Of a stretch of 64,000 bases of DNA, positions 1 through 64,000 are shown piece after piece. A program made the position numbers and the translations under genes. The stretch's first letter is position 1, and every line of letters begins with the position of its first letter. The stretch covers positions 1 through 64,000 of the forward strand of contig CM000151.3 in NCBI GenBank assembly GCA_000004695.1, read 5' to 3'. This DNA is from Dictyostelium discoideum (taxonomy: Eukaryota). The notes beneath the pieces are model-generated. The model was not told the DNA's origin. It saw only the letters and a list, made by a program, of their open reading frames with translations, and searched no databases.

Positions 1-100
1 NNNNNNNNNNNNNNNNNNNNNNNNNNNNNNNNNNNNNNNNNNNNNNNNNNNNNNNNNNNNNNNNNNNNNNNNNNNNNNNNNNNNNNNNNNNNNNNNNNNN
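1..100. other. assembly gap (run of 100 N)
   Basis: Literal n run at the window start. Confidence 0.99.
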
Positions 101-355
101 TGAATATTGGTGAGAGTTTTATGTTTTGGTTGTTGTGGTTTAGTATTCCTATTCCGTTGCCTCTGTTGGTTGCGCTAATGATGGAGCCAGGAAATAGCTG
201 GTGTGCTTGTGTTGCGTCGGCGTTGAGTTCATTGACTATGGTTATTGCCAATGAGTTTGGGGGGGATTGGGATTTGATAAAGTCTGTTTTGTTTTTGAAG
301 GAGGTGTCAGTGCCCCAACCTCTGACATTCCATTGGTTGATTTTGATTACTACCA

Positions 356-1609
356 TTATGAGATGATATCGATCTCCTCTTGGGAGTCGTTTAGCTGCGG
401 TTTGGATGGTGAAGGGTAGATACTCTCTATGAAGCTCTCAATGATTCCTTTCCTTTCTTTATTGACAGGTGTCTTAGGGGTGGATGGGATGTAAGGGTTG
501 CTTCTGTTTATTGTTGGTGAGAGTTGGGTGACCTCGTTGTTTGAGTGGATTTCCTCGTTCTTGCGTTTATGTGATGGAGGGATGTTTGGTGTCTTCTCTC
601 TGTTTTCCGAGGATGAATGGATGTTAGTGCTCGTTTTGTTGGCATTGTCTTTTTGGATGGCGTTGGATGTTGTGGTAGTGGTTGTGGTGGGTTTGACAGA
701 TTGAGATTCTGCTTGGTTTTTGGGGGGAAGAGGTTGAGAGGATTTTTTTGATTGGGCTCTTTTCTCTTGGGTTGATTGTTTATCAGACTTATTGTTTGCT
801 GGGTTGTTTGTTTGTTGTTGTGGTTTTGGTTGAGAGGATTTGATTGCTATCCTGTTTTGGATGTTGGGAGGATCATCTGTCATCTCATCTTCTAATGGTT
901 CTTCCGTGTTGTTTGACTCTACTTTCTTATTTTTCTTTTGTGAGGAGTAGGTTTTGGTGGCCGTTCTGATGGTAAAGTTGGCGATTTCTGTATTGTGTTG
1001 GCCAGATTTCATTTGATCGCCTATTTTGCATTCTATTAGACCGAATACTAGGAGGTGGTCGGTGGAGTATATAGTATGGTATATTGCATAGGGTATTTCT
1101 TCTGCAAAGGCAGTTTTGATGAGGGCATCCACTATTCCTGCCTTTTCTCTTGGAATTCTTACTCTTCCTGTGAGGACGTGGTAGTCTCTACTGGAGGTGA
1201 TGAAGGTTCCCAATTTGCTTCTATCTCTAATGATATTTAGGAGAGATTGTTCGTTTTTAATCATCAGGTGGATCGTTTTTCTAGTTCCTTTGCCTATGTA
1301 TATCTTGTCGATTGGGATATCGTAGTTTGAGAGTGTTTTTCTCATTTCTTCTAACCCCATGAGATCCATTTTGGGGAATTCGAGTGTAATTGGGTAGAAT
1401 CCGTTGTTTTTCTCGTAGGTTGAGAGAGCAGTCATGTTCAATATGGTCTCGCAGTATTTGGAGATGTCTTTGAGGCCTATTGATAATTTGGGGTAGGTCT
1501 CCTTTATCTCTGCTGTTTTTGTGGAGAATTCCTTAATGAAGTTCTCTGATGCCTCGTCCATATGGGTGGAGGGGTTGGCCATTTTAGCCGCGTCTGCGTA
1601 GGAATTCAT
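356..1609 (-). CDS. retroelement ORF1-like protein (putative TRE-family tRNA-targeted non-LTR retrotransposon; the element body runs leftward into the gap)
   Basis: 417-aa ORF with locally raised G+C compared with the AT-rich flanks. An ordered N-terminal ~230 aa is followed by a basic K/Q/T/S-rich low-complexity tail, as in non-LTR ORF1/Gag-like proteins. It sits ~150-250 bp from the 3' side of a tRNA-like sequence with a B-box-like motif, the known niche of Dictyostelium TRE3-type elements. Family not verifiable without a search. Confidence 0.4.
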   Translation of the reverse strand: MNSYADAAKMANPSTHMDEASENFIKEFSTKTAEIKETYPKLSIGLKDISKYCETILNMTALSTYEKNNGFYPITLEFPKMDLMGLEEMRKTLSNYDIPIDKIYIGKGTRKTIHLMIKNEQSLLNIIRDRSKLGTFITSSRDYHVLTGRVRIPREKAGIVDALIKTAFAEEIPYAIYHTIYSTDHLLVFGLIECKIGDQMKSGQHNTEIANFTIRTATKTYSSQKKNKKVESNNTEEPLEDEMTDDPPNIQNRIAIKSSQPKPQQQTNNPANNKSDKQSTQEKRAQSKKSSQPLPPKNQAESQSVKPTTTTTTTSNAIQKDNANKTSTNIHSSSENREKTPNIPPSHKRKNEEIHSNNEVTQLSPTINRSNPYIPSTPKTPVNKERKGIIESFIESIYPSPSKPQLNDSQEEIDIIS

Positions 1610-1794
1610 CTCGATGGGATTCCTTTGAATCGGCGATTTGGTAAATTAGATCTGTAGATCGTGGTGGATTGGTGATTTTTTTTGAAAGATTGGTTAAAAT
1701 TGACCGAGATTAAGGATAGAAAAGGATGAATTACTTTTCACGTGTATCTTGTATCCTCTTGATCGCGGTGCGGTTTTTTTTGATCAAGGTCCTG

Positions 1795-1810
1795 AGTTCG
1801 AATCCGTTAT
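1795..1810. promoter_or_regulatory. extra B-box-like motif (GAGTTCGAATCCG) ~55-70 bp beyond the 3' side of the tRNA-like sequence
   Basis: Near-match to the pol III B-box GGTTCGANTCC. Dictyostelium tRNA genes frequently carry an ex-B box ~40 bp downstream. Confidence 0.3.
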
Positions 1811-1865
1811 TTAACGGATAAATTTTTTAAAATTTTTTTTTTAATTTTTCAAAAATTACCCAAAA

Positions 1866-1937
1866 GGGATTCGATCCCCCGACCCTCTATCAAAGGGTAG
1901 TCTCATCAACCATTACACCATTTGATTGCTTTGATGA
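1866..1937 (-). tRNA. tRNA-like sequence (possible tRNA gene or pseudogene)
   Basis: Minus-strand read contains TGGTGTAATGGTT (identical to the D-arm region of tRNA-Gln/Glu-type genes), a perfect 5-bp anticodon stem ACCCT/AGGGT with 7-nt loop TTGATAG, and a B-box-like GGGGGATCGAATCCC. A fully paired acceptor stem could not be built by eye, so it may be a degenerate or truncated copy. Confidence 0.3.
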
Positions 1938-2040
1938 AAAATTTAAAAATGATAGAATATTTTATCCCCATTTTTTTGTGCTAAAATTAGATCTTTTTTA
2001 TTAAAAACCTTAAATTTATGTTTAAAGGAAATTTAAATTC

Positions 2041-2345
2041 ACTTTAAATCTACTTTTAATCTACTTTAAATCCTATTTAAAATTAATTTAAAATAAATTT
2101 TAAAGGTATTTTTAAATATCTTAAAAATTATCTTAAAAATTACCTTAAAAATCACCTTTAAAATCACCTTTAAAATCACCTTTAAAATTGCTTAAAAATT
2201 TATTTTAAAGCAAATTTTAAAGGCATTTTTAAATATCTTAAAAATTACCTTAAAAATTACCTTAAAAATGAATTTTTTAAACGCGGCTTTAAATTCAATT
2301 TAAATCCAATTTAAATCAACTTTTCTTTAAATTTGCTTTAAAGGT
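2041..2345 (+). repeat. TTTAAA-rich ~300 bp module, copy 1, ending GCTTTAAAGGTGCATTTTTCTTTGCTGTGTAG
   Basis: Three same-orientation copies (2041-2345, 5150-5465, 6545-6915) share a conserved ~40-bp 3' end and a degenerate (a/c)CTTTAAA(A/T) tandem body. Possibly LTR-like or a non-LTR 3' module; two copies are followed by A-runs and TTGGCGCAAA. Confidence 0.6.
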
Positions 2346-2511
2346 GCATTTTTCTTTGCTGTGTAGTACATAATCTTTATATTTTCTATTTAGATTATTA
2401 CTATTATTTTTATTTCTTAAATAATTTTTTATTTCATTTATTTTTGATTGTTTCATTTTTGGGGAATAAAATAAAATTGTTTCGAAACAAAAAAATAGAA
2501 AAAAATAATTG

Positions 2512-2567
<56 letters not shown>
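2512..2567 (+). repeat. poly(A) run of 56 A followed by TTGGCGCAAA
   Basis: Direct count. May be a retroelement poly(A) tail or a PBS-like TGGCGC motif. Confidence 0.8.
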
Positions 2568-2570
<3 letters not shown>

Positions 2571-2781
2571 GCGCAAACTAAATTTTTTTGTTATAAAAAA
2601 ATAAATAACAAGCAAATAACTGAATAAAATTGGTTTTTTATTGTTCTGATTAAATAAATTGTTTTTTAATTTAATTATAAAAAAAAAAAAAATTTAGTGA
2701 ATTTTTACACTATGTATAAACAGTGTATTTTAGAGTAAAAATTGACTGCCGTTTAGAAAGCGAAATTTCAAAAAAAATTCC

Positions 2782-4464
2782 CTAGAACAAAAGGTAATAT
2801 AATATTGATCTATTCTCTCTTCCTTTCCTTGTTTTATTTGCAAATAGTGAAATTGATGGTTTTGGTTTGTTATCTATTATTTTTGCATTTTTTAAATTAT
2901 TTAAAAAATTTGCAATTTTATTTTTATATTTATCAAAAATGTAATTTAAACATCTTTGTGCGACACCTAATAAAATATTATGTAAAATGTCTGGTTGTGT
3001 TTTTAAATAATTAATGGACAAAGGTTCGACCCACCCTCTGTCCACACCTTTGATACCAATATCTTTTGCTTTTTTTTCCCATACTTTTTTTAATTCTATA
3101 TCAGCATTTAGTTCAGCATAATTTGGTTTGGTGGAGTGAAAATTTGTAATATCTTCTTGTTTTCTTAATGTACCTGATTTGCAAATAAATAAACCATCTC
3201 TTGGTTTGTCACATGTGTGACATGCATATTCATTTGAATTATGTCCATTAAGTTTACACGATGCTCTAAATTCTGGAATATCCATTGTCAGTCCAAACGG
3301 TACAACATCTATTTGTTCATTTTCAATAATTAAATTAAAGCCATTACCAATAAAAGATGAAAACAATGCCCTAATTGTTTGATGAAAATTAAGTAACCAA
3401 TCATTTGGTACTACAAATAATAATAATTTATTATTTTTAAATTCATTTCCAATATAATTTTCTATATCCAGCATTATAGTATAATCTTTCTTGTTTTGAC
3501 ACTGCATACTATCAGTGAATATTCTAAGTAAAACAATTTTATTTTTATTTTTATTTTTTAAATCTTTAAATTGTTGACCACTTTTATAATTTGTATAAAT
3601 TCCAGTTTCAAAATCTGTATCAAAATCTATTCTTTCAAAAAATTGCTTTTTATTTAATAAAGTTTCTAATACTTTTTTAATTTCAAAATAAAAAATTGAG
3701 TGATCATAATTTTTATTTATAAATGTTTCTCCTTTTATTTGAAAATCTTCCATAAATAATTTATCCATATATTGAGGTGTGTATCTTATTTGATTTAAAT
3801 TGGTTTTATTTTTGTCAATAAAACTTTTAAATTTTTCAAGTAGCTTTAAACTTATTGAGTTTTCAATTCCCAACATTAAAAATTCAATTTCAGTTTCATT
3901 TAATTTTTTTTTTGATTTTTCATTATCTAAATTATTATTTAGATTATTATTTATTGGTTCGTTTTGAGCATTTTCATTTTCATTATTTTCATTATTTTCA
4001 TTATTAATGTTTGCTTCATTTTCATCTATTCTAATTTCATTGTTTTCATCTTCACTATGTACCAACCCAATTATATCATGATTTTCTTCATTATCAATTG
4101 TTTGATTATTATCATTATTTTCATTATTTTCTTGATAAAAAATTTCATCTTGGTTTTGGTTACATAAATGTTTACATGGGTCATCTGGATCATTTGTTGG
4201 ATATTTTATTTTTTCACCAGTAATATCCATTAATTTTTTATAAAAGCTATCTCTTTTTTGATTATTTGTAATAATTTTATTTTGTTCATTTTTACATTTT
4301 TTGGTGTTGAAATGTCCATTTACATCATAAAATTGTTTATAAGAACGGTAATATGCAAGACAAAATGGACATATATTTTTATGCATAATATAATGAATAA
4401 TAATATTTTTAAAATTCTTTAATTTTTCTCTGCAATTAATGCATGATATGTTATTTAAATTCAT
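2782..4464 (-). CDS. hypothetical 560-aa protein with Cys/His-rich zinc-finger-like N- and C-terminal segments and an Asn/Glu-rich low-complexity core; possibly encoded by a repeat element
   Basis: Long ORF embedded between module copies 1 and 2. Contains CINCREKLKNF..H..MHKNICPFC and YACHTCDKPRDGLFICKSG motifs. No recognisable transposase or RT motifs seen by eye. Confidence 0.4.
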   Translation of the reverse strand: MNLNNISCINCREKLKNFKNIIIHYIMHKNICPFCLAYYRSYKQFYDVNGHFNTKKCKNEQNKIITNNQKRDSFYKKLMDITGEKIKYPTNDPDDPCKHLCNQNQDEIFYQENNENNDNNQTIDNEENHDIIGLVHSEDENNEIRIDENEANINNENNENNENENAQNEPINNNLNNNLDNEKSKKKLNETEIEFLMLGIENSISLKLLEKFKSFIDKNKTNLNQIRYTPQYMDKLFMEDFQIKGETFINKNYDHSIFYFEIKKVLETLLNKKQFFERIDFDTDFETGIYTNYKSGQQFKDLKNKNKNKIVLLRIFTDSMQCQNKKDYTIMLDIENYIGNEFKNNKLLLFVVPNDWLLNFHQTIRALFSSFIGNGFNLIIENEQIDVVPFGLTMDIPEFRASCKLNGHNSNEYACHTCDKPRDGLFICKSGTLRKQEDITNFHSTKPNYAELNADIELKKVWEKKAKDIGIKGVDRGWVEPLSINYLKTQPDILHNILLGVAQRCLNYIFDKYKNKIANFLNNLKNAKIIDNKPKPSISLFANKTRKGRENRSILYYLLF

Positions 4465-5149
4465 TTTGTTTGCTGGCTGGAAATTAAAAATAATATTTTT
4501 TTTTTTTTTTTTCCTCGAGTTTTTACGTTTTTTTTTTTTTTTTTTTTCATTTTATTCAAATTTTAGCATTATAGCAAGTAGATATATGATTTAGTACTTA
4601 GAATTTTATATTTAGAGGGATATACCCCATTTTCAAAAAATGACGGGGAACCTATGACCCTGTCTATACCTTTTTCTTTTTAAAATATTAAAAAAAAAAA
4701 CTATAAAATCTGCCCAATTAATTGTAAAACTACACAAATGCAATAATATACATGTGCACTCGTTAATTGTTTATTAATTATAAAAAATAAAAAATAAAAA
4801 ATCTTTTTTTATATGTATGTTTATACTTATAATATAAATATGCAAAACAAATAATTAAATTTTTTTTTTTTTTTTTGATATTTTTCGCTTTTTGAAATGA
4901 GAAGTAAAATTTAAAATAAAATAATATAAAACCCAAGGCAACTGAAACACTTATTTATTATTAATTAATAAAAATAATAATAATAGAATTCAATTGCCAC
5001 TGAAACAAATAAATAAAGAATTAAAATTAATTTGGTTATCTTTTTAGTTGTTTTTTTTTTTTAATTTTCTTAATTTTTTTTTTTTTTTTAATTTTCTTAA
5101 TTTTTTTTTTTTTTTTTAATAAATTTGAAACAAATAGTGTAAAAATTGA

Positions 5150-5465
5150 TTTGAAATGTATTTAAAATGCATTTAAAATGTATTTTAAAAAATATAATTA
5201 ATAAAAGCTTAAAAAAGGATTGATAAGTAATTTTAAATTACATTAAAAATAACTTTTTTTAATTTATTATAAAGTGATTAAAACATTATTTAAAAACCGC
5301 TTTATAATAAATTTAAAAGGTCATTTTTAATGTAATTTTAAATGACCTTAAAAATATCTTTAAAATTACCTTTTTAAAAAGCAAATTTAAAGCCAATTTA
5401 AAGCAAATTTAAATTGTATTTGCTTGAAATTGGCTTTAAAGGTGCATTTTTCTTTGCTGTGAAGT
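5150..5465 (+). repeat. TTTAAA-rich module, copy 2, ending GCTTTAAAGGTGCATTTTTCTTTGCTGTGAAG, followed by TTTTGGCGC and an A-rich tract
   Basis: Shares the conserved 3' ~40 bp with copies 1 and 3. Confidence 0.6.
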
Positions 5466-5640
5466 TTTGGCGCAAAAAAAAAAAAAAAAATAAAATAAAA
5501 AAAAAAAAATAAAAAAATAAAAAAAAAAAAAATAAAAAAACTTAAATAGAACTAATAATCAAATAAAAGATAATAATTTAATAAACTTTATTTGTTTTTT
5601 GAAAAAAAAAAAAATTTAGGGTCAGTGATTTTTTTTTTTT

Positions 5641-5735
5641 TCACTACGCTACTGTAGTGAAATTAAATAATAAAATTCACTACGCTACTGTAGTGAAATT
5701 AAATAAAAAAATTCACTACGCTACTGTAGTGAAAT
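5641..5735 (+). repeat. three tandem copies of a ~32-bp unit containing the hairpin TTCACTAC-GCTACT-GTAGTGAA (8-bp stem)
   Basis: Exact repeats read directly: TTCACTACGCTACTGTAGTGAAATTAAATAATAAAA x3. Confidence 0.75.
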
Positions 5736-5743
5736 TTTATTGA

Positions 5744-6097
5744 AAATTCCCTACAACAAATGGTAATAGGATGATTCATGTGGATGAAATTAAATCATTT
5801 ATTGGAGAAGACAGAACATTATTCAGTAAAAGAAACAAAAAAACCCACATTCCATTGGAAGATGAAATTGAAAAGGTGGTTAACAAAAGATGTAGAACTT
5901 ATGGAACTGGTTCCAGAATAGAATATTTAATTAGATACAAGAACTCAAGCGAAGACAACGATATGTGGGTACCAAAACATTATTTGGATGAGGTGCCACA
6001 GCTAATTAAAGAATTTGATGACAAATTATCATCAGAAGGGGTCAGGAACGAAGATAATTTTAAGATCCATAACAAAAGGTTACAAACCATCGCATAA
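5744..6097 (+). CDS. small chromodomain protein (~108 aa from ATG at 5771), likely derived from a chromovirus (Skipper-like) integrase C-terminus or a domesticated copy
   Basis: Chromodomain signature EIEKVVNKRCRTYGTGSRIEYLIRYKNSSEDNDMWVPKHYLDEVPQLIKEF (Y..W.G..-to-W.P..L pattern). Open frame begins at 5744 inside a sequence homologous to 2771-2800. Flanked by the repeat modules. Confidence 0.5.
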   Translation, partial: KFPTTNGNRMIHVDEIKSFIGEDRTLFSKRNKKTHIPLEDEIEKVVNKRCRTYGTGSRIEYLIRYKNSSEDNDMWVPKHYLDEVPQLIKEFDDKLSSEGVRNEDNFKIHNKRLQTIA

Positions 6098-6110
6098 AAT
6101 ATTATTCAAT

Positions 6111-6200
6111 TTCGGATATTTTGTGTACCATTAACGTACCATTAACGTACCAATAACGTACCAAATTCGTACCCAATTTTTAATCAATTATGTACCAATT
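6111..6200 (+). repeat. degenerate ~11-bp tandem repeat (GTACCATTAACG / GTACCAATAACG / GTACCAAATTCG ...)
   Basis: Five to six head-to-tail units immediately 3' of the chromodomain ORF. Confidence 0.6.
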
Positions 6201-6303
6201 TTAAAAAAAAAAATACAGAAAGGGATATAAACAATACTTGAATTAATATACGATAATTATAGAATTAATATAAAAAAATAATACATAATAATACAAAAAA
6301 AAT

Positions 6304-6358
<55 letters not shown>

Positions 6359-6544
6359 GTAAAATTTTCAAAGAAAAAAAAAGAAAAAAAAAAAAGATAA
6401 TATTTTATTAGAATCCTTTACCAATCTTGTCAAGAAGGGGGACATGTAATGAATATTACATTTTATAATAAATAAATAATAATAAATAATAATAATAAAT
6501 AATAAATAATAATAATAAATAATAAATAATAATAACACAGCGAA

Positions 6545-6915
6545 GAAAAAACCACCTTTAAAGCAAATTTAAATTTAATTTAAAGCGAATTTAAAGTCCT
6601 AAATTAAAGCTAATTTTTAAGGTAATTTTAAAGGTAATTTTTAAGGTTACTTTAAAATATTATAATTTTTAATCATATTTTTAAGGAATTTTAAAGAGCA
6701 TTATAAAGGTAATTTTAAAGGGCATTTTAAAGTTAATTTTAAAGAGCATTATAAAGGTAATTTTAAAGGTAATTTTAAAGGTCATTTTAAAGGTCATTTT
6801 AAAGGTCATTTAAAAAATTGCTTTTAAATTAATTTTTATGTGACTTTTTTATAGGACTATAAATCCACTTTTAATTAAATTTAAAGTTGCTTTAAAGGTG
6901 TAATTTTCATCGCTG
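6545..6915 (+). repeat. TTTAAA-rich module, copy 3, ending GCTTTAAAGGTGTAATTTTCATCGCTGTGCAAG
   Basis: Shares the conserved terminus with copies 1 and 2. Followed by a short moderately GC-rich coding-like stretch (6915-7160). Confidence 0.55.
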
Positions 6916-7299
6916 TGCAAGACAACAAAACTCCAACTCAAATCAAAGAAACCAATCAAAGAAAAGAAAATCAAGAAATCAAAATACTTCAAGTGATGAT
7001 GATGAACTTGATCTTAGTTTACAAATTAAAACAACTAGATCAGGAAGAAAAGTTACACCCAAGAGATTATAGTCCACCTCTGAGCCATAGCTAGCCTAAA
7101 GAAGGAAGGTGTTAGAGACTCAAAACTAAATTAATTTAAAGTTAGTATGAGCTCAACAACATAACAAATTCGCGCATCTCATATAAAAATATTTCATTTA
7201 ATTTTAATTTTTATTTTTTAATTGATATTAAAAAAAAAAAAAATGAAAATATTTTCAAAAAAAAAAAACTTTTTTTGTGAAAGGATTATTTATTTTTTT

Positions 7300-7870
7300 A
7301 TAATTGGAGTTAATTATAAATAATTCAATTATTCACTGAGAGATCTATTAAAAATGAATTTAAAAAATAAAAAAAAATAAAAAAATAAAAATAAAATAAA
7401 AATAAAAAAAAAATAAAAAAAAATAAAAAAAATAAATAAAAAAAAATAAAAAAATAAAAAAAAAAAAAAAAATAAAAAAAATTTATGTTTTTTTAATGGA
7501 CCATTCAGTGGATAATTGAATTAGTTATAACTCGGCATATTTTAAAAAAGATCGAGTTATCCGGAAAAGATCAATCTTTTCGCGAAAAAATTTTCATTGG
7601 CCATATTATTTTTTTTTTTGAAGTTCCTTTTTTCCAAGTTCATTTTTTTTTTTTTTTATATTTTCTTTATTTCTCAATAACTACATACCAAATTTAATTC
7701 TACAATAGGTCTTAACAAATATTGTTTAATATTATTTAAAATTTTTGATTTAAATAATGCGTTTTATTAAAAAAAAAAAAAACTTTTCGAAATAGCTGAA
7801 TTTATTCCAGGATAACTCTATCTTTTTAGAAAATGTCGAGTTAATTATAATTAATTCAATTATTCTCTTG
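7300..7870. repeat. cluster of a ~30-bp motif (CGAGTTAATTATAATTAATTCAATTATTC) in + / - / + orientation (7308, 7498-7540 inverted, 7838) plus inverted CGAGTTATCCGG / CCAGGATAACTC pair
   Basis: Motifs compared by eye. Lies ~250 bp upstream of the lsg1 start. Possibly MITE-like or a regulatory element. Confidence 0.4.
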
Positions 7871-8122
7871 TATGCCCGTTGGAAAAAAAAAAATTTTAAT
7901 ATCCGCAATTGAATTATGTTGCAACAAGTATTTGTTAAAATTAAATTAAAAAATATTTTAATATTTTTGTTTCTCGTTAAACGATTCACATAATTTTTTT
8001 ATTTTTTTTTTTTTATTTTTTTTTTTTTTTAATTTTTTTATTTTTTCAATTTTTTATTTTTTTGCGAAGTTTTTTCGTTTTTTTTATTTTTTTATTTTTT
8101 AGTTGAAAAAATATTATATAAA

Positions 8123-10189
8123 ATGGTAAAGGGTAATAATAAGCCAACAAAGTTAGGTGATACCTTAATTAAATCAAGAAATAAGAAACTAGGTAGAACA
8201 TTCAATGAACAAACCATTGGTGTATGTAGTTTAATTTTTAATAAATAATAAATAATAAATAATAAATAATAAATAATAAATAATAATAAAATAAAATTTA
8301 TTAAAATTTTAAAATAATTATTAGATGTTTACAACAGATATTGATCCAAAAGAAGAAAGAAAGAAATTAGTATCAAATACAGATACAGGTAATAATTTAG
8401 AGAATTTTTTAGAGATAACATCGTTAGAACAAAAAGTATTTGAAAGTGAGAAACAAAATGTAGTAGTTATAAGTAAAACATCATCTACAGTATTATCAAA
8501 AGAAGAGAAAGAGAAAAAGACGAATGATCATCAAAAACTTATGGAAAAACATAGACTCTATTGGAATTCATTGACTATTCCACGTAGACCACAATGGAAT
8601 GAAAATACCACAACCGAAGAATTGTTAGAATTGGAGAAAGAAGTATTTTATCATTGGAGAAAAGGTATTGCAAAGTTGGAAGAGGAACAAGGTTTATTGG
8701 TAACACCATTTGAAAAGAATGCTGAAGTTTGGAAACAATTGTGGCGTGTTGCTGAACGTTCCGATCTTTTAGTACAAATTGTTGATTGTAGAAATCCATT
8801 ATTATTTAGATGTCCAGATTTAGAGAAATACGTCAAAGAGATCAATGTTAACAAGGTCAATTTACTCTTGGTCAATAAGGCTGATTTACTTACAAAGTTA
8901 CAAAGAAAGAAATGGGCAAAATATTTCGAATCTGAAGGTGTAGAGTTTAGATTCTTTTCAGCTCATAAAGAACAAGTACGTATTGAAAAACAAAGACAAT
9001 TACAACGTTTAATCGAAGAGGGTTCCATTGATCATGAACTCTTTGAACAAGAGGAAAAGAAAAGAAAAGAACAATTGGCTGCAGCATCCATTCAATTAAC
9101 ACCAGAGGAAACTCTTGAAGATTTAAAGATTAAAATCTATAATCGTGAAGAGATTTTAGAAGAGTTTTTAAAACTTCAACCAAAACCTTTGGCTGATAAT
9201 CGTTATAATAATCGTGTTGTCGTTGGTTTAGCAGGTTATCCAAATGTTGGTAAATCTTCAACTATCAATGTTTTATATGGTGAAAAGAAAGTTGCCGTCG
9301 CTGCAACTCCTGGTAAAACTAAATATGTTCAAACCATTATACTCGATGATGAAATTGTTCTATTGGATTGTCCTGGTTTGGTTTTTCCAACACTTTCAAC
9401 TTCAAAAGCAGATTTGGTTTGTAATGGTTTACTTCCAATCGATCAATTACGTGATTTCATTTCACCTGTAGATTTGATTTGTGAACGTTTACCAAGATCA
9501 CATCTAGAGGAAATCTATCGTGTTGGTATTCCAAAACCACAAGAACATGAACCACAAGATAGACCTCCAACCGCAAATGAATTCTTATCTGCCTATGGTT
9601 ATATGAGAGGTTTTCGTACTGTTCATGGTGCCCCAGATCAATCTCGTGCTGCTCGTATCGTTTTAAAAGATTTTGTAAATGGTAAATTATTATATTGTCA
9701 TCCACCACCAGGTTTTGATTCTATTAAATTTCAAAGAAAAACAATAAAAGGTAGTAATTTAATTATTAATAATGAAAATGAATTTGATAATAATAATACT
9801 ACTACAACTACTACTACTACAAATGAAACTCAACATAAAATTTCACATTTTGGTTCAACAAGTGATGATTTAACAGTTACTGGTAAAAAAGTTACATATG
9901 ATTTCAATAAAGATAATGAAGCAAAATATATTTATCAAGATCAAGTTTCAGCTTTAACAAAAGATAAATCAAAGAAAAAGAAAAAAGTTATAAATTTACA
10001 AAAAGAACACATTGATTCAAATAAAAAAGATGCTTATACTCGTACTCAATTCCTTCATTCAACTACTCCTGAAGCTGCTAAATTAGAAAATATGTCCAAA
10101 AAAGAAAAAGAAGAAAATTCAAGAAAACGTTTAGAACAAATTAAAGCTTTAAAACAACAAATTTTACAACAACAACAACAACAACAACC

Positions 10190-10233
<44 letters not shown>

Positions 10234-10250
10234 CTGATGAACAAAATTAA
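8123..10250 (+). CDS. large-subunit GTPase 1 (Lsg1, circularly permuted YRG-family GTPase); join(8123..8221, 8325..10250)
   Basis: Exon 1 MVKGNNKPTKLGDTLIKSRNKKLGRTFNEQTIG matches the Lsg1 N-terminus. Intron GTATGT..TTATTAG at 8222-8324. Exon 2 has permuted G motifs, LLVNKADLL (G4) before GYPNVGKSST (G1), plus DCPGLVFP and a YGYMRGF box, closely matching LSG1. Confidence 0.85.
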
Positions 10251-31281: not shown

Positions 31282-32350
31282 AATAAAAATTGGAAAAAAA
31301 AGATAAACTACCCATATCTTTTAATGAAATAAATCGATTTGGTAAAATAGGAAGGATAAAATTATAAACTGAATTTTTAATAGATTTAATTTTTTTAAAA
31401 ATTATTTGTAATTTATTTACCAATTCCTCTTCATCATCATCATCATCATCATTATCCTCTTCATCATTATCATCATCATTCAAATCATTTTTATTATTAT
31501 TATTATTATTAACTGTTGTATGATCAACTTTTTCTATATTATTATTATTTTTAATTTCATCCTCTTTATTATTATCATTTTTGTTGTCATCAATGTTGTT
31601 GTTGTTGTTGTTGTTAATGTTATTATTATCATCTTTACCTTTTTAAATGATATTAAAGTAAAAATTATTGAAATTAGATAAAAAATTGCTTTTGATTTTA
31701 GTATTCATTATATTGAATTAAAAAAAAAATTAGATAAAGAAAGATGAAAGAAAGATGTAAAGATTAAAAAAAAAAAAAAAAAAAAAAATAGAAAAAAAAA
31801 GAAAAATTTTAATCTTACCTTTAGAAATTGCATCTAAAAGTTCAGATGTTTGAATTTCTGGTTGTTCAACAATATTTTCACCATTTTCACCATTTTCACC
31901 AACTACTTCTTTATTTTCTTCACCTTCTTTTGGTTGATCAATATTTTGTTGTTGTTGATGTTGTTGTTGATCAGTACCTTCTATTTCTTTATCTTTTTTC
32001 TCTTTTTCATTTAATAATCTTTTATTTTCAAGTTCTCTTTCAGATTTCTTTTGTTCAATTAAAACTTCCAATTCTTTAATTTCTTGTGTAATTGGATCAA
32101 TTTCTTTTCTTAAACGAATGATTTCATCTGTTTTTTCATTGAAAACTCTTGTACCTTCTTCTTCCATTTGTTTCTTCTTCTTTAAACCAATTTCATAGGC
32201 TTCAATAACTTGATTTTGTTTCTTTCTACTCTCTTCTCCAATTTCTTTACAATTATTTTTACATTTAACTTTTAATTGATATTCATCTGATCCATCACAA
32301 CAATCTAAAAAAACCCCACAATAAAAGATTAAAAAATTATTATTAGTTTG

Positions 32351-32393
<43 letters not shown>

Positions 32394-32691
32394 AATAGTT
32401 ATTATTATAATTATTAATTTTTAATTATAACATTAAATATACATTACCACAAACACCATCATTTACAAAAGATGAAGAAATATAATTTCCTTTATGACCA
32501 ATATTTTGACAATAAAAACGACCATTTGATGAACATGCTGAAGTTCCTGGTTCGTCTGTACCATCTGGGCAATCACAAAAATCATCATTCACTTGTGAGA
32601 ATGGTATTTGTACATTTGATCTAAGACAATTAAAATATTTACCCTCTTTATAATATTCCAATTCTACAATTTTTAATTTTATTATTTATTA

Positions 32692-32775
<84 letters not shown>

Positions 32776-32971
32776 TTCATTTTTATTTTTTTTTTTTTTT
32801 TTGATATAATTGAAAAAAAAAAAAAAAATTAATTTCAAAATAAATAAATAAATAAAAATAAATAAATAAATAATTATTACCTTCAGGACCAACACCATAA
32901 GTAGGTGAAAGGGATAAAACTTGTTGAGTTAAACAAACAAGAGTTAAACAAATATATAAAATTGATTTCAT
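30690..32971 (-). CDS. glucosidase II beta subunit (PRKCSH homologue); join(32971..32881, 32663..32448, 32304..31819, 31638..31312, 31141..30690), ~523 aa
   Basis: Signal peptide MKSILYICLTLVCLTQQVLSL. LDLa-like Ca-binding modules (PFSQVNDDFCDCPDGTDEPGTSAC, VNDGVCDCCDGSDEY). Long E/K coiled coil. Acidic poly-N/D stretch. C-terminal MRH domain (EYTYSVCPYEKASQ..QQCWGGPKRSLKVLMECG..PGKCEYTIKFKTPVLC) closely matches human GII-beta. All introns phase 1, consistent. Ends DHSL rather than HDEL. Confidence 0.85.
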
Positions 32972-33551
32972 TTATTAATAAAAAAGAAAAAAAAAAAAAA
33001 AATACCTATTCCTTTATATAAATTAATATAAAAGGAAGAAGTTATTAGTTTTTAAAGTTATTAAAAATAAGTTTTTAAAATGAAACAAAAAAAAAAAAAA
33101 AAAAATTTAGAAAAAAAAACAAAAAAAATAAAAAAAAAATAAAAAAAAAAAAAACCTCATCATCATTTTTTTATTTTTTATTTTTTTTATTTTTTTTTTT
33201 TTTATTTTTTTTTATTTTTTTTATAATATCAAACAGTATTTTTATATAATATATATAATATCAACTTAGTTTTGATTGGATTTTTATTTCTTTTATTGGT
33301 TATTAATTTACTAGAATAAACAAAATTACTTATATTCCAAAAATATTTTTAATTTTTGGAAAGCTTAAAAAAAAATTAAAGTTTGGTTGATCATTTTTTT
33401 GAATGGATTTAAAAAATATAAAAAAACTTTTTGGACCTTTTTCTTATTAATTTTTTTTTATTTTTAATACAAAAAAAAAAATAAAAAAAAAAAAAAATAT
33501 ATAAATTATTTTATTTACATTGTTTATTATTACTTTTTTTTTTTTTTAAAT

Positions 33552-33657
33552 TTAATCTTTTAAACTATGACCTTTACCAGAAAATGATTTAAATTTTGTA
33601 TCTTCATTCTTTGTATTATTATTATTTGAATTATTATTATTATTATTATTATTATTA

Positions 33658-33692
<35 letters not shown>

Positions 33693-34772
33693 TGTATTTA
33701 AAGTTTTTGGACTTGTACCTAAAGGAGTACCAACCTTACCATCCAATCTTGCACCTGTACCAGCAAAAGCTTTGAATTTTGGTTCATCATCAGAATCACT
33801 ATCGCTATCGGATTCATCTTTTTTCTTTTTACCTCCAGGAATTGGTTTAGCAGATGTTGAAGCAGGTCCAAATGTTAAACCTTTTGATGGTCCACTAACA
33901 TGTGAACCTGGTGATGAAGTTGATGGTGATGTAGCTTCTTTTGAATCCATTGGTGGTGCAAAATCAACAGAAACATCTGCTTCAATAATTGAAATTGCAT
34001 TGGCTGGTTTTAATTCAACTACTTTTAAGTAATATTTTGTATTATTGTAATCAATCATAATTTCATCATCTTTTGTTAATGTTGCAAACTTTCTTAGTGA
34101 ATTCTCCAAAACTGCTTTTGGATTTGAAATATCTATAAAATTTGATGTACGTGGTTGAATTTTTACAAATGTACCTATAAAATAAATAAAATAAATAAAA
34201 TAATAATAATATTAATAAAAAAAGTAAATAAAAAATAATAATAAAAATAATAATAAAAAAAAAAAATAAATAAATAAAATACAAACCTTTTGCTAATGTC
34301 GCATTTTTAATATCAATAAATTCACCTTCTTTTAATTGAAGATTTTGCATCATCCATAATGGTAAATAACAAATACCTTCTTCTGCAATAAATTCAAGTA
34401 CACCACAATGTGATTTTTTACCACTAATTGGATTTGAAATTTCAAATAACATTGGATATTGAATATTTAACCTACTTAAGGCATTTAATGCACTTGGTGG
34501 TAATAATACTTTTTTATATATATAAAAAAAAAAAATTTTAAAAAAAAAAAATATATTATTAGTTATTTAATTTTTTAAATATATACATAATTTTATTAAT
34601 ATTAAACTATAGTTTTTAACTTACTTTTACCACCAGATTCTAAAGAATGTTTTTCTTTTGGTAAGAAACTAATTGGGAAAGCTTTAAACTTTTGTTCGTA
34701 TCTTCCTGGACCCCCATGATGATGACCCATTACTTCACCTCTTAATGATCTTACATATTCATCGAGATTCAT
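33552..34772 (-). CDS. ufd1: ubiquitin fusion degradation protein Ufd1; join(34772..34625, 34508..34287, 34174..33552), ~330 aa
   Basis: [123 protein letters not shown] aligns closely with the UFD1 N-domain. Donors GTAAGT/GTTTGT, acceptors AAAAAG/TTATAG. Confidence 0.85.
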
Positions 34773-34922
34773 TTTTCTATTTTTTTATTGGTATATGATA
34801 TATATGTATATAAATAATAAATATTGATTTTATTTGTATAGAAAGTAATAATGTTATTGAAGTTGTTAAAAAATTAATAAAAAAAAAAAAAAATTATAAA
34901 AATTAAAAAAAATGAAAAAATT

Positions 34923-34959
<37 letters not shown>

Positions 34960-35092
34960 TTAATTAATTTAAATTTATTTTATTTTATTTTATTTTTTTA
35001 ATTGAAATTTTTGCTTTTTTTTTTTTACTTTTTTTATTTTTTATTTAATTATTTTTGGGCACTTCCAATTCCAAAAAATAATATATAATAAA

Positions 35093-35446
35093 ATGTTACC
35101 TCGTTCACTCAAATTAATCAAAAAAGTTGGAGAATCAAATGGATTAAGAAATTTTGGGTCACAATCAAATTCATATACTCTTCCAGATTTACCATATGAT
35201 TATGGTGCTCTTTCACCAGTCATCAGTCCAGAAATTATGACTCTTCATCATAAGAAACATCATCAAACTTATGTAAATAATCTTAATATCGCTTTAGATA
35301 AATTATCTTCTGCTTCTGTATGTATTAAAATTTTAGATTATCTTTTTTTTTTTTTTTTTTTTTTATAAAAAATTAAAAACAAAAAAAAAAAAAAACAAAA
35401 AAAAAAAAAAAAAAAAAAATTGTAAATAGAGTGTATTAATATTAAG

Positions 35447-35490
<44 letters not shown>

Positions 35491-36256
35491 AGCAAAAGAT
35501 GTTGCTCAAATGATTGCTCTCCAAAGTGCAATTAAATTCAATGGTGGTGGTCACGTAAATCACTCTATCTTTTGGACTAATTTAGCACCAAAAAATCAAG
35601 ATGGTGGTGTTGCACCAAGTGGTCCATTGGCTGATGCTATTAATAAACAATATGGGTATGTTATAAAAATTAATTTGGAAAAAGAAAAAAAAAAAGTTCT
35701 AATTATTTTTTTTTATTTTATTAATAAAGATCAATTGAAAAATTAATTGAAAAAATGTCAGCTGAAACTACTGCAATTCAAGGTTCTGGTTGGGGTTGGT
35801 TAGGTTATGATAAAGCCAATGATCGTCTCGTTATTCAAACTCAACAAAACCAAGATCCACTTTCAGTTTCTGGTTATGTTCCTTTATTAGGTATTGATGT
35901 TTGGGAACATGCTTATTATCTTGATGTATGTATTTTTTATTTATTCTTCTTTTAATAATTTTTTTTAAAAATTATTTTATTATTATTATTTTTTAAAAAT
36001 TTTTATTGTTTTTATTTTATTGGAATTTAAAATCTTAAGATTTTGTCAGTTGTTTTTTTTTTTTTTTTTAAAAATTGGATGGATAATTTATTTTTTTTAT
36101 TTTATTTTTTTTACAAATTCCATTTGACATTTACTAATTTTTTTTTTTTTTAATCAAATTTAGTATAAAAATGTTAGAGCAGACTATGTTAAAAACATTT
36201 GGCAAATTGTTAATTGGAAGAATGTTGCTGAAAGATATAACACTGCCAAAAAATAA
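35093..36256 (+). CDS. sod2: mitochondrial manganese superoxide dismutase; join(35093..35317, 35489..35655, 35730..35925, 36164..36256), 226 aa
   Basis: Presequence [13 protein letters not shown].., then Mn/Fe-SOD motifs [70 protein letters not shown]. Three GTATGT introns with phases checked. Confidence 0.9.
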
Positions 36257-37150
36257 ATCATTTGTTTAAAATAGAATCAAAAAAATAAAAAAAAATAAAA
36301 AAAAAAACATTTTATTTATTTTTTTTTTATTAATTTTTTTTTTTATTTTTTTTTATTTATTTTTTTAATTTTTTATTTTTTTTTATTTTTTATTTTTTTT
36401 TCCCTTTTTTTTTTTCTTTTTTTTTTTTAATTAAAATTTTTTTTCTTTTAAGTTAAGATTATACATATACCACACATACACACACACACATACATATAGA
36501 TAAAAAAAAAAAATTGAGTTTTTTTTTTCCTATTTATTTATTTAATTAAATTTTAATTTTATTTTTTTATTTTATTACCTTTTTTTCTTTTTTTTTTTTT
36601 GGTTATTTATTTATTTATTTATTTTAATTTTTTTTTATATTATTTTTTCATCTAAAACCCATTTTAAATTAATAATTTAAAAAAAAAAATAAAATATTTA
36701 AAAATATAATAATAATTTAAAAAAAAAAAAAAAAAAAAAACACTTTTTCATTCAAACCAACTAACAATAAAGTTTTTTTAGTTTTTAAGAATAAAATTTG
36801 TTATTTATATATATAAAAAAAAAAAAAAAAAAAATCGATCATAGAATTTAATTTAAATCATATATGGAACCAACCAATTTATAAAAAAAAAAAAAAAAAT
36901 TAATAATTTAATAATAATAATAATCCATACAGTGTTTTTTTTTTTTTCTGCCAAAAGTATATTTTTTTTTATTTTTTTTTTTTAATTTTAACAAACCAAC
37001 CATTGATAAAAATTCCAACCCATTTGTGCAATTTTCTTGTAAATATTGTTTTTACAAGATTTTAAAATCCAATCATCATTTTTTTTCATTTTTTTTCAAT
37101 TTTTTTTTTTTTTTTTTTTAATAATATTAAAAAAAAAATAAACACTTAAA

Positions 37151-37618
37151 ATGTCAAGTAATAATTTTAATAGAGAAGATAATAATAATAAAAATAATAA
37201 TAATAAAAATAAAAATGATGAAAATAATAATAATAATGAAGAAAGAATGGTACCACTACATCCAAAAAAAAGACAATTTGAAGACATTGATAGTATTTTC
37301 AATCTTGTAAATAATAGTGACAGAGAATTAAAAAATAATGGGAATGAAGAAATGAGAAAAAAATTAAAGTTATCAATAGACCATATCACTGATAATAAGG
37401 AGATAAAAGATGCAATTTCTCAATTCAAACAGATAACAGAGTTTGAATTGAAAAAACTCTGTGATGATGGTCTTGATAAAAGATCTGCTGTAAATAAATT
37501 GTTTATTAAATTACAATTACCTGATACTGATTTAAGTAAAAGTATTGGTTGTGAAAGTAATCTTAATAATAGTATTGTAAATAATAATTCAAATAATAAT
37601 TCAAATAATAATAATAAT

Positions 37619-37667
<49 letters not shown>

Positions 37668-37900
37668 TTAATAATGTAACAAGTATCTTGAAAAATAATA
37701 ATAATAATAGTAATGATTATGTTTTTAATGAGGATGATACAGAACAAATCAATTTGATTATGGAATTTAGTGGTGTGTCTAAAGAAGAAGCGAAACGAAT
37801 TTTAACATTAAAAAAAGAAATTGTACATTTAAGAACCATTGGTTATAATCAACAAAATACTATTCAAGAGTTATCAAGAAGAGTTTCAAATAATTCATCA

Positions 37901-37955
<55 letters not shown>

Positions 37956-37984
37956 TTTTTAATGATACTATTAATAGTAATATC

Positions 37985-38039
<55 letters not shown>

Positions 38040-39100
38040 TTCATATTCAACAAATTAATAATGAAAATATAAATAATTTCAGTAATTTAAAATTGGATAA
38101 TAGATTAAAAAGAAATCTAGATGACATACAGCAATCATTTGAATTAGGTTTAAATAAAAAAATAAAAACAAATAGTGACGACGACGACGAAGACGATGAT
38201 GATGACGAATCAAATTATTTAAATAAAAATAAAAATAATTTACTAAACAATCATAAAACAATCGATTCTGATAGATCAGAATCTGATGATTTTAATTTTC
38301 AAAATAGTAATCAATATGTTTATAACAACAATAATAATAATAATAGTGATGACGATGAGACACCAAAAACAACAACCACTACTACAACAACAACTACTAC
38401 AACAACTACAACATCTTCCAATATTTTAAGAGAATTAATTAATAGTCAAGATTCTGATGAATCTGATGGTGAATCTCAAAATGAAACAACTCATCAACAA
38501 GAGTCTGATGAAGAAATTGAAAATAATGATGGACAAAAACAAATATCCATGAGTAGATGGATTAGAGCTTCTCAATCATTTTTCCAATTCAATGAATCAA
38601 ATCGTCGTCAGTCAATTAAAAATAAATTTAATAGTGATGATGAAGATGATGAGAGTGAAGATGATTATAGTAACAATAACAATAACAATCATGCCAATTT
38701 TAATTTCAATGATAGAGAGGAAGATGATGAGGACGAAAATGATTTTGATAATTCAGATTATGACGATAACGATAATACTCTTAACTCTAAAAAGCTTTAC
38801 AACAAAAACAACAAAACAATTAATGGGTACCAAGAATCAGAGGAAGATATCATCTATGGTCAAAATAATAATGAATATCAAGATGATGATGAAGAAGAAC
38901 AAGAAGAACAAGAAGAACAAGATGAAGAGGAGGAAGATCAAGACTGTAACTCCATATTTAAAGCAGGAGATATCTCTTTGGAAAGTTTTGACGATTACCA
39001 AAGAAATATAGATCTAAAGTTAAAATCTTTTAAAGGAGCAAAGAAAAATTCTTCAACTTCTCCAAATCAATTTAAAAACTTTAGATTTGAAAAAGTTTAA
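37151..39100 (+). CDS. hypothetical 649-aa Asn/Asp/Glu-rich protein with two short ordered segments (one UBA/CUE-like: EQINLIMEFSGVSKEEAKRILTLKKEI)
   Basis: Single long ORF, mostly low complexity. No confident family assignment. Confidence 0.45.
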
Positions 39101-39225
39101 AAATAAAAATAATCATAAAAATACAATAAAAATAATATAAAAAAAAAACATAATAAATAAATAAATAATATTAAAATAATAAACAGATTTTACATTTTCT
39201 TTGTTTTTTCTTTTTTTTTTTTTTC

Positions 39226-39256
<31 letters not shown>

Positions 39257-39515
39257 CTTAAATTAAAACAAAATTACTAAAATTTAATAAGATTTCTTTA
39301 AATTACTAATATTTTTAAAAAATAAAAATAAAAATAATTTTTTATTTTATTTTCACACTCAAAAATATAAAAATAAAAACGCTAAACTGTATTTAACAAA
39401 ACTTTCTATTTTTTAAGTCGTGTATAACTTAAAAAAAAAAAAATTTAAAGTTTATTGAGTTCGGGATGAATTTATAAAATTTTTTTTTTTTTCTTTTCTT
39501 TTAATTTATTAATAA

Positions 39516-40399
39516 ATGAAAATTGAAAATCATTCAAAAAGAATAATAGGTAATTAAAAATAAAATAATATAAAAAATTAGATAATATAATTAACTCTTT
39601 TTTTTTTTTTTTTTTTTTAGCTTTTTCTCTATTGTTATTTTTGGCTACCCAAATAAATTTAGCTAAAACTTGTAAAACTTGTAATGAAAATAAAAAAAAC
39701 TGTGAAGATTATAGGATTTTAGATGATTTAGTGCACCAAATTAACAGAATAGAAATAATTATTTCATCTCAATCTCCAACAAATGAAGGAGTTACAAATA
39801 TTGAAGGCTTCATTCCATTGGTTACACCATTGGCTGAGAATGCTTATGAATTGAATTCAGTATTTAAAACTTTACAATCTTTATTTTCAAGATATTCTGA
39901 TGATAATGATGATGGTGGTGGTGGTATAGGTAGAAAACAACTCAATTTAGATAGTATCTTTATATTTTATCAAATTCAGTCGTACTTTTATACAGATAGA
40001 TCTGAAACTTTTAAAATTTTTAGAAATACTTTACAACAAATTGAAATTAATATTTCAAATCAATGGGATATCATTAATGAAATGTCAAATTCTCTAAATT
40101 CAAATTTAAATTTCTCAACACTTAGAAGGCAATTATTAACAAGATCTATTGAACTATTTGGAAGAATTTTACAGTCATTAGGTAATATAGTTGGTATTAT
40201 TTCAAATATTTTAACCATTCAGAGAATGTCTACAGTAACAACAACGACAACTACTACAACTACAACTACAACCACAACAACACCAACACCACCGAACCAA
40301 TCATCTCTTGAGTCATTATTAGGCTTGATTTATAATAATAATAATAATAATAATCCAACAACACCAGGTTCACAATATTCAATCCAAAATAATACTTTT

Positions 40400-40487
<88 letters not shown>

Positions 40488-40537
40488 GTAGTAATAATAA
40501 TAGTAGTAATAACAATAATAGTAATAATAATAATTAA
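39516..40537 (+). CDS. hypothetical secreted protein; join(39516..39549, 39621..40537)
   Basis: Exon 1 MKIENHSKRII + G|GTAATT. Acceptor (T)nAG|CT. The joined signal peptide MKIENHSKRIIAFSLLLFLATQINLA is followed by Cys-containing KTCKTCNENKKNCEDY, then a Thr-rich and poly-N tail. Confidence 0.55.
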
Positions 40538-40753
40538 TTTGATTAAAAGTTTTTTTGAAAATTCTACAAATTATAATAAGATTTTTTTTTTATTTTTTAA
40601 ATTCTTTTTATTTATACTTTGAAAAATCAATTGTTCTACGTCATTCTTTTGGTTTGATTTTTTTTTTAGATATTTTAAAAATATCTATTTTGATTTTTAT
40701 TTTTTATTTTTTTATTTTTTATTTTTTTATTTTTTTTGATTTTATTTTTCCAA

Positions 40754-40784
<31 letters not shown>

Positions 40785-40823
40785 TTTTTCTTAAAAATAA
40801 TTATTATATAACATAAGAATAAA

Positions 40824-42647
40824 ATGAATAAATTAAAATCAAATTTTATTTTAAATATTGTTATTTTATTTACAATTTTAATATTTAATATTAATTTTAT
40901 AAATTGTGAAAATCAAAAACAACAACAACACCAACAACAACAACAACAACAACAACAACAGTCATCATCAACAACAACAACATTACCAATTTATTCAATT
41001 AAATTTTCAAGTGAAACAGGATTTACAATTTATTCAGGAAATGATTCAACATCAATTGCACAAAGTGGATTTAGTAATGAAATGATGACAATGGGATGGG
41101 CATATTTAACGATTACAACCAATTCACAATTTGAAGATTCATTACAAGCAGAAGCAGCAGGTTATATTGAAGGTTATTTAACATTTGAAATGATTTGGCA
41201 ATGTTGGTATAATATTTTAGTTAATGAATATCAAAATCAAACTATACCAAATCAAGTTTTAAATTGGGCAAATGAAAATATTGCCTATATGAAACAACAA
41301 GTTGCAACCAATGAAAATGATCCATATTGGATTAACATTGGATTAGTATTAACTCAATTATCTGGTATGGTAGATGGTTATAATGCTGCAAATCAAGACC
41401 CATCACGTCAATTATCATTTTTAGATTTCATTTTAATTAATATGGATGCTGATTTAGGTGATATCAGTAGTACTTTTAATCAATCTACTTCATTTTCTGA
41501 AATTTCAAATTTTAAAAAATCAATGGATCATATTAAAAAAACTGATCATTGTTCTGGTTTAATTAAATTAACTGATGATTTAACTGAGTTATATTCTGGT
41601 AAGTTATAAAAAAAAAAAAAAAAAAATAAAAAAAAAAAAAAAAAAAATTATAATAATTTATTAATAAATAATTTTATTTTTTTTTATTTATTTTTTAATA
41701 AAGCACATACATCATGGAGTAGTTATATTAATATGTTAAGAATTTTTAAATCATATAATTTTAAATTTTCAAGTATTACAAATATAAAATCAAAATTAAC
41801 ATTATTTTCAGGATATCCAGCAACAATAGCAAGTTTAGATGATTTTTATTTATTAGATACAAAATTAGTAGTATTAGAAACAACAAATGGGTTAAATAAT
41901 AATGATTTATATTATTTAATTAAACCTGAGTCAGTATTAACTTGGATGAGAGTTATCATTGCAAATCGTTTAGCAAATGGTGGTCAATCATGGTGTGAAA
42001 CATTTGAAAGGGAAAATAGTGGTACCTATAATAATCAATGGATGATAGTTGATTATAATAAATTTGTACCAGGTGTAAAAGTACGTGATGGTACATTATT
42101 CGTATTGGAACAAGTACCAGGTTATATCGAATTCGCTGATGTTACTAATGTATTACGTACTGGTTATTGGCCAAGTTATAATATTCCTTATTTTGAAACT
42201 ATTTTCAATATGTCTGGTTTCAATGACGAATTAACCGATTCAAGTGATTATGAAGCTTATGAAGAGGACGCTCGTTCACAAATCTTTAGACGTGATGCAA
42301 ATAAAGTTTATTCTTTAACTGATTTTCAAGCAATAATGAGATATAACAACTTTCAAAATGATCCATTATCTCATGGTGATGCTGCTAATCAAATCTCTTC
42401 AAGATTTGATTTAAATTCACCAGATTCACAAGATTATGATGCTTTTGGTGGTGTGGATAGTAAAGTTACCTCATTCTCATTGGTTAATCAATTATTGGTA
42501 ATAGCTCAATCTGGTCCAACTCATGATCAAGAACCACCTTTCCAATGGTCTTCTGCTAATTGGTCAAATATATATCCTTCAATTGGTATGCCGAATCTTT
42601 ATGATTTTGGTTGGGTAAATTTTACTGATATATCTTATAATTATTAA
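40824..42647 (+). CDS. phospholipase B-like protein (LAMA/PLBD family); join(40824..41598, 41704..42647), ~572 aa
   Basis: Signal peptide then a PLB-like domain. The intron join G|GTAAGTT...AATAAAG|CA creates ..LTELYSAHTSWSSYINMLRIFK.., matching the conserved PLB-like segment. Downstream QWMIVDYNKF..GYWPSYNIPYF..RYNNFQNDPLS are typical of the family. Confidence 0.85.
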
Positions 42648-43203
42648 TTTAATAAAGAATTTATTTATTTTATTTTATTTTATTTTTTTTCTAATCAATT
42701 TTATTTTAATAATATTAATAATTTTTAAAATTTTAATTTTTTTTTTTAAATTTTATTTCTATTATCTATTTTCTATAAAATTTTTTTATTTTCATTTTTT
42801 AAAACAATTAAAATTATTAATTTGATTTGATTTAATTGTTTATTTTTTTTTATTTTTAACTTTTATAAATTTCTCAAAACTAAATTTAGTTTTAATTTTA
42901 AATTTATGTTTATTTTTTTTTATTTTTAACTTTTATAAATTTCTCTAAAACTAAATGTTTTAAAGAATTTTGGAAAAACCACCCTTTTTTAAAAAAATTG
43001 GTTTTTTTATATATATAAAATGTTTAATTTTTACTAATTATTAAATCCCTTTTTTTTTTTTTTTTTAAATTAAAAAGTTAATAGTTTTAAAAAATAAAAC
43101 AATATTGTTTATTTTTGAAATCCATTTTTGATTTTATCTAATTTTAATTATAAACATTATATTATATAATTTAATATTATATACACACATATATATAATA
43201 ATA

Positions 43204-43246
<43 letters not shown>

Positions 43247-43253
43247 TTTTTTT

Positions 43254-43254
<1 letters not shown>

Positions 43255-43330
<76 letters not shown>
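43255..43330. repeat. (ATTT)~19 microsatellite
   Basis: Direct read. Confidence 0.9.
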
Positions 43331-43336
<6 letters not shown>

Positions 43337-43963
43337 TCTATCTAATAATAGTAAATAAAATATTGCTAATTTTAAATTTATGACCAAGGAACAATGCTAT
43401 TGAATATTTATCTGCTATTATTATTTTTATTTTTATTTGTGTAGTTTTTTTTTTTTTTATTACTTTTTGAAATTATCAATATGATATGATTTTATTAATG
43501 AATGATCTTCATCATTATTTGGTAATAGCAATGCTTCATCGAATTCTTTTCTTGTTAAACTTGTATAAACAAAAAGATTCTCAGCTATATGAATATAGTC
43601 ATTCTTGACAGCTATTGAGAGTAATTCTTTTAAATGTTTAATTATAATTTTCTTTTCAGAGAAGAGATAACAATGATTTAAATTTAAATAATTAAATATT
43701 AAAAGATTACCATTTGAAATCACCTCTTTTAAAATGTTATTAAATCTACCATTTCTACAATAGAATATTTTAATAATCTTTCAATGAATGTTAATGAAAT
43801 ATGTGGAAAACTCCTTTTAATGAAAGTATTAATTGCTTCTTCTTTTAAATTATTAATTTAAAAATATCATCAATACGATTTGAATTATATAATAGATTAA
43901 TTAAATAAAATTGATGTATTCTAATTTTAATTATTCCATTATCATCTTTATTACCACTACCAC

Positions 43964-44108
<145 letters not shown>

Positions 44109-44352
44109 GCTTTTATATTTTCTTTTAAAATTTGGTAACTTAATATAAATTTTATTTATTCTTTAACCATTATCATCAATAAAATTGATTTTTGATAAAT
44201 CTGAAATGCAATTACCTGAAATCCATTTAGAAATGATAAATGAGTTTTTAGAAAAATCTTGATTCAGATCTGTTTTGATATTTTTAAAAAAATTTGTTTC
44301 CATTAATGATATAAAATCCATATCAGGAATACCTTTGGGACTGAAAGTTAAA

Positions 44353-44464
<112 letters not shown>

Positions 44465-45086
44465 ATTATTAATATTATTAATAAATGATTTAAATGGTAA
44501 TATATCTGAAGCATTGATATTATCTAAAAAATATTGTATAACGAACTACGTTGTTCATGGTGATATTTTAATCCTTAATACCTTCGTAAGACAAACATAT
44601 TTTATAATTTGATTTTTTATTAAAATTATTTATTTTTTTTATTTTTTTGGACTTAATTTAACATCTTGAGAATATCAAGTCTTGGGAGAAAAAAAAAAAA
44701 TTATAATTAAAAACATTAAAATTTGAATTTTTTTTTTTTTTTTTATAAAATTTTGATATAATTTTATTTTTAATATGAATTTAGTATAGATAAAGAGAAA
44801 TATAGATAAAGAGAAAACTATTTCAAAAATACATAAAATGCTTTAAATATAGAAAATGTAGATTATTATTTTTTTTTTTTTTTTTTTTTTTGGAAACATT
44901 AATATTTTAATTTTATTTATTAAAAAAAAAAAAACAAACTACACCTAAATGATTTGGTAAAAATTATAATTTTTATTATTATTTATTTTAAAAAAATTAA
45001 AAAAAAAATTAAAAAAAAAAACCCAAAAAAAATTTGAATATTTTTTTTTTTTTTTTTTTTTCAGATACCTGCAAGTTCTTTAAAAA

Positions 45087-45883
45087 ATGGGAGTACAAGG
45101 ATTTTCAACATTTATAAAGAAAAAAACACCAAAGGTAGGTGTTATTGTTGATTTGTTACATGAATCAAAGAAAAAAGGTAAATACAAACAAAATTTTTTA
45201 TTTTTTTATTTTTTTGTTTTTTATTTTTTTTTTATTTTTTTTTTTTATTAATATATAAAGATTAATTTAAATTATTTTTTTTTATTATTAATAATAATAA
45301 TAAAGATATTTTAATTGGAATTGATGGATCATCATTTATATTTTACGTTGCAAATCAAATTTCAAAAATGAATTCATTAATATTATTTAGAAATTATATA
45401 ATTGAATTTTTTAAAGTTTTAAAAGAAAATAATATACAATGTTGTGTATTTGTTGATGGATTTAATGCATATGATAAAGTGAATGAACATGAAAAAAGAT
45501 ATATACAACGTACGGAACTTTATAGAAAATGTGCAGATCAAGCATTACATGATGTAGAATGTAAACAGATTTCACATTATCAATTCCCACATCCATTATT
45601 TTCAAAAGAATTTACAAGTATTTTAAAAGAAATCAATGTACCAGTGTTTGTATCTAAATTTGAAGCTGATAAAGATTTAGCTCAATGGGCATTAGATAAT
45701 CAAAGTGATAATCTTTTAGGTATATTTTCAAATGATTCAGATTTCTTTTTCTTTGATACAAAGTGTTATTATTTCCCTTTAGATCAATTATCATTTAATC
45801 AAAATTCAATTACAATGGTTGGTTATACAATTGATAAAATTTCAAATTCATTATCAATTAAAAAAAATGTTTGTATCATTATT

Positions 45884-45918
<35 letters not shown>

Positions 45919-47409
45919 AAAAAAGATTTGTATTTTAATAAATTTTAAAAAAAAAAAAAAAAGAAATTACCATTTTTAGCAGCATTAATTGGTAATGATC
46001 AAACAAAACATATTAGAGGTAATAAAAGATTTGGATTAAAAAATACTCAAGAAAGAGCAATTTATATTGTAAATTTAGTAAAAAATCAAAATTGTTCAGA
46101 TTTAGTTTTAATAAAAGAAGTTTATTTTGTAACACCACAAGGTAAGTTATTATTTATTATTTATTATTTATTATTTATTATTTATTATTTATTATTTATT
46201 ATTAAAAATAAATATTAATAATTATTTATTTATTATTTATTATTTATTTAAAAAGATATTGAAAAAATTAAAAATTCAATAAAAAATTATTCATTAGAAT
46301 CAATCATTGATAAAGATTTTTTAATTGAAGAAAATAGTAAAAGTAAATTTAGAAAATCAATTATATCAAATTTAAATATATTTAATAATCAAAGAAAAGA
46401 GAGTGAAAAGAATTTAGAAGATGTTTTATTTTCAATTAGTGGACATACGAGTAGAATTTATAATTTCTCAAAATTAGTTTACCCACCTCAATATACAACT
46501 CATAGACATTGTTTTGAACCATCAAATGTTTCTTTTGAAAATAGTATTTTACATTTCACAACTACATTATCGTCACATTTATTTGGTCTATTGGTTGAAT
46601 TACCTGATAGAGCAATTACAAAAATCACTGAATTTGTAACTGATAGTAGTATTCAACTTTTAAAATTAGAATATGTACCAGACTATTTAGCATATTCTCA
46701 TCATCAATGTTTTTCAAATCAAGTATCATTCAATCAACGTTTATTTGATTATTGTAAACTTTTAAATTCACTTTCTTATTATTATAGTTTATCAAAAAAT
46801 AATACTTGTTTAATTAATCCAATAACTTTTGATTTTTATAATTTTTATATAATAACGTAATGTATTATTATTTTCAAATTAATTAGTAAAGAGTATAAGT
46901 GATAATTTTTATTAATTTATTTTTAATATATTCTTTATAGAACATGGAATTTTATATTATCAAATTCATTAAAATTTAGTATAAAAATTGAAGAATGGAT
47001 GGTTGATACATTTATTATACAATCATTATTTTTAAAGAATGAAATTAAAATTGAATTTCCATTACAGAATGATATGTTTCAACCATTATATATTGGTGAA
47101 TTCTTTTTAGTTACACTAAGATGGAGTTTAGATTTATCAGATGCAATGGCTTTACCAAAGTATGTTATTTCAAATGGTGGTAATGGGTCAATTCAACCTG
47201 GTCATTTCTTTGAAACCATTTATATTCATCCACTTTGGAGAATGGCAAATTTAAACCGTAAAAATAGTAGTAAATTATTATCATTACAAAATTCAAAACT
47301 TTCAATCACTGATAAATTAAAATGTTTATTTGATCAAGTTTCAAATTTAATTACACCTTTAATTATTAATCAATTTACTTTTATAAAGTCACAATTATGT
47401 TTTCAATAA
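45087..47409 (+). CDS. Asteroid (ASTE1)-like protein with XPG-N/PIN-like domain; join(45087..45177, 45306..45868, 45964..46141, 46256..46856, 46941..47409), ~633 aa
   Basis: N-terminus MGVQGFSTFIKKKTPKVGVIVDLLHESKKKG|DILIGIDGSSFIFYVA.. resembles Asteroid (MGVRGLQGFV..). The later KLPFLAALIGND matches the Asteroid DLPLLACLLGND motif. Four introns (donors GTAAAT/GTTTGT/GTAAGT/GTAATG) with consistent phases. Confidence 0.7.
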
Positions 47410-47596
47410 ATAATATTGTAAAAAAAGAATTAGAAATTAAAATAGGAAAAAAAAAATAAATAGGAAATAAATAAATAAATAAATAAATAAATATATGTAT
47501 ATAAAAAATAAAATAAAAAAATAAAAAAATAAAAAGATTATTAAAAAAATATAATAAAATTATTTATATGTATATATATATAATATTAGAGTTTTT

Positions 47597-48100
47597 TTAT
47601 TTTTTATTTTTTTCTTTGCTTATAGGTTTTTTAGTACCTTGAGATTTTGATGAAATTGGTTTTTTTTTTAAAGCTGAAGATAAATCATCAGATGTATCCA
47701 TTGAAATTGTATTGGTTGGGTTTAAAATAGTTACTTCTTCTTCACTATCACTATCATTATCTTTTTTAACTGGCGCTTTTAAAACTGCTTTAACTGTTGT
47801 TGATGGTTTTTTAGATTTTTGTATTTCTATTTCTTTTTCTTTTTCTATTTTTATTTCTTCTTCTTTTTTAATTTTATCAACTTTCATTGTATTATCATTA
47901 TCCCAAGATGATTTTGAATTATCACCATCAAAATAATTTTTATTATTATTATTTTTTATATTTTTATTATCATTTTCATTTTCATCTTCACTATCTTCAA
48001 AATCAACCTCACAAATTTCATCTTCGCTAAATTTATTTTCACTTTCAGTTTCTTTTATGTTGTTAGAGTTTTTACTATTATTATTATTATTATTATTATA

Positions 48101-48175
<75 letters not shown>

Positions 48176-49269
48176 TAAATTTTTTTCATTATTTTGATTT
48201 TTTGGTTTAATATTTTGAATAATATTAAAAGAATCTTTTTTAATTTCATTTATAATTTGATTTTCAATTGGTCTAGTATGTTCAATCATTTCTAAAGATT
48301 TAACTTTTGAAGCAGTATTTAAACCACTACCATTTCTTTTATTTTGTGAAGATGATCTTAATTTTAAATTTTCATGAATTGATTCTCTAATTTGAAGAGT
48401 GATTTCAGCGGCTTTGATTACAGCTATTTTTGAACATTTTAAAACTTGATCGATTGTAGTTGAAGTACCACCACCTTTTGAAACACCACAAATCTCTTTA
48501 TGAATATTGACAAAGAATGATAATTTACCATCCATAACTGATTCTTCTTTAGTATCAGGATCAACAATCATAATTTCATTTGGAAAGAACCCAAATGTAA
48601 TTGAGATTGGTGTATGATGAATTGATAATGGCACTGGTTCTCTCTCATCCAATGAATGAATGGTTGCATCATTACCAATCACAGTGACATCTGGTTTTCT
48701 AAAATGAATCAATGCTGTCATCACCGATATGGATGCACAATCTAATAAATTACCACAATCATCCAATACATGAATTGCTATCTTTATTGACCACACTTTG
48801 GATCCTGATATAATACATAATGCTTCTGTATCAATTGCTCTACTATCTTTTAATCCTTTTTCAATAATACGTCCTAATTCACTCTCCATTGGATTGGGTT
48901 GATTAACATTAACTGATACACTTGACATTGGTGATATATCTGTATTAAAAATATAAAATCCTTCATTTGGTCTTTCTGGTTTTGGTTCAACTATATCACA
49001 TGTAATTGCTGTAAAAACTCTACATATATTATTATTATTATTATTTTTAAAATTTTATATAAATAAATTAATAAAATAATTTTTATTTTTATTTTTATAA
49101 AAAATACGTACCTTGTTTTTCCTAATTGAACTTCAACTACACCATATGATTTACCAAACTCAATTTTAATTGCTCTCATATCATTAACTCCTCTACCATC
49201 TATTCTTTGAAGCTTTTCAATACTTGATAATACGAAATCTTTTTCATTCTTTGATATAACTTCTTTCAT
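47597..49269 (-). CDS. exosome complex component Rrp42 (EXOSC7-like RNase PH-fold subunit) with long low-complexity C-terminal extension; join(49269..49112, 49019..47597)
   Basis: LSSIEKLQRIDGRGVNDMRAIKIEFGKSYGVVEVQLGKTRVFTAITCDIVEPKPERPNEGFYIFNTDISP parallels the EXOSC7/Rrp42 N-terminal region, including the PNEG motif. Donor AG|GTACGT, acceptor TGTAG|A, phase 2. Confidence 0.75.
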
Positions 49270-49714
49270 TTTAAGATTATTTATTATTTGGTATAAAAAT
49301 AAAAAAAAAATAAAAAAAAAATATGAAAAAAAATAAAAAAAAATAGAAAAATAAAAAAATCGAAAAAAAAAAATTAAAAAAAAAGAATTAAAATTTTTTT
49401 TATTTTTTTTTTTTTTTAAACGTTTAAAAAAAAAAATAAAATATCCATGATTGTAAAAAATTAAAAAGATTTATAAAATATAGTTGTATGATTATAGAAT
49501 TATTTAAATTCCAAATAATATTGTTATTATTATTATTATTATTATTTTTTTTTCTACACTATGATAAATTAACTTTTCCATTTTTTTTTTTTTTTTTTTT
49601 TTTTTTTCAAATAATATTAAAACTAAAATTTAAAACTAATATTACAATTTTATTTATTTTTTAAAATTAAAAATAAACCCCCGAATAAAACTGTGATTGT
49701 GTGTATTTGTTTAG

Positions 49715-49745
<31 letters not shown>

Positions 49746-50400
49746 CTAAAAATCAACTTCACAATTATTGAAACTCTGTGAGTTTGATGATAAACCTGAA
49801 ATAGTTCCGCATTGACTTCTAATAATTTGAGTAATTGTCTGGGATGATTGAATACATCTATTTAAAAATTAAATTAAATTAGGTTTTTTTTTTTTATTTT
49901 TTTATTTTTTTTTTTCACAATTTTTTTTTTTTTTTATAAAATAATAAAACTTACTTTACAGCAACTTCTTTTGAAATCCAATTCATATTTTTTGAGAAAA
50001 CACTTAAGGATATTAAAAATTCTGGTGTTAGAATTAATGATTTGTATCCAGCTGAATAGAAACTTGTTTCAGAATAAACTTTTTGCTTTTCTTGTTTTTC
50101 AAGTAAATAATCTAGTTCATCATCTGATAATTCACCTTTAAATTTTTTTGATGATGACGAATTATTTGAAGATTTTGATGAATAACTTTTTGCTGAAAAA
50201 GTTGGAGATAATAAAAATTCATTTGGTGAAACTTCAACCAATTCTTCTTTTCCATTAAATGATCCTGTAAAAAATGGAGAATTCATTATTTCATTTAAAA
50301 CAATCCATTCTTTTTCATCAACTAAACTATCATTAGATTCACTACTTATTGAATAAATTGATGGTGATTCTTTAACATTATAAAAATCATATTCTTCCAT
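49746..50400 (-). CDS. hypothetical protein; join(50400..49955, 49857..49746), ~186 aa
   Basis: ORF ends ..KEVAV + AA|GTAAGT. The acceptor AAATAG|A restores the frame to ..KCIQSSQTITQIIRSQCGTISGLSSNSQSFNNCEVDF*. Confidence 0.45.
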
Positions 50401-50499
50401 TTATTTTTTTTTTTTTTATTTTTTAAAATAAATTTTTAATAATTGATTTTTAAAATTAAATAATAAATAAATTTTTAAAAAAAAAATAAATAATAAAAA

Positions 50500-50547
<48 letters not shown>

Positions 50548-50560
50548 TTTAAAAATAATG

Positions 50561-50600
<40 letters not shown>

Positions 50601-51144
50601 TGAAAATATAATATTTATTTTTATTTTTATTTTATTATTTTTTTTTTATTAATAATAATGTTAATAGCTAACGAATCGTTTTTAATTATTTGTCCAAATT
50701 GTAAATCGAATAAAAATAAAATTAAAATAAACATAATTTAATTTTCACCACTAAATAAAAAAATAAAATTAAATTTAAAATTAAATAAACATAATTAAAT
50801 TCCCACTTAAGATAAAAAACAAAAATATCACCACTAATTTTATTATTTATTATTTTTTTATTTTTTTTTATTTTTTTTATTTTTTTACAGACTTACTATA
50901 CAAAATCCATTCTAAAAGTTGATGTTTTTATGTTTATTTTAGTGAAAAAAAAATAAAAAAAATTAAAAAAATTAAAATAAAAATAAAAATAAAAAAAAAT
51001 TAAGATATTTAAAAAAATATCTTTGATCAAGCCAAAAACTGTTTTTTTTTTTTTTTTTTAATCCCACCTTGTTTTTTTTTTTAAAAACAAAAAAAATTAA
51101 AAAAAAATTAAAAAAAAATTAAAAATAAACAAAACCACAAATAA

Positions 51145-51276
51145 ATGACACTAAAGAAGTTTCCTAACATATTTAAAGATATAATAAATAATGAATTTGA
51201 ATGTGGAGGTGAAAATGTAATTTTAAATAATAATACAACTAATAATAATTCGAATAATAATAATAATAATAATTCA

Positions 51277-51336
<60 letters not shown>

Positions 51337-52527
51337 TCAAATAATGATAATAATAACAATAATAATAATAATAATAAAAAAAATGGAGAGTTATTTTTAA
51401 AGGTATTTAGAAATAAAATTTTAAGGTCAAAAATATTTTCAGAAGTTTCAAAAGAATTTAAATATGGTATATTTAAATATGAACAAATTAAATCAGTTGA
51501 TTGGATGTTAACAAATGATTATATTGAATTATTAAAATATAAAGTTCAACGTGGTGAACAATTAGTATTTTATTTTGATTGTTATTATAATTCAACAGAA
51601 TTTGAATTATTTAAAAAAATTAATAACGATAAACAATTTTATATTAATTTATTTAAAAACTATCATTTTAATTTTATTCAAAAATCAACATACAGTAATA
51701 ATCAAAATAATCAAAATAATAATCAAAATAATAATCAAAATAATAATCAAAATAATCAAAATAATAATTGTAAAACAACAAAAATAATAATAACAAAAGA
51801 AATTCAAAATTCATCAGAAGTATTAAAATTAAATATTAATTTTATAATTGAAACTGATTGTAAAGTTGCATTAAAAGTATTAATAAATCATTTTAATTAT
51901 GATGTTATGAAAAATGAAAATATTTTATATGATTCAATAAAGAGTTCATCATTTAAAATCATTAAATACCTTTTAAAGTATTATAAATTTAAAGTTGATA
52001 GAAATTTATTATATAGTCAAGTATTAAAAGACAAAACATTTAATTTAAATAAAAAAGTTCAATTCATTATTGATGTTTTAAAAATACCACCACCAATATC
52101 AACTTCACCAGAAATTTTAAATCAATTAAATAATTTCAAATTATTTGAAACTCATTTAAATGATTGTATGTATAATCAATCATTAGAAATTTTAATTGAA
52201 TCATGTAAAACTATTTCAATATTAGAACCAATTTTAAAATTTAATAATAATAATAATAATAAGAAAAAAAAAGAAAAAGAAAAAGATAAAGAAATTATTA
52301 AAACAAATCAATTTATTAAATTAATTGATATTATTAATTTTAAAGAAAATAATATTGAATATTTAAATGAAAAAGTTAAAGATTTTTCAAAAGATATTGA
52401 ATTTGTAAAACAACTTTATAGACAATTTATAACTTTTTCAAAACCAATTAATGTTAGAAAATATTTAAACATGTAAAAGTTTTTATAGATTAAAATATTG
52501 TATTATATTACCNAAAATTTATCAACC

Positions 52528-52559
<32 letters not shown>

Positions 52560-53815
52560 TGATAGAGAATGAAGATTTATTATGGTTATCAAATTATAAT
52601 ATATTTTCATTATCAAATTTATCAAATTTATCAAATACATCATCGTCATCATCATCATCCACAATAAATGAAAAATTAGATTTTGGTTTTAAAGAAATTA
52701 TTGAAAATAATGATAATGAAAAGAATTTAAATTTCTTAAATAAAATTATTAAATTAATTAAATTAAAAAAACAATTTGAAATTTCAAACTTTTTATTCAA
52801 TTTCTTAGCATCAATTGATAATTTAGAATATTTTAAATATTGTTTTAATGAATTAATTAATGATTTTAATTTATTTAATTTATCAAAATTAGATTCAAAT
52901 TCAACTATATTTAAAAGAATTCGAATTATATTTAATTTAAATATTTTTGATTTTATAAAATCAAATGAAATTTTAATATTTATAATTCAATCAATTATAA
53001 ATACATTTCAACAATATCAACAACAACAACAAAAACAAGAACATCAACAAGAACAACAAGAACAACAAGAAGAAGAAGATTATAAAGAATTTAAAGAAAT
53101 TAATAATTATTATTTAGACGATTTCATTGAAATTAGTTTAGAAAAAGGTTATACAAATTTATTAGAAACTTTTAAAAACTATTTCCCAATTGAATTTGAA
53201 ATACATTCAAATAAACCATCACAAAGTTTTTTTAAATTACCATTTAAAAGTTGTAAATTCATTTTGGGTTGTCATAAACAAAGTAATAGTTCAACATTTA
53301 AAAGTTATTTAAAAACTTTGATATTATCTGATAATGTTATTGATAAAATTTCAAAAAATGATTATATTGAATTTATTGTTAATACAAGTTCATCATATGA
53401 CTGTTTTTACGGGTCAATAATTTCATCACATAAATATCATTTATTAAATTGGGTATTTAAAAATAGATTAATCGATATCGAAAGTGGTAGATGTAAATCA
53501 ATTGAAAAATCAAAATTATTAGTCTACTATTTCTATTCAAATCAATGGGATAAATGTATTTCAGAATTTGATTTCTTAAATTGTAGATTACTTTTAAGAG
53601 AAATTGGAAAAATGGATTGTGTTGAATTATTAGATAAAATTTTAAAATATCATTATTCAACTCAATATGATAATTCTTTAAATAATAATAATAATGATCC
53701 GATCACTCTATTAAAAAAAAGAGATTCTTTAAATATTTGTTTTTTCACTGCAACTCATTTTGGTCATATGAAAATTTTAAAACATGTTTTAAAATATAAT
53801 TCAAATTTAATATAA
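51145..53815 (+). CDS. hypothetical protein with C-terminal ankyrin-like repeats; two adjacent ORFs (51145..52476 and ~52470..53815) in +1 frames, probably one gene broken by a base-call error next to the ambiguous n at 52513
   Basis: The second frame is open from immediately after the first ORF's stop. Ankyrin-like ICFFTATHFGHMKILKHVLKYN, and NTLHRAIEMNDIELV just downstream. Confidence 0.45.
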
Positions 53816-53971
53816 AGATCCAATTTTATTTGGTGATAATATTAATATTTATCTTAGTGATAATAATAATTATAAAAATAATACTTTACATCGTGCCATT
53901 GAAATGAATGATATTGAATTAGTTTATGGTTATTTTAAAATTTCATTTTTTTTCTAATCAATGTTCAAACA

Positions 53972-54126
<155 letters not shown>

Positions 54127-54275
54127 CAATAACAATATTATTAATAATAATATTATAAAAGAAGATAAGATATTAATAAAAATAAAAAAAAGAATATATT
54201 TTTAAAAAAAAAAAAAAAAAAAAAATTATTTCTTTATTAAATAATGATTTTATTTTTACAAGATGTTTAATTTTA

Positions 54276-55313
54276 TTAATTTAAATTTAATTTTAAATTT
54301 GTATAGTTTAATAAATTATTAATAATATCTTGCCAATCTAAATAATAATGAATTAATAAGAAATCAAAAGCTTTTTTAGTTGAATTTGATAATTCCTCTT
54401 GAAGTATACTAGTGAAATATTTAATATCAATATTATTTGAATGTAATAGTTGACATTGTTGTTGATACAATTGAATGATTTTATCTTGATTTAAATGAAT
54501 TTCAAAAAATGTGAATGAAATCGACTGAATATGTAAAAGATATTGTTCATTTGCTTTTTTAGTTGAATCTAATGAAGGTTGAATAAAATGACAAGTTTGT
54601 ACATCAATTTTAGTTTTCAATGCTTTCGATTGCAACGATCTCCATTCTTTAATTTCTTTTGATAATGTTTGTTTATTGGTTAACTTTAATTCTAAATCAC
54701 AAAGTTGATTCATAAATCCGTCATTTGGTCTAATCTCTAACCTTTTAGAATGTAAATAAAATAAACAATCTGATAATGAATGAATATCTCTCTTTAATAA
54801 ATATGATAATACAATTGAAGCTGATCTTGATTTACCCGCCATACAATGAATAAATACTCTTGCTCCTTTTTTCATTCTAACCCTTTCTATAAACCAATAC
54901 GCCTTTTCAATTTGTTCGCTAATATCAACTGTTTCATCATCTTCAAATTTTTCATTCGCTATTATATATTTCTCTGGTGAATGAACTGTTCCTGCACAAC
55001 TAAATATATGTGTAATTTTTAATTTTTCCATTTCTTTTTCATCTTTTGTATCTCTTTTTATTTATTATAATTATTTATTTATTATTATTAATATTAAAAA
55101 AAAAATACATTATTATTTTTAATATTAATATTATTGAAAAAAAAAAAATAATATTAATTAATAATAAATGAATAAATTTATAAATTAATGGATATACAAA
55201 AATTAATTAATTTTTTTTTATTTTTTATTACTTTAAAGATCTATACTTATCTATTATACTTACTTTGCTGCGCCAAGATAAAGAAAATTATCTAAAATCA
55301 TTGAAATTCCCAT
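54276..55313 (-). CDS. dual-specificity protein phosphatase; join(55313..55264, 55053..54276)
   Basis: Exon 1 MGISMILDNFLYLGAAK (the DSP ..LYLG.A.. motif). The joined ..KDTKDEKEMEKLKITHIFSCAG.. leads to the catalytic loop VFIHCMAGKSRSASIVLSYLL (HCxxGxxRS). Donor AA|GTAAGT, acceptor AAAAAG|A. Confidence 0.8.
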
Positions 55314-55982
55314 TTTTTTAAAATATTTCCAAAATACCACTAATTTCTGAACGATACTAATAATAATAAAAAAAAAAAAACCACCCCACACCGAGCAAAT
55401 TACTTTGTGTTTTCAAAAAAAATATAAAAAAATATAAAAAAAATAAAAAAAAAATTAAATTTTTCTTTTTTATTTCTTTTTTCTCATCTTTTTCATGAAA
55501 ACCTCCAATTGATTTCAACAAATTCAGATCTATTTTTATATATGTGTAAAAAAAAAATTAAAAAAAAAAAACCCTTTATTATTTGAAATTTACAATGCTT
55601 AAAGGAAAATAAAATAGAATCTTTTAAATTGAAAATGTATTTATAAAGAATTGTAAAAAAAAAAATATATATATACATATTTAGAATATATTAAATAAAA
55701 AAAAATAATAAAAAAAAATAAAAAAAAATCTTTTTATGTGGATATTTCTTTTTTAAAAATTTAAAATTATTATTTAAAGAATTATCACATTGTAAAAAAC
55801 TTCAAACCCAAATTGGGAATTTTTTTTTTTTTTTTTTTATGGCAATGAGAATTAGAAATTAAGATATCAAATCTATTCATTAATAATTATATTTTTTTTT
55901 TAACAAATAAAATAATAAATAAATAATAAATAATAAATAATAAATAATAAATAATAAATAATAAAAAATAATTTTAAAAATA

Positions 55983-56019
<37 letters not shown>

Positions 56020-56090
56020 ATAAATAAAATTTTTATTATATTTTTAGAAAAAAAAAAAATAATAATAATAATAATAACAATAACAATAAC

Positions 56091-56129
<39 letters not shown>

Positions 56130-56248
56130 TATAATAATAATAATAATAATAAATAATAATAATAAATAATAATAATAAATAATAATAATAAATAATAATA
56201 ATAAATAATAATAATAAATAAAAAAAAAATAGATTTAATTTAAAAAGG

Positions 56249-56276
<28 letters not shown>

Positions 56277-56279
<3 letters not shown>

Positions 56280-57041
56280 AAATTAATAATTAAATTAATT
56301 TGTTTTATTACATTATTATTATTAAATAAATCAATTGTTGAATCAAAGTATTATGGAGTTCAACATTTAGAATCATATTATAATATTATAGAAATTGGCA
56401 CAAAAAATTCTATATTCAAATTGGATTATTCACATTATGGTGATATATTAGGTAATAATTTTAAAAGCTTTGAAAAGGTTGTTAGTGGTAATTTTGTTGA
56501 CGGTTATTTTCAAATTGATAAGGTATTCAGACAATTGGTACATCCAGGTAGACAGTTTGATTATTCAATCGATGATAAATTCTATACAATTAGAGAAAAC
56601 ACATCAATTATTGAACAATTAAACTTTGAATTAAATAACAAAGTTATGACAAACGTTGATCAAACCTATTCTGACGAAGTACCAAATTTTCATTCAAGTT
56701 GGCTTTTGAAAAAAGTTTCAGATGGTGAAGCTGTTTTCACAACAATCAATAATTTAATAACTGCATCTCAAGGTATTGTTGAAGCTGATTACATTTGGAT
56801 TAGTACTCCTGACCCAGTTGGTTGTCCTCCAATTAAAGATAAATGTGCTTTCCCTTTCATCCTTACTCCAACCTATACTCGTGATGATAATCGTTGTATT
56901 AAATTCACTGGTTGTGTTAGAATTTTAAAAAATCCTTTATGTATTTTTGATTTAACAAGTTGTCCAGCTTTTTATAAAAAAGTTTCTTTTGCTTCTTCTC
57001 CTGATGCTTGCATTAAAATTTATTGTGATCCAAATTTTTAA
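56277..57041 (+). CDS. hypothetical secreted protein (254 aa) with Cys-rich C-terminus
   Basis: Signal peptide MKLIIKLICFITLLLLNKSIVES. Ten Cys in the last ~90 aa. Confidence 0.5.
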
Positions 57042-57108
57042 AAAATTGAAAAAAAAAAAAAAAAAAAAAAAAACAAAAACAATTAGATTTTTAATAATAT
57101 AAATAATA

Positions 57109-57175
<67 letters not shown>

Positions 57176-57275
57176 ATTGATTTATATTGATTATACTAAA
57201 TAAAAAATTTTTATTATTATATTTTAACTTTTATTGAATTTTTTTTTTTATAACTATTAAAAATTAAAATTCAAA

Positions 57276-57321
<46 letters not shown>

Positions 57322-57582
57322 CAAAAAATGCAAATAATAATTGGAAGTGGTTTCGATCTGGTTGTGAATGGAATGGATTTTTTTTTATATGGCCTTCCAC
57401 TTTTTTTTTTTTTTTTAATTTTTATTTTTTTTTTTTTTTTTTTAATTTTTTTTGGTCGGTTGGGTTTTTTTTTTTTTTAATGAATTTTTTTTTTTTTTTT
57501 TTTTTTTTTTCATTTAAAAAAAAAAAATACTTATTCAAAATATAAAAACAGATACAATAAAAAAAAAATATATAAAGAAATA

Positions 57583-57963
57583 ATGACTTGGCAAGCATAT
57601 ATTGATACTAATCTTATTGGTTCAGGATTTATTTCAGCACAAATTCTTAGTTCAGCAGATGGATCCTCATGGGCAAATTCAAATGGATTTTCAGTTAGCG
57701 CCACTGAAGCCCAACATATCCTTTCTTGTTTTAAAGATTCAAATAAAGCTTCAGCAATGGGTATCACTATCAATAATGTTAAAAACTTTGTATTAAAAGC
57801 TGACGATAAATCCATATACGCAAAGAAAGATGCTGGTGGTGTAGTTTTAGTAAAAACAAATCAAACCATTTTAGTTGCAGTTTATAATAGTAATCTTCAA
57901 CCAGGTGCTGCTGCTAATGCTTGTGAAGCCCTTGGTGATTATTTAAGAGAACAAGGTTTCTAA
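57583..57963 (+). CDS. profilin (126 aa, divergent isoform; possibly profilin III)
   Basis: MTWQAYIDTNLIGSGFISAQILSSADGSSWANSNGF...LGDYLREQGF carries the profilin N-terminal W.AY.D..L motif and the C-terminal ..LGDYL...G[FY]. Intronless. Confidence 0.85.
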   Translation: MTWQAYIDTNLIGSGFISAQILSSADGSSWANSNGFSVSATEAQHILSCFKDSNKASAMGITINNVKNFVLKADDKSIYAKKDAGGVVLVKTNQTILVAVYNSNLQPGAAANACEALGDYLREQGF

Positions 57964-57964
57964 A

Positions 57965-58002
<38 letters not shown>

Positions 58003-58679
58003 GCAACAAAATATATATAAATCAAAAAGCACCCCCTATATGTGTAAATAAAAATACATACCATATGTATAATATCTCCTTCAAAAAAAATAAAAATAAA
58101 AAAAAAAATAAAAATAAAAATAAAAATTAAAAAAAAAAAAAAAAAAAATAATAATTGTAAGCACAAAAAAAAAAAAAAATTTATCTAATCAAATTTCATT
58201 TTTTTATCGTATTTAACGCGAGAATTTTTATATGTAAAAAAAAAAAACAATATTTTCCCACAATTAAAACCGGTTTCCACCTAAATAAAATTAAAAATAA
58301 ATATTTAAACATTTTTTCAAAATTGTGGCATTTTGTTAAAATAAAATAAAGTTTTTTTTTTTTTTTTTTTTTTTAAAATTTGTCAATATCTAAAATGATA
58401 GATTACAGTATAGAAAAAATAATTAAATAAATAATATTTAATATTTAAAATTTTAATAATATTTATTTTGGTTTTTTTTTTTAATTTATTAAAAACTTTA
58501 AAAAAGAAATCTCAAAGGAAATTAAAAAAAATCTAAAAAAGTATGGGTAAATTATTTCTTTTTTTTAGATATATATAAATATATATTTCAAGATTATAGA
58601 AAATTTCGAAAACACTTATTTTTTTTAATTTAAGATTATTTTATTTATACTTTTTTTAATATTTAATATTAATATTTTT

Positions 58680-60890
58680 TTAAGCAGTTGCAATAATATT
58701 ACTTATGTATACAGTTGATTGGGTATCACCTTTGATATCTTGAATCCAAATACCATCGACTTTACCAGATACTTTAAAGTCATCAATAAAGGATGCTTTA
58801 ATTTTAGTCCATGAATTTGCTTCGATTGGAGTTCCACCATTAAGATCGGTAATTAATTTGGAACCAACAGATTTACTATTTTTAACAACAGTTATTCTTA
58901 ATAATTGAGCACCACTGCTACCACCATTAATATCAAATTCAATATTATTGTATGTATCAGTATCAATACATTCGAAACATCCTAAAAATACTGCACCATA
59001 TGCTTTTGGTGTAAATGAAATTGAATTGGTTTCTCCAGATTCAACATTTGTTGTATCAGTTAATGAATGCTCACCCCATGACCAATCTTGGAAATCATTT
59101 TTTAATCCACTTTTATAGATTGATAAAGATTCTCCACTTGATGGAGTTTCAGTTGGTGTTACTGTTGGGGTTGGAGTAACAGTTTCAGTTGGAGTCTCGG
59201 TTGGAGTTTCTGTTGGAGTTTCTGTTGGAGTTTCTGTTGGAGTTTCTGTTGGAGTTTCTGTTGGAGTTTCTGTTGGAGTCTCTGTTGGAGTTTCTGTTGG
59301 AGTCTCTGTTGGAGTTTCTGTTGGAGTCTCTGTTGGAGTCTCAGTTGGAGTCTCAGTTGGAGTCTCAGTTGGAGTCTCTGTTGGGGTTTCAGTTACTGTT
59401 GGAGTTGTGGTTGGAACAGAAGTTGAAGATGGATTTACAAGAGAAGCTAATGCACCAACGAAACCAGCATTATAATCAGTTGCAACTTCATTTGAAATAT
59501 AATCAGTTCTATCATCAGTATATTCATCATTTGAACCTGGTCCACCAACTAAAGCACCTTTTAAGAGGTATAAATTATTAACTGGATTATTTATATCATT
59601 AGTTGTAGAATGATGGGCAGCACGATGATGTGGATTAATTGGATAATTTGGACCCATACCAACTACAAATGATTGTTGATTTGGATTATTACCAATTAAA
59701 TAGTCAACTTGTTTTTGAGTGAAATCTGTGCCTTTTTCAGTACCAGCTAAAGAACCAAGGAAAGCGGCAGTGGCAGCATAACGAGCTGGACCCCATTGTC
59801 TGATCCATGCTAAACCACCTGGAGTATAAGTGACACCTCCACCTGGTAACCAATAATTTAACCAACCTTCGAAATCAGTTTTATAAGTACTTGTGGTTGG
59901 AACTAATTTAGATAATAATAAACAACAACCTGGTGCTTTATTATCCCAATCGTGAGAATTACCTTGTGCCATTCCACCAACACCACCTGATGCATAATCT
60001 GCAACGGCTTTTGTTAAATAATCTGAATCTTGAGTTGCTTTATATAACCAAATGCTACCCCAAACTAAATCATCCTTATAGCCAGACCATGAATTATAAA
60101 AAGCTTGAGCATTCGTAATGGAATCTGAATAAACACCACGATAAGTGTACCCGAAATTATGAAGAGTTTTAGCATGTGCTAAGCAAGTTGCAGCGTATGT
60201 TGGGTTTGAAGATTTAAATGCTATTGAAGCTGCAGCTAATGCTGATGCTGCTTCCATTGCAATTTCAGTACCTGGTGCTTCGGTTGTTAACATATAAGTT
60301 GGACGAGCCATTGTCATATCTTCTGGAGGACCCCACCAAGAATGATCAACATTACCATCACCAACTTGGCCTGCAAATTCATTATCGGCAGTATGTGCTG
60401 CAATAAGCCAGTCGGTACCATATTTAATTGTATCGAGGTATAAACTTGTCAAACCACATTGAGCAATATTGGATTCATATTCAATGAATGACCAACCCAA
60501 CATAGTCATAGAATAAGCCATTGGTAAACCAAATTTAACACCATCACCAGCATCAAAATAACCACCACTTAAATTACCATCACCATTGGCATCTTTAGCT
60601 GAATTTGGACTTGCATCATTCAATGCTGAATTACCTCTCCATGGTATATCGTTATCTGGTAAACGACCAGCTCTATTCATTTTATAAAACATTAATGCAT
60701 TTTCAAGTAATGAACAATAATCGGTATCCGCTAATAAAAAAAAAATTAAGAATTAATATTTTGTTTTTTTTTTTGTTTAAGAAATATAATATTTTTTTTT
60801 TTTTTTTTTTTTTTATACTTTACCATTAATTAATTGAGTTGATAATAACCCAAATATTATTAATAATATACAATTTTTCAATATTTTCAT
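58680..60890 (-). CDS. celA: spore-germination endoglucanase, glycoside hydrolase family 9, with Thr-Glu-Thr-Pro linker; join(60890..60824, 60729..58680)
   Basis: Exon 1 signal peptide MKILKNCILLIIFGLLSTQLIN + G|GTAAAG. Exon 2 begins ADTDYCSLLENALMFYKMNRAGRLPDNDIPWRGNSALND..GGYFDAGD (GH9). About 22 tandem TETP repeats sit before a C-terminal domain. The TETP array is the hallmark of D. discoideum celA/270-6. Confidence 0.9.
59165..59395 (-). repeat. 12-bp tandem array (ACTCCAACAGAA)n encoding (TETP)~22 inside celA
   Basis: Direct read; variants GAGACT/GAAACT. Confidence 0.9.
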
Positions 60891-60995
60891 ATTGGTTTTA
60901 ATTTATAAAAATTTAGAAATATTAAAAATTTAGATATAGGAATTTGAAATTTATAGTACATAAAAATAATAAACAAAAGTTTTATTATTTATATA

Positions 60996-61038
<43 letters not shown>

Positions 61039-61869
61039 GAACTTTAAAAGTTAAACTTATACTACAATAAATTGATTATAATAATAGAATTATTATTTTT
61101 GTTATTTTTTGGTGTGTAAGTATGTGGTGAGTTTTTTAAAAAAAAAAATAACGAAATTAATTGCAAAAACAAATTTGGATAATAGATAAAATTATTATTT
61201 TTATTATTATTATTATTTTTTTTTTTTTTTTTTAAAGATCTAATAAATTAGTTTTTTGAAAATGAAAAAAAAAAAAATAAAAAACAATTCCTTTTTATAA
61301 GATTGGAAATCTGGGAAAAAAAAAAAAAAAAAAAAAATTTAATTCAAAATAATTATTAATAAAAAAAAAAAATTAAATTTCGCATTTTTTATTTTATTTT
61401 TTAGGAAAATTGTTTTTAAATTAAAATCTAATATCTTCCAAATGAAATTCTAACGGAAATGTACAACTTGAAATATTTTTTAAATAAAAAAAAATTAAAA
61501 AAAAATTAAAATAAAAAAAAAAGAAATCAGTTATAAAAAAAAAAATTTGAAAATTGATTAGAAAAATGTTAAATTATTATTTTTAAAAATAAAAACCATT
61601 AAAAATCCAAATTGGAACAAATCTTAGTATTTTAACTACCCAAAAATATTAACTTGGCCTCAAAAAAAAATTTTTTTTTATAAACATTTTTTATTTGAAA
61701 AAGTACTTTTTCTTTTTTTTTTATTTTTTTTTATTTTTTTTAATTAATCATGGGTATGTGGTTTTCGAGTATTAAATACAAAAAAATAAATTAAATTAAA
61801 TTAAATTAAATTATGATCAGTTAATAAAAAAATGAAAAACTATAAATTAAAGTATTCATAGTTTTTTTA

Positions 61870-61905
<36 letters not shown>

Positions 61906-62278
61906 AAAAATAATTAAAAAAAAAAAAAAAAAAAAAAAAATAATAAAATAATTAATTATTATAATTGATGGTTTTAAAAATGCAAAAGTTAAATATTTAA
62001 CTTTTGAATTTTTTTTAAATAGTTCTAATAATATAATTTTAATGACCCTTGAAAAAGAAATCATATTATTTGAAAAAAACTATTGAAAATCTCAGAACTA
62101 TAGTTCTTAGTTTTTTAAATTAATTAATTTTTGGTTATAATAATTTTAACACATATGCATTTTGTTTATAATAAAGATTAATAATTAATAATAATTAAAA
62201 AAAAAAATAAAATAAAAAATATTAAAAAAAAAAAATAAAAAACTAAAAAACTAAAAAAAAATAAAAAACTAAAATGAA

Positions 62279-62327
<49 letters not shown>

Positions 62328-62551
62328 AATAAAATAAAAATTAAGAATAAACTTGATAAAGTTGTAAACATGAAAAAATAGATAGAATTTTTATTATTAT
62401 TATTTTTACAATTATTTATTTATTTTTTTTTTTTTTTTTTTAATATTTTTGAAATTAATTTAATTTAATTTTTTAATTTTTTTTTTCATAAAAAAAAATT
62501 TTTTTTTTTAAGTTCGTTAATATATTTTTTTTTTTAAAAAAAAAATTATAA

Positions 62552-63273
62552 ATGAATTATCCACACAATACAGATAATAACGATATTATTTTACTTTTAA
62601 TTGATTGTATAAGTTATAAAGATATTTCAAGACAATCTATTGATAGAATTAAACAATTTGTAGAGAATGAAAATGATTTTAAAAAATTAGTTAACAACTT
62701 AAATATTGGTTTAGATTATATATCACAACAACAACAACCAACAGCAACAACAATAATAACAAATAATGGGGATTTTAAATCACAATTATATTCAATAATG
62801 TCTGATATATTTCAAACAGTTTATATAAAAAATAAAGATATTATTGAATTCAATAACTTTATTTCAATTTGTTTTACTCCATCATTATTAACTTCATTAT
62901 TAACTCCAATTGTAAGTAATGATCATTATTATAATTATTATAATTATTATTATAAAAAAACAAATAAAAAAATATCTTTAAACTAACTTTTTTTATTTTT
63001 TTTTTTTTTTTTTATTAGATTAGTCATAATATAACATCATTTTTACAAATTTTTAAAATTATTTTAAATTGTAAAATTAAACATTTAAATGTATTCACTG
63101 TTGAAAATATAAATGATATTCAATATTTTTATAGATCATTAAAAAATATAGCTACAAGATATCCAAAAATTATAAATAGAAATTCAAACATTTTAGTATG
63201 TATTTATTTATTTATTATTTATTATTTATTATTTATTTATTATTTATTATTTTAATTCTTTTAATTTTTAAAT

Positions 63274-63315
<42 letters not shown>

Positions 63316-64000
63316 AATTAATATCAAGTTTAATTATAGAAATAAATGAAAATTCAATTAAATATTTAATAAAGAATGAAGAATTATTAACAAAACCTAT
63401 ATCAATGTTATTAGTAAAGATAATTATTGATGATTTATCAACATTACCAATTACAATGGAACCAAAACAATATGATGAAATTGTATATCAATATACAAAA
63501 ACTATTCAATTATTTTGGAATAGTAATCAATTAAGTTCTATTCAAGTTTCAATGGAACATATGTTTAAAAAATTAATGATGTCATCATCATCATCATCAT
63601 CATCATCATCGAATAGTAGTAGTAGCAGCAGTAATAATGAAATTATAACACCAAGTATTTCAAACGTTTTAAATCAATCACCAATTGAATTAATACCATT
63701 GTTTATTAATATTATTGATAATGGATCAGTTAGTGATATTGATTTATTGGAAACAATTACAAAGTTAACTCAATGGCCATTAACACCAACCAATTCTAAA
63801 TGGATATTAGAAACATTTAATTCATTAATAAGATCAAAAAAAACAACATTATTAGCATCAATAGTTGTTGAATCTGCTCTATCAGTCATTAAACAAATGT
63901 TTGTACTTCCATTATTATCTTCATCATTTGAAATACTACAAAAGATGTTACTAGGTTATCAACATTCACCAGACACTTTTCATTCAATCATTGATTTATT
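62552..64000 (+). CDS. hypothetical protein, at least 3 exons join(62552..62911, 63019..63195, 63315..>64000); continues beyond window
   Basis: Donors ATT|GTAAGT and TTA|GTATGT, acceptors TTATTAG| and AAAAAAAG|, all phase 0 and continuous with the ORF-track frames. Poly-Ser stretch. No family recognised. Confidence 0.5.

Follow-up and report, generated by a model that had tools for sequence, protein, structure and literature searches.

Nested mobile elements and a MITE with a tRNA-gene relic at the edge of a transposable-element nest in Dictyostelium discoideum

The window considered here is a 64-kb stretch of Dictyostelium discoideum AX4 chromosome 2, and its first 7,160 bp are the right-hand edge of a large transposable-element nest. 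An initial annotation named the source organism correctly and recognised a repeat graveyard at the window start; the features that it listed all exist, at or near the positions it assigned, and belong to five separate mobile-element families that are nested in one another. A newer assembly is colinear with window positions 1787-13569 (99.6%) and continues leftward with more of the same nest. The features are as follows, with the basis of each call in brackets.

1-100, no strand: assembly gap, 100 N (N-run)
101-1785, minus: TRE3-type non-LTR retrotransposon, 5' part, truncated by the gap (copies in L001, L004 and L005)
356-1609, minus: intact TRE3 ORF1, 417 aa (ORF call; 90%-identity cluster of 37 Dictyostelium proteins)
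1610-1785, minus: TRE3 5' UTR (part of the 101-1785 element)
1787-2363, plus: module 1, positions 184-760 of a 760-bp MITE (at least six copies in L003, 98-100% identical)
1794-1805, minus: ex-B-box-like motif GGATTCGAACTC (comparison with ex-B boxes downstream of real tRNA genes)
1857-1929, minus: tRNA-gene relic within the MITE (ARAGORN at 80% threshold; tRNA model, 13.6 bits)
2364-2789, minus: Tdd1, transposase-proximal end of a Tdd-4/5-type DNA transposon (partner repeat, target duplication, HHCC ORF)
2782-4464, minus: "ZnF-like ORF" DDB_G0294296, 560 aa (N-terminal 557 aa of the D protein)
2790-5461, minus: autonomous DNA transposon D, 5' 2.7 kb (complete copy L016 4218-9251, 86-91% identical)
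~5150-5461, minus: module 2, D subterminal repeat region (within 2790-5461)
5462-5759, minus: Tdd2 inverted repeat, outer terminus ...CCCTACAACA at 5759 (94.6% identical to L003 4696-4944)
5760-6535, plus: Skipper-2-type LTR retrotransposon, 3' end (homologous to D. dimigraforme L006)
5771-6097, plus: "orphan" chromodomain ORF XP_628751.2, 108 aa (Pfam Chromo, E=1.7e-8)
6536-6917, plus: module 3, a complete 382-bp MITE of the module 1 family with both inverted ends (inserted in the Skipper-type LTR)
6918-7033, plus: Skipper-type LTR, last 116 bp, with end ...AAAACA (L006 LTR alignment stops at 7033)
7034-7160, no strand: LTR flank, slightly GC-richer (no second copy in the comparison loci; no tRNA gene)

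One DNA transposon family and two Tdd-type repeats

The three modules are TTTAAA-rich, lie in one orientation as the initial annotation described, and share the end ...GCTTTAAAGGTG.A.TTTTC.T.GCTGTG at 2363, 5461 and 6917. A 28-mer search with up to three mismatches, for which chance predicts 0 matches, recovered the ends at 2363 and 5461 exactly; its minus-strand hit, at 6536-6563, is the inverted left end of module 3, whose right end closely resembles that of the D copy in L016. Module 1 retains 577 bp, the first 183 bp of the MITE having been replaced by the TRE3 5' end. Full 760-bp copies run from CACAGCRAAGAAAAAACCACC... to ...GGTGCATTTTTCTTTGCTGTG, with CACAGC...GCTGTG inverted ends and 2-bp target duplications (TA, TA, GC, AT, TT, TT and TA), and an empty site for this MITE is present at window 4654-4658.

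The ~5-kb autonomous partner of the MITE is D, whose 5' half occupies 2790-5461 and whose terminus, read on the minus strand from 5461, is CACAGCAAAGAAAAATGCACC. A complete copy in L016 (5,034 bp) has the same inverted ends and a TG target duplication, and the window copy is 99.4% identical to L003 16012-17604. The ZnF-like ORF had been placed within a retroelement arrangement; it is instead the truncated ORF of the D family, with the last three codons and stop supplied by the inserted Tdd1 end, where the intact D protein has ~761-814 aa. Homologues of DDB_G0294296 were found in Dictyostelium alone, it has no Pfam match, and we regard it as a truncated putative transposase. D is neither Tdd-type nor thug-S and probably belongs to the DDT family (DDT-A, DDT-B, DDT-S), a name that rests on elimination and published features, not on repeat-library comparison. 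Like DDT, the D family consists of DNA transposons with a protein unlike known transposases, two protein subfamilies of ~50% mutual identity and a short member, ~0.76 kb long, that has no ORF. The CAC... termini, 2-bp duplications and conserved ...FTDG... and ...MDIPEF... motifs hint at kinship with the CACTA/Mirage/Chapaev group, to which no sequence or structure match of the D family was found. All three modules are terminal and subterminal repeats that belong to a single cut-and-paste DNA transposon family, made up of an autonomous element and its MITEs. The initial annotation had allowed that a single known family such as TRE3 might explain every module; one family does explain them all, together with the adjacent ORF, and it is a DNA transposon, not TRE3.

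The inverted repeat of Tdd1 (~2485-2789) reaches its outer terminus ...CCCTAGAACA at 2789 and holds an A50 run (2517-2566) followed by TGGCGC (2568-2573); its partner lies at L003 6596-6907 (85.6%). Insertion of Tdd1 in the D ORF produced a 5-bp target duplication, CCTTT, and the ORF is broken exactly at 2789|2790, its other half adjoining the partner repeat. An HHCC integrase-like ORF continues leftward in L007, the same locus in the newer assembly. The Tdd2 repeat carries TGGCGC (5468-5473), then an A-rich run and, at 5640-5747, three hairpin repeats of 36 bp each; D has entered it on the inner side, at 5461|5462. In L003 an inverted pair of this repeat encloses HHCC and rve fragments, with the 5-bp target duplication ATATA. 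The TG...CA termini (as TGTTGTAGGG...CCCTACAACA), 5-bp duplications and HHCC/rve content agree with the published features of Tdd-4/5 (PMC2836005), and it is on these, not on repeat-library comparison, that Tdd1 and Tdd2 are called Tdd-4/5-type. They also resemble Tdd-4 and Tdd-5 (Ginger2/TDD superfamily) in the length of their inverted repeats, ~250-310 bp, and in the HHCC and DDE integrase-like ORFs of related copies, but the window holds only the inverted repeats. Tdd1 and Tdd2 are just ~70% alike and may represent two subfamilies.

These boundaries bear on a different account, in which the modules are retroelement parts, either TRE C-modules or LTRs with TGGCGC as primer-binding site, of an undescribed composite retroelement. 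The modules do have a common orientation and terminus, TGGCGC does follow two of them by 6-205 bp, and a retroelement ORF1, a chromodomain and a polypurine tract are close by. The A-runs, TGGCGC and tandem hairpins reported by the initial annotation are likewise real, at 2517-2573, from 5468-5473 onward and at 5640-5747. However, the A-runs and hairpins belong to ~300-bp Tdd-4/5-type inverted repeats, and TGGCGC is no primer-binding site but sits ~290 bp inside such a repeat, which occurs at L003 4696 with TGGCGC and no adjoining module. The modules, for their part, show inverted ends and 2-bp target duplications, and have MITE derivatives as well as an autonomous partner that lacks RT; at 2789|2790 and 5759|5760 transposons have inserted cleanly; and the pieces are found apart, and otherwise combined, elsewhere. 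The composite-retroelement reading of the modules is already contradicted by these observations, and we consider it exceedingly improbable.

The chromovirus remnant and its chromodomain ORF

Between 5760 and 6535 lie an integrase C-terminus with chromodomain, a 3' UTR with 11-bp repeats (at 6125-6173, as had been noted) and an A-run, the polypurine tract AAGAAGGGGGA (6432-6442) and, from 6445, the initial 91 bp of an LTR that starts TGTAATGAAT... The match to D. dimigraforme L006 begins at precisely 5758, and the two sequences share the polypurine tract and LTR start. The whole LTR, split by the 382-bp MITE, measures ~207 bp, with its end at 7033 taken from one cross-species local alignment; 208 bp is the length published for the LTR of Dd_Skipper-2 (PMC5006619, Table 1). 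What had been described as a coding-like tail at 6915-7160 is present as sequence, but corresponds to the LTR remainder and its flank and is not demonstrably coding; 7034-7160 has no second copy among the comparison loci.

The proposed origin of the chromodomain in a Skipper-2-type chromovirus holds. XP_628751.2 corresponds to the last ~105 residues of a Ty3/gypsy Pol and is 52% identical to residues 1355-1456 of a 1457-aa protein (P0030) with RT, RNase H, integrase, SH3 and chromo domains. As in Dd_Skipper-2 (formerly DGLT-P; Ty3/gypsy chromovirus), the chromodomain lies at the integrase C-terminus and has lost aromatic cage residues 1 and 3, the LTR is of matching length, and the copy is degenerate, as reported for all D. 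discoideum copies. The window remnant differs in that the last ~1.3 kb alone survives, without the 5' LTR and polypyrimidine tract, and in having no adjoining tRNA gene (ARAGORN, 64-kb window; Rfam, 1-9000), whereas published Skipper-2 copies often have such a gene 8-23 bp upstream of them.

It had also been suggested that the chromodomain ORF is a domesticated host gene of chromovirus origin. The ORF is indeed intact and annotated, and a 111-aa ORF of D. dimigraforme matches it from end to end at 70% identity. Nevertheless, the ORF opens within the integrase C-terminal motif (IHVDEIKSF) and is followed by a polypurine tract and LTR, and it is therefore a relic rather than a domesticated gene. 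In D. dimigraforme (L006) a GPF integrase motif stands directly upstream in another frame, the copies of both species have the same polypurine tract and LTR start after the ORF, and there is no flanking-gene synteny within 10 kb either side of the D. dimigraforme copy. A Tdd end 11 bp upstream of the ATG leaves no ancestral promoter, the closest relatives are full-length Pol proteins, and aromatic cage residues 1 and 3 are lost. Domestication is thus very unlikely.

Order of insertions

At this locus the limits of the elements, their target-site duplications, filled and empty sites, protein domains and copy families are established; the order of events given here is our inference. The oldest element would be the Skipper-2-type chromovirus, of which the integrase C-terminus with chromodomain, polypurine tract and 3' LTR survive. 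Tdd2 would then have landed 11 bp upstream of the present chromodomain-ORF ATG and, separately, the 382-bp MITE would have entered the Skipper-type LTR. D, with its CACAGC...GCTGTG ends and 2-bp target duplications, would have followed into the Tdd2 inverted repeat. The ORF of D would then have been cut short at codon 557 by the arrival of Tdd1, which would itself have received a D-family MITE of 760 bp. Last would have come TRE3, entering this MITE 70 bp downstream of its tRNA-gene relic.

Matching target-site duplications and nested insertions explain the arrangement, so that the undescribed composite element raised initially is unnecessary. We put at about 0.85 the probability that the first 7 kb consist of already-known kinds of mobile elements nested in one another, with no new composite element; positions 1-7160 provide no evidence of such an element or of a domesticated gene. 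Nothing there requires a cellular function, and the pattern is one of tolerated element-into-element insertion in a compact genome. The single item of interest in the pile is an unusual detail, a small DNA transposon with a tRNA-gene relic that has been struck by a tRNA-targeting retrotransposon.

TRE3 and the tRNA-gene relic of the MITE

The gap-truncated ORF had been attributed to a tRNA-gene-targeted element, correctly, and the element is of TRE3 type. The segment, which also includes part of the ORF1-ORF2 spacer, is 99.9-100% identical to copies in L001, L004 and L005, which start at window 1780-1785 and share the 5' end at 1785. As in D. discoideum TRE3 (TRE3-A or TRE3-B), there are two ORFs, with the RT domain (RVT_1) in the ORF2 that follows ORF1 in other copies, an element length of ~5.3 kb and, as found in L003, a poly(A) tail and ~11-bp target duplication. 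The window element could be of either subtype. Ten of 11 other copies, a count that leaves out tandem ones, lie downstream of a real tRNA gene that reads in the same direction, at ~55-135 bp in nine and ~305 bp in one (L015); the eleventh (L009) has a tRNA remnant alone. The target in the window differs, being a tRNA relic within a MITE and not a bona fide tRNA gene.

The relic occurs in every 760-bp MITE copy and is missing from D. It is directly preceded by the motif TTTCATCAAA (1930-1939), which also precedes real tRNA genes in L004, L005 and L008, and it has an A-box-like TGGTGTAATGG, a B-box-like GGATCGAATCC (1867-1877), a T5 run after it (1851-1855) and GGATTCGAACTC 51 nt downstream. The tRNA-like sequence with an ex-B-like motif was rightly noted, but 1857-1929 is rejected as a credible tRNA gene: ARAGORN found none across the 64-kb window and reports this segment only at the 80% threshold, Rfam gave no tRNA match at E<=1 within 1-9000, and the tRNA model scores 13.6 bits against a 29-bit threshold (181 bases searched).

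We infer that RNA polymerase III factors still bind the relic and thereby attracted TRE3 to the MITE. Alternatively, the relic may be inert and its proximity to TRE3 an assembly artefact or coincidence. The low model score and ARAGORN rejection favour this, as does a predicted fold no better than that of shuffled sequence; moreover, the TRE3-MITE junction adjoins the assembly gap and is not at the same locus in the newer assembly, where the MITE is intact and full-length (L007 5852-6611). The junction could be strain-specific or derive from another identical MITE copy. However, a second MITE copy in L003 (copy f) has received an independent TRE3 insertion in canonical orientation, 93 bp past the relic, with both MITE halves retained around a ~11-bp target duplication, and the window junction differs from it and is not a mis-join of the same site. 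ARAGORN finds no real tRNA gene in the 64-kb window or in the 21 kb of L003, and TRE3 elements elsewhere are almost always ~100 bp downstream of tRNA genes (PMC5006619). The relic also keeps its upstream motif, A and B boxes, T5 run and ex-B-like box in normal arrangement, which speaks against inertness. An inert relic with artefact or coincidence therefore appears doubtful, though it retains some weight.

The MITE resembles tRNA-derived SINEs as a dispersed repeat with tRNA-type A and B boxes, and tRNA genes as a landing site that tRNA-targeting retroelements enter at canonical distance. In contrast to SINEs, the carrier is a cut-and-paste element with inverted ends and 2-bp target duplications rather than a retroposon, and the tRNA part is internal and degenerate. 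The motif GGATTCGAACTC and the B-box region also form the two arms of an imperfect inverted repeat.

A cluster of nested insertions beside an assembly gap

On chromosome 2 of D. discoideum AX4, the structure of the region at 1-7160 is accounted for by elements of known kinds inserted into one another, whose families have been catalogued in D. discoideum since 2001. As it stands the region is routine: a nested transposon cluster next to an assembly gap. Every feature listed in the initial annotation (the gap, the ORF, the modules, TGGCGC and the A-runs, the chromodomain, the hairpins and the 11-bp repeats) was found, and its overall interpretation was partly right, in that TRE3 and a Skipper-2-type element are present, but the modules belong to a DNA transposon family and not to a retroelement. 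The parts, from left to right, are:

Window start: N-gap
356-1609 (-): intact 417-aa ORF next to the gap, ORF1 of a TRE3 retrotransposon
1780-1785: 5' end of this TRE3, from comparison with other copies
1787-2363: part of a 760-bp MITE, ending in module 1
1857-1929 (-): degenerate tRNA-like sequence (the tRNA relic) inside this MITE
2364-2789: end of a first Tdd-4/5-type DNA transposon (Tdd1)
2790-5461 (-): part of D, an autonomous DNA transposon of about 5 kb, beginning in module 2
5462-5759: end of a second Tdd-4/5-type DNA transposon (Tdd2)
6536-6917: module 3, a short MITE
6918-7033: LTR segment of a Skipper-2-type chromovirus

We identify the left-edge retroelement as TRE3, subtype A or B. 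Other genomic copies of the exact ORF1 were collected for comparison, ORF2 of the window copy lying beyond the gap; the window ORF1 is identical to copies that have a 1059-aa ORF2 downstream carrying a reverse transcriptase domain (RVT_1). Leaving out tandem copies, 10 of the other 11 have a real tRNA gene upstream in the same orientation, ~55-135 bp from the TRE3 5' end in nine and ~305 bp in one (locus L015); the eleventh, at locus L009, has a tRNA remnant only. This is how TRE3 is published to behave: it integrates ~100 bp downstream of a tRNA gene and in its orientation (PMC5006619). The window copy lies 70 bp downstream of the tRNA relic, not of a bona fide tRNA gene. L004 and L005 each have TRE3 copies in head-to-tail tandem downstream of one tRNA gene; in either locus the 5' ends lie at 9826 and 15111-15124, and L005 has a third copy from ~20023.

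Modules 1-3, all TTTAAA-rich, are one DNA transposon family, and the same terminus recurs at 2363, 5461 and 6917. A 28-mer search returned the ends at 2363 and 5461 as exact matches and, at 6536-6563(-), the left end of module 3 in inverted form, where none is expected by chance. Module 1 and the tRNA-like sequence form one repeat unit, 1787-2363, of which a second locus, L003, holds at least six copies at 98-100% identity in both orientations. Extended, these copies define a 760-bp element with two inverted ends (left, CACAGCRAAGAAAAAACCACCTTTAAA...; right, ...TTTAAAGGTGCATTTTTCTTTGCTGTG) and variable 2-bp target duplications (TA, TA, GC, AT, TT, TT, TA), and the site at window 4654-4658, which is empty, is occupied in L003 by the copy at 8192-8950. 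Given the inverted ends, the variable target duplications and the empty and filled states of one site, we conclude that the 760-bp element is a MITE. Module 3 is a relative of 382 bp that is complete and keeps both of the inverted ends. Module 2 is the subterminal region of D: read on the minus strand from 5461 down to 2790, the window corresponds to the initial ~2.5 kb of L016 4218-9251, a full-length copy of 5,034 bp. This copy shares the termini, is flanked by a TG target duplication and contains two ORFs, one of 814 aa and one of 275 aa. The 'ZnF-like ORF' of the initial annotation, 2782-4464, is the first 557 residues of the D protein, intact relatives of which extend further. DDB_G0294296, the 560-aa ORF annotated here as a gene, is a transposon fragment.

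The D protein has homologues in Dictyostelium only, in two subfamilies ~50% identical to one another. None of the sequences searched against Pfam (the 560-aa ORF, 13 family members and the D protein in its intact 761-aa form) gave a match, and a profile search of PDB sequences with the D protein gave 0 matches. An AlphaFold2 model was too poor to use (mean pLDDT 33.9); the order of its secondary-structure elements near D328 and D405 fits an RNase H-like core, which we do not count as evidence. Three families of DNA transposons, Tdd, DDT and thug, have been reported in D. discoideum, with transposases unlike any known transposase (PMC5633606). Since D has no likeness to integrases it is not Tdd, and thug-S was rejected because the published thug-S miRNA sequences are missing from D and its MITEs, yet are found in another locus, L001. 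This leaves DDT, and the most likely assignment, reached by elimination, is to DDT-A/B for D and to DDT-S for the MITEs. The papers and supplements searched made no mention of the DDB gene identifiers. In L001, miRNA_can_D3-5p and -3p, which derive from thug-S, occur in several inverted copies at 20880-21030, and a thug-S element therefore adjoins the TRE cluster there.

Tdd-type inverted repeats and the chromovirus remnant

The TGGCGC motif, which adjoins A-runs in the window, had been described as resembling a primer-binding site. The sequences following modules 1 and 2 are mutually homologous (2568-2789 and 5468-5759), over a stretch that runs from TGGCGC to ...AAAATTCCCTA(C/G)AACA. In L003 an inverted pair at 3204-3456 and 4696-4949 brackets fragments of an HHCC zinc finger and an integrase core, with termini TGTTGTAGGG...CCCTACAACA and a 5-bp target duplication, ATATA, outside. 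A second inverted pair is made up of window 2485-2789 and L003 6596-6907: in the window the D ORF is broken by the Tdd1 terminus at 2789, and in the newer D. discoideum assembly the missing half of the ORF adjoins the partner repeat (L003 6596-6907, the ORF half following from 6908), with a 5-bp duplication, CCTTT. ORFs from related loci, not from the window, match Integrase_H2C2 (E=4.8e-9) and, weakly, rve; a protein search with the Tdd-type integrase fragment gave no named match. Tdd-4 and Tdd-5, as published, end in TG...CA, make 5-bp duplications, carry inverted repeats of 260-297 bp and encode a transposase that resembles Gypsy integrase (PMC2836005). Judged as Tdd-4/Tdd-5 (Ginger2/TDD) elements by 5'-TG...CA-3' termini and inverted repeats of 145-300 bp, the copies described here agree with that group in termini, inverted repeats, 5-bp duplications and HHCC/DDE integrase-like ORFs. 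TGGCGC lies ~290 bp inside the Tdd-type inverted repeat and is thus not a primer-binding site. We also considered TGGCGC as the outer Tdd terminus and rejected it, since the target duplications and interrupted ORFs place the terminus at the ...CCCTACAACA end. D itself is inserted in the inner side of the Tdd2 repeat, at the junction between 5461 and 5462.

The hairpins are 36-bp repeats whose number varies, with three in the window (5640-5747) and two in each of L003 3230-3290 and 4866-4930. The flanks of the two independent Tdd insertions at 2790-2799 and 5760-5769 are nearly alike (AAAGGTAATA and AATGGTAATA), and that of a third site differs (ATATACACCA); the likeness reflects either a target preference or coincidence.

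Beyond Tdd2 lies the 108-aa ORF annotated as a 'chromo domain-containing protein' (XP_628751.2; Pfam Chromo, E = 1.7e-8), which the initial annotation regarded as an orphan and possibly a domesticated gene. An exhaustive HMMER search places its best relatives in Dictyostelium species, and its alignment covers the C-terminal ~100 residues of a 1457-aa Ty3/gypsy Pol, whose domains are RT, RNase H, integrase, SH3 and chromo. Its start, IHVDEIKSF, is the motif that comes after GPY/F in such integrases, and the D. dimigraforme copy has a GPF motif just upstream in another frame. The outer edge of the Tdd repeat, window 5758, is exactly where homology with the D. dimigraforme copy begins, and both copies share a polypurine tract and LTR start (AAGAAGGGGGA(c/t)A followed by TGTAATGA). 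The set of 11-bp repeats is also present. When module 3 is removed the LTR is rejoined as 91 + 116 bp, or ~207 bp, its end being set by the D. dimigraforme alignment, which stops at ...AAAACA, window 7033; the published LTR of Dd_Skipper-2 is 208 bp (PMC5006619, Table 1). What had been taken for a 'coding-like tail' is this LTR segment, 6918-7033, and its flank. Aligned to an HP1 chromodomain, the window protein has D31, Y56 and S59 at the Y, W and Y positions, so that aromatic cage residues 1 and 3 are lost, and Skipper-2 chromodomains are described as lacking the first and third cage residues (PMC5006619).

The element thus agrees with Dd_Skipper-2 in the C-terminal chromodomain on a Ty3/gypsy Pol, in cage loss and in LTR length. 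In Dd_Skipper-2 a polypyrimidine tract takes the place of the primer-binding site behind the 5' LTR; the window contains no 5' LTR of this element. Four of the eight published Dd_Skipper-2 copies lie 8-23 bp downstream of a tRNA gene (PMC5006619). No tRNA gene was found beside the Skipper-type element, the ARAGORN scan being empty; because such adjacency is not universal in Dd_Skipper-2, its lack here does not exclude membership. XP_628751.2, annotated as a gene, is a transposon fragment, its chromodomain ORF being the last part of a Skipper-2-type chromovirus. Nothing supports domestication, and no synteny of flanking genes with the D. dimigraforme chromodomain locus was found. A 196-aa gene model, P0025 (10001-11290 of L007, the window locus in the newer assembly, equivalent to window 5771-7070), splices the ORF through MITE repeats (NFKGHFKG...) into the LTR and is an annotation artefact.

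The tRNA relic carried by the 760-bp MITE

The MITE-borne tRNA relic, struck twice by TRE3, is the sole lead of wider interest in the region. The tRNA-like sequence and ex-B-like box pointed out in the initial annotation do have the layout of a Dictyostelium tRNA gene, with an upstream motif, A-box-like and B-box-like sequences, a T5 run 1 nt past the 3' end and the ex-B-like box 51 nt downstream, but by the criteria of ARAGORN and Rfam it does not qualify as a bona fide tRNA gene. With default settings, no tRNA gene was found by ARAGORN in the whole 64-kb window; with lowered thresholds it made a single weak call, 'Ser(tga)', at 1857-1927. Rfam over 1-9000 gave no tRNA at E<=1, returning only chance miRNA-like matches to palindromic repeats; with 181 bases searched alone, the tRNA model scored 13.6 bits at 1857-1927(-) against a threshold of 29. 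With nothing from ARAGORN and an Rfam score below threshold, we class the sequence as a tRNA-gene relic only. Folding of the tRNA-like RNA is no better than that of shuffles (z = 0.21), and no source tRNA was identified among 14 real Dictyostelium tRNAs (<=48/73 identities).

The tRNA-like core (window 1787-1935) occurs in every 760-bp MITE copy, at 97-100% identity, and is missing from the autonomous element. Immediately 5' of the relic, at 1930-1939, is the motif TTTCATCAAA, which in the same or a closely variant form also immediately precedes several real tRNA genes (L004, L005, L008 and L012). Two TRE3 insertions lie near the relic in canonical orientation, 70 bp downstream in the window and 93 bp downstream in copy f of L003, a locus in which ARAGORN found no real tRNA gene. 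The copy f insertion has a target duplication of ~11 bp and keeps both MITE halves. The junction sequences differ, and the two insertions are therefore independent events. Together these two cases, one of which abuts an assembly gap, suggest that the relic is still recognized as a Pol III-type target.

We tentatively propose, with a probability of about one in three, that a tRNA gene was picked up by the MITE along with the upstream motif, the terminator and the ex-B box; that this cassette, though degraded as a tRNA, may still assemble RNA polymerase III factors; and that each MITE copy would then serve as a mobile landing pad for TRE3 and possibly for other tRNA-targeting retroelements. If so, a DNA transposon would spread retrotransposon target sites and seed nested clusters. 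A functional relic would tie the spread of a DNA transposon to retrotransposon targeting and would offer a natural setting in which to test the minimum of Pol III signals that TRE3 requires.

The locus in a newer assembly and its surroundings

Over window 1787-13569 the newer D. discoideum assembly is colinear at 99.6%, and to the left it contains further nested Tdd, D and MITE copies. At the same locus in that assembly (GCA_054883475.1; L007 5852-6040) the MITE is intact and TRE3 is absent, whereas AX4 has the TRE3 5' end (1700-1790). The reference and the newer assembly thus differ here by one TRE3 insertion, as a result of either an insertion polymorphism or a placement problem beside the gap.

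To the right of the nest, the first ordinary-looking gene is a 641-aa ORF at 8325-10250 with GTPase-like motifs (GYPNVGKSS and DCPGLVFP) and homopolymeric T and Q tracts. No protein in the collection matched the ORF exactly; introns in the annotated gene are the probable reason. The window is internally repetitive at ~12.9-13.5 kb, and a second gap, of 100 N, follows at 13570-13669, with a single N at 52513. Further on, 24459-24800 has translated similarity to the D. dimigraforme locus L006 at ~11.4-11.6 kb and 14.1-14.5 kb, and is probably another repeated element.
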